Of a stretch of DNA of 64,000 nt, positions 1-64,000 are shown in pieces. Below the pieces are notes generated by a model. It made no database searches. It saw nothing but the letters and a program-made list of their open reading frames with translations, and was not told the origin of the DNA. Made by a program: the position numbers and the translations under genes. Numbering within the stretch: the first letter of the stretch is position 1; each line of letters begins with the position of its first letter. Origin of the DNA: Candidatus Xenobia bacterium (GTDB taxonomy: Bacteria; Vulcanimicrobiota; Xenobia; Xenobiales; QWHO01); NCBI GenBank assembly GCA_045863235.1, contig BTUM01000002.1:128001-192000 (forward strand). The letters are read 5' to 3'.

Positions 1-645
1 ACCACCCTGGCCCGGGTGCAACGCGAGCGCCTGCGCTCTGAGCCGGAAGTGTCGCCGGGGCTGGTTTACCCGGTGGGATCCGAGCGGGTGGTCGGATTCC
101 TGGTGCAGGCTCGCTCGCTGCCCGGTCGAGGCGAGCTGATCGTGACCGGCGAAGGGGGCAAGCTGGCTGGAGAGCTGGCGCGCCTGGCTCTCTCCTTGCT
201 GCAGATCCGCTTCGACGAGCTCGGGCTGGACGATCCGACCTATCGAGTGCTGCATCTGCACATTTCGGCTCTCTACCCGAGACTGGACGAGCCAGCCAAG
301 GGTGACGAGAAGGAAGAGAGGCCCAGCCTGCGCGAGGATGCCGGAGGAGCGGTCATGGCCGCCCTGGCCATGGCGCTGCAGAACCAGGACCCGGCCCCGG
401 GCCAGGTGGTGCTGGGCCGCATCGACCTGGAGGGACGTCTCTCGGGGCCGGTGGATGCAGGCGGCTCGCTGGCCCAGCTTTCCAGCGAGGGCTTCCCCTA
501 CCGCCGGCTTCTCTTGCCGCGAACCAGCGCTTCCGAGCTGCTACGCCTGCCACCTGCCCTCTGGCTGTTGCCTGAGGTCACCCTCGTAGAGCGGGTGGAG
601 GATCTGCTCGAGGGCATTGCGCGCCAGCTTCCGGAGGAAGGATAG
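1..645 (+). CDS. Lon (S16) protease C-terminal-domain-like protein, 5'-truncated by the window edge; catalytic Ser/Lys dyad appears absent
   Basis: Frame is open back to base 1. It contains Lon-P-domain-like segments (PGRGELIVTG, LHLHI, AGGAVMAAL, GRIDLEGRL), but the PKDGPSAG position reads EDAGG. Confidence 0.6.
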   Translation, partial: TTLARVQRERLRSEPEVSPGLVYPVGSERVVGFLVQARSLPGRGELIVTGEGGKLAGELARLALSLLQIRFDELGLDDPTYRVLHLHISALYPRLDEPAKGDEKEERPSLREDAGGAVMAALAMALQNQDPAPGQVVLGRIDLEGRLSGPVDAGGSLAQLSSEGFPYRRLLLPRTSASELLRLPPALWLLPEVTLVERVEDLLEGIARQLPEEG

Positions 646-2136
646 ATGTACTTTCAGGCTCACGACGTGGTCCAGGCCCTGGCCCTGGCACGCAAGGCCT
701 GCCTGGCCATGGGTCACGCCTATCTTTGTCCCGAGCACCTTCTCATCGGGTTGGCCGAGGAGGATAGCGGGGAAGGCGGGCGTTTCCTGCGCCGCCGGGG
801 CATCACCGCCAGCAAGGTGAAGAAGGCCGTGCTGACCCTGGTCGGTAAAGGCAAGGGAAGCGTGGAGGAGGACTGGGTGCCCCCTCCCAGCCTGCGGGCC
901 CTGGGGGCGCTGCGGCTGGCCGAGGACATGGCCTCGAGCTACTCGCGGCCCGTCAACTCGATCTACCTGCTCTGGGCCGTGCTGCAAGATCGAGACAGCG
1001 ATGCCGCCAGCCTGCTGTTGAGCCGGGGGGCCGACCTGGTGAGCTGGTCGGCGGCCCTGGAAGAGCTGATGGGCGAGCCCACCCGTCGCCGCCCGCGCGT
1101 CTTCTCGCTGGCCTCCGGGCCCGAGCGCCCCGGCCAGCTGGCCGAGGCCAAGCGCTGGCGCGAGCGACTGAAGGCTTCAGCCCAGACGCTGAAGGACAAG
1201 ATCATCGGTCAGGACGCCGCCGTGGATCGGGTGGCCGCGGCGCTGGTGCGCTCGTGGGCGGGCCTGTCCGAGGCCGGTCGCCCCCTGGCCAGCTTTCTCT
1301 TCGCCGGTCCACGGGGGGCCGGCAAGACCACCCTGGCCGTCAGCCTGGCCGAGTTCTTGTTCAACGACCCCGAGCGGCTCATCCGCCTGAACCTGGACGA
1401 GTTCTCCGACGAGCTGCGAGCCATGCGCCTGGCCGGCCATGCTGGCGGGTCGCCCCAGGAGCAGGAGGGCGTGCTCACCATGCTGGCCCAGGAGTATCCC
1501 TACTCGGTGCTCTACCTGGAAGACGCCGACCGCGCCCATCCGCGTGCGCTGGATGTGATCCACCAGATCCTGGCCCGGGGCCACGTGATCGACGGACGCG
1601 GGCAACGGGTGGAATTTCGCGACAACGTGGTGATCCTGTCGGTGGTGGTGGACGCCGACATGTTCGAACGCGAGCAACCGGTGGGCTTCCGCCTCTCCGA
1701 CCGCCACCGGCTCTCAGCCCAGGACAAGCTCGAGCGCGCCCTCTTACCCGAGCTCGAGCGAGCCCTCAGCTCGGAAGCCCTCGAGCAGGTCGACGACGTG
1801 GTGCTCTTCCCCCCCCTGGGCCGCTCGGACATGGCCGAGCTGGTGGAGAAGTGGACCAACGACCTGGCCCGCCACCTCAAGCAGCGCCGCGGGGTCAAGG
1901 TGACGGTGCGACCGGAGGTCCACGAGTTCTTGATCGGCAAGGCCGAGGGCGGCCCCGAGGGTGCCGGCACGCTGCGCCGCCTGTTCACGCGCGAGGTGGA
2001 GAACCGATTGGCCCACGCCATGCTGGAAGAGCAGTACCACGAGGGCGACTGGGTGGAGGTGCAGACCGAGAAAGGCGAGCTGGTGGTGCGCCAGAAGAAG
2101 CGCACGCCGACCAGGCGAGAAGCCAAGAAGGGCTGA
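646..2136 (+). CDS. Clp ATPase-like protein: ClpN domain plus a single D2-type AAA+ domain
   Basis: N-terminal Clp repeat (GHAYLCPEHLLIGL), IIGQDAAV, RPLASFLFAGPRGAGKT (Walker A), DGRGQRVEFRDNV, PVGF loop and a C-terminal GAGTLRR. No D1 domain. Confidence 0.8.
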   Translation: MYFQAHDVVQALALARKACLAMGHAYLCPEHLLIGLAEEDSGEGGRFLRRRGITASKVKKAVLTLVGKGKGSVEEDWVPPPSLRALGALRLAEDMASSYSRPVNSIYLLWAVLQDRDSDAASLLLSRGADLVSWSAALEELMGEPTRRRPRVFSLASGPERPGQLAEAKRWRERLKASAQTLKDKIIGQDAAVDRVAAALVRSWAGLSEAGRPLASFLFAGPRGAGKTTLAVSLAEFLFNDPERLIRLNLDEFSDELRAMRLAGHAGGSPQEQEGVLTMLAQEYPYSVLYLEDADRAHPRALDVIHQILARGHVIDGRGQRVEFRDNVVILSVVVDADMFEREQPVGFRLSDRHRLSAQDKLERALLPELERALSSEALEQVDDVVLFPPLGRSDMAELVEKWTNDLARHLKQRRGVKVTVRPEVHEFLIGKAEGGPEGAGTLRRLFTREVENRLAHAMLEEQYHEGDWVEVQTEKGELVVRQKKRTPTRREAKKG

Positions 2137-2186
2137 CTTTGAGGTAACCGAAGGTCCGCTCCAGCTGACCACGAATCTCCTCAATC

Positions 2187-2633
2187 GTGAGAAAACGAGT
2201 CGTTTTGTTGTTGCTGTTGTTGCTCCTGCCGACCCTGGCCGACGACGCCAGGAGCCTGGCCACGATGAAGAAGGCCTATGCCACGGTGCTGGCCTCCGAA
2301 AAGAAGGCTCTGAATATCAAGAAACCGGCCGGGACCAGTCCCGCCGAGATCGCCCAGATCGAGCGCGACGACCTCGTTCTGGAGGGGCTGAAGAAGGAAC
2401 TCTACCAGGTCCAGAAAGGCCTGGGTCCCGAGCCCGACAAGCAAGAGCTCAAGGTGGTCCACAGCAAGCTGCGCGACCTCATCAACTACGAGGTCGACTG
2501 GATGTCTCGCGAGCAGAACTACCTGGCCATCGGCCCCAGGGGCAATCCGGAAGCGGTGCGCCGCGCAGCCGACCAGGCTTACGCCGAGTACAAGACCCGG
2601 CGCGACGAGCTGGCCTCTCAGCTCAAGAAGTAG
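2187..2633 (+). CDS. hypothetical secreted helical protein
   Basis: GTG start, Sec-type signal peptide (MRKRVVLLLLLLLLPTLA), genome-typical codon usage. Confidence 0.75.
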   Translation: MRKRVVLLLLLLLLPTLADDARSLATMKKAYATVLASEKKALNIKKPAGTSPAEIAQIERDDLVLEGLKKELYQVQKGLGPEPDKQELKVVHSKLRDLINYEVDWMSREQNYLAIGPRGNPEAVRRAADQAYAEYKTRRDELASQLKK

Positions 2634-2880
2634 GGCGTTCTTCCTGACTCGGGGGCGAGGGGGGCGTCAGGCCCACCAAGCCCAGGAAGTCAGGCAGTTT
2701 GAGCTTGCCCTGCTGGGCCATCTTGCAGACCCCGGCGGCTACCGTGAAGCCGATGGTCAGGGCCAGTCCGGCCTTGCCCATAGCCTCGAAAGCCTCGCCC
2801 AGCGCCTGCCAGTCGTCGGGGCGGCGGGCAGCCAGGGCGGATTGGGTCTCGCGGTTGGCGATCTGCTCTTCGGAATCCAT
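2623..2880 (-). CDS. small hypothetical protein, possible single transmembrane helix
   Basis: 85-aa ORF directly downstream of the NHL gene, with hydrophobic stretch GLALTIGFTVAAGV. Confidence 0.55.
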   Translation of the reverse strand: MDSEEQIANRETQSALAARRPDDWQALGEAFEAMGKAGLALTIGFTVAAGVCKMAQQGKLKLPDFLGLVGLTPPSPPSQEERPTS

Positions 2881-2886
2881 CCTGAG

Positions 2887-4026
2887 CTATTTCTCTTTCT
2901 TATCCTTCTTGTCCTCGGGCGGCGGCTCGGGAGGCTTGGGCTTGGTGGGGGCCCAGATAAAGATGCTCTTGGGACCACGCAGCAAGTTGTTGGGATTCCG
3001 GCCGGGCTGGTACTCCAGCCAGCCGGCCCCGGTGGGGTCGTCGATGCGCACGATCCGGTCGTTGCCAGAATCGGCGATGTAGATGCGACCCTGGCTGTCG
3101 AGGGCCATCCCCTCGGGACGCATGAAGCGGCCCAGTCCGGAGCCGTAACTGCCGATCTCGCGGGTCGCACGACCGGCCGCGTTGTCGGTGGCGGTCAGCC
3201 GGTTGGAGCTGGAATCGATGGACAGGATGCGGTTCTTGCGCAGCACCGCCTGGCGCGGCTGATAACCGGTCGGACGCAGCCCCACTCCCTGGTAGGCCTC
3301 CCACTCCTTGGGCTTCTGGTCGGTGCCGGGCGCAATCATCACTACCGAGCCGCCCGGCGGGTACTCGCCGCAGCACACGAACAACCGGCCGGTATCATCG
3401 AACCAGAGCTTTCCCGGTTGCTTCAGCATGGGGTCTGTGATGGTGCGAATCGGGTCACCCTGCCCGTCCTTGTAAACCACCAGCCGGTTGGCCCCGGTCT
3501 CGGAGACGAAGACCTCATCGCCCCAGACGGCGACGCCTTCAGGCTTATTCAAGTCCTTGAGCTCGGTCCATACGGGCAAACCCTCTTCGGGCTTGAGATC
3601 GAGCTTGACGATCCGATCGTTGCCCCGGTCGGCCACGTAGAGATAGCGATCTTGATCCACCCACACCTGGCCCGGATCGAGGAACTTGCCCGGGCCCCGC
3701 CCGGCTCCCCCCAGTCCCTTCAGATTGGTGCCCTTGAGGTCGTCCATGATGACGATGCGACCGTTCTCGCTGTCGGAGACGTAGATCTTGAAAGGCGAGG
3801 CGCTGGGGCTGGGCGACGGGGTCGGAGTCGAGACTGGCTCAAGAGAGGGTGAGGGCGACGGGCTGGTGTCGCCGGGGCTGGGGCTCAGGCTCGGACTGGG
3901 GCTGGTGTCGCCGGGGCTGGGGCTGGGGCTCGCCTCGCTGGAGGGCTCCTGAGCGGTCAGCGAGAGGCTCAAGAAGAACAGCGTGATGAGCAGAGTGAAG
4001 GTAAGGGAAAGGGCTCTATGTCTCAT
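2887..4026 (-). CDS. secreted NHL-repeat beta-propeller protein with Ser/Pro linker
   Basis: Signal peptide from MRHRALS, repeated [11 protein letters not shown] / [11 protein letters not shown] / [13 protein letters not shown] motifs. Confidence 0.85.
3860..3930 (-). repeat. 39-bp-period coding repeat ([11 protein letters not shown]) in the NHL protein linker
   Basis: GGCTGGTGTCGCCGGGGCTGGGGCT occurs at about 3861 and 3900. Confidence 0.8.
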
Positions 4027-4078
4027 GAGGTCTGAGGGGAAGGTCTTCTTGTCCACCCCCTGGAACCCTGCCCTGGTC

Positions 4079-5080
4079 ATGGAAGTTTTGCATCGCCTTC
4101 AAGAACGAGCCCGAGCAAACCCGCGATTTATCTTGCTTCCCGAGGGAGAGGATGAACGTGTGCTGCAGGCGGCACGCTGGATCACCGAGCGGGGCCTGGC
4201 CCGGGTGGGCGTGTTGGGTCGTCCGGAGGCGCTGGCGCAGCGGGCCTCCCGGGCCGGAATCGAGTTGACCGGGGTGGAGCTGGTCGACCCCAAAGGCCAT
4301 CCCGATCGGGCCCGCTACGTGAGGGAATACTTTCAATCTCGCCGCCACCGCGGCCTGACCGAGATGGAGGCCGAGAAGGCCCTGGAGGACCCGCTCTACT
4401 TCGCTAACATGATGGTACGCCTGGGCGAGGCTGACGGCACCGTGGCCGGGGCGACCAACACCACCGCCCACACCGTGCGGTCCGCCCTCCTCTGCCTGGG
4501 TCTCAAGGCAGGAATCAAGACCGTCTCGAGCTTCTTCTTGATGGTGCTCAAAGATGGCACTCCCCTGCTCTTCGCCGACTGCGGGGTGGTGGTCAACCCC
4601 ACCGCTCCCCAACTGGCCGAGATCGCCTCCTGCACGGCCGACACCTGTCGCGCCTTCCTGGAGGTGGAGCCTAAAGTCGCCATGCTGAGCTTCTCCACCA
4701 AAGGGAGCGCCAAGGATCCACTGGTGGACAAGGTGGTGGAGGCCGTCCGCACGCTGCAGGCCCGCCGGCCCGAGCTGGCCGTGGATGGTGAGCTGCAACT
4801 GGATGCGGCCCTGGTGCCCGCTGTGGGGGCCAGCAAGGCCCCCGGCTCACCCGTCGCAGGCCAGGCCAACGTGCTCATCTTCCCCGACCTGCAATCGGGC
4901 AACATCGGCTACAAGCTGGTGGAGCGCCTGGCCGGGGCCACCGCCATCGGGCCCATCCTGCAGGGGCTGGAGCAGCCCTCCAACGACCTGTCGCGAGGCT
5001 GCAAGGCAGAGGACATCGTGCAGGCCACCGTGATCACGGCGGTGCAGGCTCAGCAGCGAAGCTCGACTTCGGTCCCGTAA
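4079..5080 (+). CDS. pta: phosphate acetyltransferase
   Basis: [54 protein letters not shown] and GPILQGL...NDLSRGC motifs. Start placed at MEVLHRL. Confidence 0.95.
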
Positions 5081-5112
5081 CGACCTGACAGGACCCCGAG
5101 GCCAGGCATGCC

Positions 5113-5652
5113 TTACTGGTGTTCTTTGTCGCCCTCGTCGGAAATTTTTCCGATGTCGTCAAAGCGAATGGCTTTGAACCCCTGGCCGTCCCAGAAGAGC
5201 ACCGCTTCGGCCTCCTGAAAGCTGAAGGCCCAGCATTGCTCCGGGTCGACCCCGGCCTTCTGAGCAAAATGGTCAGCCCGATCAGCGAAGATCTCGCGAG
5301 CCGTCCCGAAACTGCCCAGCTTGCCCAGCTTCTCCACCCCGCTGACCGAGATTTCCCCCCGCTCGAACGAATTCTGCAACTCGGGCCCGAGCTCTTCGGG
5401 AGGCATTCCTTTGGGGATCATCACGAGCGCACTGGCTTCCTCGACCTTGCCGGCCTCGATGGCCTGTGCCAGAGCCATCAGGACGCTCAAGGCTGCCTCC
5501 TTGCTCGGCGCCGAAGTGCTCGCCGAGGGACTGGCTGTGGCGCTGACCGTAGCCGTGGGTGTTGGGCTGGTGCTCGTCGGGGCTGGAGTCGAGCAACCTG
5601 CGGCCAGGCCGAGCAGCCCGGCAAGGAGCAGAGACAAGAGATTCTTCGACAT
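5113..5652 (-). CDS. hypothetical lipoprotein
   Basis: Lipobox LAAGC after MSKNLLSLLLAGLLG and a S/T/P linker. Only the last 180 codons of the long antisense ORF 5113-7197 look real. Confidence 0.8.
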   Translation of the reverse strand: MSKNLLSLLLAGLLGLAAGCSTPAPTSTSPTPTATVSATASPSASTSAPSKEAALSVLMALAQAIEAGKVEEASALVMIPKGMPPEELGPELQNSFERGEISVSGVEKLGKLGSFGTAREIFADRADHFAQKAGVDPEQCWAFSFQEAEAVLFWDGQGFKAIRFDDIGKISDEGDKEHQ

Positions 5653-5769
5653 CCCCAGTCCTTCGACCCGAAAAAGGTTACAGTCCTGTTTCCAACTTTT
5701 TTCAGTCGGCCACGGCATACTTGCCTGGAACAGATCGATCCATTTGTCTGGAAGGAAGGACGAGAGACG

Positions 5770-7254
5770 ATGACCGTGCAGACCCTGACCGCGGCCACCC
5801 AATCCTTTGTAGCTCGACCCCAGAGCGCATGCGGCTCGTGCGCATCCCACGGGGACCAGGTCGAGATCGGTGGCCAGCGGCCGGCTCAGAACCTGAAGCA
5901 GCAACTGCTGACTGCGGTTCAAGGCGAGCCCCACCTGGCCACCACCACGCTGACCGCCGACCAGGTGGCCAACCCGGAAGCCCTGGCCGCCACCACCAAA
6001 GTCCTGATCGAGCAGATGGACCGCTATCCCACCTTCAAAGCTGTGGTGGGAGTCATGCCAGCCGAGGGCGACCAGACGAAGACTGTGGTCATCAGCCGCC
6101 CGAACGCGGTCAACGCAGCCAGCCTGGAGGGAGCTTTCGAGGTCAACCAGCGCTTCGGCTCGAGCGATCTCATCAAGGAGATGGCCGGCAAGTATCCTGT
6201 CAGCTATGAGAAGGTCCAGCAGGTCGACTCTCAGGGCCGCGCCCACGTGCTGCGCCTGCCCGGCGCCCTGGACGAAGCCGACGTAGCCCAGGCGTTGGAT
6301 GAGGGCCGCACTCACAATCAGTACGAGCAACTCGAGGCGCTGGTGAAGGGACTGCCCCAGGGCGAGCGGGTGGTGATCCTGGTGGGCGGACCCTCGGCGG
6401 CCGGCAAGTCCACTCTGATCCGCGAGATTCAGAAATTCGCGGGCGACCGCCCGGTGACGACCGTGATGGGCGACATGTATTTCAAAGACGTCGATCAGCC
6501 CGGCTATCCGCAGGCTGCAGACGGCTCCTACTACTGGGATCACGCCGACTTTATGGACATGCAGAAGCTCAAGGAAGACCTGAGCACCCTGGTGCAGACC
6601 GGAGCGGCCGACCTGCCCGTCTACAACTTCCAGGACATCCGCCCCGGCGGCTGGCGCATGGAAGGCGTGAAAGTGACGGGCTTTCGTGAGGAGAAGCCCA
6701 ACCACGTGGAGGTGGGCTCGGACAGCATCATCGTGCTGGACAGCATCCACGCCACCAACCCGGCCGTGGTGGAGCACTTCGAGAAGCTGGGCCTGCCCTA
6801 CAAGGCAGTCTACCTCGACAGCCCCAGCGCCGACGACCGCCTGCTGCGCCGCCTGGTGCGCGACTACGAGGAGCGGGGCGGCCGCACCCCGGCTGAAACC
6901 TTTAAGATCTGGGATCTGACCACGTTCCGGGGCGAGACCGAGTTCATCCGGCCCACCATTTTGGATCTCGACCCTGCCCGCGACGTGTTCCTGGTCGCCA
7001 AGTTCCCCAAGGACCTGGGTCTGGGTCGCGAAGAACTGGAAGCCCGCGCCGATGCGATGGCGAAGTACGGAGTGCAACCGAGCTATCCGGCCTTCTCCAC
7101 CAAACCCGAAGCCATGGGTGCCTTTGCCAAAGCTGAGGAATCCCGCTACCAGACCATTGTGAACGATCCGGCCGCCAAGGCCGAAGACAAGGCCCACGCC
7201 GAGAAGGGCCTGAAGCTTCTGCGCGAGGCTCCTGGCTACCAGAAGAAGAAGTGA
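5770..7254 (+). CDS. uridine kinase/phosphoribulokinase-family P-loop kinase with an N-terminal extension of about 190 aa
   Basis: GGPSAAGKST Walker A, GDMYFKD, LPVYNF, RLLRRLVRD...RG. SD-like GAAGGA precedes ATG 5770. Confidence 0.8.
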   Translation: MTVQTLTAATQSFVARPQSACGSCASHGDQVEIGGQRPAQNLKQQLLTAVQGEPHLATTTLTADQVANPEALAATTKVLIEQMDRYPTFKAVVGVMPAEGDQTKTVVISRPNAVNAASLEGAFEVNQRFGSSDLIKEMAGKYPVSYEKVQQVDSQGRAHVLRLPGALDEADVAQALDEGRTHNQYEQLEALVKGLPQGERVVILVGGPSAAGKSTLIREIQKFAGDRPVTTVMGDMYFKDVDQPGYPQAADGSYYWDHADFMDMQKLKEDLSTLVQTGAADLPVYNFQDIRPGGWRMEGVKVTGFREEKPNHVEVGSDSIIVLDSIHATNPAVVEHFEKLGLPYKAVYLDSPSADDRLLRRLVRDYEERGGRTPAETFKIWDLTTFRGETEFIRPTILDLDPARDVFLVAKFPKDLGLGREELEARADAMAKYGVQPSYPAFSTKPEAMGAFAKAEESRYQTIVNDPAAKAEDKAHAEKGLKLLREAPGYQKKK

Positions 7255-7292
7255 GAGTAATCGGAGGCTCCCGTTGGGAGCCTGCTCATGAC

Positions 7293-7324
7293 AAAGGCCC
7301 CCGTCATCTGGCGGGGGCCTTTTT
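7293..7324. terminator. bidirectional intrinsic terminator between the kinase gene and tRNA-Asn
   Basis: AAAGGCCCCCGTCA-TC-TGGCGGGGGCCTTTTT. A second hairpin AGGCTCCC-GTT-GGGAGCCT lies at 7265-7283. Confidence 0.8.
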
Positions 7325-7327
7325 CGA

Positions 7328-7402
7328 TGGCTCCGGAGGTAGGGTTCGAACCTACGGCCAACCGGTTAACAGCCGGTTGCTCTACCACTGAGCTACTCCG
7401 GA
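7328..7402 (-). tRNA. tRNA-Asn(GTT), CCA encoded
   Basis: Reverse complement TCCGGAGTAGCTCAGTGGTAGAGCAACCGGCTGTTAACCGGTTGGCCGTAGGTTCGAACCCTACCTCCGGAGCCA forms a cloverleaf with anticodon GTT. Confidence 0.98.
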
Positions 7403-7411
7403 ATGTCCCGC

Positions 7412-7440
7412 ATTATAGCATGGCTCTCGGGGCTGATCAA
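7412..7440 (-). promoter_or_regulatory. sigma-70/A promoter of tRNA-Asn
   Basis: Minus strand TTGATC (7440-7435), 17-nt spacer, extended -10 TGc-TATAAT (7417-7412), 9 nt before the tRNA 5' end. Confidence 0.85.
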
Positions 7441-7505
7441 GGTTTTTCAGCCCATGCCCTGGCAATGCGGATCCGCCCTCTTGCGCCGTTAGGGTCACGA
7501 GGAGT

Positions 7506-8282
7506 ATGGTTCCCGATCGGCGAACCGAGGTCGCCGTGGTGGGGGCGCGCGCATTTACCCTGATCGAGCTAATGATCTGCATCGCCATTCTGGCGATCTT
7601 CTCGGCCATCCCCCTGGCCGCCCGAGACGGTCTTCGGGCGGTCAATCGTGAGGCTGACTTCGGATCCGCGCTGCGCAATGCCCGAGGGCATCTCGCTGAG
7701 CTGCGCTCGGCCCCCTATGACGGCCTGCCCCCCCGCCGCCTGCGTGTGCCCGCATCCGCAAAAGTCCAGCTCACCTCTGATCTGGTTGTGGGCTCGGTGC
7801 AAGCCTTCGACCTCGAAGGCCGACCCCTCGCCGCTCCGGTCAGCGTGGACGCCATCAGCGGGTTGGTGCAGCTCGAGAGCGGTCTGGCCGGCCGCGAACT
7901 GGTCTTGCAGTTCGCCTATTATGCTCCCGACAGGGGCGAGGCCCACACCGTGCCCCCCACCGCGCCCTACCGAATTCGCCTCGAAAACCAGCCGGTCCAG
8001 CGCATTCAGCAGGTCCGTCTGGCTCAGGGAGACCGGCTCACGCTGATCACCTCCCGCTTGCTGAGCGACGGGCTCCTGGAGCTGCCGGCCAGCGCCGCAG
8101 GCAAAGTGGTGGAGGTCAGCTACCGGGGAGGGCGGATCGCCAACCAGATCAGCGGCCGCTTCCTCGACCAGCGACTGCGTCCGTCGACCCGGCCCGGCCG
8201 TTACAAACTGCTGGAAATCAAGGAGAACTACGGCGAGACAGCCCAGGTCATGCGGCTCACTTTACTGCGAGGAGAGCCGTGA
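7506..8282 (+). CDS. prepilin-type (class III signal peptide) pilin-like protein
   Basis: GARA|FTLIELMICIAILAIF; SD GAGGAG. Confidence 0.85.
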   Translation: MVPDRRTEVAVVGARAFTLIELMICIAILAIFSAIPLAARDGLRAVNREADFGSALRNARGHLAELRSAPYDGLPPRRLRVPASAKVQLTSDLVVGSVQAFDLEGRPLAAPVSVDAISGLVQLESGLAGRELVLQFAYYAPDRGEAHTVPPTAPYRIRLENQPVQRIQQVRLAQGDRLTLITSRLLSDGLLELPASAAGKVVEVSYRGGRIANQISGRFLDQRLRPSTRPGRYKLLEIKENYGETAQVMRLTLLRGEP

Positions 8283-8734
8283 TGAAGCGCCGGGCCTTCA
8301 CGCTGATCGAAGTCACAATGGTGCTGGCCGTCATCACGATCGTGTCCGGGCCGTTCTTCATGCTCTTCTTGTCGGAATATCGCCAGTTCGCCCGATTCTC
8401 GCGCAAAGCTGATCTGACCAACGAGGCTGCCCGGGCGGCCTACTCGGTGTTTGGACTGGCCTCCCGAATGCCCGATTTCAAGCTCGACCCGGACAACCAC
8501 GGGTTGCGCTTTGCCGATGGCTCGCATGTGGTCTATCGCGGTGGTCGCCTCGAACTCGAGCGAGCGGGAGGGCGACGCCCGCTGACTCGAAGCCGGGTGG
8601 TAGACTTCACAGCCATACGCCACGGCGACCGCCTGACCCTGAACCTGGCTCTGGAATGTCCACCCGACCAGCCCGGAATGCCGCTCCTGGTGGTGCGCTC
8701 GATCTTCGAACAGCCTGAGAGGCAAAGACCATGA
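8279..8734 (+). CDS. prepilin-type minor pilin/pseudopilin
   Basis: MKRRA|FTLIEVTMVLAVI; overlaps the upstream stop codon. Confidence 0.85.
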   Translation: MMKRRAFTLIEVTMVLAVITIVSGPFFMLFLSEYRQFARFSRKADLTNEAARAAYSVFGLASRMPDFKLDPDNHGLRFADGSHVVYRGGRLELERAGGRRPLTRSRVVDFTAIRHGDRLTLNLALECPPDQPGMPLLVVRSIFEQPERQRP

Positions 8735-9039
8735 GGCGAGGTCTGACCCTGATTGCGGTGGTGTGGTTCCTGGCCATGGCGACTGTCTTTTTCATGGGGA
8801 GCCGGGCTCTCGTGGACCAGTTCCGATATCGGCAGGCCAGCCAGAAGTATCGCTTGCAGGCCAGGGCCATGGCCGAATCAGGCCTGGAGTTCGCTCGACT
8901 GGAGCTGCGAGCAGGTCGCTGGCAGGGCCAGCGATTCCGGTCACCCAACCTGGAAGGCGGTTGGTTCGAGATCTGGCGGGAGGGCGATCAGATCCGGGTC
9001 AAGGGCTGCTCGGGGCGGGCCGTGGTGGAACTGCCATGA
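8731..9039 (+). CDS. PilX/GspK-like minor pilin lacking Glu5
   Basis: MRRG|LTLIAVVW and QARAMAESGLEFA (PilX N-terminal-like); ATGA coupling. Confidence 0.7.
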   Translation: MRRGLTLIAVVWFLAMATVFFMGSRALVDQFRYRQASQKYRLQARAMAESGLEFARLELRAGRWQGQRFRSPNLEGGWFEIWREGDQIRVKGCSGRAVVELP

Positions 9040-10235
9040 TCGGCTCGGCTCCTCCGACCCGAGTGGTGGCGCCGCCCCTGGAGCGGGTCTCCTACTGGAT
9101 GGTGGCCATGGGAATTCTGGGCACGGTGCTGGGGGGGTTGACCGGCTCGGTCCTGAGCGCCGGGATCGGCTTCAAGCTCTGCCTGGTTGGGCTCTTTCTC
9201 ATGCCTCTGTACAACTGGTTGCGCGGGCGCAACGAGCGCGATGATCGGGCGGTCATCGCAGCCCAGTTGAGCGCCCTGCTCGAGCTCAAGATTCCCCTCG
9301 ATCAGGCGCTGCGCGTCCTCAGCGCCGATGGAGGCCGCTCCATAACCACCTCGCTCTCGAGGCCCTATGCTGCTCTGTGCATCGTGGCCGACGAGGTAGC
9401 CTGCGGAGCCCCCCTGGGACGGGCCATCGAGACCACTGATGCCTTCGGCCCCCTCTGGCCCGCTCTGCTGACGCCCAACGACGAGAATCTGGCCGCCACC
9501 TTGCGGAGAATCAGCCGAGCCGAGAGCGACTCCCTGGAGTTGCCGGCCAGCCTGGCAGTGCGCTATTTCCTACAGTTTCCCTTAATTCTGGGGGTGGTCT
9601 TTTTCCTGCGCAGCTACATCCTGCCCACCTTCCTGCAGATCTTCGAGGGGATGGACTGGCGACTTCCACTGGCAACCGTGGCGATAATCTCGCTCAAGAG
9701 CTGGATTGAAGTTCCCCTTGGGCTCCTCTCGATGCTCATCTTCGGCAGCCTGATTCGCCCCGTCCGAGCCTGGATGTGGCGATTGCTGACGCGCTTGCCA
9801 GGGGTCTGGGCCATTACGAAGCTCAGCGAGCAAGCTCGTTTCTGTCAGGCGGCCGCGGCCGCAAGCTTACTGGGCTTGTCAAGCGACCGGGTCCTGGCCT
9901 GCGCCTGCGCTGCCACCCGTCACCCGGTCTACCGCCAGATCCGCTTCGGCCCCTCGGACTCTCTGGCCTCCGCCCTGCGCGCTCGCCCGGACCTTTTCGA
10001 GACCCGGCTGGTCTGGTTGGTCGAGCAGGGCGAGCGCCACCAGAACGTCCCGGAAGCGTTCGAGCTGGCGGCCAGCTTCATGCAAGACGAATTCGACGCC
10101 GGCCAGCGTCGCCTGGTGCACCAGCTGGACACAGCCCTGCTCTTGATGCTGGGGCTGCTCACCTGTATGGTGTCAGTGGGCCTGATGACTCCCATCATGC
10201 AGCTGAATCAGGCTCCCCTGGAGGGCCTGTGGTGA
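9036..10235 (+). CDS. GspF/PilC-family platform protein 1
   Basis: QLSALLELKIPLDQAL, ILPTFLQIFEGMDWRLPLAT, WLVEQGERHQNV; ATGA coupling at 9036. Confidence 0.8.
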   Translation: MIGSAPPTRVVAPPLERVSYWMVAMGILGTVLGGLTGSVLSAGIGFKLCLVGLFLMPLYNWLRGRNERDDRAVIAAQLSALLELKIPLDQALRVLSADGGRSITTSLSRPYAALCIVADEVACGAPLGRAIETTDAFGPLWPALLTPNDENLAATLRRISRAESDSLELPASLAVRYFLQFPLILGVVFFLRSYILPTFLQIFEGMDWRLPLATVAIISLKSWIEVPLGLLSMLIFGSLIRPVRAWMWRLLTRLPGVWAITKLSEQARFCQAAAAASLLGLSSDRVLACACAATRHPVYRQIRFGPSDSLASALRARPDLFETRLVWLVEQGERHQNVPEAFELAASFMQDEFDAGQRRLVHQLDTALLLMLGLLTCMVSVGLMTPIMQLNQAPLEGLW

Positions 10236-11185
10236 GAGGGGACCGTTTGCTCTTCGACCTGGCGGGCCTGCTCGAGATCGGCTTCAACCTGACCGATTCC
10301 CTCCAGCGCCTGCGGCAGAATGCTCCGCCCGCCCTGGCCGCCGAACTGGCAGACAGCGAGCGCCGCGGCACCCTCGAGCAGGCCAGTTGGGTCGACCCCA
10401 GCGTTCGACCTCTCCTCGGCTCCCAACCTGAGGACCTCTCAGAAGCGCTGCGATTGGCCTCCCGAATGCTCCGCGAGAAAGAGCGGCGCCAGATCGAGAT
10501 GAACCGCACTCTGAGTCAGCCCCGCCTGGTGTTGCTGGTGTTCGCGGTGACTTTCGCGGCCCTGCTCCTTCTGGTGATCCCGACCTTTGAGCGAATCTAC
10601 ATCGAGTTCTTCATGGCCCTACCTTTGCCCACGCGCTTGCTGCTCTGGTTGGCCAACAATCCTCTGGTGCCCGCGCTGGGCACGCTGGTGACCGCGGGCG
10701 GGTTGTTCGTGCTCTCCAGCCATCCTCGGGGTGACGCGGTGCGAATGCGTCTGCCCTGGATCGGAAGCCTGCTGGGCCTGCAGCAAAGTCTCCTCTGGCT
10801 GCGCTGGCTCAACGCTCTTCTGGCCCGCGGTCTGCCGCTCGGCCAGGCGGCCCGGGAGGCAACCGCAGTATGCCCTTCCCCCACCTTTCGGGGTTCCATG
10901 GCCGGAGTGGCCGACTCCATCGAGAGAGGCGGCTCTCTGGGGCCTGCCCTGCTCAAAGTGCGGCTCTTCCCCCCCCTGACGGCCTGGATGGTCCAGCAGG
11001 CCGAAGCTGCCGGCTGCAGTTTCGAGCCCATCGCCGCAGCCCTCGAGGTGCAGGGCCAGCGCTCATTCTCGCGAGGCCTCCCCCTGCTGGAGCCGTTCTT
11101 GATCGTCAGCCTGGCTGTACTTCAGTTGTGGGTCGTCGTGAGCTTGTTCCTCCCTATCTACCAGTTGATCGGCGCTCTGGGATGA
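10232..11185 (+). CDS. GspF/PilC-family platform protein 2
   Basis: VIPTFERIY...LPLPTRLL, LPWIGSLL, IERGGSL, LLEPFLI...FLPIYQL; GTGA coupling. Confidence 0.8.
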   Translation: MRGDRLLFDLAGLLEIGFNLTDSLQRLRQNAPPALAAELADSERRGTLEQASWVDPSVRPLLGSQPEDLSEALRLASRMLREKERRQIEMNRTLSQPRLVLLVFAVTFAALLLLVIPTFERIYIEFFMALPLPTRLLLWLANNPLVPALGTLVTAGGLFVLSSHPRGDAVRMRLPWIGSLLGLQQSLLWLRWLNALLARGLPLGQAAREATAVCPSPTFRGSMAGVADSIERGGSLGPALLKVRLFPPLTAWMVQQAEAAGCSFEPIAAALEVQGQRSFSRGLPLLEPFLIVSLAVLQLWVVVSLFLPIYQLIGALG

Positions 11186-12054
11186 AGCCTGTCCAGCTCA
11201 TCGACCTGACACGCCACCTGGCCCTGATGGCCCGCCTGGGCTATCCCCTGGCCGAGGGGCTGGCGATGGCCACCGACCGCCCCGAGCTGATCGAATCGAT
11301 CCGGCGCGGCGACAGCCCCGGCCAGGCCCTGCGCCGCTGGCCGCGCATCTTTTCGCCCTTCTACCGCGAGATGGTAGAAGCGGCCGACAGCTCTCCCCGG
11401 GCGGCCGAAATCCTGAGCGACCTGAGCCGCTGGCTCGAGCGCCAGGAGTCCTTGCGACTCGCTCTGGCGGGCGCTCTGGCCTATCCCCTGCTCACCCTCA
11501 ATCTCCTGTTGCTGCAGGTCAGCCTGCTCTTCTGGCTGGCTCCCATGAACCTGGGTCTGGGGCCGTTCGCCCACTGGCTGTCCCTGGCCGCTCTAGTCGG
11601 CTTCGCGCTGACACTTCTCCCGGCGGGACTCGATTACGTGTCCGGGTTGTTGCCCGGAACCCGACGCCTGCGCCGGCTGATCGAGGAGAGCCTCTGGTGT
11701 CGCGCCCTTGGGGTCCTGCTGGGAACCGGTCTGGATTTACCCCGGGCCCTGGAGCTTTGCGGCAGCCTTGTTGCGCGGCACGCCTCTCTGGCCGAGAAGG
11801 TGCGCTCGGGAAGCTCCCTGGCCACCGCCCTCCAGCCGGCCAACCCTACAGTGATCTGGGCTGCCGAGGCTGCCGAGCGAACGGAGGAGCCTGCCGCAGC
11901 CTTGCTCTTTGCGGCTGACCAGCTCGAGCAACAAGCCGATGACCTGCGCGAGCGGATCATTCGTTCGGCCGAGCCCCTGGCGACTCTGGCAGTGGGAGTC
12001 CTGGTAGCGCTGGTCCTGACCTCGTTCTGGAGTGCCTTCTACGGCTCCGTCTGA
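11182..12054 (+). CDS. GspF/PilC-family platform protein 3
   Basis: TRHLALMARLGYPLAEGL, FSPFYREMV, ALAYP, LGVLLGTGLDLPRAL, AEP; ATGA coupling. Confidence 0.8.
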   Translation: MKPVQLIDLTRHLALMARLGYPLAEGLAMATDRPELIESIRRGDSPGQALRRWPRIFSPFYREMVEAADSSPRAAEILSDLSRWLERQESLRLALAGALAYPLLTLNLLLLQVSLLFWLAPMNLGLGPFAHWLSLAALVGFALTLLPAGLDYVSGLLPGTRRLRRLIEESLWCRALGVLLGTGLDLPRALELCGSLVARHASLAEKVRSGSSLATALQPANPTVIWAAEAAERTEEPAAALLFAADQLEQQADDLRERIIRSAEPLATLAVGVLVALVLTSFWSAFYGSV

Positions 12055-12088
12055 AGGCCGGCCTGGAGCACCCGCGGAAGTGCCTGGC

Positions 12089-13267
12089 ATGTCCCAGATT
12101 CCGCACGAGCTGGCCAGACTGCTCGACCCTCCCGATGACTACGACGCGCGGCCCGTGGTGGAGTTGCTGGTGCGCCTGGCCCGCGAGGCTCAGGCCAGCG
12201 ACCTGCACCTTCGCCCCACCCTGGGCGAGGTGGAGGTGCTGCTGCGCTGCGACGGCGTGCTCCAGCCCCGCTTCCGCCTCCCCGAAACCGTCTATCCGCG
12301 ACTGCTGGTGGGCCTGAAGAACATGGCCCGGCTGGCCAGCTATCGCCGCTCGGTTCCCCAGGATGGTCAGTTCCAGTTCGAAGGCCAGGACGTTCGCGTG
12401 GCCACCGCCCCCAGCCACTTCGGTGAAAAGGTGGTGCTGCGGTTGATCCAGCCGGCCACCGGCTTGCGCCGGCTGGAAGAGCTTGGATTAACCCCCACCG
12501 ACCGCCGGCGTCTCGAGACGCTGGTGCGCCAGCCCCAGGGGCTGGTGCTGGCGGTAGGTCCGGCTGGCAGCGGCAAGACCACCACCCTGTTCGCCGCCCT
12601 GGAGTGGCTCTATCGCACCCGCCAGCACCAGGGCATCCAGCTCAACGTGGTGACGCTGGAGGACCCGGTGGAGATCGTCTGGCCAGAGTTCACCCAAACG
12701 CAAATCCAGCCGGCCGCCGGCATGACCTTTGCCAGCGGGCTGCGTTCGATTCTACGCCAGGATCCCGAGGTCATCCTGGTGGGCGAGATTCGCGATGCCG
12801 AGACGGCTTCGGCCGCAGTCCAGTGCGGCCTGACAGGCCACCTTGTACTCTCCACGCTGCACGCGCGCGACAGTGTAGGGGCCATTCCCCGCCTGCTGGA
12901 GCTGGAGATTCAACCTTATCTCCTGGGGGCAGCGCTGCTGGGGGTGATCTACCAGCGCCTGCTTCGCCGTCTCTGCCCCCAATGCCACGGCGGGCGCTGC
13001 CCTGCGTGCGTCCAGACCGGATACAGGGGGCGGCTGGTGGTGAGCGAGGTGCTGGAAGTCAACGAGGAAATTCGCCAAGCCATCCTCGATCGCCAACCTC
13101 TGGAGCGGATGCGCGAGCTGGCAGTGGAGAACCAGATGGTACCGCTGGAACAGACGGCGGCGCGGCTGGTGGCCGAAGGGCTGACCGACGCTGAGGAGGT
13201 GGAGCGAGTCATTCCGGGGGCCTGTAAATGGCATGCACCCCGCGCCGACCGTTCACCAGCTGAGTGA
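12089..13267 (+). CDS. GspE/PilB-family assembly ATPase (short form)
   Basis: ASDLH, PQDG, GPAGSGKTTTL, TLEDPVE, LRQDPEVILVGEIRD, GHLVLSTLHA, CPQC/CPAC, TGYRGR. Confidence 0.93.
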   Translation: MSQIPHELARLLDPPDDYDARPVVELLVRLAREAQASDLHLRPTLGEVEVLLRCDGVLQPRFRLPETVYPRLLVGLKNMARLASYRRSVPQDGQFQFEGQDVRVATAPSHFGEKVVLRLIQPATGLRRLEELGLTPTDRRRLETLVRQPQGLVLAVGPAGSGKTTTLFAALEWLYRTRQHQGIQLNVVTLEDPVEIVWPEFTQTQIQPAAGMTFASGLRSILRQDPEVILVGEIRDAETASAAVQCGLTGHLVLSTLHARDSVGAIPRLLELEIQPYLLGAALLGVIYQRLLRRLCPQCHGGRCPACVQTGYRGRLVVSEVLEVNEEIRQAILDRQPLERMRELAVENQMVPLEQTAARLVAEGLTDAEEVERVIPGACKWHAPRADRSPAE

Positions 13268-14111
13268 AGCGAAGGTCCACGAAAACGCTGGCCAGGGCCA
13301 GTGCCCGGGCCCGACCCACGCCGTGGAGGCGCATCAGCAGGTCGAGCATAAGATTGAGCGCCTGGGCCAACGCATCGTCGAGGTCCTCGGCGAAGCCCAG
13401 TGTAACCCACCGCTCGCCCCGGCGGATGTGCGGACCGGGCACCGAGGGCTCATCCACCAGCTCCAGCTCGAGCTCGATGCGCTCGAAGGGACACTCGATG
13501 GCCGTGCCGGACAGCTCCCCTTCGCCCTGGGCGGCGTGACCGTCTCCCACCGAGAGAAGGGCCCCCTCCACCAGCACGGGCAGGTAGAGCGTGGCCCCCA
13601 CGGTCAGCTCGGGGCAATCCATGTTGCCGCCCCCGGCATGCGGAAACCAGCCTTGCAGGGGCTCGGGGCCGGCCACCCCCAGGATACCCGGAAACGGCCG
13701 TAAGGCCGTGCGATAGCCATCCTGGTCCACGCCCTGGTCGCCTTCGAGCTGCCAGCGCACCACGATGCGGGGCTCATCGGCCACGCCCAGCCTGCGATTG
13801 AGGTCCTGGTTGAGAAAACCCGGACCACCGCTTAGAGTCCAGCCCCAGCTCGCGGTGCGGATCTCCTTCACGGTCACCGCCAGAGTGTCTCCGGGACGCG
13901 CTCCCCGCACTGCCACCGGGCCGTGCAGGCAAGGCCCCTCCTCACTCATCGCAAAGCGGGTGCGGCGCTCGTCCATGGGTCCGAGACCGGCGCCCACGTC
14001 CAGTGTGCGAAAGCGGACCGTATCCCCCGAATCCACCGTCAGGCAGGGGGCTCGATCAGGGCGAAACCAGCCGTGCAGGGTGCCCTCGCCGGGCTCCAGG
14101 GAGTGTTGCAA
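13209..14111 (-). CDS. acetamidase/formamidase-family protein
   Basis: GPVAVRGARPGD, GGNMD, LPVLVEGALLSVGDGHAAQGEGE motifs; SD GGAGG before the TTG start. Confidence 0.9.
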   Translation of the reverse strand: MQHSLEPGEGTLHGWFRPDRAPCLTVDSGDTVRFRTLDVGAGLGPMDERRTRFAMSEEGPCLHGPVAVRGARPGDTLAVTVKEIRTASWGWTLSGGPGFLNQDLNRRLGVADEPRIVVRWQLEGDQGVDQDGYRTALRPFPGILGVAGPEPLQGWFPHAGGGNMDCPELTVGATLYLPVLVEGALLSVGDGHAAQGEGELSGTAIECPFERIELELELVDEPSVPGPHIRRGERWVTLGFAEDLDDALAQALNLMLDLLMRLHGVGRARALALASVFVDLRFTQLVNGRRGVHAIYRPPE

Positions 14112-14259
14112 GGATCCTCCAAAGTTTGAGCAAGTTCACCAGAGGAGGTTTCCCGATGTCCGCACAGGCTCCCGTCTGCGCCGGGTTGGCTGAGCTGGTG
14201 GAGGGCACCCATCCCTGAGCTTTCAGGGAGCCTTCAGTGAGACCGTTTACGCTGCCAGC

Positions 14260-14964
14260 GTGAAGATCGAGCCCACTCGGTCCTACCTGACATTGAGCGC
14301 GCCTCCCCCGAAAGCCGCTCCGCTGGACCGTTTCGTGCGCTCGGCCCGGAGCGCCCTGCCTGTTGTTGGCACAGTAACAAAGCTGGCGCTGGTGCCTCCC
14401 CTGGTGTACGCCGGGGCCATGGGTGGAGCCGCCCTGGCCGTCGCTGCGACCGCCGGGATTGCACCCCTGCAAGCAGCCCTGGGTTCCGGAAGCCTGGAGG
14501 CCTTCGGCCAGTTGCTGAGCCTGGCGCCCACAGCGGGAAAGGCGGGGCTGGTGTTGGGAAGCCTGCCCGTCATCGGTCTTTTTGTGCCGCGGGGCCCCCG
14601 CCCGGGGAACCTGAGCTCCCTGCTGGCCGGACTGGGAATGGCTGCCTGCGCAACGGGCACGGGTTTGCTGGCCCACTCGGGAGGATTGGGCCTACCCGCG
14701 GTCGTGGCCCTGACCACTCTGGCCGGCGGGTCCGGAGCCATCGGTGGCTTCCGGCTGGGCGGTGGGCTGGGGGCCGTGCTCAAACGGTTCTTTCCCAACC
14801 GGATCCCTGAAGAGCAAGCCGCGGACCCACGACAGGTCGTCAGCGACCTGGCCAGGGGCCTGGTGGCCAGGGAGGCGACCCTGGTTCAGGAGAGCGAGCG
14901 CCTGGTCGTTCTCGGAGGGGTTACGGTGCGACGGCGGCAGGCGGCTCCGGGGGGAGCGCACTGA
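14260..14964 (+). CDS. hypothetical Gly/Ala-rich membrane protein
   Basis: Several hydrophobic Gly-rich helices and a C-terminal VVLGGVTVRRR; it fills the gap between annotated genes. Confidence 0.65.
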   Translation: MKIEPTRSYLTLSAPPPKAAPLDRFVRSARSALPVVGTVTKLALVPPLVYAGAMGGAALAVAATAGIAPLQAALGSGSLEAFGQLLSLAPTAGKAGLVLGSLPVIGLFVPRGPRPGNLSSLLAGLGMAACATGTGLLAHSGGLGLPAVVALTTLAGGSGAIGGFRLGGGLGAVLKRFFPNRIPEEQAADPRQVVSDLARGLVAREATLVQESERLVVLGGVTVRRRQAAPGGAH

Positions 14965-16168
14965 TGCGACCGCAGGCCCACCAGCCCAGACCCGCCAGCA
15001 GGGTGAAGGCGCCCACCCCGTAGAGGGTGTAGGCCCGGGTCACCGTCTCGACGGACTGGCCCAGGATGGGCGCAAACACCAGCGCCAGGCCGGCGATGTA
15101 GGCCAGCCTCCAGAGCAAGAGCAGCCAGTTGGCCTGTCCGGCGGCAAAGGCGTAGGAAACGCTCTCTACCGCGAAGCAGGCCACCATCCAGAGCGAAAGC
15201 CAGCGCGCCAGCTCGCCGGCCGGGCCCCACTCAGGGCCGAACACCAGCTTGAAAAGCCAGGGCCCGGCCAGCAGCACGGGCAAGACCAGCCCACCCATGA
15301 AGAGCACCGCAATCGCAAGCTGGCGAAGATAGAAGGCTTTGCGATCGGGCCGGCGGCCCAGCTCGCGGTTGACCAGCTGGCCGAATACCTGGCTGGTCAC
15401 CTGAAGCGGTGACCAGAGGGCCCGGAAAGCCAGCGCGAACTGGCCCACGTCGGCAGCGCTGAAGAAGGCGCCCAACACGAAGAAGACTCCCGTGTCAGAA
15501 AAGATCTTCAGCACGCCGGCAGGTGCCTGGTAGAGCGGGAAGCTCTGATAGGCTCGGGCGACCTGCAGCAGTTGGGGAGGCTCCCTCCTGGGGGCGCCCC
15601 GCTTGAAAAGAGCCCACTCCAGCCAGAGACTTCCAATCACCCAGCCCAGCACGCTGCCGAGCACCAGGCCAGGGGCCGACCATCCCAACAGACCGAAGAC
15701 GACCCAGCAAAGAGCTGCCACCAGAACCTGCACCACCCGCGAGGAGGCCAGCAGACGATACGCTTCCAACCGGTTGAACCAGAAGGTCAAGATGGAAAAG
15801 AAGCCCGTCGCCAGCAGGAACGGAGCCAGAAAAGGCAAGAGTCTGGCCAGCTCCGGGTGACCGAAGCGACTTGCCAGAGCCGGTCCCACCAACCAGGCCA
15901 ACAGGCCTGCAGCCAGCGAGAACACCAGGCAGAACCGACGCGAAAGACGCACCAGGTCGTAGGCTTCCTCGTCTTTGTCGGGGAGCATGACGGCATATTC
16001 GTAGCGTCCGGTGGAGGGAGCCATGAAGACCGTCACCAGCACCGTGAACAACGTGAACAAGCCGAACTGATCGGGCGTGTAGAGCTTGGCCACCAGCAGC
16101 GTGGCCAGCAGGTTGATCGCCTGGGCCAGCCCTCCCCCGCTGAGCAGGGTGAGAAAATTCTTCCTCAG
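14921..16168 (-). CDS. Wzx-like oligosaccharide flippase / polysaccharide biosynthesis protein (start uncertain, possibly CTG 16168)
   Basis: LRKNFLTLLSGGGLAQAINLL...LYTPDQFGLF, TGRYEYAVMLP, FGPEWGPAG; many transmembrane segments. Confidence 0.85.
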   Translation of the reverse strand: MRKNFLTLLSGGGLAQAINLLATLLVAKLYTPDQFGLFTLFTVLVTVFMAPSTGRYEYAVMLPDKDEEAYDLVRLSRRFCLVFSLAAGLLAWLVGPALASRFGHPELARLLPFLAPFLLATGFFSILTFWFNRLEAYRLLASSRVVQVLVAALCWVVFGLLGWSAPGLVLGSVLGWVIGSLWLEWALFKRGAPRREPPQLLQVARAYQSFPLYQAPAGVLKIFSDTGVFFVLGAFFSAADVGQFALAFRALWSPLQVTSQVFGQLVNRELGRRPDRKAFYLRQLAIAVLFMGGLVLPVLLAGPWLFKLVFGPEWGPAGELARWLSLWMVACFAVESVSYAFAAGQANWLLLLWRLAYIAGLALVFAPILGQSVETVTRAYTLYGVGAFTLLAGLGWWACGRISALPPEPPAAVAP

Positions 16169-16614
16169 AGCTTGCGGCGCCGTGCCAGAGCTCGGCTGGC
16201 CTGCCTTCCGGCCTGAACGTACTTCTCCAGGTGGGTCAGGTGGCGAGCCACCAGTTTGTGCAGGTCTTCGGGCGACTCGATGGCGTGCTCGTGAAAGGAG
16301 AATCCGCACTGCGTGCACTCGCGAAACTCGTGGGCCCAGGACGAGTCGTCGGCATTCTCTTCCTGCACCAGCTGGGCGCTGCACACCGGACACAGGCCCT
16401 GCTCGGCCAGCGACTGCTCGCGCTCGGGAGTGAGCCGGTCGAGCAGGGTGGAGTGGGAGGCCGCAGTCAGCGCCTGCGGTGAGATGAGCCAGGTGGAGCC
16501 TTGCTTGCGGGCCTCCAGCTTGCCGGCGCGCAGCAAACGATAGATACGGCTCAGCGACATGGATAGCTGCTGAGCCGCCTGCTGCGCGGTCAAATAAAGA
16601 TCCTGGCCCTCCAC
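16165..16614 (-). CDS. excisionase-type helix-turn-helix protein with a C-terminal Zn ribbon
   Basis: YLTAQQAAQQLSMSLSRIYRLLRAGKLEARKQGSTWLI, then CPVC...CTQC. Confidence 0.8.
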   Translation of the reverse strand: MEGQDLYLTAQQAAQQLSMSLSRIYRLLRAGKLEARKQGSTWLISPQALTAASHSTLLDRLTPEREQSLAEQGLCPVCSAQLVQEENADDSSWAHEFRECTQCGFSFHEHAIESPEDLHKLVARHLTHLEKYVQAGRQASRALARRRKL

Positions 16615-16669
16615 AAAATTTGAATTCTCCACAAGGCCAGAACAGACCTCTTGTCGAAGGAAGCTCTTC

Positions 16670-17146
16670 GTGCAGACCAGACCCGCTCGCCGCGAGGACG
16701 CCAGCGTCATCGCCAGCATCTACAACCAGGGCATCGAAGATCGACTGGCCACCTTCGAGACTCGTCTTCATAGCCCCGAAGAGGTGGCAGCCTGGTTCGA
16801 CGAGAGCCACCCCATCATCGTGGTCGAGGCGGATGATCGCGTGGTGGCTTACGCAGCCACCTTCTCCTATCGACCGAGAGACTACTATCGCGGCGTAGCT
16901 GAGTTCTCGGTCTACGTGGACCGCGACTTCCGGCTCCAGGGCGCCGGACGGATGGCCATGGAGGCGCTGGTCCACGCCGCCCGCCAGGCCGGGCTGTGGA
17001 AGCTGGTCTCGCGCATCTTCGTCGAGAATCTGGGCAGCCGCCACCTGCTGGCCTCGCTCAGCTTCCGCGAGGTGGGCGTCTACGAGCGCCACGCCCGACT
17101 CGACGGAGAGTGGCGCAACGTCGTGATCGTGGAACGACTGCTCTGA
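16670..17146 (+). CDS. GNAT N-acetyltransferase (phosphinothricin/arsinothricin acetyltransferase-like)
   Basis: IYNQGIEDRLATFET, EFSVYV, FVENLGSRHL, FREVG...LDGEWRNV. Confidence 0.9.
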   Translation: MQTRPARREDASVIASIYNQGIEDRLATFETRLHSPEEVAAWFDESHPIIVVEADDRVVAYAATFSYRPRDYYRGVAEFSVYVDRDFRLQGAGRMAMEALVHAARQAGLWKLVSRIFVENLGSRHLLASLSFREVGVYERHARLDGEWRNVVIVERLL

Positions 17147-17189
17147 GCTGACAGGGGCCCGGCCCGGGGGAGAGAAGGTCAGCCCTGCG

Positions 17190-18779
17190 ATGGTCCGCGT
17201 CAACAATCCCCAGGGGAAGTCGATCCTGCCCGATGGAGCCGTCGTGCGGGGCTACACCCTGACCTACAAGGCGATGGGGGGCATGAGCGCCGTCTACCAC
17301 GGGCGTAAGGACGACAAGAGCTACATTCTCAAGGAAGCCCCCGCCAGCGAGCCGGCCCAGGTCCTGGCCCTGACCCAGGAGAAAGGCTTGCTCGAGCGCC
17401 TCCAGCATCCCGGCATCGTTCGCTTCGTCAACCTCTTCGAAGAAGCCGGGTATTACTACATGGTGCAGGAGCTCATCGACGGGATCACCCTGGAAGAGGT
17501 CAAGCAGTCGCGTCTTCCGAGCGAGGCCGAGGTGCGTGACTGGGGCCTGCAGTTGTGCGACGTGCTGGAATACCTCCACCAGCAGTCTCCGCCCATCGTC
17601 TACCGCGACCTCAAGCCGGCCAACGTGATGCTCAGCGGCGACCGGATCCGCATGATCGACTTCGGCATCGCCCGACTGCATAAGGGCGACCGCAGCGAGG
17701 ACACCGAGGCCCTGGGCAGCTTCTTCACCGCCTCCCCCGAGCACTTCGGAGCGGCTGAGACGGACGCCCGCTCGGACGTGTTCTCGCTGGGAGCCACTCT
17801 GCATGACCTCCTGGCGGGCCCCGACTATCGCATGGAGATGCCGTTCCAGTTTCCCCCCATCCGCAAGCTCAACCCGGCCGTCTCCAATGAACTGGAGGCT
17901 GTACTGCTCAAGGCCACAGCCTTCGAACCGGCTGACCGCTACCAGAGCATGGCCGAGATGCGGGCAGCACTGGGAGGCCGAAAAGCAGTGCCGGCTCCTC
18001 CCCCGCCGGCTCCGGTCGCCACCCGCCCGTCCTCTCGTGGCAAGATTGCCGCTGCTCTCTTGCTGGTGGTGGTCAGCTTCGTGGCCGCGCTGGCCTGGAC
18101 ACGCTCGGGCGACTCGCATGGACACGCCCACGACACCGGACTTCGAGGCGACGTCTTCGGTGTGCGTGCGGAAAACGATTCGGCCGTGGTCACTCTGGGC
18201 GAGGACATCGGCCTGTTCCGAGTCCAGGCCGCCTTCGGACAGAAGGCCCCTGAGCGCGCCGAAGCTCTGGCCCAGCGGTTGAACAAGCTCTATCACGAGC
18301 AGTGCCCCACCTGCGGGGTCTTCAAGCTCGAGCCCGATGGCTTTCGCATCGCTCGCTACGTGGACAAGAAGGTCGGCCTGGATGAGACGGTGCTCTTTTA
18401 CAGCCACCGCGACGGCGACCAGTACCGCTCGCCCCTGCTGTTGGCCGTGCTGAGCAAGCAAGAGGCCCAACGCCTGGGGACAACACCTCGTTACGCGGCC
18501 GGCTACTGGCGCAACCTGACCCGCGACCTGGTGGAGCTGTCGCGCGGGCGAGCCACCCGGAGCTCGCCCCTGGGCGAGCAGCTGCAGCAAGAGCTGCTCA
18601 CTGCTCGCAAGAAGATGCAAGAGGACGCCACCATCGAGAACCTGAACCGGCTACTCGAGGAGATCGACAGCCAGAAGGCTTTGCAGCTGCGCGAGATGTT
18701 CGAGAAGATTCCCAAGGGCTTCAAGTGCGACATCGATCGCTTCGAGCCCACCGGCAACTACAAGCCGCTCAAGGGCTGA
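17190..18779 (+). CDS. transmembrane Hanks-type Ser/Thr protein kinase
   Basis: GGMSAVY, YRDLKPAN, DFGIAR, SPE, SDVFSLG, then a TM helix and a C-terminal domain with CPTC. Confidence 0.9.
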   Translation: MVRVNNPQGKSILPDGAVVRGYTLTYKAMGGMSAVYHGRKDDKSYILKEAPASEPAQVLALTQEKGLLERLQHPGIVRFVNLFEEAGYYYMVQELIDGITLEEVKQSRLPSEAEVRDWGLQLCDVLEYLHQQSPPIVYRDLKPANVMLSGDRIRMIDFGIARLHKGDRSEDTEALGSFFTASPEHFGAAETDARSDVFSLGATLHDLLAGPDYRMEMPFQFPPIRKLNPAVSNELEAVLLKATAFEPADRYQSMAEMRAALGGRKAVPAPPPPAPVATRPSSRGKIAAALLLVVVSFVAALAWTRSGDSHGHAHDTGLRGDVFGVRAENDSAVVTLGEDIGLFRVQAAFGQKAPERAEALAQRLNKLYHEQCPTCGVFKLEPDGFRIARYVDKKVGLDETVLFYSHRDGDQYRSPLLLAVLSKQEAQRLGTTPRYAAGYWRNLTRDLVELSRGRATRSSPLGEQLQQELLTARKKMQEDATIENLNRLLEEIDSQKALQLREMFEKIPKGFKCDIDRFEPTGNYKPLKG

Positions 18780-20121
18780 AGCGAAGCTCGCGCTCCCTGA
18801 GCTGGAGGGTCCACACCAGCTGTCCCCGCGAATCCTTGCAATCGAGGGTCAACAAGCGATGCCCGCTGGGGCCGCTGACCCGGGCCAGGCCATAGTTGCG
18901 CCGGTCGCTGAACCAGCTGCCGCTCACCCGCGCGGGATTGTCCTTCTCCTCGGGAGTCATCGGGTGCAGCGACGAGGTGAGCGGGCTGGAGGTAAATTCG
19001 TAGAGGGGATAGCCCCCCTTCGGATGCAGGCGGATCAACTCGGCGCAATGCCGGTCGCCGCTCAGGAAGACCACTCCCTCGATTCGCTCGTGCTCGATGA
19101 AGTCGAGCAACTCCTGACGCTCGCGCGGATAGACAGCCCAGGCCTCGTAGGGGGCCACCGGGTTGAGCATCTGGCAGCCTCCCACCACCATTTTGAAGGG
19201 GGCTTGCGAGCTCAAGAGCTGCTGCTTGAGCCAGGCCATCTGGGCGGGTCCGTACATGGCCTCCCTGGTTCGATAGTAGCGATCGTCGAGCATGAAGAAA
19301 TCAACGTCGGCCCAGCTGAACCGGTAGAACGCGCCGGGGATCCGATCCTGCCCGTAGGTTCCGCCCGGCCAGACCTGGTGGAAGACCTCCAGGGCCTCGT
19401 CCTTATGGGGGAAGCTCGAGTCGGCGTTGTTGGGGCCGAAGTCGTGATCGTCCCAGATGGCGTAGTTCTGGGCGCCGGCAAAGAGAGGCCAGAGGTTGGG
19501 CAGGCGCAGGCGGTCCTGGCGAGTCCGTTCCCGCATCGCCTCGGCCGAGTCCCAGTCGCCGGGGCGGTAGTAGACGTTGTCGCCCAGCCAGAGCATCAGG
19601 TCGGGCGCATCCCTGGAGATCTGATCGAAGATCTCGTACTCGCCGCCGTTCTCGCCTTTGGGGATGGCGGGATCGTTGACGTAGACGCAGGAGCCGAAGG
19701 CGAAAGTGAAATCGCGCGGCTCGGAGGGCACAGTCTGGAAACTTACCGGGACGGGGTTTCCCTGGAACCAGAGGGTCCCGCAGTAACGAGCTCCCGACTC
19801 CAGGCCGGTAAGGTACAGGCGCTCGATCAGGTGGCTGTCGGCCCTGGTTCGACCGATGGCTCGAGCAACACGATCTCTGCGGGGATGCTGGTGATAGAGC
19901 AACTCGACCGGACCAGGGCGGTCGGTCTGCACCCACAACACCACCGAATCCGTCGTGGCCGGACCGACGATGACCAACGGCGGCTCCTCGGCCCCGGCCA
20001 GGCGCACGCCCAGGCCGAGCACCAGCAACAAGCCGGCTACCATCAAAAGGCGAGGCCATGGTTGGACTCCGCCCAGACAGGGCCAGCCGCTGCTCCTTAC
20101 TTGCCGACTTGTTTGGCCCAT
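18769..20121 (-). CDS. phoD: alkaline phosphatase D family protein (true start may be near 20043)
   Basis: [37 protein letters not shown]. Confidence 0.9.
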
Positions 20122-21803
20122 CCCGAGCGCAGGGGAGCGATGCGGTTGAAGACCTGCTTGCCGGCAGTGCTGTCGGAATCCACCATGAAGTAACCCTGGC
20201 GCTCGAACTGGAAACGCTCTCCCACGGCGGCTTTGCCCAGACCCGGCTCCACCACGCCCTGCAGCACGGTGAGCGAGTCCGGGTTGATCAGCTCTCGGTA
20301 GTCACGTTTCTCGGCGTCGGGTCTCTCCACGCTGAAAAGCGGCTCGTAGAGCCGAATCTCGGCCTGGACCCCGTGACGGGCGCTGACCCAGTGCAAGGTG
20401 CCCTGCACCTTGCGCCCGTCGGGCGTGTTGCCGCCGCGGGTCTCGGGATCGTAGGTGCAGTGAACCTCCACCACCCGGCCCTCGGCGTCCTGCACCACGC
20501 TTTCGCACTTGACGATGTACGCGCGGCGCAGGCGCACCTCGCCTCCCGGCTTGAGCCGGAAGAACTTCTTGGGCGGATCGAGCATGAAGTCGTCCTGCTC
20601 GATGTAGATCTCACGCCCGAAGGGCACCTTGCGGCTGGCCGGGTCGGGCGCGCCCAGCCCGCGCTCGGTGCGCAGCTCCAGGGCGTCGTCGGGGAAGCAG
20701 GGCACCTCCACCTCCTCCACCTGGTCTTCGGGCCAGTTGGTGATCACCAGCTTGAGCGGGCGCATCACCGCCATCATACGGGGGGCTTTGGGGTTGAGGT
20801 CGTTGCGCAGGGCGTCCTCGAGGATGCTGGGGTCGATCCAGGCGTCGGCCTTGCCCACTCCCACCGTCTCGATGAAGTCGCGGATCGACTCGGGGGTGTA
20901 GCCCTTACGCCGGAAGCCTGCCAGGGTGGGCATGCGGGGATCGTCCCAGCCGCGCACCGTCCTGGTGGTCACCAGCTCGAGCAGTTTGCGCTTGCTCATC
21001 ACCGTATAGGTGAGATTGAGACGAGCGAACTCGATCTGCTGGGGATGACAGGGCACGGGCACGTTGTCCAGCACCCAGTCGTAGAGCGGACGATGGTTCT
21101 CGAACTCGAGCGAGCAGAGCGAGTGGGTCACCCCTTCCAGGGCGTCGTTGATCGGATGAGAGTAATCGTACATGGGGTAGATGCACCAGTCGTCCCCGGT
21201 GCGATGGTGATGCACCCGCCGGATGCGATACAGCGTCGGGTCGCGCATATTCATGTTGGGCGAGGCCATGTCGATCTTGGCCCGCAGCACCCGTGCCCCA
21301 TCGGGAAACTCGCCGGCTCGCATGCGGCGGAACAGGTCCAGGTTCTCCTCCACGCCGCGGTCGCGATAAGGGCTGTTCTTGCCAGGCTCGGTGAGCGTGC
21401 CGCGGTGCTCGCGAATCTCCTCGGCGGTCAGGTCCTCGACGTAGGCTTTGCCGGTCTTGATCAGGTGCTCGGCCATCTCGTAGAAGCGCTCGAAATAGTC
21501 CGAGCAGAAATAGAGATGATCGCCCCATTCGAACCCCAGCCAGCGAATGTCGTTCTGGATGGAGTTGACGAACTCGGTCTCCTCCTTGGCCGGGTTGGTA
21601 TCGTCGAAGCGCATGTTGCAGCGTCCACCGAACTCCTTCGCCAGGCCGAAGTTGATGCAGATCGCCTTGGCGTGCCCGATGTGGAGATAGCCGTTGGGCT
21701 CGGGAGGAAAGCGCGTGATGACGGTCTTGTGCTTGCCGCTGCGCAGGTCTTCCTCGATGATGCTCTTGATGAAGTTGGTGGGAGTGGGGGGCTCGACGGT
21801 CAT
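20097..21803 (-). CDS. glnS: glutaminyl-tRNA synthetase
   Basis: [37 protein letters not shown]. Confidence 0.98.
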
Positions 21804-21850
21804 AGCGCTGGAAATTCAAGCCGTGGGCCATTCCCCCTGCTCGAATCAAG

Positions 21851-22058
21851 CTCACCGACTCAACGAGGTAACAGCGGCCGAGCCCGCCCGAGTAGCGAAC
21901 ACACGTTCGTTTCCGCCGGAAACGAAAACCTTCCGAACACAGGTCCGAAAGGCCGGTCAAATCGATCTGTGAAGGCTTTCACGGAGGCGAAACTCCTGCC
22001 GAACGCTCGCGCTCTGGCTGCAGCACGACAACCAGCGGCTCGGGTGGACAGTCGTGAG
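21851..22058. ncRNA. candidate structured non-coding RNA, family not recognised
   Basis: Closing stem CTCAC-CGACT/AGTCG-TGAG, inner stem CCGCCCGAG/CTCGGGTGG and several internal hairpins in a 260-bp intergenic gap. Confidence 0.35.
21896..21947. promoter_or_regulatory. two LexA (Cheo/SOS-box)-like palindromes
   Basis: CGAAC-ACAC-GTTCG at 21896-21909 (perfect CGAACRNRYGTTCG) and CGAAC-ACAG-GTCCG at 21934-21947. Confidence 0.55.
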
Positions 22059-22066
22059 GCCGTGGT

Positions 22067-22897
22067 TCAGGCCCGCACCACCGGGTTGCGCAGCCGACCG
22101 ATGCCCTCGATCTCGCACTCGATCACGTCTCCGTCTTGCAAGAACACCGGGGGCTTGCGGAAGACGCCTACCCCGCCCGGGGTGCCGGTGGCCAGCACGT
22201 CCCCGGGCTCGAGGTCCTGGGCGAAAGAGAGCAGCTCGATCAGCTTCTCCACCGAAAAAATCAGCTCGCTGGTGCGCGATTCTTGCTGCAGCTGGCCGTT
22301 GCGCCACAAGCGCAAGGGGGCGTCGCGATGGTCGAACTCGTCGGGCGTGACCACCACCGGGCCCATGGGGCCGAAGGTGCGAAACGATTTGGCCCGGTAG
22401 AACTGCTTGTCCTCGCGCTGCGCCTGGCGGTCGGAGACGTCATTGACGATGGTGAAGCCGAGCACATGCTCGAGGGCGTTCTCGGCCGTGAGGCTGCCAC
22501 CCGGCAGGGCAAAGACAACGCCGAGCTCGACCTCCACGTCGATCTCCATGCGGCCGCGAGGCAGCTCGATGCGGTCGCCCTGGCCCACCACCGAGTTGCG
22601 CGCCTTGGCAAAGAACATCGGAAAATCGGGTGGCTGCTTGTTCTGCTCCAGGGCGTGGTCGCGATAGTTCAGCCCCACGGCCACGAACTTGGGCGGACGG
22701 GGGACGGGGGCCAGCAATCGCACCGACGAGAGCGTCCGGCGCGAGCCCTCCAGCGTGGCGATGCGGGCCGGAGGCATCGCCGCGACCAGCTCGCGCAGAT
22801 CGGCGAAGCGTCCGTCCTGGGAGAGATCCACCACCTCGTCGCCTTCCAGGCGGCCCGGGGCCGAGCGACCCTGGCTGTGAAACGTGACCAGCCTCAT
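22067..22897 (-). CDS. fumarylacetoacetate hydrolase family protein
   Basis: VGLNYRDH, DVEVELGV, NDVSDR, KSFRTFGPMGP, TGTPGGVG. Confidence 0.93.
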   Translation of the reverse strand: MRLVTFHSQGRSAPGRLEGDEVVDLSQDGRFADLRELVAAMPPARIATLEGSRRTLSSVRLLAPVPRPPKFVAVGLNYRDHALEQNKQPPDFPMFFAKARNSVVGQGDRIELPRGRMEIDVEVELGVVFALPGGSLTAENALEHVLGFTIVNDVSDRQAQREDKQFYRAKSFRTFGPMGPVVVTPDEFDHRDAPLRLWRNGQLQQESRTSELIFSVEKLIELLSFAQDLEPGDVLATGTPGGVGVFRKPPVFLQDGDVIECEIEGIGRLRNPVVRA

Positions 22898-24381
22898 CGG
22901 GCCGCCAGGCGCCACAGCGCCGCCTCTTCCTGGCTGCGGGCCACCAGCTCGGCCCGGCGGTCGCCGCCCTGGCGGTGCAAGCTCAGAGCCGCGGCCAGAG
23001 CGGCCAGCTCGCGCTCTTCGTCGCTGAAGGTGGGCTTGAGGTCGCCCATGTGCTCGGCCAGGAAGTGGGTGGAGAGGTTGCCGCGGCGGAACTCGGGGTG
23101 CTCGAGCAAGGCCCGGTGGAAGGGGATCGAGGTGCTCACGCCGGCTACCACCATCTCATCCAGGGCTGCCAGCATGCGCCGGCAGGCCTGCTCGCGGTCC
23201 GAGCCCCAGACGATCAGCTTGGCCAGCAGCGAGTCGAAGTCGCGTGGCACCACGTAGCCGGGATAGAGATGGGAATCCACCCGCACCCCCGGTCCGGCGG
23301 GCAGGTGGACGGCCTGAATCGGCCCGGGATCGGGCCGAAAACCATGGTAGGGGTCTTCGCAGGTGATGCGGCACTCGATGGACCAGCCGTGCAGCCGGAG
23401 CTCTTCCTGCTTGAGCGAGAGGGGCTCGCCGGCGGCGATGCGCAGCTGCTCCTGCACCAGGTCCACCCCGGTGACCAGTTCGGTCACCGGATGCTCGACC
23501 TGCAGGCGCGTGTTGACCTCCAGGAAGTAGAAGCTCCGGTCCTTGTCCACCAGGAATTCGAACGTGCAGGCACCCGCATAGCCAGCCTTGAGCGCTCCGC
23601 GCACGGCCGCTTCGCCCATGGTGCACCGCAGATCCTCATCCAGGAAGGGTGAGGGGGCTTCCTCGAGCATCTTCTGGAAGCGACGCTGGATCGAGCACTC
23701 GCGCTCGAACAGGTGAACCGCGTGCCCGTGCTGGTCGGCCAGCACCTGCACCTCGATGTGACGAGGCTGCTCGAGGTAACGCTCGAGAAAGAGCCGCGAC
23801 GAGCCGAAGGCGGCCTGCGACTCGCTGGCCGCCTGGGCAAAGCTGCGCTCGAGCTCGGGGCGGTCGGCGCACTTTCGCATGCCGCGTCCCCCTCCCCCAC
23901 CCGCCGCTTTGATCAGCACCGGGTAGCCGATGCGCTCGGCCTCGCGCAGGGCCTCCTGAACATCGGCCACCGGCTCCACCGTGCCCGGCACGACCGGCAG
24001 GCCGGCCTGGGACATCAGTTTTCGGGCCTCGGTCTTGTCGCCCAGGGCGGTGATGGCTTCCGGACCCGGTCCCACGAAGACCAGCCCGGCCTCGGCGCAG
24101 GCCCGGCTGAAGGCGGCGTTCTCAGACAGGAAGCCGTAGCCCGGGTGCACCGCCTCAGCGCCGGCCGACAGTCCGGCCTCCACGATGCGGGGGATGTCCA
24201 GGTAGGCCTGGCGACCGGCCAGGCCCCGCAGCACCAGGACCTGGTCGGCCATGCGGGCGGGCAGCGAGTCGCGGTCGACCTCGGCGCAGATCAGGGCCGT
24301 CTCCACCCCCAGCTCGCGACAGGCGCGCAGAATGCGGACGGCGATCTCGCCCCGGTTGGCCACCAGCACACGCTTGAACAT
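22894..24381 (-). CDS. accC: biotin carboxylase (acetyl/propionyl-CoA carboxylase subunit)
   Basis: MFKRVLVANRGEIA, HPGYGFLSEN, GGGGRGM, RECSIQRR, EVNTRLQVEHPVTE. Confidence 0.95.
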   Translation of the reverse strand: MFKRVLVANRGEIAVRILRACRELGVETALICAEVDRDSLPARMADQVLVLRGLAGRQAYLDIPRIVEAGLSAGAEAVHPGYGFLSENAAFSRACAEAGLVFVGPGPEAITALGDKTEARKLMSQAGLPVVPGTVEPVADVQEALREAERIGYPVLIKAAGGGGGRGMRKCADRPELERSFAQAASESQAAFGSSRLFLERYLEQPRHIEVQVLADQHGHAVHLFERECSIQRRFQKMLEEAPSPFLDEDLRCTMGEAAVRGALKAGYAGACTFEFLVDKDRSFYFLEVNTRLQVEHPVTELVTGVDLVQEQLRIAAGEPLSLKQEELRLHGWSIECRITCEDPYHGFRPDPGPIQAVHLPAGPGVRVDSHLYPGYVVPRDFDSLLAKLIVWGSDREQACRRMLAALDEMVVAGVSTSIPFHRALLEHPEFRRGNLSTHFLAEHMGDLKPTFSDEERELAALAAALSLHRQGGDRRAELVARSQEEAALWRLAAR

Positions 24382-24416
24382 AAGCCGCGCTGTTTTGCGT
24401 CGAAGCGGGCTTTCCT

Positions 24417-25295
24417 TCAGGCCTGGCGGCGATTCACCCAGTGACCCAGGCGAGACATTGCTTTGGAGACCCAGGTGCGGGTCTGACCGGCCAGCGAGAG
24501 CAAGCGTTCTTGCACCTCGCGGGCGGTGGCCGGGCGGTCGGTCGGCTCGACGGCCAGCAGGCGATCGAGCAGGTCGCCCATGCCGGGCGAGATGTCCGGA
24601 TTGACGCTGCGAGCGGGGCGATGCTCGAAGTCGAAGGGCTTGGGCTCGACCCGGGTGAGAAGCTGGTAGAGGGTCGCTCCCAGCGCGTAGAGATCGGACT
24701 GAGGCACAGCCCGGCCCATGTACTGCTCGGGAGGAGCGTAGCCGGGAGTGCCATAGGCGGTGGTGTCGCCCGCCTTGCCCGTGCTCATGGCCCGGGCGAT
24801 GCCAAAGTCCACCAGCTTGATGGCCCCTCCGCGCACCATTACCATCACGTTGGCGGGCTTGAGGTCGCGGTAGATCACGGGAGGGTCGAGGCTGTGCAAG
24901 TAATCGAGCACCTCGCACACCTGGGCTCCCCAGCCGGCTACCTCGTTCTCCTGAAGCGACTTCTGAGTGCGGTAGATGTGCTCCAGAGTGGGTCCCTCGA
25001 CCCGCTCCATCACCAGGTATTCGCGCTCGTCGAGGTGGAAGCGATCCACCACCCGAGGAAGGTAGGGATGGCTGAGGCGCACCAGGATGGCGGCCTCGCG
25101 GTCGAACAGCTTGCGGGCCTCGTCGCGCTCGTCCAGCGGCACGGTGGAAAAGTCAAGCTCCTTGAGGGCCCAGGTGCTGCCTTTCTGACGGGTGTCGCGC
25201 ACGAACCAGACAGTGCCGGCCGCCCCCTCTCCAAGCAGGCGCTCGACCTGGTATCGACCTGCCAGCAGGCTCCCGGGACCGGTCTTGGCGGCCAC
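24417..25295 (-). CDS. stand-alone Hanks-type Ser/Thr kinase
   Basis: LGEGAAGTV, ALKE, YRDLKPAN, DFGIAR, GTPGYAPPE. Confidence 0.93.
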   Translation of the reverse strand: MAAKTGPGSLLAGRYQVERLLGEGAAGTVWFVRDTRQKGSTWALKELDFSTVPLDERDEARKLFDREAAILVRLSHPYLPRVVDRFHLDEREYLVMERVEGPTLEHIYRTQKSLQENEVAGWGAQVCEVLDYLHSLDPPVIYRDLKPANVMVMVRGGAIKLVDFGIARAMSTGKAGDTTAYGTPGYAPPEQYMGRAVPQSDLYALGATLYQLLTRVEPKPFDFEHRPARSVNPDISPGMGDLLDRLLAVEPTDRPATAREVQERLLSLAGQTRTWVSKAMSRLGHWVNRRQA

Positions 25296-25298
25296 GGC

Positions 25299-26138
25299 TT
25301 AGATGAGGTGCGTCCGCTCCAGCGCGCGGATAGCTTTGCGGCGGCAAGAGGAGGCGATCCAGAAGTACAGGGGCAGGGCCAGCAACGCCCACCAGCGCAC
25401 CAGCATGTAGGAGAACGGATCAGGTTGATACAGGTCCGACTTCCCCCAGAAGGCCAGGCTCAGAGCCACGTAAGGGTGGACGATCCAGAGCGGGAAGGCC
25501 CAGAAGCCCGCGAAGACCATCAGGAAGGGAGCGATCAGGATGAAGAAGAGGGCCTGGATGGTGGCCTTCTGGGTGGCCTGCTGGGTGCTGGTGCTGCCGG
25601 CCGAGATCCACACGCCGACATAGCCGAAGATGACCGCCATCAAGACCGAGACGGCCCAGAGCATCAGGATGGAGAAGAGGTCGGCCCCGGCGAACCAGCC
25701 GATCAGGCCGGCCAATGGCATCAGCACGGTGATCTCGCGGACCACCGGGCGGATCCCCGCGGCCACGATGCCGTCGGCGTAGTCGGCCGAGTTGACCTGG
25801 GTGAGGGCCAGCGAGAGCAAGGTGCCGCGCTGGCGCTCGTTGACCACGCTGGCGGCGGTCTGCACCACTGCCTTCAGGGCCACGTAGAGCACCTGGGCAA
25901 AGGCCAGCAGCACCACGATGAACTCCACCATGCTGGCCGGCCTGCCCAGGCCGAAGTTGCGCACGGCGCTGACGCCGAGGAGCAGCGGAATGACCAGGAG
26001 GGCGCTGTAGAGGCCGTAGCCGGTCCAGAAGCGCTTCCAGATGGTCTGACGGCTTTCGGACTGGCGCTGGCAAACCACGAATGGGTTCTCGCGCAGGCCC
26101 AGGGTCCAGCTGACAAGGCGGCGGAATCGTTTCAGCAT
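25299..26138 (-). CDS. ABC-2-type permease-like membrane protein
   Basis: ENPF N-terminal motif, ERQRGTLLSLALT, about 6 TM helices. Confidence 0.75.
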   Translation of the reverse strand: MLKRFRRLVSWTLGLRENPFVVCQRQSESRQTIWKRFWTGYGLYSALLVIPLLLGVSAVRNFGLGRPASMVEFIVVLLAFAQVLYVALKAVVQTAASVVNERQRGTLLSLALTQVNSADYADGIVAAGIRPVVREITVLMPLAGLIGWFAGADLFSILMLWAVSVLMAVIFGYVGVWISAGSTSTQQATQKATIQALFFILIAPFLMVFAGFWAFPLWIVHPYVALSLAFWGKSDLYQPDPFSYMLVRWWALLALPLYFWIASSCRRKAIRALERTHLI

Positions 26139-26147
26139 CGCGTCCTC

Positions 26148-26978
26148 CTAGGCGACCCGGGCCTCTTCGGCTTTGCGCCGAATCGACCACCACAAGATGG
26201 AGCAGAGCACAGCGTAGAGCAGGAAGGTCCAGGCCCAGGCCCACTGCCAGGCGGCTATCGGCCCGACGTCGGACAGGCTCAGCACCGACCAGGCAGCCAC
26301 CATCGGGCTGCTGACCGTGGCCACGGGAACGTAATAGGACCCGCCCGGCCCGATCAGGCCGTAGAGCAAGAAGTCCACCATCGGACCCATCAAGACGAAG
26401 CCCAGGGCCAGGAACATCGCCTTACGGCTGGCCTGCTGGCTGGAGACCGAGGTGTAGGAAGCCCAGGTGCCCAGCAGCCCGAACAGACTGACGCAGGTGA
26501 CCGCCAGGCAGACGAAGAGCACGGACTGCAGGGCGTGGCCCGAGAGGATGCCCAGTCCAACCGCGATCGGAGCGGCCGCCATCAACTCACGGGTGATGGG
26601 CCAGAGGTGAGCGGCCAGTTTGCCTGCCAGGACTTCCTCCGAGCGCAGGCGCGTGGCCAGCAGGCACTCGTAGGTCTTCTGCTCTTTCTCGAGCGAGATA
26701 GCCCCCGCCGTGGCGCTGACCGCGCGCATGGTCACGTAGAGGATACCCAGAAAGGCGGTGAAGCCGACCACCGAGCCGAGCCAGGTATGGACCCACTTCT
26801 CCGGGTTTACCAGAAGCTCGCCGGCGGTGAAGAACATCGTCACCGCCAGGGGGCCGAGCACGAGCGCCATGCCTCCCCCGAAGCGGGTCACGAAAGCCTG
26901 AAGTCCCTTGCCCTGGCGTCGTGCCTCTACCTGGCGCGCCCTCACGAAGATCGGATTTTCCCACAGTTGTGTGAGCAT
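26148..26978 (-). CDS. ABC-2-type permease-like membrane protein
   Basis: ENPIF, ISLEKEQKTYECLLAT...VLAGKL, about 6 TM helices; SD GAGGAGG. Confidence 0.8.
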   Translation of the reverse strand: MLTQLWENPIFVRARQVEARRQGKGLQAFVTRFGGGMALVLGPLAVTMFFTAGELLVNPEKWVHTWLGSVVGFTAFLGILYVTMRAVSATAGAISLEKEQKTYECLLATRLRSEEVLAGKLAAHLWPITRELMAAAPIAVGLGILSGHALQSVLFVCLAVTCVSLFGLLGTWASYTSVSSQQASRKAMFLALGFVLMGPMVDFLLYGLIGPGGSYYVPVATVSSPMVAAWSVLSLSDVGPIAAWQWAWAWTFLLYAVLCSILWWSIRRKAEEARVA

Positions 26979-27111
26979 TTCCGGGCCTCCTCACCGAGAT
27001 CAGGACCCCCTGTGCAATCCATGTCGCAAAGCGACCGGGGAGATCTTCCCCGCCCCCCTGGCCGAATCCTCGCATCCAGGAAGTTTCTGCTCAGAGGAAA
27101 ATAGGGCATCC

Positions 27112-27957
27112 GTGGTGCCGCGACTCCTTCTCATCCTGCTCTTGACCCTGGCGGCGGCCGCTCAGCCGAGCGAGAGTGAGCTTGACGAGCTGCTCGACTG
27201 GCAGGATCAGCAGATCGTCGAGCGCTTCTCCGCTGACGGCTCGGCCGATCACCGCTGGGACGCCCTTTTGCAGGCACTGGCCGAGCAGCTCGTGGTGGGG
27301 GTGAGCCAGGTGTTCCCCAGCCAGGGTCAGCCGGTCAGCTTTCGGGTCTTTCGCCAGAAGCTGGGCTTCAACGCGGTGTGCTGGCACCGGGTGGTCATCG
27401 TGGACAGCCTGCTGATGGAGGGGCTCGAGCGACTCTCCCAGGGCCAGGCCGTGTATGGCAAGCTGGACACCCCCTACACCGAGTCCATCCTGCGGCAGAT
27501 CGGGATGGAGCGCCCCGAGCTGCCACCTCCCCCCGGCCTGAACTGGGAGCGCGAGCAACAAGCCCGCAAGCTCTTCGAGGAGGTGCTGGCGGCCTGGATC
27601 TGCCACGAGGTCAGCCACGCCTACCTGGGCCACGCGCGCGAGCGCTTGCGCCAGGCGCGCCGGCTCGAGCAGGGCAATTCCCAGATGAACCCCCTGCTGC
27701 TCGATCAACAGATCCGCAATCACCTCGACTATCGTCTCGGCCCCACCAACGAGCTGGAAGCGGACCGCTACGGCGCTCGCCTGGCCCTGCGCTCGGGTTT
27801 CGGGCTGGAGGGCTATCGGAGAGCCCTCTGGATCATCGCCCGCCTCGAGAAGCTGTCCGGAGCCGACGCCAGCTTCTATCGCACCCACCCCCAGCCGGAA
27901 GACCGAACCCGCGTGCTGGAGGAGGTCGAGGCGGAGGAGTCCCAGGGGCGGTCTTGA
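27112..27957 (+). CDS. secreted M48-family Zn metallopeptidase
   Basis: Signal peptide, FNA, HEVSH (HExxH), ELEADRYG, THP. Confidence 0.85.
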   Translation: MVPRLLLILLLTLAAAAQPSESELDELLDWQDQQIVERFSADGSADHRWDALLQALAEQLVVGVSQVFPSQGQPVSFRVFRQKLGFNAVCWHRVVIVDSLLMEGLERLSQGQAVYGKLDTPYTESILRQIGMERPELPPPPGLNWEREQQARKLFEEVLAAWICHEVSHAYLGHARERLRQARRLEQGNSQMNPLLLDQQIRNHLDYRLGPTNELEADRYGARLALRSGFGLEGYRRALWIIARLEKLSGADASFYRTHPQPEDRTRVLEEVEAEESQGRS

Positions 27958-29294
27958 ACCTTGTTCGTGCGGTGCTGAACAACGGCGACACACTCGCCTC
28001 GCGCTATCAGGTCGAGAGAGTGCTCGGCCAGGGGGGCATGGGGGCGGTCTACCTGGCCCGCGATCTTCGCATTCCCTGCCAATGGGCTGTCAAGGAGATG
28101 ACCGCCGAGCCCGAAGCCGAGGCCATGTTCCGGGCTGAGGCCGAAGTGCTGTGCAGCCTCAAGCATCCCAACCTGCCCCGCATCACCGACTTCTTCGGGG
28201 AAGACGGCAAGCAGTACCTGGTCATGGACTACGTGGAGGGCCCCACCCTCGAGCAAGTCCTGAGCCAGCGTCAGCTCACCCTGGCCGAGGTGATCGATCT
28301 GGGGCGTCAGCTGAGCGAGGTGCTGGAGTATCTGCACGGGCTGGCTCCCCCACTCATTTTTCGTGATCTCAAGCCGGCTAACATCATTATGGCGCCGGGC
28401 GGCACGGTCAAGCTGATCGACTTTGGCATCGCCCGACACTTCCAACCAGAAAAGGCCAGCGACACCCGGGCCCTGGGCACCCCCGGCTACGCCGCTCCTG
28501 AGCAATACGGCCACGGACAGTCGGACGAGCGGACCGATCTCTACGCGCTGGGAGCCACGCTCTATCACGCGCTGAGCGGCCGTGATCCGGGCCAGGCTCC
28601 TTTCCAGTTCCCGCCCCTCGGCCTGGCCGAGCCGGGCCTGGAGGCGCTGGTCCTCAAAGCCGTCAGCCTGGAGCCCGTCAACCGTTTCCAGTCGGCCCGA
28701 GAGTTGCGCCTGGCCCTGCAGGCCCTGGGCGGGGGCCAGCAGTTGCCCACCCAGGTGCTGCATAGCTCGCCGGCCGGCTTCGACCCTCGTGAGGTGCGTC
28801 TGGGAGTGGTGCGCCGGGGCCAGTCGGTCAGGCGCAAGATCGTCCTGAAGGGCGACTGGAATGCCCGTCTGGTCAGCAACCAGCGCTGGCTGCAGGTCGA
28901 GCCCGAGCACGTGCAGGGAAAGGACGTGCGGGTCGAGCTGATCGCCCATACCTCCGGGCTCAAGGAAGGGGGCCATTTTCAGGCCGAGCTGACGGTGCAG
29001 GGCCAACAGGGAATTCGGCCGATGTCTGTGGAAGTGGACGTCGAGCGCGCCCACGTCAGCTTCTTCAGCCAGGCGTTGAGTTTTCTGCTGTGCCTGGCCA
29101 GCGTGCTGCCGGGAATCGGGTTCGTGGCCACCGGAGTTCTCGGTGTGGCCTACCTCTCGACTCCACGCCGCGAGCGCGCGGCCATGAGGATCTTCGTGGC
29201 CGTCGCCACGCTGCTGAGCACGCTCTGGTTGGGCTTTTTCACCCTGGTGGGGGTGGGACTCTACCAACTGCCCTGGGATCGGTGGCTGCAATGA
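27954..29294 (+). CDS. Ser/Thr kinase with a C-terminal Ig-like domain and TM helices
   Basis: LGQGGMGAVY, AVKE, FRDLKPAN, DFGIAR, GTPGYAAPE; TTGA coupling with the upstream stop. Confidence 0.92.
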   Translation: MNLVRAVLNNGDTLASRYQVERVLGQGGMGAVYLARDLRIPCQWAVKEMTAEPEAEAMFRAEAEVLCSLKHPNLPRITDFFGEDGKQYLVMDYVEGPTLEQVLSQRQLTLAEVIDLGRQLSEVLEYLHGLAPPLIFRDLKPANIIMAPGGTVKLIDFGIARHFQPEKASDTRALGTPGYAAPEQYGHGQSDERTDLYALGATLYHALSGRDPGQAPFQFPPLGLAEPGLEALVLKAVSLEPVNRFQSARELRLALQALGGGQQLPTQVLHSSPAGFDPREVRLGVVRRGQSVRRKIVLKGDWNARLVSNQRWLQVEPEHVQGKDVRVELIAHTSGLKEGGHFQAELTVQGQQGIRPMSVEVDVERAHVSFFSQALSFLLCLASVLPGIGFVATGVLGVAYLSTPRRERAAMRIFVAVATLLSTLWLGFFTLVGVGLYQLPWDRWLQ

Positions 29295-29307
29295 GAAAGG
29301 GAGGCGC

Positions 29308-30999
29308 ATGAACTGTCCCACCTGCGGGAGCGAGAACGCCCCCGACTCTCGCTTCTGCGAGGATTGCGGGGCCCAGCTGACCGTCTCGCAAGAAGGCATG
29401 GTCGCGGTGGCCGTGCTGGAGGGGCCTCTTGCCCCGGGACGGGTGCTGCAAGAGCGCTGGCGCGTGGACGAGCTGCTCGAGGAAGGGCGCATCAACCGTT
29501 ATCTGGCCGCCGACCTGCAATCTGACGAGCAGCCGGTTCTTCTGCTCGAATGCTCCGATGCCAGCCTGCTGGGCGCCCAGCACGACCTGGTGCGTTCGCT
29601 GGAAGCTCCCTTCATCTGGACAGGAAACCAGCGCTTTGAGGAGGAGGGGCGACTCTACCTGGCCGGACCTCGTCCCGGCCTGACGCGCTTTGAGCAAGAG
29701 ATCGCCGGCGAGCCCTCCCCCGAGCGGGTGGCCCGGGTAGGGGTCGACCTTCTGCGCGGGCTGGAGGCTCTGCACCAGCACGGTTTGCTGCATCTGGCCC
29801 TGCAACCCTCGCGCATCTGGACAGGGGGCGAGCAGGCCGTACTCGATCCCTACGAGCGGCTCTGCCGGGCCCAGTCTCCCGAGGAGAGCTACAGCGTGAC
29901 GCCGGGCTACTCCTCTCCCGAGGCTTACGGCATGCAGGGCGGGGTGCTCGATCCCCGCTCCGACCTGTTCAGTCTGGGCGCGGTGCTCCACTTCGCCCTC
30001 AGCCGCCAGCGCCCCGATCTCGAGTCGCGTGAGAGCTTCTTCAGCTTCCCTCGATTGAGCGGCGGGAAGATCGGCGAGGTTATCATGCGGGCCGTGTCCA
30101 AGGCTCCGGCCGACCGCTTTGCCAGTGCCGGTGAGATGCTGCACGCACTGGAAGACTGCCTGGCCGATTCGGGTCAGGTCCCCGCCACCTCCCCGGTGGT
30201 CGCGGGCTACGAGATCGCGATGAAGACCGACATCGGCTGCGTGCGCTCGATCAATCAAGACGCCTGTGCCGAAGTGCAGTTCGTGGTCTGGGAGAAGGAC
30301 GTGCCCACCCGGGCCCACCTCGTCGTGGTGGCCGATGGGATGGGCGGTGAGGCCGAAGGCGACAAGGCCGCCTCCCTTGCGGTGCGCTCGCTGGCTCGCG
30401 AGGTTCTGACCTCGGTGTTGCACTTCCAGGTGGCCGGAGAGACAAACCGCCTGCTCCCCACCGACCCCATCGAACGAGCCCGGGTGTTGCTCGAGCGCGG
30501 CATCGAAACGGCCAATCGCTCCATCCACGACTACGCCGAGCTCGACATGTCCAGGCGCGGCATGGGTTGCACCATGACCGCTGTGCTGCTGGTGGGCGAC
30601 ACTGCCGTGCTGGGCCACGTGGGCGACACACGCGGCTACCGCTTCCGGGGCCAAGAGCTTGACCTGGTCACCACCGACCACTCACTGGTGGGGCGGCTGG
30701 TGCAGATGGGCCAGATGAGCCGCGAGGAGGCCCGCAACTCACCCCAACGTAGCATTATCTACCGGGCCCTGGGCACCAATCCCGAGGTGGAGGTGGATCT
30801 CTACGAGCGCCGTCTGGCGGCCGGAGATTACCTGCTGATCTGCTCCGATGGCGTCTGGGAGTATTACCAGGACGAGGAGCTGAGCGAGTTCTTCGCACGC
30901 GGTCCCAACGCGGCCGAGGCGGCCAACTGGTTGGTGGCCACCTGTCTCGAGCGGGGAGCCGACGACAACGCCACCTGCGCCATCATCCGTCACCTCTGA
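29308..30999 (+). CDS. Zn ribbon + pseudokinase + PP2C (PPM) protein phosphatase fusion
   Basis: CPTC...CEDC; a kinase-like region with HLALQP in place of HRDLKP; PPM motifs NQDA, VADGMGG, HVGDTR, CSDG, DNAT. Confidence 0.88.
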   Translation: MNCPTCGSENAPDSRFCEDCGAQLTVSQEGMVAVAVLEGPLAPGRVLQERWRVDELLEEGRINRYLAADLQSDEQPVLLLECSDASLLGAQHDLVRSLEAPFIWTGNQRFEEEGRLYLAGPRPGLTRFEQEIAGEPSPERVARVGVDLLRGLEALHQHGLLHLALQPSRIWTGGEQAVLDPYERLCRAQSPEESYSVTPGYSSPEAYGMQGGVLDPRSDLFSLGAVLHFALSRQRPDLESRESFFSFPRLSGGKIGEVIMRAVSKAPADRFASAGEMLHALEDCLADSGQVPATSPVVAGYEIAMKTDIGCVRSINQDACAEVQFVVWEKDVPTRAHLVVVADGMGGEAEGDKAASLAVRSLAREVLTSVLHFQVAGETNRLLPTDPIERARVLLERGIETANRSIHDYAELDMSRRGMGCTMTAVLLVGDTAVLGHVGDTRGYRFRGQELDLVTTDHSLVGRLVQMGQMSREEARNSPQRSIIYRALGTNPEVEVDLYERRLAAGDYLLICSDGVWEYYQDEELSEFFARGPNAAEAANWLVATCLERGADDNATCAIIRHL

Positions 31000-31018
31000 G
31001 CCAGAGGATAAAGGACAG

Positions 31019-31483
31019 CTACTCTTCGGGCGGGGTGGTGGGCTCGCCGCCCAGCGTACGCTCGCGGCGCCGCCGGTCGTTGGGCTTGATGGCCTCGGCC
31101 ACCACGGCCAGTGAGCGCTTGTGCTGACCGTCCACCAGGATCTCCACGCTATAGGTCCCGGCCACGGGAATGCTCATCGACTGCAGCGAGATGCTCATCG
31201 GCATGATGATGCGCTCGCCCGGCTTGGCGTGGTCGGGGATGCGGTTGAGCTGGAAATCGGCATCCATCTCGGCCAGGCGCTTGCCGTCCTGGTCCTGCAG
31301 CACAATGGTCATCCGGTGGTGCCGAGAGGCCTCGATGGGATGCACCTCCAGCACCATCGCCAGGCTGACACCCATGGCGGCCGGAAAGCGGTCGCGCCAG
31401 AGCCGGTTGATCCCCCCGCCGAGAACGTGCAACAAGCCCTCGCGGACCGTGGCAAAATCGCAGAGCATGGCATCAATATGCAT
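31019..31483 (-). CDS. conserved hypothetical beta-sandwich protein
   Basis: MHIDAMLCDFATVREGLLHVLGGG...GTYSVEILVDG; SD-like CAGGAAG. Confidence 0.7.
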   Translation of the reverse strand: MHIDAMLCDFATVREGLLHVLGGGINRLWRDRFPAAMGVSLAMVLEVHPIEASRHHRMTIVLQDQDGKRLAEMDADFQLNRIPDHAKPGERIIMPMSISLQSMSIPVAGTYSVEILVDGQHKRSLAVVAEAIKPNDRRRRERTLGGEPTTPPEE

Positions 31484-31645
31484 GGGGCGGGCTTCCTGAG
31501 GCACGGCAAACTTCCCTGCCGCCAGCTTCGGGCCGCCTCTGCAAAACTTCCTTCTCTCAGGGCGGGCTCTGGAGATGGAACTCTAACAGTTCTCCAGTTG
31601 TGCCAGCAAGCCGCTCATGGTATCCTCTGCATGCAGACAAGACCC

Positions 31646-32033
<388 letters not shown>

Positions 32034-32035
32034 AA

Positions 32036-32059
32036 GAGGGCCTCGGAAACGAGGCCCTC
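32036..32059. terminator. hairpin between convergent ssrA and smpB
   Basis: GAGGGCCTCG-GAAA-CGAGGCCCTC perfect stem. Confidence 0.8.
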
Positions 32060-32085
32060 GCTCTTTCCAGGGGTCGGGGTCGAGG

Positions 32086-32562
32086 TCACTCTTTGAGGGC
32101 GTAACGCATGGCCTTCTCGACCTCCCGTTGTGCGTCCCTGGCAGCCTCGCTCTCGCGCTTGTCGTATAGCTTCTTGCCCTTGCCAAGGGCCAGCTCCACC
32201 TTCACCTTGCCGTTCAGGAAGTAAAGGCGCAGGGGAATCAGGGTCAGACCCTTCTCCTGGGTCTTGCCGATGAGCCGCCGAATCTCCATGCGATGCAAGA
32301 GCAGCTTGCGGGGCCGCAAAGGGTCGTGGTTGAAGCGATTGCCTTTGTCGAAGGGGCTGATGTGCAGGTTGTAGAGCCACACCTCGTTTTGCTGCACCAC
32401 CGCATAGGCGTCGGTCAGGTTGGCTTTGCCCTGGCGCAGCGACTTCACCTCGGTCCCCACCAGGACCAGACCGCACTCGATCGTCTCGAGAATGTGATAC
32501 TCATGACGAGCCTTGCGGTTGAGCGCGATGTTGCGCTCGCGCGGGGCGGGCTTATCGGTCAA
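32086..32562 (-). CDS. smpB: SsrA-binding protein
   Basis: [47 protein letters not shown] start at 32562 inferred. Confidence 0.97.
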
Positions 32563-34060
32563 GGGCGTAGAGCTCGCCAAACTTGGTCTCCAGGTAGCGC
32601 AGGAACGGCCCGCACTGGATTCCCTCACCGGTCACCTTCTGCACGAGCTCCTTGGGCAGATACTTCTTGGCTCGCGAGTGCACGTGCTCGATCAGCCAGC
32701 CCAGCACGGGCTTGAACTGTCCGTTCTCCATCAGCTCGTCCACGTTGGGCAGGTCTTCCAGCATGCGCTCCCACAACTGAGAGGCCACCACGTTGCCGAT
32801 CGAGTAGGTGGGGAAATAGCCCAGGATACCGTGGGCCCAATGGATGTCTTGCAGGCAGCCCGCCCCGTCGTTGGGCACGCTCACCCCCAGATACTCCGAA
32901 TAGCGGTCGTTCCAGGCATCGGGCACGTCCTTGATGGCCAGTTTGCCCTCCATGATCTGAAGCTCGAGCTCGAAGCGAATCATAATGTGCAGGTTGTAGG
33001 TCACTTCGTCGGCTTCCACGCGAATGAGCGATGGCTCCACGCGGTTGATGGCCCGATAGAACTGATCCACGGTATAACCGTGGAGCTGCTCGGGGAAGAA
33101 GCCCGCCAGCTTCGGGAAATAGCGCTTCCAGAAGGGCCGGCTACGGCCCACCAGATTCTCCCACCAGCGCGACTGGCTCTCGTGGATGCCCAGCGAGGCC
33201 CCGCCCCGCAGGGGGGTGTGGTTGAACTGGGGCGGAGAGCCCTGCTCATAGAGAGCGTGACCGGCCTCGTGCAGAGTGCCGAACAGCGAGGGCGCCAGGA
33301 AGCGCTCGAAGTAGCGCACCGTGATGCGCACGTCGTGGGCCGAGAAGGAAGTGCAGAAGGGGTGAGCCGAGATGTCCTGGCGACCCCGGTTGAAGTCGTA
33401 CCCGATCTCCTCGGCCATGAACTTGGCGAACGCAATCTGCCGCTCGACGTCGAACCTCTGGTGCAGCGCCGAGGAGTCAAGGTTGACCCCCGACTCACGG
33501 ATCCGCCTGACCAGCGCCACCAGCCGGGGCCGCATCTCGTCGAACATGGCTCGCACCTCGGCCGCCGTGGTGCCCGGCTCCCACTCGTCGAGCAGGGCGT
33601 CGTAGGGATGCTCTTGATAGCCGCGAGCCTCGGCGATCTGGCGAGCCAGCCCCCAGATCTTCTCCAGGTGGGGCGCGAACAGCGGGAAGTCGGAGGAGCG
33701 CTTGGCCTCCACCCAGTTCTCGTGAGCCAGGCTGCAGGTACGGCTGAACTCCTCCACCAGGCTGCCGGGGACGTTGGCCCCCCGGTTGTAGTGGCGGCGG
33801 GCCACCCGGATCAGGCAGGCCTCGTCGGAGTCTTCGGCGGCGCCATTGAGCTCGCTGGCTGCCTCGTCGAGCAACCGGGCCGTCTCGTCCGCAGTCAGGA
33901 TCTCGTGGGCCAGGCGGTCGATGGTGGCCATCTGCTGAGCCCTTGGACCACTGCCCTGTGGAGGCATGTAGGTCTGCTGATCCCAGCTCAACAGGCTGGA
34001 GGTGCTGCGCAGGTCCCAAACAGTGGAGAGACGTTTCTTCAACTCGGCTAGCTTGCTCAT
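32552..34060 (-). CDS. M32 carboxypeptidase (carboxypeptidase Taq family)
   Basis: [41 protein letters not shown]. Confidence 0.96.
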
Positions 34061-34173
34061 GGGCAGGGGCTTTTCTACGAGCGAGCGCGCGTCCCTGCGC
34101 GATTTGCACGCGATTTACAGCAAATTTACCGAGCAGCAGGCTTCGCCCCCGGATCAGAGAAACCGCCCCGGCT

Positions 34174-35331
34174 ATGATCATCGAGATGGAAAAGGGCCAC
34201 CCGACCACGGTCGAGGCCATTCGCAAAGTTGCCGCTCGGCACGGCAACACCCTGGAAGTCATCGAAGGCAGCGAGGTTTACGACACGCTGCACGTCATCG
34301 GAGACGTGCGCTCGCTGGCCGCCCAGGCAGATTACCTGGCCAACCTGGCCGGTGTCGAGCGAGTCTGGCGCATCAGCTCGAGCTACAAGAACATCGCCCG
34401 GGTGGTGGGCGACGGCAAGCGCCAGGCCGTGCACCGCCAGCGGCGGGTGGTGGAGGTGAGCGGGCCCGACGGCTTGGTGCGCCGCATCGGCGGGGGCAAG
34501 CACGTCTTTCTAGCCGGTCCCGACTCGGTACAGACCGAGGAGCAGACCCTGACCCAGGCTCGCATGCTGGCGGACATGGCCGATCGGCTCAAGATCCGCG
34601 ATCGACTGATCTTCCGGGCCGGGGCCTTCAAGCCGCGCACCCGTCCCACCGATTTTCGAGGGCTGGGACTGGAGGGCATCGCCATCCTGGACCGGGTCCG
34701 CCAGGAAACGGGCATCCCCTACATCACCGAGGTGATGGACCACACCCTGGTGGAGCAACTTGCCGGCCATGTGGACATGTTCCAGATCGGCACCCGCAAC
34801 GCTCAGGACTTTGCCCTGCTCGAGAAAGTGGGCAACTCGGGCAAGCCGGTCATGCTCAAGCGCGGCTTCGGCAACGATGCCGAGGAGTGGTTCAACGCCG
34901 CCGAGTACATCGCCAACCAGGGAAACCTGGATATCGTGCTGTGCGAGCGGGGGGTGAAGACCATGTTTGCCAAGAACGGCTATAATCGCTTCACGCCCGA
35001 CTTCAACGTGTTGCGCCACGCCAAAGAGAAGACCATCTTGCCGGTGGCCTTCGACCCCAGTCACGCTGCCGGCGACGACCGCCTGGTGGCCGAGAACCTG
35101 CTGGCCAGCCTGGCCTTCCTGCCCGACGCCAGCATCACCGAGGTGCTCCACGCCGAATCATTCCGCGTCGAGCAGATGTGCGACGCCCGCCAGGCCCTGC
35201 TGATCGAGCTTTACGAAAAGGCCGTGGAGGCCGTGCTGGCCTTCGAAGCCGGGGTAGCGCCCCTGCTCCAGCAGGTGGAGGACCACTTCGAGTTGCGCCG
35301 GGGGGCCACCCAGGAGGCGGGGGCGCGATGA
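34174..35331 (+). CDS. DAHP synthase, type I-beta, with N-terminal regulatory domain
   Basis: AGPDSV, RAGAFKPRT, QIGTRNAQ, LKRG, LCERG, DPSH. Confidence 0.88.
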   Translation: MIIEMEKGHPTTVEAIRKVAARHGNTLEVIEGSEVYDTLHVIGDVRSLAAQADYLANLAGVERVWRISSSYKNIARVVGDGKRQAVHRQRRVVEVSGPDGLVRRIGGGKHVFLAGPDSVQTEEQTLTQARMLADMADRLKIRDRLIFRAGAFKPRTRPTDFRGLGLEGIAILDRVRQETGIPYITEVMDHTLVEQLAGHVDMFQIGTRNAQDFALLEKVGNSGKPVMLKRGFGNDAEEWFNAAEYIANQGNLDIVLCERGVKTMFAKNGYNRFTPDFNVLRHAKEKTILPVAFDPSHAAGDDRLVAENLLASLAFLPDASITEVLHAESFRVEQMCDARQALLIELYEKAVEAVLAFEAGVAPLLQQVEDHFELRRGATQEAGAR

Positions 35332-36155
35332 TGCTGCTGCTCCTGCTGATCGTGCTGGCCGCCCCCGGTTTGGCCCAGAGCCTCTCGGTCATGGGCAATC
35401 CCCGCCAGGGAGATCCGCTCTTCGTCTCGGTTCAGGGGGTGCCGTCGGGCACCACGGGCACCCTGCGCTGGGCCAACTTGCGCTTCGAGCTTTCTCCCGG
35501 CGACGAGCAGGGAGTGATGCGCACGGTGGCTCCCGTTCCCGTCGATCTGGCCCCGGGCTCGCATCTGATGGTGGCCGAGCTCTCCGATCAGACCCGTCTC
35601 GAGCGCAAGGTGCCGATCAAGAAGCGCCCCTTTCCGTCCCAGGAGATCTGGCTCAGCGAGGCGACCCTGGCCTCCTACTCCACTCCCCAGAACAAGGCCG
35701 ATGACGAGGCCATCCTGGAGGCTCTCAAGCCCTTCGAGCCCCAACGCCTCTGGTCGGGAAGCTTCCTGTTGCCCTGCCAGGCCCCCCAGACCACCGGCTT
35801 TGGCGCCAAACGCCTCTACAACGGCTGGAAGCGCAGCTACCACAAAGGCCTCGACCTGGCCGGCTGGGAGGGCCAGGAGGTGCTGGCTCCGGCCGATGGA
35901 GTGGTGCTGCACACCGCCCAGGGCATCGTCAACGGCAACACCGTGGTGCTGGGCCATGGACTGGGGCTGGGCACGAGCTATTTCCACCTCTCCAGCATCG
36001 AGGTGGAGGAAGGCCAGACCGTCAAGCGAGGCCAGGTGATCGGCCGGGTGGGCGGCACAGGCGGCTTTGCCCCCCACCTGCACTGGGAGCTGCGGGCTCA
36101 CGGAGTGCCGGTCGAGCCCCATGGCGTGCTGGAGCTGCCCGCCTCCTGGCGCTGA
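35328..36155 (+). CDS. secreted M23-family metallopeptidase
   Basis: Signal peptide, HKGLD, YFHLS, GQVIGRVG...PHLHW. Confidence 0.92.
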   Translation: MMLLLLLIVLAAPGLAQSLSVMGNPRQGDPLFVSVQGVPSGTTGTLRWANLRFELSPGDEQGVMRTVAPVPVDLAPGSHLMVAELSDQTRLERKVPIKKRPFPSQEIWLSEATLASYSTPQNKADDEAILEALKPFEPQRLWSGSFLLPCQAPQTTGFGAKRLYNGWKRSYHKGLDLAGWEGQEVLAPADGVVLHTAQGIVNGNTVVLGHGLGLGTSYFHLSSIEVEEGQTVKRGQVIGRVGGTGGFAPHLHWELRAHGVPVEPHGVLELPASWR

Positions 36156-36157
36156 GC

Positions 36158-37468
36158 CTACTGACCTCGCTGCTGCAGCTTCCGGGCGATAGCGTCGGCC
36201 AGGGCCTGGTTGCCGGTACGGGCTCCCCCACCGGCAGGCTTCGGGGTATCCGGGGCCCCAAATTTCGGCGTGGGTGCGGGCGCCCCCCCCGTGGAGCCAG
36301 CTTCACGGCCGGCAAACAGCCCGGCCAATCCCCCGGTGACGGTGGACTGGGAAGAGAAGGCCGAACGCACAGGGCCTGACAGGTCAGAGGAACTGACAGC
36401 CGCCTGCTTCTTTTTCTCCATGTCATCGACGACCCGGGCGGCAGCCTCGGCATCCACCTTGGGGAGCGGATTCCAGGGCAGCTTCTTGGGGTCGGGCGGA
36501 CCCGCGATCTGTTGGCGAACTTGCGTCACGACCTCGGGCCGGACAAAGAGCAACGGCGGCGGCATGTGGAGACTGCCGGGTGGAGGCGCGGGTGGTAACG
36601 GCGCGGGACCGCGCCCGGGAGGACCCACGGGCGGAGCGGCGGCCATCACCGGCGGCGGACCCACGGCAGGGCGGGCGCCAGTCGGGGGGGCAGCCGCCAT
36701 GACGGGTGGCGGACCCACGGGTGGAGCCGCCGACATGACCGGGGGCGCTCCTACCGGAGGCGGCCCTGGGGGACGCGGAGGCTGGCCGGGCGGTCCCGGA
36801 GCAGCGGGCATTCCGGCTGGAGGAGCCGGCCGAGGAGGCAGCCCGGGAGGGGCCGCCTGCATTCCCGGGGGACCGACCGGAGGCGGCGGCATTCCGGGTG
36901 GACCGGGGGGACGAGGGGGCATTCCTGGCGGGCCCATAGCCGCTGGTGGGGCTTGAGGTGCTCCGGAAGGCTGAGGCACTCCCGGAGGGCCCATGGCCGG
37001 TGGCGGGGCTTGAGGAGGCTGGGGAACTCCCGGAGGGCCCGCTGGACGAGCCTGAGGCGGAGCGCCCGGAGGCTGGGGCATTCCCGGAGCTCCCGGCATT
37101 CCGGGCGGCATCGGACGCGGCGGCATGGGAGGCAAGCCTGCCTGAGCCGGGGGCGCTGCCTGGGCCTGCGAGGCCGGTGGGGCGGGTGGGGCTGGTGGGG
37201 CCGGGACCGGGGCACCATGAGGAGGAGGAGGAGCAGAGGTCCCTCCACCGGCGAGCCGGGCCAGCCCGGCCTGAGCCTCGCCATTGCCCGGGTCGAGCTC
37301 GAGGGCGATCTTGTAGATCTCGGCCGCCTTGGCGTGGTTTCCTCGCCGATGGTACAGCTCGCCAGCGCCGACGTAATACTTGGCCGCCTTCGGACCCTGA
37401 CCCATGTCACGGTAGAGTTCGGCTACCTCGAGTCGGTGCTGTGCCTCTTCCTCGGTCGGGACGTCCAT
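36158..37468 (-). CDS. TPR-domain protein with a long Pro/Gly/Ala/Met-rich disordered region
   Basis: N-terminal TPR (AAEIYKIALELDPGN) followed by about 230 aa of PPG-rich sequence. Confidence 0.75.
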   Translation of the reverse strand: MDVPTEEEAQHRLEVAELYRDMGQGPKAAKYYVGAGELYHRRGNHAKAAEIYKIALELDPGNGEAQAGLARLAGGGTSAPPPPHGAPVPAPPAPPAPPASQAQAAPPAQAGLPPMPPRPMPPGMPGAPGMPQPPGAPPQARPAGPPGVPQPPQAPPPAMGPPGVPQPSGAPQAPPAAMGPPGMPPRPPGPPGMPPPPVGPPGMQAAPPGLPPRPAPPAGMPAAPGPPGQPPRPPGPPPVGAPPVMSAAPPVGPPPVMAAAPPTGARPAVGPPPVMAAAPPVGPPGRGPAPLPPAPPPGSLHMPPPLLFVRPEVVTQVRQQIAGPPDPKKLPWNPLPKVDAEAAARVVDDMEKKKQAAVSSSDLSGPVRSAFSSQSTVTGGLAGLFAGREAGSTGGAPAPTPKFGAPDTPKPAGGGARTGNQALADAIARKLQQRGQ

Positions 37469-37584
37469 CTGCCGGCCTTTCTGCGGTGTTGTGCGGCTGA
37501 TATTCGCGGATTCGCCATGATCTCCCTTCGCGGTAACAATCCGTTTACACGGCGCTCGACTGATGCAGCTATGCTGTGGTCGAA

Positions 37585-38892
37585 ATGATCTCCGGCTTGA
37601 GCCCTAGCGATCGACACAGCTGGCAGTTGCGCCGCCAGAGCCCGGCCGATCTATCTCCGGATGGTGGCTATGAGAGCCAGCCAACCGGTGACCGTGTCAT
37701 CTTGCGCGAGCGAGAGTCGGGCCGCACCCGGAGCCTGGCCGCGCCGTCCGAGCTGACCCTGGAGCGCACCAGCGTTGCCAACGGCGGGCAGACGGCCGCT
37801 TTCAGCGGCAAGGACTCCAAAGGCGCCATCCATCTCTTCAGGGTCGGTCTCGATGAGGCACCCCAGCTCGTCGAGAACCGCTTTGCACTCTACGGTATCG
37901 ACCTGTCCCCCGACGGTCGACAGCTTGCCTACATCTCGCTCGACCAGGTACAGGTGCACGACGGCCAGCAGAGCCGGACCCTGGCGAAGCTCCCCAGCCA
38001 GCTCGACGAAGTGCACTACCTTCAGGACGGGCGGATGCTGGTGCAGGGCCACACCACCTGCTGGTCCAACGGGCGCGTGGACACCTTCTGGGTGCTGAAC
38101 GAGCATGGACAGAGCCAGTTTCTCGACGATCCCAATCTTGCCGAGGAGCTCTCCCCGGGAACTCTCAGCGCTCTCGATGAGGGTTACCAGAACGCCTTCC
38201 CGATGGCCGACCCGGCCCAGCGTAAGGCCTTGATGGGACAATTCGGTTACCACACTCCGACCTACCGGATCCCCTCACCCACGAAGGACCGCATGGTCTT
38301 CTCGGTCAAATCCCGATTCGCGCCCATGGACCCTCGCCAGGGCATCTACCTGGTGCAACGCGGGCAGGGCCAGGCGGAGCGCATCCGCCAGGGGGAAGGA
38401 GTCGACCTGATCGCCGGAAGGGAGCTCTCCTCCGTGACCTGGAGCGCCGATGGGTCTGAAGCAGCCCTGGTCCTGGCTCGAGGCTCGGGGGATGCCTACG
38501 CCTGCGTGGTGGGAGCCGAGGCAGACAAAGCGGTGGTTCTCCCCTACCGCATGGATCAGGGCAAACCCGAATGGTCCGAGAGCGGCCGCTATCTCGCCGT
38601 GCAGGTGGTGGTGGACGATCTGACCAGCATCTTCTGCTTCGATACCGAGAAGCGAGCCTTCTTTCCCGTGGTGACGGGCTATCGTCTGGAAGGCTGGAAA
38701 CAGGACCGACTGCTGGTCCGTCGAGGCGAGGAAGCGCCGCTCGAGCTCGAGCCCAACACGATGGACCCCCGATTCGCGCCAGGCCAGCTGTTCGGAAGTC
38801 CCCTGCCCGAGCCGGGACTCGACCCGGGAGTGCGCGTCGAGCCTGACCACGTGGTTGTGGGTGGAGTGCGCGTGCCCCGCAAAACCTCTTAA
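37585..38892 (+). CDS. TolB/PD40-like beta-propeller protein
   Basis: LSPDGRQLAY, WSADGSEAAL, WSESGRYLAV repeats; C-terminal VVVGGVRVPRK. Confidence 0.75.
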   Translation: MISGLSPSDRHSWQLRRQSPADLSPDGGYESQPTGDRVILRERESGRTRSLAAPSELTLERTSVANGGQTAAFSGKDSKGAIHLFRVGLDEAPQLVENRFALYGIDLSPDGRQLAYISLDQVQVHDGQQSRTLAKLPSQLDEVHYLQDGRMLVQGHTTCWSNGRVDTFWVLNEHGQSQFLDDPNLAEELSPGTLSALDEGYQNAFPMADPAQRKALMGQFGYHTPTYRIPSPTKDRMVFSVKSRFAPMDPRQGIYLVQRGQGQAERIRQGEGVDLIAGRELSSVTWSADGSEAALVLARGSGDAYACVVGAEADKAVVLPYRMDQGKPEWSESGRYLAVQVVVDDLTSIFCFDTEKRAFFPVVTGYRLEGWKQDRLLVRRGEEAPLELEPNTMDPRFAPGQLFGSPLPEPGLDPGVRVEPDHVVVGGVRVPRKTS

Positions 38893-38922
38893 GGCGGCGC
38901 GTCGAACGCTTCAGCGCCCCAC

Positions 38923-39336
38923 CTAAACCTCGAGCCCGGTTCCCTTCACGAACGTGCGAGCCTTCTGCTCCAGGCTCTGACGCTGGAAAGCCTCCCACTC
39001 GCGCTTCTCCTTGACCTTGGTCTCGAGCACGTCGCGGAATTCGCGGAAGGGCCGATGACTCGTCATGGCCCGCTTGAGGTTCTCCTTGAGCTTGGGATCG
39101 TGCACCTGGGCGATGAAGCGCTCCATATCGGCGTGATTTTCGCGCGGGCTCGACTTGGGCACCTGAATGTACTTGCCTTTGTCGGTGGCCAGGGCCTTTT
39201 TGATCTGCTCGAGTTGAGCCCGGTTCTCCAGGTCGATCTTGATGATCTTGCCGGTGGCTCGCTCGATGAGATACTGGTTAGCCGGCTCGTGGTCACCCAG
39301 GATCTGAATCAGCGCTTTGAGATCGACTTTTGCCAT
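38923..39336 (-). CDS. UPF0158-family protein
   Basis: YLIERATG, MERFI...L.RA...RPFREFRDVL...EW pattern; SD GAGGTG. Confidence 0.8.
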   Translation of the reverse strand: MAKVDLKALIQILGDHEPANQYLIERATGKIIKIDLENRAQLEQIKKALATDKGKYIQVPKSSPRENHADMERFIAQVHDPKLKENLKRAMTSHRPFREFRDVLETKVKEKREWEAFQRQSLEQKARTFVKGTGLEV

Positions 39337-39344
39337 GCTTCACC

Positions 39345-41330
39345 TCACCATGGGAACAACATCAGAGCCACGGCTCGGGTCCAGTAGGCGATGGCCTGGT
39401 CGACCTTGCCGCGCTGATAGAACAGCGTGCCCAGATTGTGGTATACGTGCCAGAACTTGGGATTGAGCTGCACCACCTTGTCCCACTCCAGGATGCACAG
39501 CTCGATCTTCCCCTGCTCGAGATATGCCTCGCCCAGATTGTAGTAGGACTGCCAGTGATGCGGGTTGATCTGGGTCACCCGCTGCCACTCCATCACGGCC
39601 GCGTCCACCTGGCTGCGATGAAAGAAGTACGTGTTGGCCAGGTTCCAGTGGGCCGGCCAGTGCTCGTCTTTGAACTGGATGGTCTTTTGCCACTGGCTGA
39701 TGGCCTCGTCGAACATCGACTGGGCGTAGTAAGCGTTGCCCAGGTTGTTGTGAGCCTGCCAGAAGCCGTACTTGGCCCGCGTAGCCTTCTCCCACTCACG
39801 CACGGCCAGATCGACGTTGCCCTTCTCATAATGCATGTTGCCCATATTGTAGTGGGCCTGGGCGAACTCGGGGTTGACCTCGACCGACTTCTTCCAGCAC
39901 TCGATGGCTCCGTCGGTATCTCCCTGCTCCATCTTGAGAGAGCCCAGATTGTAGAGGGCCACCGCGAACTGGGGGTCCAGCTCGAGAGCCCGCGACCAGT
40001 GGTCCTTGGCCTCGTTCTTGAGGCCTTTCTTGTAATAAGCGTTGCCAAGGTTATAGAGCACCTCGGCGAACTGGGGGTTCAAAATGAGGGCTTTCTGCCA
40101 CTCCTCGATAGCTGAGTCGAGCTTGCCCTTCTTGTAGAAGCCGTTGCCCAGGTTGTAGTAAGCGGGGGCAAACTTGGGGTTGAGCACGGTGACCTTGCGG
40201 TACTCCTCGATGGAGTTGTCCAGCGCGCCCTGACGATAGAAAGCCGAGCCCAGGTTGTAATGGGCCACGAAATTGTTGGGGTTCAGGTCGACCGCCTTGC
40301 CATACTCGACGATGGCGTCGGGAAGCCGGCCCAGGCCGTCCAGGGCGGTACCCAGGTTGTTGTGAGTGAGGGCGTTGTAGGGGTCGAGGTTGGTGGCCTT
40401 CTGCCATTCCATGATGGCCAGGTCGAGCTTGCCCTGCTTGTAGTAGTTGTTGCCCAGAATGTTGTGCAGAGCCGCCTGCGAGGGGCTGATCTGGGTCTTG
40501 TAGAGGTCTTCTTGCACCTCCTCCACCTTGAGCCCCTCGATCAGGTCACCCACGTTTTGGAAGCGCTCGGAAGGATCCTTGCGCATGCACTTGAGGATGG
40601 CTTCCTCGATCTTCTCTGGGATGAGGCGATTGATGCCGATGGGTCGCGGGGGGTCGGCGGTGAGGTGGAGCTGGATCACGGCCGGCAGGTTGTCGGCCCG
40701 GAAAGGCACCTGGCCGGTCAACATCTCGAAGAGGAGCACCCCGAGCGAGTAGATGTCGGCCCGCCGATCCACCTTCTCGCCGCGAGCCTGCTCGGGCGAG
40801 AAGTAAAAGCAGGATCCGAGCACCTGACCGGGTTGGGTCAGGGTCTGGGACGCTCCCACCCAGGCGATGCCGAAGTCGGCCACCTTCACCTTGCGGTCCT
40901 CGGTGACCATGATGTTGCCCGGCTTGACGTCGCGGTGCACGATCCCGTGCTGGTGGGCGTAGTCGAGGGCCTGGGCCATGGGCACGAAAATCTCCAGGGC
41001 CTCCTGCACCCCCATGGGGCCGCGCCGCTCGCGCAAGATGACATCGAGGGAGGAGCCGTTGATGAACTCCATCACCAGGTAGTAAATCCCGTCCTGCTCG
41101 TTGATGTCATAGATGCCGATAATGTTGGGGTGGTTGAGACGAGCCGCAGCCTGAGCCTCGCGGATGAAGCGCTCCTTGGAATCCGGGTTCCCCACCAGTT
41201 GTTGAGAGAGGATCTTGATGGCCACATGCCGGTTCAAGAGGGGGTCATGACCCTTGTAGACCACGCCCATGCCGCCGCGTCCGAGCTCTTGCATGATGTG
41301 GTAGCGGCCAATGGTTGCGGAAACGCTCAT
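39345..41330 (-). CDS. Ser/Thr kinase with about 11 C-terminal TPR repeats
   Basis: LGRGGMGVVY, VAIK, HRDVKPGN, DFGIA; repeated HNNLG/HYNLG TPR units. Confidence 0.95.
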   Translation of the reverse strand: MSVSATIGRYHIMQELGRGGMGVVYKGHDPLLNRHVAIKILSQQLVGNPDSKERFIREAQAAARLNHPNIIGIYDINEQDGIYYLVMEFINGSSLDVILRERRGPMGVQEALEIFVPMAQALDYAHQHGIVHRDVKPGNIMVTEDRKVKVADFGIAWVGASQTLTQPGQVLGSCFYFSPEQARGEKVDRRADIYSLGVLLFEMLTGQVPFRADNLPAVIQLHLTADPPRPIGINRLIPEKIEEAILKCMRKDPSERFQNVGDLIEGLKVEEVQEDLYKTQISPSQAALHNILGNNYYKQGKLDLAIMEWQKATNLDPYNALTHNNLGTALDGLGRLPDAIVEYGKAVDLNPNNFVAHYNLGSAFYRQGALDNSIEEYRKVTVLNPKFAPAYYNLGNGFYKKGKLDSAIEEWQKALILNPQFAEVLYNLGNAYYKKGLKNEAKDHWSRALELDPQFAVALYNLGSLKMEQGDTDGAIECWKKSVEVNPEFAQAHYNMGNMHYEKGNVDLAVREWEKATRAKYGFWQAHNNLGNAYYAQSMFDEAISQWQKTIQFKDEHWPAHWNLANTYFFHRSQVDAAVMEWQRVTQINPHHWQSYYNLGEAYLEQGKIELCILEWDKVVQLNPKFWHVYHNLGTLFYQRGKVDQAIAYWTRAVALMLFPW

Positions 41331-41376
41331 CGAGCGTGAAGCCTTCTACGGAAGCTCAGGCTCGCCCTGTCGGCGG

Positions 41377-42114
41377 TCAACGACCGAAAGGGTTGCTGTT
41401 GCGGGGGGGGTCGACGGGCAGGGTGGCGGCCGCCAGGACGCCACCGGCCATTCCGAACAGATGGCTCTCCCAGGAAATTCCCTCCTTACCCGGGACCACG
41501 CCTGCCAGGCTCCCGGCAAAGAGGGCGGTGCTCAAAACGCTGAGAACGATGGGAAGAGGCCGGCGGTCGAACAGGCCCCGGGCCATCAAGAAACCCATAT
41601 AGCCATACACCACGCCACTTGCGCCCAGATGGATGGCAGTGCGACCGGCGGCCCAGGTTCCCAGCCCTGCAGCCAGGCCCGACATGATGGTCACGTCGCG
41701 GAACTTCTTGGGCCCGTGCAGCGCGACCAGCGAGCCGGCCGTCAAGACTCCGAGCGAGTTCGAGATCAGATGCTCCCAGTTGCCGTGCAGGAAGGGGGCC
41801 AGCGGAACGCCCACCAGCCCGGGGACCGACCTGGGCACGATGCCCAAATTGTCAAGTGCGCCGCCAAGCACCGTGTCCAGTGCCTCGGTGCCCCAGCAGG
41901 CCGCCAGGAAGCCAATGGGGCTCCCCACCGCGGCCGCGGCCAGGCCCAGCCCTGTCTTCTCGCCCTGTTGCCTGATACCGGATAGCGAGACGACCTCGCG
42001 GGCCCTGGTCAGATCGGCGACCGAGTCCTGAGCGGCGTTCTCCTCGGTCGACTTCTCGACGCGATGCGCTTTCGTCGGGCGGGAGGTTGTTGCGATGACG
42101 GGGGCGACGACCAT
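41377..42114 (-). CDS. rhomboid-family intramembrane serine protease with an N-terminal extension
   Basis: FLHGNWEHLISN, GASG, SWESHLFG; SD AAGGAG. Confidence 0.92.
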   Translation of the reverse strand: MVVAPVIATTSRPTKAHRVEKSTEENAAQDSVADLTRAREVVSLSGIRQQGEKTGLGLAAAAVGSPIGFLAACWGTEALDTVLGGALDNLGIVPRSVPGLVGVPLAPFLHGNWEHLISNSLGVLTAGSLVALHGPKKFRDVTIMSGLAAGLGTWAAGRTAIHLGASGVVYGYMGFLMARGLFDRRPLPIVLSVLSTALFAGSLAGVVPGKEGISWESHLFGMAGGVLAAATLPVDPPRNSNPFGR

Positions 42115-42172
42115 TGAGCAATCTCCTTCTTAAGACCTCTATACGGCCCGACCCGGAAATTTTCCTGAACCG

Positions 42173-43480
42173 TCAGCGCTGAAAGAAAGGGGTGTGATTG
42201 CCCAGTCGCAGGGCGGGACACTCGCTCTTGAGGCGCGCGAGCATCGCCGGCACTCCCAGCACTCGCCCGCCCGGGCGACGCACCCACTCGGCGTAGAGGT
42301 CCGGATCGATGTTGAGATTGCGAAGCTGGATCATGGTCACGCCTTGCTCGTGCACGAAGCGCACCAGGGCCTCCACTTCCTCCTCGGCATCGTTCCAGCC
42401 CGGCATGACCAGGTAGTTCAGGCACACCTGCAGGCCGTTGTCGGCGGCCATGCGCACCCCGGCAGCGACGTCGGCGAACGAGTAGTTGCGCGGCTGGTAA
42501 TAGGTTGTGTATTGCTCGTCGAGCACGCTGTTGAGCGAGACCCGGATGGAATCGAGCCCGGCCGCGATGACCATCTTGAGACCAGCCGGGCGCGAGCCGT
42601 TGGTGTTGAGATGGATGCAGCCCTGGTCGGTCTGCTCTCGCATGGCCCGGATGGAGCGGGCGATCAGCTCGGCCCGGAGCAGAGGCTCGCCCTCGCAGCC
42701 CTGCCCGAACGAGTAGATGGCCTCGGGAGCCTTCAGGTGCTCGAGCCCGACCTCGACGATCTCCTCGAGCGTGGGCACGAAGTCAAAGCGTTGCTGGGGG
42801 GAGGCCGGCATATCGTCGGGCTGGAGCGAGATGCAGCCGCGACAGACAGCGTTGCAGGCCGGGGACACCGGCACCGCGCCCTCCCAGCGGTTATGAAAGA
42901 CATTCTGGGCGTTATAGCAGCCGTACTCGACGGCGCAGACGGCCAGCTGGCGTAAAACCCGGTTCTCGGGTGAGGCTTTGAGTCGCCGCGCGATGCGCGC
43001 TTTCAGGTCTTTCCCGTGGTAACGAGAGGGGTCCCACCGAGGGTTGGCTTCGGTCTGCACGGCAGCGGCGTACAGCTTGCCACGCCGGAACACGACCGCG
43101 GCATAGCCGAACAGAGGTAGATGGGGAGCACCTTCCTCTCTCCTGTAGGCGGGCAGCAGAGTGCGAATGTAGCCCGAAGGTAACGAGCAGGCCAGCACCA
43201 GGGCGCCCTCGACCGGACGGGGCTCACCCGAGGCCCCGCGGGGCCAACCCACCGCCTGGCGGCCTGGCAGGTACATGACCGAGCTGTGAGCAGGAAGTGC
43301 GGTCAGCTCATCCGGGTGGGGGGCCCGAATCTCGACTCCGGTTCGGGCCGCGGCGACCCAGGCCCGCTCTTCCCAGAAGGAGCCGTCCGGGGCCGAGGCA
43401 GCCAGGACGAAGCCCGAGGAATCTCCTCGGGCCCGTCCCGGATTGGCAGCACGCCGCCGGAGCTTACTGCCCGCGGGCGT
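42173..43480 (-). CDS. radical SAM protein (first ATG at 43276; frame open to a candidate ACG start at 43480)
   Basis: CNAVCRGC (CxxxCxxC), [31 protein letters not shown]. Confidence 0.88.
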
Positions 43481-45731
43481 GGGAGACCTCGCGGCCCAGC
43501 GTGTTCAGGAAGTCCTCGTTGGTCTTGGTACGGCGCATGCGCTCGATCACCGCCTCGGTCGGATCCTGGCCGTCGCCGAGCAGGTCGAGAGCCCGGCGCA
43601 TCAGCCAGATCTTCTTCAGCTCCTCCTCGCCGAGCAAGAGCTCCTCGTGGCGGGTTCCCGACTTCTTGATGTCGATGGCCGGGAAGATGCGACGCTCGGC
43701 CAGTCGCCGACTGAGGTCGAGCTCCATGTTGCCGGTGCCTTTGAACTCCTCGAAGATCACCTCATCCATCTTCGAGCCGGTGTCGATCAGCGCGGTGGCA
43801 ATGATGGTCAGGCTGCCGCCGTTCTCGATATTTCGAGCGGCCCCGAAGAAGCGCTTGGGCATCCGCAGGGCGGCGGTGTCCAGGCCGCCGGTGAGGGTGC
43901 GTCCCGAAGGAGGGGTGATGTTGTTGTAGGCGCGACCCATACGGGTCAGCGAGTCCAGCAAGATGACCACGTCCTTGCCCATCTCGACCATGCGCATGGC
44001 TTTGGCCAGCACCAGCTCGGAAACGTGGGCGTGCTGCTCGGGCGGCTCATCGAAGGTAGACGAGATCACCTCGCCGGTGATCGAGCGCTCGAAGTCGGTA
44101 ACCTCTTCGGGACGCTCGTCCACAAGCAGGGCCATCAGCACGGTCTCGGGATAGTTGTTGATGATGCCGTTGGCGATCTTCTTGAGCAAGATTGTCTTAC
44201 CGGCTTTGGGGGGGGCGACGATCATGCCGCGCTGGCCCTTGCCGATGGGACAGAACAGGTCGATCAAGCGCGGCGAGAGGTCGCCGTCAGGCGACTCCAT
44301 CGTGTAGCGCTCGTTGGGGAAGATGGGGGTGAGCTGGTCGAAGTGCGGCCGGCGCCGCGCCTGCTCCGGATCCATGCCATTGACAGTGGAGACCTTCAGC
44401 AAGCCGTAATACTTCTCGCCATTCTTGGGAGGTCGCACCTGACCGAGGACCATGTCGCCCATGCGGAGGCTGAACCGCCGCACCTGGGAGATGGAGACAT
44501 AGATGTCCGATGGTCCGGGCAGGTAGCTGCGGCCACGCAGGAAGCCATAGCCCTCGGGCAAGATCTCCAGCACCCCGCTGGCAAACAGGTTGCCCATCCG
44601 CTCGCGCGGCTCTCCGCGACCCTCGAACTCGCCCGAAACCTCGCCGCGATCCCACTCGCGCTCCTGGCCCCATTCGCCTTCCTCGAGCTCCCAGTCTTCC
44701 CCGCTCTGCTCCGGAGCGCGGTGACGAGGCTCTTCGTCGCGAGGGCGATTGTCCCGGTCGCGACCCCTGCCCCGGTCACGGCCACGGCCGCCTCGCTCGC
44801 GCTCTTCCGGTTCGCGGGCCTGGAGCTCGCGGGTTTCCTCGCGCATCTCATCGCGCACCTCGAATTGATCTCGCTCGCGTCCGCGACCGGCCTGATGACG
44901 TCCGCCTCGGCCCTCATGCTCTCGACCGGCGCGCTCGCGGCCTTCTGGCTCGCGTCCCGCCCGCTCGTGTTCGCGGACCTCGTGCTCACGGCCAGCTCCG
45001 CGGCCCTCGTGCCCACGGCCACCGCGGTCACGGCCCTCGTGGCCACGGCCCTCTTGCTCTCGGGCGCCACGGTCACGGCCCTCTTGCTCTCGGGCGCCAC
45101 GGTCACGGCCCTCTTGCTCTCGGCCGCCACGGTCACGGCCCTCATGCTCGCGGCCACGGCCCTCTTGCTCTCGGGCGCCACGGTCACGGCCCTCATGCTC
45201 GCGGCCACGGCCCTCTTGCTCTCGGGCACCACGGTCACGGCCTTCGTGCTCGCGGCCACGGCCCTCGTGCTCGCGCCCGCCCCGCTGACGGCCTTCAGGC
45301 TCGCGTCCTGCTCGCGGCTCGCGAGCTTCGCCCTCTCGAGCTTCCCCCTCGACCTGATACTCATCTCGACGGAAGCGGTCTCGGGGGTGTCGGCGGGGCT
45401 CGCGCTGGCCACCCTCCTCCGGCCGGGCTGGAGCCGGCTCGACCTCGGCCTGGCCCTCGTCGCGGCGATAACGGCCGGGCCTCGGACGCGGGACGTACAC
45501 GTCATCCTCCGATTCAGCCACCATTCCGGGCGGCTCCTCGGCCACCGCCACGGCCACCGACGCCTCGGCCATCTCCTGGCCGCCCTCCGGGGCACCGAGC
45601 TTCTCGAGGATCTTGTCCACGAGCTCGTCCTTTTTCAGTTTCTGGTGCCCCGACAGCCCAATCTCCTTGGACAGGTCGAGCAACTCGGTGCGGGTTTTGC
45701 GCCGAAGCTCGGCGCCGGTGAATCGATCCAT
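43464..45731 (-). CDS. rho: transcription termination factor Rho with a large N-terminal insertion
   Basis: [50 protein letters not shown]. Confidence 0.98.
44960..45280 (-). repeat. 21/30-bp tandem coding repeats ([10 protein letters not shown] / REHEGRG) in the Rho insertion
   Basis: Repeated CACGGTCACGGCCCTCTTGCTCTCGGGCGC-type units on the plus strand. Confidence 0.9.
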
Positions 45732-45799
45732 TGTACACCCCTTCTTGGGTAGCTTGTCTTTTGGCCCTCGCGGGCCGAGTTTCTATCCTGCGCTGGCCG

Positions 45800-46852
45800 T
45801 CAATCGGCCAGACGATAACGTTTGAGCTGCCAGAGACTGGCTCCGAACGCAAGCAGCGTTGAGACAGCCAGTATCAAGAGAGGCCTGCTCACCTCGCTGA
45901 AGCCCGCTCCCCCCAGAATGGACTGGCTGAGAGCCGACTGCAGGTAGTAAGTGGGCATCCAGCGGGCTGCCTGGAACATCACCTGGCTCACGTCGGCCAG
46001 TGCGACCGGCACGAACAAAACCAGATAGAGGCCCGACAACACCGCATTAGCCGTGGCCTGGCTCTGGACGCTCAAACCGACCAGAGTACCGAGCCCGGCA
46101 AAAGCCAGGCAGCCCAGTGCGATGAGAGCCAGCTCGGACAACCAGGAGCGAGTAAAGCCCTGATTGAGAGCCAGCACCAGGACCGAGGCCAGAGCTGCCA
46201 GGAAGAAGCCGGACAGGAGCTTTCCCGCCAGCACTTCCCACAGCTCCACTGGAGCCGCAAGTATCGCCGAAAGTGTCTTTTTCTCCTTCTCCTCCACCAG
46301 GGTTGAGGCGGTCACCATCAACGCTCCCAGCGTCGTGAAGACCACCCAGATGGGCAGAAGCGTTTTCCGGGGCGCCCCGGTAAACTCACGCACCTTGTCC
46401 ACTCGGATGTCCGCGGGGATCTCCTGGCCAACCTGCTCGCGCAGAGCGGACCGAATGGCCTCGCGGATCACCGCAACCTGACCGCGGTAGCTTTCGTCTA
46501 CCGCAAGATCGAGGCGAGGGAACAGATCCTGTTCGAGGGAACCATCGAAACCAGCGGGCACTCCCAGCGAGGCCGGAGCCCGACCCCGCTCGACCAGCTC
46601 GCGCCCCTGGCTCCAGCTGGAAACCCTCTCAATTCTTATCAACTCGGAGGCTTCAAGAACCCTCACCAGGCCACTCGACCCGGGGTCGTAGACCGCCAGG
46701 AGAGGCCGGCGGATGTCGGCCGCTCCCAGTGACCGGGCCATCAAGACCGACAGCACAACCGGACCGAGCAGCATCACCAGAAGAGTCTGGCTGCGAGCAG
46801 CATCCTCCAGGTCTTTACCGAACAGGGCGATTATCGCGCGTAGACTGGCCAA
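45800..46852 (-). CDS. ABC-2 transporter permease
   Basis: LVEEKEKKTLSAILAAP...VLAGK, multiple TM helices, large extracytoplasmic loop. Confidence 0.88.
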   Translation of the reverse strand: MASLRAIIALFGKDLEDAARSQTLLVMLLGPVVLSVLMARSLGAADIRRPLLAVYDPGSSGLVRVLEASELIRIERVSSWSQGRELVERGRAPASLGVPAGFDGSLEQDLFPRLDLAVDESYRGQVAVIREAIRSALREQVGQEIPADIRVDKVREFTGAPRKTLLPIWVVFTTLGALMVTASTLVEEKEKKTLSAILAAPVELWEVLAGKLLSGFFLAALASVLVLALNQGFTRSWLSELALIALGCLAFAGLGTLVGLSVQSQATANAVLSGLYLVLFVPVALADVSQVMFQAARWMPTYYLQSALSQSILGGAGFSEVSRPLLILAVSTLLAFGASLWQLKRYRLAD

Positions 46853-46858
46853 AACGGC

Positions 46859-47497
46859 TCAGGGCTTCGGCTCGCTCGCCTCGTCGGGGGACGGTGCGAC
46901 CTCCTTTTCGCTCGCCGGGCCGGAGCCCGAGGTGACCTCGGTTTCGATCACCTCGACACCCGCCGGGTTGAGTATCTCCCGAGCACTCGCTTTCTGGTCC
47001 TCACTCAGACCCTTCAAGTCGAGTCGCTCATAGCTCATAATCTGAGTCTTGAAATTCTCCCGCACCAAAAACTGAATCCCATCAGAAGAAAGCAGCTTGG
47101 CTGCGGCCTTCTCTGCCTGAGCCTTCTTGGGATAGATGGCCCCGTAGGTCAAAACCGTGCCCCCCGGCTTGTAATCAAACTTGTGCTTCTGCAGCTTGAG
47201 GGTCTTGGCCAGAGGCTCGAGACTGGACGGGTCGTCCGACTCCAAGACCAGCTTGTAGCCTTTGAGAACCCGCTTCTCGCCCTTCTCGCGCTGAATGGGA
47301 ACCTCGCCCAGTCCGGCCTCCTCGAGAGCCTTCTTAAGCTTGGTGGCCTGGTCGCGCTTCTCAACCTTGACGACAAGGTCGAACTTCTTTGGCTCGGGAG
47401 CTTTGGAGAAGATGCCCTTGGCATACGCGATCAGGGCTCCGTCCACGACGAGGCCAACAAGAACAAGTGCAATCAGGGCTCTGCGGATGGTAGACAC
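46859..47497 (-). CDS. hypothetical membrane-anchored Lys-rich protein
   Basis: N-terminal TM helix; SD GAGGA before GTG. Confidence 0.7.
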   Translation of the reverse strand: MSTIRRALIALVLVGLVVDGALIAYAKGIFSKAPEPKKFDLVVKVEKRDQATKLKKALEEAGLGEVPIQREKGEKRVLKGYKLVLESDDPSSLEPLAKTLKLQKHKFDYKPGGTVLTYGAIYPKKAQAEKAAAKLLSSDGIQFLVRENFKTQIMSYERLDLKGLSEDQKASAREILNPAGVEVIETEVTSGSGPASEKEVAPSPDEASEPKP

Positions 47498-47596
47498 GGC
47501 GATCCTCGCTGGAAAGCGCCTTCAGTTTAGGCGATGATACGGGGGCTGTCAATCGGAACCAGTCTGGCTGGTTGACCGTGATTCAACGCCGAAGCG

Positions 47597-48349
47597 TCAG
47601 ATCCTCGACGAGGCGGGCTCTTCGACGGTTTCATGCAGTCTCCTTCCAGTCAGCCGAAGGAACACTTCTTCCAGTGTCCCTCCCTGGCGAAGCGCGTCTG
47701 GATGGTCGCAAACCAGCAGGTGACCTCGATCCAGGATAGCCACCCGGGCGCAAAGCTCCTGGGCCTCCTCCATGGAATGGGTGGTAAGGAAGATGGTCTT
47801 GCCCGAGGCACTGAGGTCACGCACCCGCTCGCGCACATCCCGGGCAGCCCGCGGGTCGAGCCCGGCGGTGGGCTCGTCCAGAAAGAGCAGCTCCGGGTCT
47901 CCGACCAGAGCTCGGGCGAGAGCCAATCTCTGCCGCATTCCTCGCGAGAGACGGGAGACCACGTCCCGTCTTCTCTCCCAGAGATCGAAGGAGCGCAAGA
48001 GCTCCTCGCAGCGGCCGGGGCCGACCCCGTGAAGGCGGGCAAAAAAGGCCAGGTTACTGGCCACGCTGAGCCGATCGTAGTGACCCGCATCCTCAGACGA
48101 CAGGCCGATGCGGCGTCGAAGCTCGCGCCCCCGCGAGGCCGGATCCAGACCCAGAACGCTGACGCTGCCAGCCGAAGCCTTCAGCTGGCCGGTCAGAATC
48201 CGAATGGTCGTGGTCTTGCCGGCTCCGTTGGGGCCCAGAAATCCGAAGACTTCGCCCTTGCTCACCTCGAAGGTGACGTCCAGCAGCGCCTCCCGGGCTC
48301 CGAAGCGGCGAGACAGACCCTGGACCGAGATCGCTACATGTAGCCCCAT
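47597..48349 (-). CDS. ABC transporter ATP-binding protein
   Basis: GPNGAGKTT, LSRGMRQR, FLDEPT, TTH. Confidence 0.95.
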   Translation of the reverse strand: MGLHVAISVQGLSRRFGAREALLDVTFEVSKGEVFGFLGPNGAGKTTTIRILTGQLKASAGSVSVLGLDPASRGRELRRRIGLSSEDAGHYDRLSVASNLAFFARLHGVGPGRCEELLRSFDLWERRRDVVSRLSRGMRQRLALARALVGDPELLFLDEPTAGLDPRAARDVRERVRDLSASGKTIFLTTHSMEEAQELCARVAILDRGHLLVCDHPDALRQGGTLEEVFLRLTGRRLHETVEEPASSRI

Positions 48350-48825
48350 TCTTCTTCAAGTCGGCGACGGGCGGCGCGATTCTCACGCATCGCCTCGTTG
48401 ATCATCTCATTGCCTTCCCAGATCACGCTCAATCCCTGATCGATCAGGTGGGCGTCTCCTGACTCGGAGAAGTGGTAGAGCGCTTCCAGGCCCTCCTCGA
48501 ATTTCTCCACCCCGGTCATGCCCAGGTTGACTTCCTCATTGCCGTAATCGTAATAGCCCGTCTCGCGGACGTAGCTAACGATGCCCTCTTTGTGCTTCTC
48601 CAGAAACTCGAACAAATTCTTGATGAACTCGCCGAATTCGGAGGCCGACCACTGACCGGAGCGGGCCTTCTCGGCTGCGTCTCGGATCTGCTCGTAGCGG
48701 CCGGTGATGTGGCCCGTGCCACTGGAGACAGAAGTGGCGTCGATCTTGGGCAAACGGGCATTGCACTGGACGCAAAATCCAGTGCCAGTCTCATTGGCGT
48801 GACCACAACTCAGACAGACGATCAT
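48334..48825 (-). CDS. Zn-ribbon-domain hypothetical protein
   Basis: CLSC...CVQC at the N-terminus, then a helical domain. Confidence 0.75.
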   Translation of the reverse strand: MIVCLSCGHANETGTGFCVQCNARLPKIDATSVSSGTGHITGRYEQIRDAAEKARSGQWSASEFGEFIKNLFEFLEKHKEGIVSYVRETGYYDYGNEEVNLGMTGVEKFEEGLEALYHFSESGDAHLIDQGLSVIWEGNEMINEAMRENRAARRRLEEEWGYM

Positions 48826-48884
48826 CGACTAGACAACTTCGAGCGATTGCCTTTCAACAAGTCCCCCTAAGTCTCCCTTCCCCC

Positions 48885-49556
48885 TCATCCGGTTGCCAGA
48901 CGCCCCCCTTCCAGGTAGTACACCTGTTCGGCGTAGGCAGCCACGGCCGGGTCGTGCGTCACCAGCACGACGGTGACCTTCTGGGTATCGTTAATCGACT
49001 TGAGGACCTGCATCACCTCTTTGGTGGCGCGCCCATCCAGGTTGCCGGAGGGCTCGTCTGCCAGGATCAGGCGGGGGAGATTGGCCAGTGCCCGGGCGAT
49101 GGCTACCCTCTGCTGCTGGCCTCCGGACAGGCTGTTCACGGGCTGGTTGGCCCTCTGATCCAGACCCACCGCCTTGAGCAGCATGACGGCCCTTTCGTCG
49201 CGCTCGCTGCGCCGCAAGGAAGCCAGTTGCATGGGCAGGATCACGTTCTCGAAGACGGTCAGGGTGGGCAACAGGTTGTAGTTCTGAAAGACGAATCCGA
49301 TGTGGCGCAGGCGGATGCGCTCGCGGGTCGTCTCGTTGGCATTGGCGACATCGCGGTCCTCCAGGATCACCTGCCCGAAGGTGGGGCTGTCCAGACAGCC
49401 GATCAGATTCAGCAAGGTGGTCTTGCCCGAGCCCGAGGGGCCCATCAGCGACACGAAGGCCCCCGAGGGAATGTGCAGCGTCACGTTTTCGAGCACCTTC
49501 ACCGGACCGGCCGGAGACTCGTAGTACTTGTGGACGGCGTTGAGGCGAACGTGCAT
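48885..49556 (-). CDS. LolD/MacB-type ABC ATP-binding protein
   Basis: [29 protein letters not shown]. Confidence 0.95.
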
Positions 49557-50705
49557 TCAGTCCCAGCGCAATCCATCCACGATCTTCAACCGCCAGACCA
49601 GCACCGCCGGGATGGCGGCCCCGACCAGCCCGACAAAGCAAGACAGGAGGAGAGCCTCCCCTACCAGGACCAGAGTGACCTGAGCCAGGGGAAAGGTCAG
49701 CTTGAACAGCACGAGCACGGCCCGATCGAGCAGATAGGATGCCAACCAGCCGAAAAAGATCCCCAGCATCCCGCCGGCCAGGCTCAAGAGTACCGACTCT
49801 GCCATGATCATGAGCACGACCACCGTGCGACTGGCCCCGATGGCGCGCAGGGTGGCGAACTCCCGCAAACGCTCATAGGTGGACATCAGCATGGTGTTCA
49901 TGGCGGCGGTGATGGCGATCAGAACACCGATGGCGGCGATGCAGAATTGCAGCAACCAGACGTATTTGATGTAGTCGCTCGCCACCCCCATGTACTGGGC
50001 CTTGGTGAGAGCGTGAGCCCCGGGGATCCCGAGCTGGTTGATTCGTCGGGCCACCTCGGGAGCCGAGTAGGGATCGCGCAGCTTGATCCAGACCTCCTGC
50101 ACACCCCTGGCATTGGTCTCCTGAATGGCTGTCTCCAGGGGCATATAGACGAAGTAGTCCTGAAAGCTGCCCAGCCCCGAGCGCACCAGACCGGAGACAA
50201 CGTAGCGGTTCTGGCCGTTTTGCAGGGAGGAGCCCTGAGCCAACGCCTCGTTGACCGCCAGCCCTTCTCCCAGCATCACACGCCCGGGTCCCAGGGGATC
50301 GCCCACAAAGGTGAGACCGGGAAAGAAGACACCCATCTGGCCCGGATCCAGCGCGATGACCGGCATGACCGCCGTGCGGCCGGTCCAGGCCTGGCGGATC
50401 ACTCCACCTGCCGTGTCCACCTGCTCGAACTTCCTGATCTCGTCCAGCCAGGTCAGGGCGATGGTGTCGCTGGAAAGGCCCAGCGTTCCCACCGGCCCGG
50501 TCGGCAGCGGCACAGCCGAGTGAGGCAGCACGTAGACTTGCACGTCTCGCCCGTCCAATTCGTTGACCACGCGGCGATACAACCCCTCGGCCAGGGAAAG
50601 CAGGGCCACGAACGAGCCCACCGCAAGCAACACTCCGATCAGAGTGAGCAGGCTGCGCTCGCGGTTGCGAACCACGTTCCGAAAGGCCAGGCTGAGAACG
50701 ATCAT
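49557..50705 (-). CDS. MacB/FtsX-family ABC permease
   Basis: RNRERSLLTLIG, ERLREFATLRAIGA; start MIVLSLA overlaps the mpg stop. Confidence 0.92.
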   Translation of the reverse strand: MIVLSLAFRNVVRNRERSLLTLIGVLLAVGSFVALLSLAEGLYRRVVNELDGRDVQVYVLPHSAVPLPTGPVGTLGLSSDTIALTWLDEIRKFEQVDTAGGVIRQAWTGRTAVMPVIALDPGQMGVFFPGLTFVGDPLGPGRVMLGEGLAVNEALAQGSSLQNGQNRYVVSGLVRSGLGSFQDYFVYMPLETAIQETNARGVQEVWIKLRDPYSAPEVARRINQLGIPGAHALTKAQYMGVASDYIKYVWLLQFCIAAIGVLIAITAAMNTMLMSTYERLREFATLRAIGASRTVVVLMIMAESVLLSLAGGMLGIFFGWLASYLLDRAVLVLFKLTFPLAQVTLVLVGEALLLSCFVGLVGAAIPAVLVWRLKIVDGLRWD

Positions 50706-51280
50706 GCCGGCCTCCGGCTCACCCAGGGACTGCCCGAGTGAAAGAACCGCCAGGGCCGTTCGACCGCCTGGCGGATGCCGATGCGGGGCCCGCTGCTGAT
50801 GCTGGTCGTAGCCTGGCTTGCGCCCAACCAATCGAGCATGCAGGTGCCGTTGTGCGTGAGATCGACCGCCAGCGCCTGGCATAGCCGGCCCGGCCCACTG
50901 GCCAGCAGACGAAGCTGGGCGCGGCCCCGCCGAGTGACCATGGACTCCAGCCCCAGGCGGGGCTCCAGGGCTCGCAGAAGCACCGCCCCGGCTCGCCCGG
51001 GGGGATGGGCCACCACGTTCAAGCAGAAGTGATTCCCGTAGATGAAGTAGACGTAGGCCCGGCCCGGCTCTTCGAACATGGCCCGGTTGCGGCGAGTGGG
51101 GCCTCGAAAGGCATGCGAGGCCGGATCGTCGCTGTCAGTATAGGCCTCGGTCTCGACCAGCGGGCCACCGACACCCTGGTGGAGCAACCAGACTCCTACC
51201 AGGTCACGGGCCACTTCCACCGTTTCGCGCTCAAAGAAAGAACGGCTCAGGGCGGTCAGCGGAGGAGGCTCAGGCTCCAC
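50702..51280 (-). CDS. mpg: DNA-3-methyladenine glycosylase
   Basis: VETEAY, YVYFIYGNHFCLN, AVLLRA, GPGRL, PRIGI; GTG start inferred. Confidence 0.93.
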   Translation of the reverse strand: MEPEPPPLTALSRSFFERETVEVARDLVGVWLLHQGVGGPLVETEAYTDSDDPASHAFRGPTRRNRAMFEEPGRAYVYFIYGNHFCLNVVAHPPGRAGAVLLRALEPRLGLESMVTRRGRAQLRLLASGPGRLCQALAVDLTHNGTCMLDWLGASQATTSISSGPRIGIRQAVERPWRFFHSGSPWVSRRPA

Positions 51281-53015
51281 GCCAGGCGCCTTCCTTCTGG
51301 GCCAGATAGCGCTTGAGGTCAGCCAGGCCAAGGCTATTGAGCACGTTCTCGGGTGTAGCCCAGGCCCGCCGGGCCACACCAACGCCCAGAGCCAGGTAGT
51401 CGAGATGCTCCGAGGAGTGAGCGTCGGCCCCGATGGCCAGCATGGCGCCGAGCTCGCGGGCACGCCGAGCCTGGATGTCGCGCAGGTCAAGCCGGTTGGG
51501 GTAGCCGTTGATCTCCAGGGCGGTGCGGCAGCGAGCCGCCGTCTTGTAGATCTCCTCCCAATCCATGTCGTAGCCGGGTCGGCGGCCGAGCAGGCGCCCA
51601 CTGGGGTGGCCCAGGACGTCGACGTGAGGGTTCTGGATCGCCTTGAGCACCCGAGCGGTCATCTCGTCCTTCCCCATCTGCAGGTGGGAATGCACCGACG
51701 CGACGACCACGTCGAGCTGAGCCAGGATTTCGTCGGAGTAGTCGAGCTGACCATCCGGCCTGATGTCCACCTCGCTCCCCCAGAGCAGCGTCACTCCCAG
51801 GTTGAGGGCGTTGACCCGATCGATCTCGACTTTCAGCTGACGCAGCCGATCCACATCCAATCCATTGGCCACTCCCACCCAGGGCGAGTGATCGGTGATG
51901 GCCAGGTACTCCAGTCCGAAGCGCACGGCGGCCCGAGCCATCTCCTCGACGGAGTGTTGCCCGTCCGACCAGGTCGTATGGGCGTGCAGGTTGCCCTTGA
52001 GGTCTGCCACCGTCACCAGGCGAGGGAGCTGGTGTTTTTCAGCCAGGTCGATCTCGTTGAAGCCCTCCCGGAGCTCAGGTGGGATCAGATCCAGCCCCAG
52101 CATCCGATAGATCTCCTCCTCGGTGCGCGAGGCGAGGTTCTGACCTGACTCGTCAAAAAGGCCATACTCGTTGAGCTTCCACTTGTTCTTCTCGGCTCGC
52201 ACTCTCAGGCTCACGTTGTGGTCCTTGGAGCCGGTAAAGTACTGCATGGCCGCCCCGAAGGACTCGGCCGGAACCACGCGCAGGTCGACCTGCAGGTTCT
52301 TGGAGTAAAGGAGAGACGATTTGGTTTCGCCCCGAGCCAGAATGCGGTCGGGCGACACCAGCGAGCAGAAGGTCTCCATGATCGGACCAGAGTCAGCGGC
52401 CACGCAGACCAGGTCGAGATCCCCCACGGTCTCCTTGCCTCGTCGGGCCGATCCGGCCACCTCCAGGCGCTCCACGCCGGGCACCTGGCTCAGACTCTCG
52501 ATCAGGGTCGCCACGATAGCCCGGGCGCGTGGCAAAGGCATGCGCTCCTCGCCCTGACTTGCCCGCAGACGCTTGAGCCCTTCGGCCAGGTTGGCCTCGG
52601 TCTTGGCTCCGAAGCCCTTCAGGTCGCGCAGGGCTCCCTCCTGAATGGCACGCTCCAGGTCGGCCAGGCTACCCACCCCCAGCTCGTGATAGAGCACGGC
52701 GGCCTTCTTTGGTCCCAGGCCGGGGACGGTGATCAACTCGAGAATCTGACCCGGGAACTCGGCCCGCAACTCCTCGTGCAGGGTCATCTTGCCATTTTGC
52801 AGCATTTCGCCGATCTTCTCGGCGATGGCCTTGCCGATGCCGGGAATCTCCGTCAGACCACCTTCCTCGGCCAGGGTGGCCAGGGGACGGTCCAGGCTCT
52901 GGATCGTACGCGCCGCCCTCTGGTAGGCTTTGATCTTGAAGGGGTTCTCCCCCTTGAGCTCGAGGAAGTCGGCGATCTCTTCGAAAGTGCGGGCCACCGC
53001 CTGATTGTCGACCAT
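51270..53015 (-). CDS. polX: DNA polymerase X / PHP exonuclease
   Basis: GENPFK, GIGK, AGSARR...GDLD, YFTGSK, HAHTTWSDG, ITDHS, DAH. Confidence 0.95.
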   Translation of the reverse strand: MVDNQAVARTFEEIADFLELKGENPFKIKAYQRAARTIQSLDRPLATLAEEGGLTEIPGIGKAIAEKIGEMLQNGKMTLHEELRAEFPGQILELITVPGLGPKKAAVLYHELGVGSLADLERAIQEGALRDLKGFGAKTEANLAEGLKRLRASQGEERMPLPRARAIVATLIESLSQVPGVERLEVAGSARRGKETVGDLDLVCVAADSGPIMETFCSLVSPDRILARGETKSSLLYSKNLQVDLRVVPAESFGAAMQYFTGSKDHNVSLRVRAEKNKWKLNEYGLFDESGQNLASRTEEEIYRMLGLDLIPPELREGFNEIDLAEKHQLPRLVTVADLKGNLHAHTTWSDGQHSVEEMARAAVRFGLEYLAITDHSPWVGVANGLDVDRLRQLKVEIDRVNALNLGVTLLWGSEVDIRPDGQLDYSDEILAQLDVVVASVHSHLQMGKDEMTARVLKAIQNPHVDVLGHPSGRLLGRRPGYDMDWEEIYKTAARCRTALEINGYPNRLDLRDIQARRARELGAMLAIGADAHSSEHLDYLALGVGVARRAWATPENVLNSLGLADLKRYLAQKEGAWRGA

Positions 53016-53062
53016 AGGGGGTGAAGGTTCGCAGACGAGGAGGGGGATCCTTTACACGCCCG

Positions 53063-54193
53063 TCAACAGGCTACCTGATTCCGCCCGTTCCTCTTGGCTT
53101 TGTAGAGAGCCTTGTCGGCCGCCTTCACCACGCGCTCGGGGGTGGGCAGTTTGTCGTTCTTCTGGGCCACCCCGATGCTGATGGTGACGCTGACCTTCTG
53201 ACCTGAGCCTCGGCGAGGCTTCAGATTGCGAGGCTTCTTTTTGGGCCGGTCAGCCCCTCGCAAGACCATGGGAGTGCCCTCGATCATCTGACGCAGATCC
53301 TCGAGCGGCTCCCAGGCCTCGTCCAGGGTGCGACCTGGAAAGACCATGGTAAACTCCTCGCCACCGTAGCGAAAGGCGCGAGCGCCGCCGGAAGCCCGAC
53401 GCATGCGCGACGCCACAAGCCGCAGCACCTGGTCGCCCACGTCATGGCCGTAGCGGTCATTGAAAGACTTGAAATGATCCACGTCCAGCATGGCGATGGC
53501 ATAGGTACCGCGCAGGCGAGAGAGCTCCTCCTGGAGGGCCCGACGGCCAGGCAGCTCGGTCAGCTCGTCCAGATAGGCCAGTCGGTAGCTGTGCTGAACC
53601 AGGGCCAGCAGGACGGACAGGGCGCTGGACGCGATCAAGAGCTCCGGACTGGTCGGCGACTGGAGTGCCAGCAGGGCACCGGCGGCCACCACAAGCTGGG
53701 AAGCCTCCAGCGCCCCCCCGGTGCGAATGGCCATCCACAGCAGGCTGCCCAGGGCCAACAGGGCCAGCGCCACCGGCACGGGCTCGACCACCAGAACTTC
53801 CCAACGTCTCAGAATTCCGTCCTGAAGAGGACCCGAAAGCCAGTGCAGGGTGGTGGCCTGCAAGGCCAGGGCCAGCACCCAGGTCAACTCGGCCTGAGCC
53901 CATAAGGTCAACAGGAAGAGGTTGAGTGGCACCAGCACGGCCAGCAGCGACTGGGGTAGGTCCCAGCGCGGCAGCACGGCCAGACTGACCAGCAAGGAGA
54001 GTGCCAGACCCGGACGGTGGAAGCGCAGGGCCAGCAGGCCCGCGCAGGCGACCAGCACGAGGGGGGCACGCTCGAGCCAGGAACGCTGAGCGGAAAACAG
54101 CTGATCGAGCCATGGGGAGGTGGCCAGAGCCACCAGCAAGGGGGCCGCTGCCAGGCTCAGGGCACGAAAAAACTTCTGCAGCTTCGGGCGCAT
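53063..54193 (-). CDS. membrane-bound diguanylate cyclase
   Basis: TM N-terminus, DELTELP, DVDHFK, RYGGEEF; no RxxD I-site. Confidence 0.92.
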   Translation of the reverse strand: MRPKLQKFFRALSLAAAPLLVALATSPWLDQLFSAQRSWLERAPLVLVACAGLLALRFHRPGLALSLLVSLAVLPRWDLPQSLLAVLVPLNLFLLTLWAQAELTWVLALALQATTLHWLSGPLQDGILRRWEVLVVEPVPVALALLALGSLLWMAIRTGGALEASQLVVAAGALLALQSPTSPELLIASSALSVLLALVQHSYRLAYLDELTELPGRRALQEELSRLRGTYAIAMLDVDHFKSFNDRYGHDVGDQVLRLVASRMRRASGGARAFRYGGEEFTMVFPGRTLDEAWEPLEDLRQMIEGTPMVLRGADRPKKKPRNLKPRRGSGQKVSVTISIGVAQKNDKLPTPERVVKAADKALYKAKRNGRNQVAC

Positions 54194-54242
54194 GCTTGAT
54201 CAGGATTCAACGCGAGCTGCGGGGCACCCTCTGTACAAAGAC

Positions 54243-54267
54243 TCAGCCGGCCTGATCGGCCGGCTGA
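54243..54267. terminator. hairpin downstream of the AMIN-like gene
   Basis: TCAGCCGGCC-TGATC-GGCCGGCTGA perfect 10-bp stem. Confidence 0.6.
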
Positions 54268-54285
54268 TTCTTGGCGAGTGTAGAG

Positions 54286-54741
54286 TTAGCGGCCTGCAGC
54301 CGGGTTCTTGTCGCGCATGTGGTAAGGATCGATCTTCAGGGTCACCGAGTGGCCGTCCGAGAAGACGGTATAATTTGGCCAGGCGACGACATCCACAAAG
54401 ACCCGCACCGTGCCACCGAGAGGGCGAACCCGAACGTTGGCGACCAGACCCTCGTCCACCGAGAGCTTGGACATCGGCTCTTTGCCGGCGACCAGATGGG
54501 CCGGAGACACGTCCACCACGATGTTGCGGTAGTCGTCAGCACCAGGAGGTCGATGGTACACCCGATAGCTGATGGGGCCGTTGGCCTGCACCTTGACGTA
54601 GACGTGCTTGGCGCCCTTGGCCACGGTCACGTTGGTCACGGCCGCAGCATGCGCGACCCGAAGGCCGACCCAGCTCGCCAGCCCGATTGCCAGGAGCAGG
54701 GTCAGGAATGCCCGGCTCCGGCCTTGAAAGATTCGCGTCAT
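54286..54741 (-). CDS. secreted AMIN-like domain protein
   Basis: Signal peptide ending AHA, IVVDV...VANVRV...TVRVFVDV pattern; SD AAAGGAG. Confidence 0.7.
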   Translation of the reverse strand: MTRIFQGRSRAFLTLLLAIGLASWVGLRVAHAAAVTNVTVAKGAKHVYVKVQANGPISYRVYHRPPGADDYRNIVVDVSPAHLVAGKEPMSKLSVDEGLVANVRVRPLGGTVRVFVDVVAWPNYTVFSDGHSVTLKIDPYHMRDKNPAAGR

Positions 54742-54928
54742 GAACTTCTCCTTTCGTTTCCGGCGACATTGGGATGGCCTTCAAGCTTCTCCCAAAACAC
54801 CGTGGCATTCGCAGGCCTTTCGAGCGATTCCTCCAGAGGATGAGAGGCTGACGAAGTGGAACTCCGGGGCCGAATCTTGCCGCCGGTAGCGCAAGAAATT
54901 CTTTCCAACTCGGGGGAGGCCCCTCAAA

Positions 54929-55930
54929 ATGCAGCGAGAAGCCGAAGTTTTGCGGGCACTGCTGGATGTGAGCCGGATCATCGCATCCAACTATCCCATG
55001 CCGGACGTGATCAAGCGCATCACCACCAAGTTGCGCGGCATTCTCAAAGCCGATGAGTGCTCCATCATGATCCTCGACGAGAGCCAGCAACATCTGGCTT
55101 TTGTCGAGTCCTCCGGGTTGACGCGCTGGGAGCTCGACAACATTCGCTTCCGGGTGGGCGAAGGGGTGGCCGGCTGGGTGGCCAGGCACAAGAAACCCGT
55201 CGTGATCCCTCGGTTGAGCGAAGATCCCCGTTTCATGCCGGTCAAAGAGCAGAAACGACCAATGATCAGCATGATCTGCGTGCCGCTGATCATCAAGCAA
55301 CGCTTGATCGGGGTCGTGACCCTGACCACCCGCCACGAAGACCACATCTTCTCGCAGGAAGACCTGGAGCTGACCGTACTGCTCTCAGCCCATGTCTCCT
55401 TGATGCTCGAGAACAACCGGCTCTATGAGATCTCGGTACTCGACGGTCTGACCAATCTCTACAACCGTCGCTACATGGAGCAGCGGCTCGACAAGGAGCT
55501 GTCCTACGCCCGACGCTTTCACCATCCCCTCAGCTTTTTCATGGTCGACATCGACTGGTTCAAGAAGCTCAACGACACTTACGGACACCAGGCAGGGGAC
55601 GCAGTGCTGCGCATCGTCAGCGAGCTCTTCACCAAAGCCCTGCGCGAGTACGACATCGTCGCGCGCTATGGGGGCGAGGAGTTTGCCGTGATCTTGCCCT
55701 CGACACCCCGCTCCAAGGCGGCCAGCATCGCCGAGCGGCTGCGGGCCTCGGTGGCCGAAGAGGACGTCTCCCACCAGCACCAGCTGATCCCGGTCTCGGT
55801 CAGCGTGGGGGTGGCCACCTACCCTGAAGACGGTCAGTCCAGCGAGGCTCTCATCGCCAAGGCCGACCGGGCCCTCTACCGGGCCAAGCGCAGCGGTCGC
55901 AACCGGGTCGTGCTCGCGGACGACGATTGA
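54929..55930 (+). CDS. GAF-domain diguanylate cyclase
   Basis: GEGVAGWV, DPRF, CVPL (GAF); DGLT, REYD I-site, RYGGEEF. Confidence 0.95.
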   Translation: MQREAEVLRALLDVSRIIASNYPMPDVIKRITTKLRGILKADECSIMILDESQQHLAFVESSGLTRWELDNIRFRVGEGVAGWVARHKKPVVIPRLSEDPRFMPVKEQKRPMISMICVPLIIKQRLIGVVTLTTRHEDHIFSQEDLELTVLLSAHVSLMLENNRLYEISVLDGLTNLYNRRYMEQRLDKELSYARRFHHPLSFFMVDIDWFKKLNDTYGHQAGDAVLRIVSELFTKALREYDIVARYGGEEFAVILPSTPRSKAASIAERLRASVAEEDVSHQHQLIPVSVSVGVATYPEDGQSSEALIAKADRALYRAKRSGRNRVVLADDD

Positions 55931-56484
55931 GCGATAGCTCGCTCAGGCGTTGCCACGGCCACCATGGTGCCATTGGAAAGCTCGAACCACTGGCTGACGC
56001 CACGCCCCGTGCGCCGGTCGATCTCGAGTCGGCGGTAACCGTGGGATGCACCCTGGTACTGGACGGCAAAGAGACGGTCCTCCGCCAGGCTAATCTCGCG
56101 CAGGCCAGGCACGAAGCGGTGTTGCCACAGGCGGCCCCCCGTGAGGGCGCTCAGAGCGGTCAGGTGGCCTGAGGTGCCGCGGGGACCCACGGCCATGGTG
56201 GAGTGGTCGCCCAGCGCGAAGGCGTAGACTGCCTCGCGGTCGGCCAGCAGCGTTTCCGCCCCGAAGGGCCCCGCCATGGTCTTCCACAGCGGCCTGCCGG
56301 TTTCTTCATCCAGAGCCACCACCCGATTGCCTTCGGCCACGAAGACCCGCCCACCGGCCTGGGTCATGGCCCGAGGCTGAGCCAGCCGAAACGACCACAG
56401 CTCTCGTCCAGTCTCGTCGAAGCAGCGCAGGAAATGACGGGCCCGCAGGCCGCCCTCACAGGTCAAAACGACACGGTGCATCAT
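55876..56484 (-). CDS. PQQ-like beta-propeller repeat protein
   Basis: DETGRELW, ALDEETGRPLW, ALSALTGGRLW repeats; SD GGGAGG. Confidence 0.75.
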   Translation of the reverse strand: MMHRVVLTCEGGLRARHFLRCFDETGRELWSFRLAQPRAMTQAGGRVFVAEGNRVVALDEETGRPLWKTMAGPFGAETLLADREAVYAFALGDHSTMAVGPRGTSGHLTALSALTGGRLWQHRFVPGLREISLAEDRLFAVQYQGASHGYRRLEIDRRTGRGVSQWFELSNGTMVAVATPERAIAQSSSASTTRLRPLRLAR

Positions 56485-56566
56485 GGTTGCTCGCCTCCCT
56501 TTCGAAAGGAGAAACAAGCTGTCGCAGGGCCGGGTTCCAGGTCATGTTACAGGAGTGTAAAAAGCG

Positions 56567-57277
56567 TCAGGTGAGATCGGCCACCACGCGCACCCCATTG
56601 AGCTGAAGGTGGTAGAGGAACACCAGGTGGAGCAACTCCCCGTCGTGAGGCATGGCGCCCAGACCGCGAGCCATCTCGACCGGCAAGTCGTAGGTCTGCA
56701 CGGCGCTGGCCGGCACCACGACCTCCCAGGGAAGATGCTTGACGTTGGCCCACAGGCGGAGCTCGAGAGCCAGCAGGTAAAGACACAGGTCGCTGCAGTC
56801 GCCCATGGCGATCATCCGGGTACGATGGCGCGCAATCAGATGCTCGTGCAATCCCGTGCCGTGGTGAGAGCTCAGGGAGCGCTTGGGAAAGTGCTTGAAG
56901 TGCTGGGCGAAGGGCAGGCCGGATAGCTCGGGGACGGTTTGAGCCTGAGAGCTGCCTTCCACGCAATGGGGCGGAAAGGCATGGAACTCGGGGCTATCGG
57001 GGGGATGGCTGTCCTGTGGGAAGAGAAAGTCGCGCACACCCAGCTCATGGGCACGGGCCAGGATGCGGGCCACGGCCGGCACCACGCCCTGGATGCGAGG
57101 ACTGGCCAGGGGACCCTCCGAGCAGAATCCCCGAACCATGTCCACCGTAATGCAGGCCACATGCTCGGGACCGCCCGCCTCCCCTACCAGCTTTTCCAGC
57201 TCCAGCACGGGCCAGCTGGCCTGTAACTCGATCAGGTAGTTGAGAAAGGGGGTGAAACGCTGGATCACTTCCGCCAT
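56567..57277 (-). CDS. isochorismatase/nicotinamidase-family cysteine hydrolase
   Basis: VDMVRGF, QDSH, PPHC, K...GDCSDLC. Confidence 0.9.
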   Translation of the reverse strand: MAEVIQRFTPFLNYLIELQASWPVLELEKLVGEAGGPEHVACITVDMVRGFCSEGPLASPRIQGVVPAVARILARAHELGVRDFLFPQDSHPPDSPEFHAFPPHCVEGSSQAQTVPELSGLPFAQHFKHFPKRSLSSHHGTGLHEHLIARHRTRMIAMGDCSDLCLYLLALELRLWANVKHLPWEVVVPASAVQTYDLPVEMARGLGAMPHDGELLHLVFLYHLQLNGVRVVADLT

Positions 57278-57321
57278 CCCGCCAACGATTTTTTCTCGCT
57301 TTCGAAATCCCTGCGACGGCA

Positions 57322-57349
57322 AGAGACCCGGCCTTACGGCCGGGTCTCT
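57322..57349. terminator. hairpin downstream of the small Cys4 protein gene
   Basis: AGAGACCCGGCC-TTAC-GGCCGGGTCTCT perfect 12-bp stem. Confidence 0.75.
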
Positions 57350-57378
57350 CAGCCATCCTGGGTCACCCTTCAGGGGGG

Positions 57379-57600
57379 TTACTGACCGGAAGCCACCGCT
57401 TCCGGCAAGGCGTAGTCACTCAGCGCCTCTTCAGCGATGACGCGTGAGGCGCAACGTGGAACCGCACGGCCTCCAGAGGTTACGCAGCGGGTCACAACTT
57501 GACGGAAGGCGCCCTGACCTCTGCGCCAGACCGTGAGCTTCTCTGTAATCGTCCAACCTTTGCAGACGGGGCACAGGTCCTTGCTGCGAAGGTGGTCCAT
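57379..57600 (-). CDS. 73-aa putative Zn-binding small protein
   Basis: MDHLRSKDLCPVCKGW...RC-x10-C; GGTGA just upstream of the ATG; own downstream terminator. Confidence 0.6.
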   Translation of the reverse strand: MDHLRSKDLCPVCKGWTITEKLTVWRRGQGAFRQVVTRCVTSGGRAVPRCASRVIAEEALSDYALPEAVASGQ

Positions 57601-57830
57601 TTCACCGGGAAGAACCTCTCCCAGCCGCCAGGTCGGGTTCGGTCGAACCCGAAGACTGGAAGGAATGGTGATGTAGTTGGGGTTGATAGGACTCAATGGA
57701 TCACCCCCGGTGACCTCAGTTCGTGGCGACCGATCTGAGCGAACCGGACGTGATGGCTGCGTGCTAATGTCAGCACCTCCGTGGTCTTGATGCCCGTCCA
57801 CATCGTGAATGGGCCTCCCCAATCAGATAA

Positions 57831-57857
57831 GACGCAGAAGGTAGGCAAAAAGTTTCC
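57831..57857 (-). promoter_or_regulatory. ECF-sigma-type promoter
   Basis: Minus strand GGAAAC (57857-57852), 17-nt spacer, CGTC (57834-57831). Confidence 0.55.
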
Positions 57858-57858
57858 C

Positions 57859-58647
57859 ATGAGCGAGAACTTTTTCTTGGACGGCATGAAACTCAACGTG
57901 GAGCGATCCGGTCCACCTGATGGACATCCAGTGCTTTTGTTGCACGGAAACGGGGCCTCCTGGAATGCCTGGGCCCTGAACCTCAATCACCTCGGACCCG
58001 ACTGGCTTGCCCTCGCGCCCGATCTCCCAGGCTTCGGCGAGAGTGATGCGCCCGATCGCTTCTATTCCATTCCCGATTTTGCCCGATTGCTCTGGAAACT
58101 GGTGGAGGGAAAGCGGCCGGTGCTGGTGGGAAACTCGCTGGGCTCATTGATCGCTTTCGAAATGGCAGCCCAGGGGGAGGCAGCCGGCCTGATGCTGGTG
58201 GCCGCCCCGGCCTGTGTTCCCGACGAGATGGATCCTCAGTTAGCCCGACTGATCACCTGGTTCGATCCGGCTGGCGTTCCCCAGATTCCCAACCTGGATG
58301 AGTTGAGCCGGGTCACGATCAACGCCGATGAGCGGGTCCTGGCCCTGGCCAACGCCAACATGACCAGGGCGCGCGGCTTCCTGCCAGCGCTGCCGGCCAT
58401 CTGGAACTATCGCTGGGAGAGCCGAGCCAGCCAGATCCGCTGCCCGGTCTGCCTGGTCTGGGGCGAGCAGGACGGTCTGGTCTCTCGAAGTCACCTGGAG
58501 CGCTGGCAAAAGGCGATCCCGCAGGCTCAGACGGTAACCCTGGCCAGGGCGGCCCATGGCCCCCAGTTCGATGACCCCGAGGGGTTCAATCAGGCCCTGC
58601 TGGCTTTCCTCAGCGAGGTGCGCCTTGCAGGTCGCGCAGGTGGTTGA
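57859..58647 (+). CDS. alpha/beta hydrolase
   Basis: LLHG, DLPGFG, GNSLG nucleophile elbow, WGEQD, AAH. Confidence 0.92.
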   Translation: MSENFFLDGMKLNVERSGPPDGHPVLLLHGNGASWNAWALNLNHLGPDWLALAPDLPGFGESDAPDRFYSIPDFARLLWKLVEGKRPVLVGNSLGSLIAFEMAAQGEAAGLMLVAAPACVPDEMDPQLARLITWFDPAGVPQIPNLDELSRVTINADERVLALANANMTRARGFLPALPAIWNYRWESRASQIRCPVCLVWGEQDGLVSRSHLERWQKAIPQAQTVTLARAAHGPQFDDPEGFNQALLAFLSEVRLAGRAGG

Positions 58648-59872
58648 CGATGTCCCAGATGTCCCGAGCCGTCAGCTTGGTCACAAAGGGTGGCATGGCA
58701 TTCTTGCCCAGCGCGATGTAGAGATAGAGATAGCCGTCGGTGAACTGGGGCTGGGAGTAGATCTGGCCGTTGCCGATGGCCGGCGGAGGAACCTGGGTCA
58801 GCTCGCCCACCGGACCCGGGCTCGTTCCGTTGGCCCCGTGACAGAATGAGCAATTGTTCTGATAGAGAACCTTGCCACGCTCGCCAGACTCGGGAGAGCG
58901 GGGAACCGGCCCGGTCCTGGTGCCCATGAGCTCGTTGAGCTCGACGCGATAGCGACGATCCACGACATCCTCAGAATCCTTGCCGGCGGTCAAGAACTCC
59001 GGCTTGCCCAGGGAGGCGCTGCTCATCACCAGGGCCTTGATCTGCAGCCAGGCCGGCATCTGGGTGCGAAAGTCGCTCAACTTCTGGGCGTAGTCTGCAG
59101 CGGTGGGATCGAGCCCACGGAGAGCCGTCAGGGCGTCCGTCATCGTGTTGCGGGGGTCGCCCGGGGTCAGGTTCTGGAAGACGGCCGGAGCAAGAGTTGC
59201 ATCTCCCACCGGCATGACCAGACTCAGGTCGGCTGGAGCCACTTCGCCCAGCTCGGCATTGGGATTGGTGTAAGGCTTGAGCGTCTCACCCGGCTTGTTG
59301 ACGACTTGCGCACGCATGTTGTAGGGCCAGGTGCCGCAACCGGTGCTGACGAGGCCCAGACCGACCAGCAACAGGTAGGTGACCACCGAACGTGCGCCAC
59401 GGTTCTGGAGCAGGGTGTGGGCCCGGTCGGCCGACTTGCCGTCAACCACGACCACGACATGCCCGTGGGCTACCGGCAGGTCCTCCTCGAGCGGCGGCAC
59501 CAGCTTGCGGAAGTGGCGCGTTTCCCATAAGAACATGAAGGTGGTGGTCAAAATCGCCGTGATCATGCCCATCTCATACATCAAGAGGGCGTTGATCGGC
59601 ACCGCCACGATAGGGTGACCGTCGGTGCGCAATTTCCAGTCGAGCTGGGTGTACGCGATGAACGAGAAACCGAGGATGATGGCGGTACCCCACATGATGC
59701 GCACCGCGGTGCGCATGTGGAAGGGTCGCTCGCGATGCGGCGGGATGGGAGCCTCAGGCAGCGGGTAGGGCGAGCGGATCTCGATGTCCTCAGGGTCGAG
59801 GTTCTCGTCGATCAGCAGGCGGTGGGCCGCCAGGGCATCTTCACAGTGTTCGAACTCAGCTGCAACTCGCAT
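58610..59872 (-). CDS. Alternative Complex III ActD-ActE fusion (membrane domain + monoheme cytochrome c)
   Basis: RSPYP and YEMG (ActD-like) at the N-terminus, internal lipobox LVSTGC, C-terminal CSFCH with a distal MP. Confidence 0.75.
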   Translation of the reverse strand: MRVAAEFEHCEDALAAHRLLIDENLDPEDIEIRSPYPLPEAPIPPHRERPFHMRTAVRIMWGTAIILGFSFIAYTQLDWKLRTDGHPIVAVPINALLMYEMGMITAILTTTFMFLWETRHFRKLVPPLEEDLPVAHGHVVVVVDGKSADRAHTLLQNRGARSVVTYLLLVGLGLVSTGCGTWPYNMRAQVVNKPGETLKPYTNPNAELGEVAPADLSLVMPVGDATLAPAVFQNLTPGDPRNTMTDALTALRGLDPTAADYAQKLSDFRTQMPAWLQIKALVMSSASLGKPEFLTAGKDSEDVVDRRYRVELNELMGTRTGPVPRSPESGERGKVLYQNNCSFCHGANGTSPGPVGELTQVPPPAIGNGQIYSQPQFTDGYLYLYIALGKNAMPPFVTKLTARDIWDIVNHLRDLQGAPR

Positions 59873-59885
59873 ACTCTGTCACCCG

Positions 59886-61310
59886 TCACTCACCGGATTG
59901 GAAGTAGTTGACTTTGACGCCCGCCACCTCGCGCTCGATCTGGCGGACCCTGGTTTCGGCGACCTCCCAGAACGGGAGAATCGGGAAGATGCGGCAGAAC
60001 ACGCACAGTCCGCCGATCACCCAGCCAAACGAGCCCACCACGATGCTCAGCTCAGTCAAGCTGGGCGAGTAGTGAGTCGTGGCTCCGTTGAGGTGGTTGT
60101 AGATCTCCTGGCCGGGGATGAAGATCACGACGCGCTCGATATACATGCAGATGTTGACCACGATGGACAGCACGAACATCGGCAGGCGGCTGCGCCGGAA
60201 GGACTTGGAGGCCAGGCAGAAGAGCGGCATCACGAAGTTGCCCACGATGAGGAACCACCAGGCCGGAGCATAGGCTCCGAAGGCGTTGTACCACATGTAG
60301 TCCATCTTCTCGGGCTCGTGGGTGTAGTAGGCCGGCAAAAAGTCGTTCCAGAACAGATAGGCCCAGGCCAGCCCCAGCACCAGCCAGACGCGCCCGAGCA
60401 TGTCGTAGTGCACCGAGGTGATCAGCTTCTGGTAGGGTTTATAGGTCCAGTAGAGGATGGTCAGCATCGTAATCACCGCGGCCACCCCCGAGTAGAGGGC
60501 GCCCACGAAGAAGAGCGGACCGAAGACCTCCGAGTGCCAGCCCGGCACGACCTCCATCGCGAAGTCCCAGCTCACGATGGTGTGCACCGAGATCACGACC
60601 GGCAAGATGACGACGCTGTAGAGAGCGGCGGCCTCCTTGACGCGCTTCCACTCCTCGGCGGTGCCGCGCCAACCCCAGCTCAGCAGCGTGTAGAGCGTGC
60701 GCATCCATCCCTTCATGCGCGGCCGGGCGATGCCCAGGTCGGGAATCATGGTCACGTAGAGGAAGAGAACCGACCCCGTCAGGTAGGTGGAGATGGCGAA
60801 CACGTCCCACATCAGCATACTCTTGAAGTTAGGCCACAAGAGACGCGAGTTGGGGTAGGGCAGCATGTAGTAGAAGACTTCGAAGCGACCCAGGTGGATG
60901 AGCGGGAACGAGCCAGCCGCCGGCAGGGTGAAGAGGGTAATCACCTCGGCCACCCGGGTCACGACGCCCTTCCATTCCGCTCCGCAAAGTCTCAAGAGGG
61001 CCGAGATGAGCGCGCCGGCGTGGGCCACGCCGATCCAGAAGACGAACGTAATGATGTAATAGCCCCAGAAGACGGGCAGGTGCAGGCCGGTCTTCCCAAA
61101 ACCCACGAAGTTCTGCTCGAGCCACTTGAAGAAGGCCCAGCCGATCAGGCAGAGGCTGATGGCGATGACGACGTTCGACTTCCAGCCCTGTTTGCCAACC
61201 GGTTCGAAACAGGCATCGTAGATGTCGGGCACCGACATGTCGGGTGCCACGAAATTATAGTTGATGTGATGCGAATGGGCTTTCTGGTGCCCACCAACTG
61301 CCTCGGTCAT
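59886..61310 (-). CDS. actC: NrfD/PsrC-family quinol-interacting membrane subunit (ActC)
   Basis: WGYYIITFVFWIGVAHAG, HLGR, WPNFKS...WD, SVHTIVSWDF, GWHS. Confidence 0.93.
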   Translation of the reverse strand: MTEAVGGHQKAHSHHINYNFVAPDMSVPDIYDACFEPVGKQGWKSNVVIAISLCLIGWAFFKWLEQNFVGFGKTGLHLPVFWGYYIITFVFWIGVAHAGALISALLRLCGAEWKGVVTRVAEVITLFTLPAAGSFPLIHLGRFEVFYYMLPYPNSRLLWPNFKSMLMWDVFAISTYLTGSVLFLYVTMIPDLGIARPRMKGWMRTLYTLLSWGWRGTAEEWKRVKEAAALYSVVILPVVISVHTIVSWDFAMEVVPGWHSEVFGPLFFVGALYSGVAAVITMLTILYWTYKPYQKLITSVHYDMLGRVWLVLGLAWAYLFWNDFLPAYYTHEPEKMDYMWYNAFGAYAPAWWFLIVGNFVMPLFCLASKSFRRSRLPMFVLSIVVNICMYIERVVIFIPGQEIYNHLNGATTHYSPSLTELSIVVGSFGWVIGGLCVFCRIFPILPFWEVAETRVRQIEREVAGVKVNYFQSGE

Positions 61311-61337
61311 GCGGCCTCCACGGTGTTACAGGCGGTT

Positions 61338-62186
61338 CTACAGAGCATCGGGCACCCTCTGAGGTCGAAGATAGATGACGTGCGGTTTGGTATCAAACAA
61401 CTCGTCGAGCACCTTGTAGGAACGGGATGCGTTCTCGTGCAGCACGACGTTCACCGCCGAGTGCGGGTCGTTCATGTCGCCAAAGGTGATGGCTGAGGTG
61501 GGGCAGGCCTGCGCGCAGGCCGAACGCAGCTCGCCGTCCTGCACCGGATTCCCGGCCACCTTGGCGTCGAGAAAACTGCGCCGGATGCGCTGCACGCAGA
61601 AGGTGCACTTCTCCATCACGCCCTCGCTGCGCACGCTCACGTCCGGGTTGAGCATCTGCTCCATGGGGGCGTCCCACTTGGGCGTGAAAAAGTTGAAGAT
61701 TCGCACGCGATAAGGGCAGTTGTTGGCGCACACGCGGGTTCCCACGCAACGGTTGTAGACCTGCGCGTTCAGGCCGTCATTGGTGTGCACGGCCGCAAAC
61801 ACCGGGCAAACCGATTCGCAGGGGGCGGTGCCGCACTGCTGGCACAACATCGGCACGAAGGTCGCTACCACGTTGGGGTAACCGTCGCCCGAGTAAGCGT
61901 CCTGCTGGATGTGCTTCTCGGTCTCTTCCTGATCGCTGGCCAAGCGGCCCGTGCTGGTCTTGTGGTGGAACTCATCTTGCCAGAAGCGGTCCACCCGCAT
62001 CCAGTCCATCAGACGACCCATGGCGATCTGGTCGGCCCCGATGGTTTGAATGTTGTTCTCGGCCCGGCAGGCGATCACGCAGGCTTTGCAGCCTGTGCAT
62101 CGGTCGGTGTCGATCACCATGCCCCACTGGTAGGTGCCGACGGTCTGGATGCTCGTTTGCAGGGTATTTTTGGGTTCCTCGGCCAT
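61338..62186 (-). CDS. 4Fe-4S ferredoxin subunit (ActB2/QrcC-like)
   Basis: CTGCKAC...C, CQQC...PCESVCP, RCVGTRVCANNCPY, MEKCTFC, CAQACP. Confidence 0.93.
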   Translation of the reverse strand: MAEEPKNTLQTSIQTVGTYQWGMVIDTDRCTGCKACVIACRAENNIQTIGADQIAMGRLMDWMRVDRFWQDEFHHKTSTGRLASDQEETEKHIQQDAYSGDGYPNVVATFVPMLCQQCGTAPCESVCPVFAAVHTNDGLNAQVYNRCVGTRVCANNCPYRVRIFNFFTPKWDAPMEQMLNPDVSVRSEGVMEKCTFCVQRIRRSFLDAKVAGNPVQDGELRSACAQACPTSAITFGDMNDPHSAVNVVLHENASRSYKVLDELFDTKPHVIYLRPQRVPDAL

Positions 62187-62195
62187 CGATTCTCC

Positions 62196-64000
62196 TCAGT
62201 GCGGCAGAGTAGCCTTCTCGAGACCCATGATCCGGCGGTCAAAGGTCGCGATGAACTGGCTCTTCTTGGTATTGGTCACGGTCACCTGAGTGGAAGCCCA
62301 GGGATTGGCGGGAGTGCCGAGCAAAGCCGACATCGGGTTCATCGGCTTCACGACGTCGTCGGTATAGCGGCCATAGGCGCCCTCGGCGTGGCCGTTGCCG
62401 GCCGGAATCGCGATAGCGTCGACATGCACAGCCTGAGTGGGGAAAGCCGGACCGACCAGCTTGGCGCCCCCCTCACCGGTGATCTCGAGCAGGTCGCCTC
62501 GCTTCACCTTCAGGCTCTGGCCCAGCTCCCCGAAGGGGTTGATCTCGATCCAGCTGGCCCAGGCCACCGTGGTGAGAGGGTCAGGCAACTCCTGCATCCA
62601 GGGGACGTTTGCCCGCTGGCCATCGCCGAAGTTCACGGAGGAGCTGGCGATCAGCGTGGCTTTGCCCTGGGCCCGCGGATTGGGCTCGCTGAGGGCGCCC
62701 GCGGCGGCCGCCTCCAGACGACCCCAGGCGCTGACGCCAGAGGGCACCTCGCCGCCCGGGCTCTTCGCCGGAGACGGAGGCATGGCCACCTCGTGGTGGT
62801 AGCGGTCAAAGCTGGTATTGGCTTTGGACCACAGCCCTCCCCGGGCCACGGCGGCGTCAAAACGCGTGCCCAGAACCTGGGCCAGGACGTCACGGAAGGT
62901 CAGGGCGCGAGCGGGAATGGGTAGCTTGATTCCGGCCGCCCGAGCCGAGGTGATGAGCGCATCGCAGACCGAGCGCGTGTCCGAACGCGGCTTCACGACC
63001 GGCTGGCTGAGGTTGTAGACCTGACCGAAGGGAGCGTCCACCAGGCAGTCGCCCCACTCCTCCATCCAGTTGCGGCTGGGAAGGGTCACGTCGCACAGCG
63101 CGGTGGTCTCGTTGGCAAAGCACGAGAAGGCGATCTTGGTCTTGACGTTCTTGAGCTTTTCGGCAAACTTCAGGCTCGCGGGCAGCATGTAGACAGGGTT
63201 GCAGTCGAACACCCAGACGCTGCTCCAGCTCCCCTGGTCGAAGCCCTCCAGAGCCTCGCGGGTGGACAACACCACGCCCGGATCGGGCTGCATCTCTCCC
63301 AGCGTGGGCAAGAGATCGGTCTCGCAGGTGGCGATGGTGCCCGAAACCAGCTTGCTCAATGAGTGCATGGCGGCCAGGCTGGCTGCATCGAAGGAGTTGT
63401 CGGGACCCGCGATGACCAGGGGCTTGCGCGCCCCGGCCAGACGCTTGGCCAGCCGCTCGATCAGGTCCTTGGGGCAACCGCTCAGCTCACTGGCCTTCTC
63501 AGCGGTGGCATTGGCGTAAATCGATGGCCAACCGGAGCGGCTGGCCCCGATCAGATTGCCCAAGGCGGCCGCCACCCAGCCTTCGCTCCCCGGTCGCACC
63601 GGGAGCCACCGGTCGGCGTTGGAGCAGCTGAGGTTCATGCGCGAGGAGACGGAAACCATCACCCCGCGGTTGCGATTCAGCCCCTGCCGGAACTGACCGT
63701 AGAGGTGGCTGTAGTGGATGGCCAGCGGGCCCTCGACCAGGAAGTCGCGGCCAAAGTTGACCACGTAGTCGGCCTGGTCGAGCGGGTAGTAAGGCAGCTC
63801 GGCCTTACCGGTCAGCGTCTTGATGACGCCCCGCTCGGTCTCGCTGGAGGGGAATTGAAGCACCCAGACCCGGGCACCGATGGCCTTGGCCACGGCCAGA
63901 ATCAGCGTGCCGCGCGAGCCCTGGAGACGATCCACGATGAACAACCCGCCGTTGCCGCCGGTCAGAGCGGCCTTGAGCGGGTCCTGGGCCACATCCCAGG
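62196..64000 (-). CDS. molybdopterin-oxidoreductase-fold subunit (ActB1/QrcB-like), 5'-truncated by the window edge
   Basis: NADRWLPVRPGSE, NET...CDVTLP...EEWGD, ANVPWMQELPDP...WIEINP; frame open to base 64000. Confidence 0.88.
   Translation of the reverse strand, partial: WDVAQDPLKAALTGGNGGLFIVDRLQGSRGTLILAVAKAIGARVWVLQFPSSETERGVIKTLTGKAELPYYPLDQADYVVNFGRDFLVEGPLAIHYSHLYGQFRQGLNRNRGVMVSVSSRMNLSCSNADRWLPVRPGSEGWVAAALGNLIGASRSGWPSIYANATAEKASELSGCPKDLIERLAKRLAGARKPLVIAGPDNSFDAASLAAMHSLSKLVSGTIATCETDLLPTLGEMQPDPGVVLSTREALEGFDQGSWSSVWVFDCNPVYMLPASLKFAEKLKNVKTKIAFSCFANETTALCDVTLPSRNWMEEWGDCLVDAPFGQVYNLSQPVVKPRSDTRSVCDALITSARAAGIKLPIPARALTFRDVLAQVLGTRFDAAVARGGLWSKANTSFDRYHHEVAMPPSPAKSPGGEVPSGVSAWGRLEAAAAGALSEPNPRAQGKATLIASSSVNFGDGQRANVPWMQELPDPLTTVAWASWIEINPFGELGQSLKVKRGDLLEITGEGGAKLVGPAFPTQAVHVDAIAIPAGNGHAEGAYGRYTDDVVKPMNPMSALLGTPANPWASTQVTVTNTKKSQFIATFDRRIMGLEKATLPH

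Follow-up and report, generated by a model that had tools for sequence, protein, structure and literature searches.

The minus strand of the window analysed here, a stretch of 64,000 nucleotides from a Candidatus Xenobia bacterium (contig BTUM01000002.1; all coordinates are positions in this window), carries a gene for a 105-aa protein with four conserved cysteines. The best explanation of the locus as a whole is probably that this Cys4 gene is transcribed from an ECF-type promoter and has a leader that acts as a static translational damper, not as a ligand-sensing two-state switch. A sigma factor of the sigmaE/sigmaW type would transcribe a single-gene mRNA from about 57824, as placed from the promoter, to a hairpin at 57350-57321, and the protein would be translated from a weak UUG at 57696. 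The third hairpin of the leader, found in one genus only, would bury the unusually long Shine-Dalgarno (SD) sequence of that UUG, and the strong SD is predicted to compete with the hairpin, giving low output despite abundant mRNA. Ribosomes would be likely to enter at a more open SD on the second hairpin, whether this is a standby site or belongs to a true AUU start.

The locus is single copy in the genome. A DNA search found copies of 76-95% identity in all four of the remaining genus genomes, and in 2 of 36 more distant genomes the match was restricted to the short 3' hairpin region. Comparisons within the genus are based on a five-genome alignment, which holds four distinct leaders. What we call the other lineage is a set of 10 orthologous loci, from a genus of another family (6 of 6 genomes, in a protein search of the class) and from four metagenome loci.

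Coding from TTG 57696

The first-pass annotation had a 73-aa Cys4 protein starting at ATG 57600 behind a leader of about 225 nt. The 73-codon ORF does exist and the four cysteines (C42, C45, C71 and C82 in our numbering) are indeed encoded, but the frame runs on upstream to TTG 57696, giving a gene of 105 codons at 57379..57696 on the minus strand. Among the five genomes 19 of 21 changes in 57696-57601, counting extra alleles, are at third codon positions (p 8e-8), and 18 are synonymous against 1 non-synonymous, with the proportions reversed in the other frames. As third-position changes dominate in this way the stretch is coding, and coding from 57696 on is shown by the codon pattern.

With regard to the start itself, the TTG 57696 column is the start codon in all 10 loci of the other lineage (nine ATG and one GTG, each with GGAGG before it), and three further proteins in a representative library (P0006-P0008) begin at this column too. 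The protein is thus at least 105 aa, given that the start column is shared with the orthologues, and from the same orthologues we infer that UUG 57696 is the initiation codon. Its extended SD, GGGGGTGAT (57700..57708, minus strand), aligns with the GGAGG of the orthologues, and is the strongest among five candidate starts, at -17.7 kcal/mol versus -7.0 for ATG 57600, these energies being computed with a generic anti-SD. ATG 57600 is an internal codon, Met33, and the 13 standalone orthologues from outside the genus-like group all have S, A or V in its place. The 105-aa sequence is present in the public protein collection, from which the 73-aa and 147-aa readings are absent. The first-pass annotation had named translation of a longer ORF from TTG 57822 as something that would refute it, and a longer ORF is indeed coding, but the start is TTG 57696, possibly together with ATT 57768, and not TTG 57822, from which the frame is broken in three of the five genomes.

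Promoter and transcript

The promoter proposed by the first-pass annotation, GGAAAC at 57857-57852, a 17-nt spacer and CGTC at 57834-57831, is there as described. In our feature list the -35 element is GGAAACTT (57850..57857, minus strand), which overlaps the initiation region of a divergent alpha/beta hydrolase gene (57859..58647, plus strand; Pfam Abhydrolase_1, E 2.4e-23), and the -10 element is GCGTCT (57830..57835, minus strand), which is invariant in all five genomes of the genus though the spacer varies, and which is G[G/A]TT in the other lineage. The motif GG[A/G]AACT, 16-17 bases and then CGTC or G[G/A]TT, precedes the gene at all 15 loci examined. They span two different gene neighbourhoods, as in the other lineage the hydrolase neighbour is replaced by a gene that, from its translation, we take to be RNase PH-like. 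Since the divergent neighbour differs between the lineages, the motif belongs to the Cys4 gene. Its distance from the gene is 163-184 bases in the genus, 65-74 in nine of the other-lineage loci and 139 in the tenth (L041).

A matrix built from 14 of the orthologous sites, with a score cut-off of 17 or more, finds sites in the source genome before 2 of 14 ECF sigma genes, against 18 such windows among the 5913 scored for genes (p about 0.001, Fisher). One of these two sigma genes was confirmed as RpoE/SigW-like, and other top-scoring sites lie before rseP, msrA and an ABC transporter gene. The number of matches genome-wide at the true spacing, 20, falls within the 13-27 seen at control spacings; the intergenic share is 16 of 20 at the true spacing versus 3-13 at the controls. 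A loose promoter pattern, run genome-wide, gave no peak at the right spacing. In PMC8103513 the canonical ECF boxes are AAC and CGT, and the E. coli RpoE -35 is GGAACTT. The sites at our locus, GG[A/G]AACTT with 16-17 nt to CGTC or GTT, resemble the autoregulated ECF promoters described there, both in sequence and in that the motif recurs ahead of ECF sigma genes, of rseP and of msrA within one genome. The promoter is, on this sequence evidence, very probably of ECF type.

The candidate regulon sites in the source genome (G000) are at C15:69858, C50:43791, C84:7584, C77:25106, C9:40874, C58:22029 and 31141, C120:13421 and C19:46125. The candidate regulon genes are the two ECF sigma genes (C15, about 70.0-70.6 kb, and C50, 43863-44510), whose products are the candidate sigma factors for the promoter, rseP, msrA, and genes for an ABC transporter ATPase, an AAA protein, presumably of the MoxR type, and secreted proteins. 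Similar-looking promoter sites recur in relatives. This is a first sketch of an ECF regulon in the Vulcanimicrobiota/Eremiobacterota, useful but modest.

The -35 element abuts the hydrolase ATG (window 57850-57861), so the divergent transcripts must overlap or the two promoters interleave. A TG-C-TAAT string on the plus strand of the second leader hairpin could be the -10 of the hydrolase gene.

At the other end of the unit there is a G+C-rich terminator-like hairpin (57321..57350, minus strand; -28.9 kcal/mol), a hairpin being found there in all five genomes, and past it lies an isochorismatase-family gene (56567..57277, minus strand; Pfam PF00857, E 3.5e-15). The strong terminator that had been claimed after the ORF is borne out as to a strong hairpin past the stop codon, but a consensus terminator scan of 56500-59000 gave 0 terminators, because the U tract is weak in the source genome; a full U tract follows the hairpin solely in G004, one of the five genomes.

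Among 23 listed runs that contain the stretch, 15 are recorded as RNA; four of these were examined, all as assembled contigs. Six contigs from these four runs lie on leader plus ORF, joining the two, and none bridges into a neighbour, in agreement with the self-contained transcription unit of the first-pass annotation. Their upstream ends include 57783, 57796, 57805 and 57861, and one contig of the G004 type has the ORF and 137 leader bases, where the predicted G004-type leader has 148. The downstream ends, at 57357-57372, are short of the hairpin, a weak hint that transcription ends there. Contigs show no starts, strand or level, and the end at 57861 is 37 bases upstream of the start predicted at 57824, so that the contigs do no more than hint at an mRNA of about 500 nt carrying this gene alone.

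The leader and what it may do

The non-coding leader is thus about 127 nt (57697..57824, minus strand), not about 225 nt, the 3' 96 nt of the latter being coding. Three hairpins are predicted in it. P1 (57792..57814) is predicted in all five genomes at -11.9 to -19.8 kcal/mol, with its sequence and length varying and its fold kept, and as it carries frame-breaking indels it is non-coding. P2 (57761..57780) includes the SD-like GGAGGTG, and has ATT 57768-57766, a candidate AUU start, in its loop and 3' arm; the P2 stem, GGAGGTG and ATT are invariant in all five genomes, and the two loop bases before the ATT alone vary. P3 (57700..57754) coincides with an open in-frame extension of 24 codons, and at its base ATCAC and TCCGGT pair with the SD region of the UUG. 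P3 has a predicted stability of -26 to -31 kcal/mol, and the fold is reproduced by RNAalifold.

The claim of a structured leader hiding an SD holds up in that P3 pairs with the SD and compensatory changes support the pairing. In P2 and P3 together 4 of 26 pairs are changed on both sides, every one through G004, a score reached by 1 of 500 shuffles and with slid controls at 0-1, the structure having been derived from the same sequences, with four distinct leaders, as were used in the covariation test. Pairs broken in P3 number two in G004 and one in G001. Opening the region from SD to UUG is predicted to cost 13.9-16.1 kcal/mol at 37 C in the four distinct long leaders. In the other lineage, where 9 of 10 loci have unstructured leaders of 30-39 nt, opening from SD to start costs 3.6-7.4 kcal/mol in these nine and 10.6 in L041. 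At L041 (L041:31-203) the leader is 104 nt long, is unrelated to ours by covariance model and covers its SD with a hairpin, and at its predicted transcript start there is a short out-of-frame frame starting with ATG.

A covariance model of the leader, R1, which scored 73 candidates per genome, finds it in 5 of 44 class genomes, one copy each and all of the same genus, and no good match was found near the 10 orthologous loci of the other lineage. By this model the leader is confined to one genus.

It is possible that the hairpins do no more than stabilise the mRNA, by a 5' stem-loop and a compact fold, with the long SD outcompeting P3 and no regulation at all. The short unstructured leaders at nine of the ten other-lineage loci and the limitation of ours to one genus are in keeping with this, as is the fold z-score of the true leader taken apart, just -1.87 (that of the coding part is -1.65). 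However the second SD and the arm that pairs with the first hardly vary while P1 drifts, and the separate long leader of L041 also pairs its SD, and we think mRNA stabilisation alone improbable.

An RNA thermometer, in which heating would melt the base of P3 and free the SD, would have the layout of the ROSE elements treated in PMC3669281, with several hairpins, the SD in the 3'-most of them and a stress-induced mRNA, and P3 does have bulges and G-U pairs. However predicted unpairing of the SD is 0.20-0.22 over 15-55 C (0.40-0.45 in G004), and opening at 55 C is still predicted to cost about 10-12 kcal/mol. The Pseudomonas sensing hairpins in the same source are at -4.1 to -7.6 kcal/mol, making P3 4-6 times more stable. 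The leader also differs from those thermometers in having AUCAC/UCCGGU and no U(U/C)GCU facing the SD, and the gene is not a small heat-shock gene. A thermometer is accordingly a very unlikely reading of these predictions.

The first-pass annotation had proposed a switch of about 225 nt, a riboswitch or dual-function sRNA controlling the 73-aa protein by anti-SD/anti-anti-SD logic. It had in its favour the fold z-score of -2.94 for the 227-nt stretch, which beats 199 of 200 shuffles, and a multi-stem 3' fold that is predicted in all five genomes. All the hairpin arms it named are present. The long-range pairing of TTGGGG (57822-57817) with CCCCAA (57682-57677), among the first codons, is also there and can form in 5 of 5 genomes, but it shows no compensatory change; it may add to burial of the SD.

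The rest of that model fares badly. Of the alternative helices that it named, GGACG/CGTCC, GGTTCG/CGAACT and TCGGGTTCG/CGAACCCGA are each broken in all four other genomes. The 3' domain is coding, and has 0 compensatory changes in 20 pairs, with 407 of 500 shuffles as good. The upstream GGTGAT offered as an alternative partner is itself the SD of TTG 57696, and the logic was built around an ATG that is the unconserved Met33. In Rfam there is no match on 57601-57857 even at E 5, and for 55000-60500 the five weak matches are all on the terminator region and none on the leader. A motif recurring across lineages or genes, as expected of a riboswitch, was not found in the 44 class genomes or at the 10 other-lineage loci, nor were two conserved exclusive folds found, and with one copy in one genus the leader is unlike a riboswitch family. 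We take the 225-nt switch to be largely refuted, and to be largely an artefact of the wrong start codon; what is left of it as an explanation is hardly credible.

The static damper, then, remains our preferred reading, and it can be extended, compatibly, by the suggestion that AUU 57768, which is in frame, serves the ribosomes of this genus as an additional or even the main start. The gene would then have two starts and also give a form of 129 aa, longer by 24 residues rich in Ser, Pro and Arg, P3 would be under coding as well as pairing constraint, and output would depend on IF3 as for infC. The perfect GGAGGTG and the in-frame ATT, 72 nt upstream of TTG 57696, are the invariant elements of P2 noted above. 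All four distinct leaders keep an open frame from ATT to TTG, as do the protein records P0020 and P0022, and the sole indel in this stretch is of 3 nt, the frame-breaking ones being upstream of the SD. Of the changes 13 of 23 are at position 3 (p 0.019), and among single-base codon changes 9 are synonymous and 3 not, against 1 and 10 in each other frame; a simulation gives p 0.015, with a stop arising in 56% of its copies. In the inner helix of P3 each of the three compensatory pairs joins two third positions, and the AUU site is predicted to open at 9.1-10.3 kcal/mol, more easily than the UUG site.

The source organism itself appears from its sequence to use AUU in infC, where an SD and ATT stand directly behind an in-frame stop (G000 C1, about 27374, minus strand). 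In five of six genomes examined (L102, L109, L110, L112 and L113) infC likewise has an SD and ATT at its start; these were not seen at that place in L111.

Several observations stand against an AUU start. The coding test was post hoc, with most of its signal coming from a single divergent genome (G004), and pairing also explains several of the synonymous changes. Many amino-acid changes are tolerated in the extension, which the other lineage lacks. The genome contains 83 copies of GGAGGT-N5-8-ATT, no more than the 98 and 104 for the control triplets AAT and TTT. Holding the upstream strand open reduces the cost of opening the UUG site by just 0.3-2.1 kcal/mol in three of the five genomes. Finally, the invariant bases could be conserved as a plus-strand -10-like TAAT for the hydrolase gene, though G004 lacks the last T. 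We therefore put initiation at AUU 57768 as a serious possibility on which we would lean to the negative.

There are known cases to compare. Enterococcus faecalis ebpA is AUU-initiated with a strong SD, its ATT being 120 bp upstream of the annotated start (PMC4447247), and Staphylococcus aureus cvfC1, encoding a small putative zinc-finger protein, is also AUU-initiated (PMC13009471). Our locus is like infC, ebpA and cvfC1 in having, ahead of the annotated start, an ATT in frame behind a strong SD, and like cvfC1 in its small zinc-finger-type product. It differs in that the downstream UUG has kept a long SD of its own and stands where the orthologues start, so that two starts are possible, and in having a covarying, SD-hiding hairpin between the candidate starts. 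In the fullest form, which we consider rather unlikely, an ECF-induced mRNA would be read from an AUU that is gated by IF3 and lies on an open hairpin, and from the ancestral start, by now a weaker UUG inside a covarying hairpin that is itself translated; ribosomes starting at the AUU would make the long form and unfold this hairpin, freeing the UUG.

If initiation at the AUU is real, this would be a compact natural case of two non-AUG starts with an SD-hiding hairpin between them that is constrained by coding as well as by pairing, and one that is invisible to gene callers. If the fullest form is true, transcription under stress would be filtered through initiation fidelity, which would set how much of a zinc-ribbon regulator is made and in which form, the domain of this regulator being common to proteins of mobile elements.

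The protein, its family and the surrounding window

The cysteines are spaced C42-x2-C45-x25-C71-x10-C82, and all four are invariant in 24 of 24 aligned rows. In a wider set of 74 rows C42, C45 and C71 are invariant and C82 is present in at least 90%. The predicted model (mean pLDDT 65.8 and 70.8, with the N-terminal third at low confidence) has a three- to four-stranded beta-hairpin core, with strands at 37-41, 48-58, 62-72 and 85-92, and the four conserved cysteines are at the ends of a beta hairpin, as in zinc ribbons. Searches for family, structure and phage relatives gave no significant sequence or fold match naming the protein. The weak neighbours were ZPR1, RPA12/TFIIS and Ogr-type ribbons. 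An Ogr/Delta zinc finger was considered and rejected, as hhalign against P2 Ogr aligned 7-9 columns, the CxxC only, at a probability of about 1%, and the Ogr family was not among the Pfam matches of the 74 members. Our protein differs from the ZPR1/TFIIS/RPA12 ribbons and the Ogr/Delta activators in having ten residues between the third and fourth cysteines, a conserved IPSS/T N-terminal segment and no acidic hairpin tip. Judging by the model it is an unclassified Cys4 protein of zinc-ribbon type and represents a new small family.

Standalone orthologues are found in 11 genomes, belonging to two genera of one order, and any match at all in 15 of 401 genomes. The same Cys4 domain starts 57 longer proteins of 178-417 aa. 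Such longer proteins make up a sizeable family, of 178-432 aa, and often have further CxxC fingers and a common C-terminal motif; examples are L098:2944-3951, those in L099, L100 and L101, and P0010, P0012-P0014 and P0024-P0078. At L098, the one locus checked, the neighbours are DNA methyltransferase, primase/helicase, serine integrase and excisionase-like genes, and L098 is a mobile element. Our search of the literature on Eremiobacterota zinc ribbons found no description of the protein. From fold class and context we suggest, tentatively and at somewhat less than even confidence, that it may be a small zinc-dependent regulator that binds nucleic acid or RNA polymerase, in an envelope or oxidative stress regulon. 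The corrected gene start and an unclassified zinc-ribbon family are of some interest in a phylum as little studied as the Vulcanimicrobiota/Eremiobacterota.

With regard to database labels, two records (L026 and L027) labelled 'uncultured Burkholderiales bacterium' hold the Cys4 gene at 95-98% protein identity. The other records with the gene are mostly labelled Vulcanimicrobiota/Eremiobacterota, and the Burkholderiales labels look mistaken.

Elsewhere in the window there is an alternative complex III gene cluster at 58610-63992 (minus strand), in which the gene at 58610-59872 encodes an ActD domain fused to a cytochrome c domain. The window also includes a tmRNA with a 20-residue tag (31646-32033, plus strand), a tRNA-Asn (7328-7402, minus strand) and a 93-nt tRNA-Arg(GCG) call (14413-14505, plus strand).
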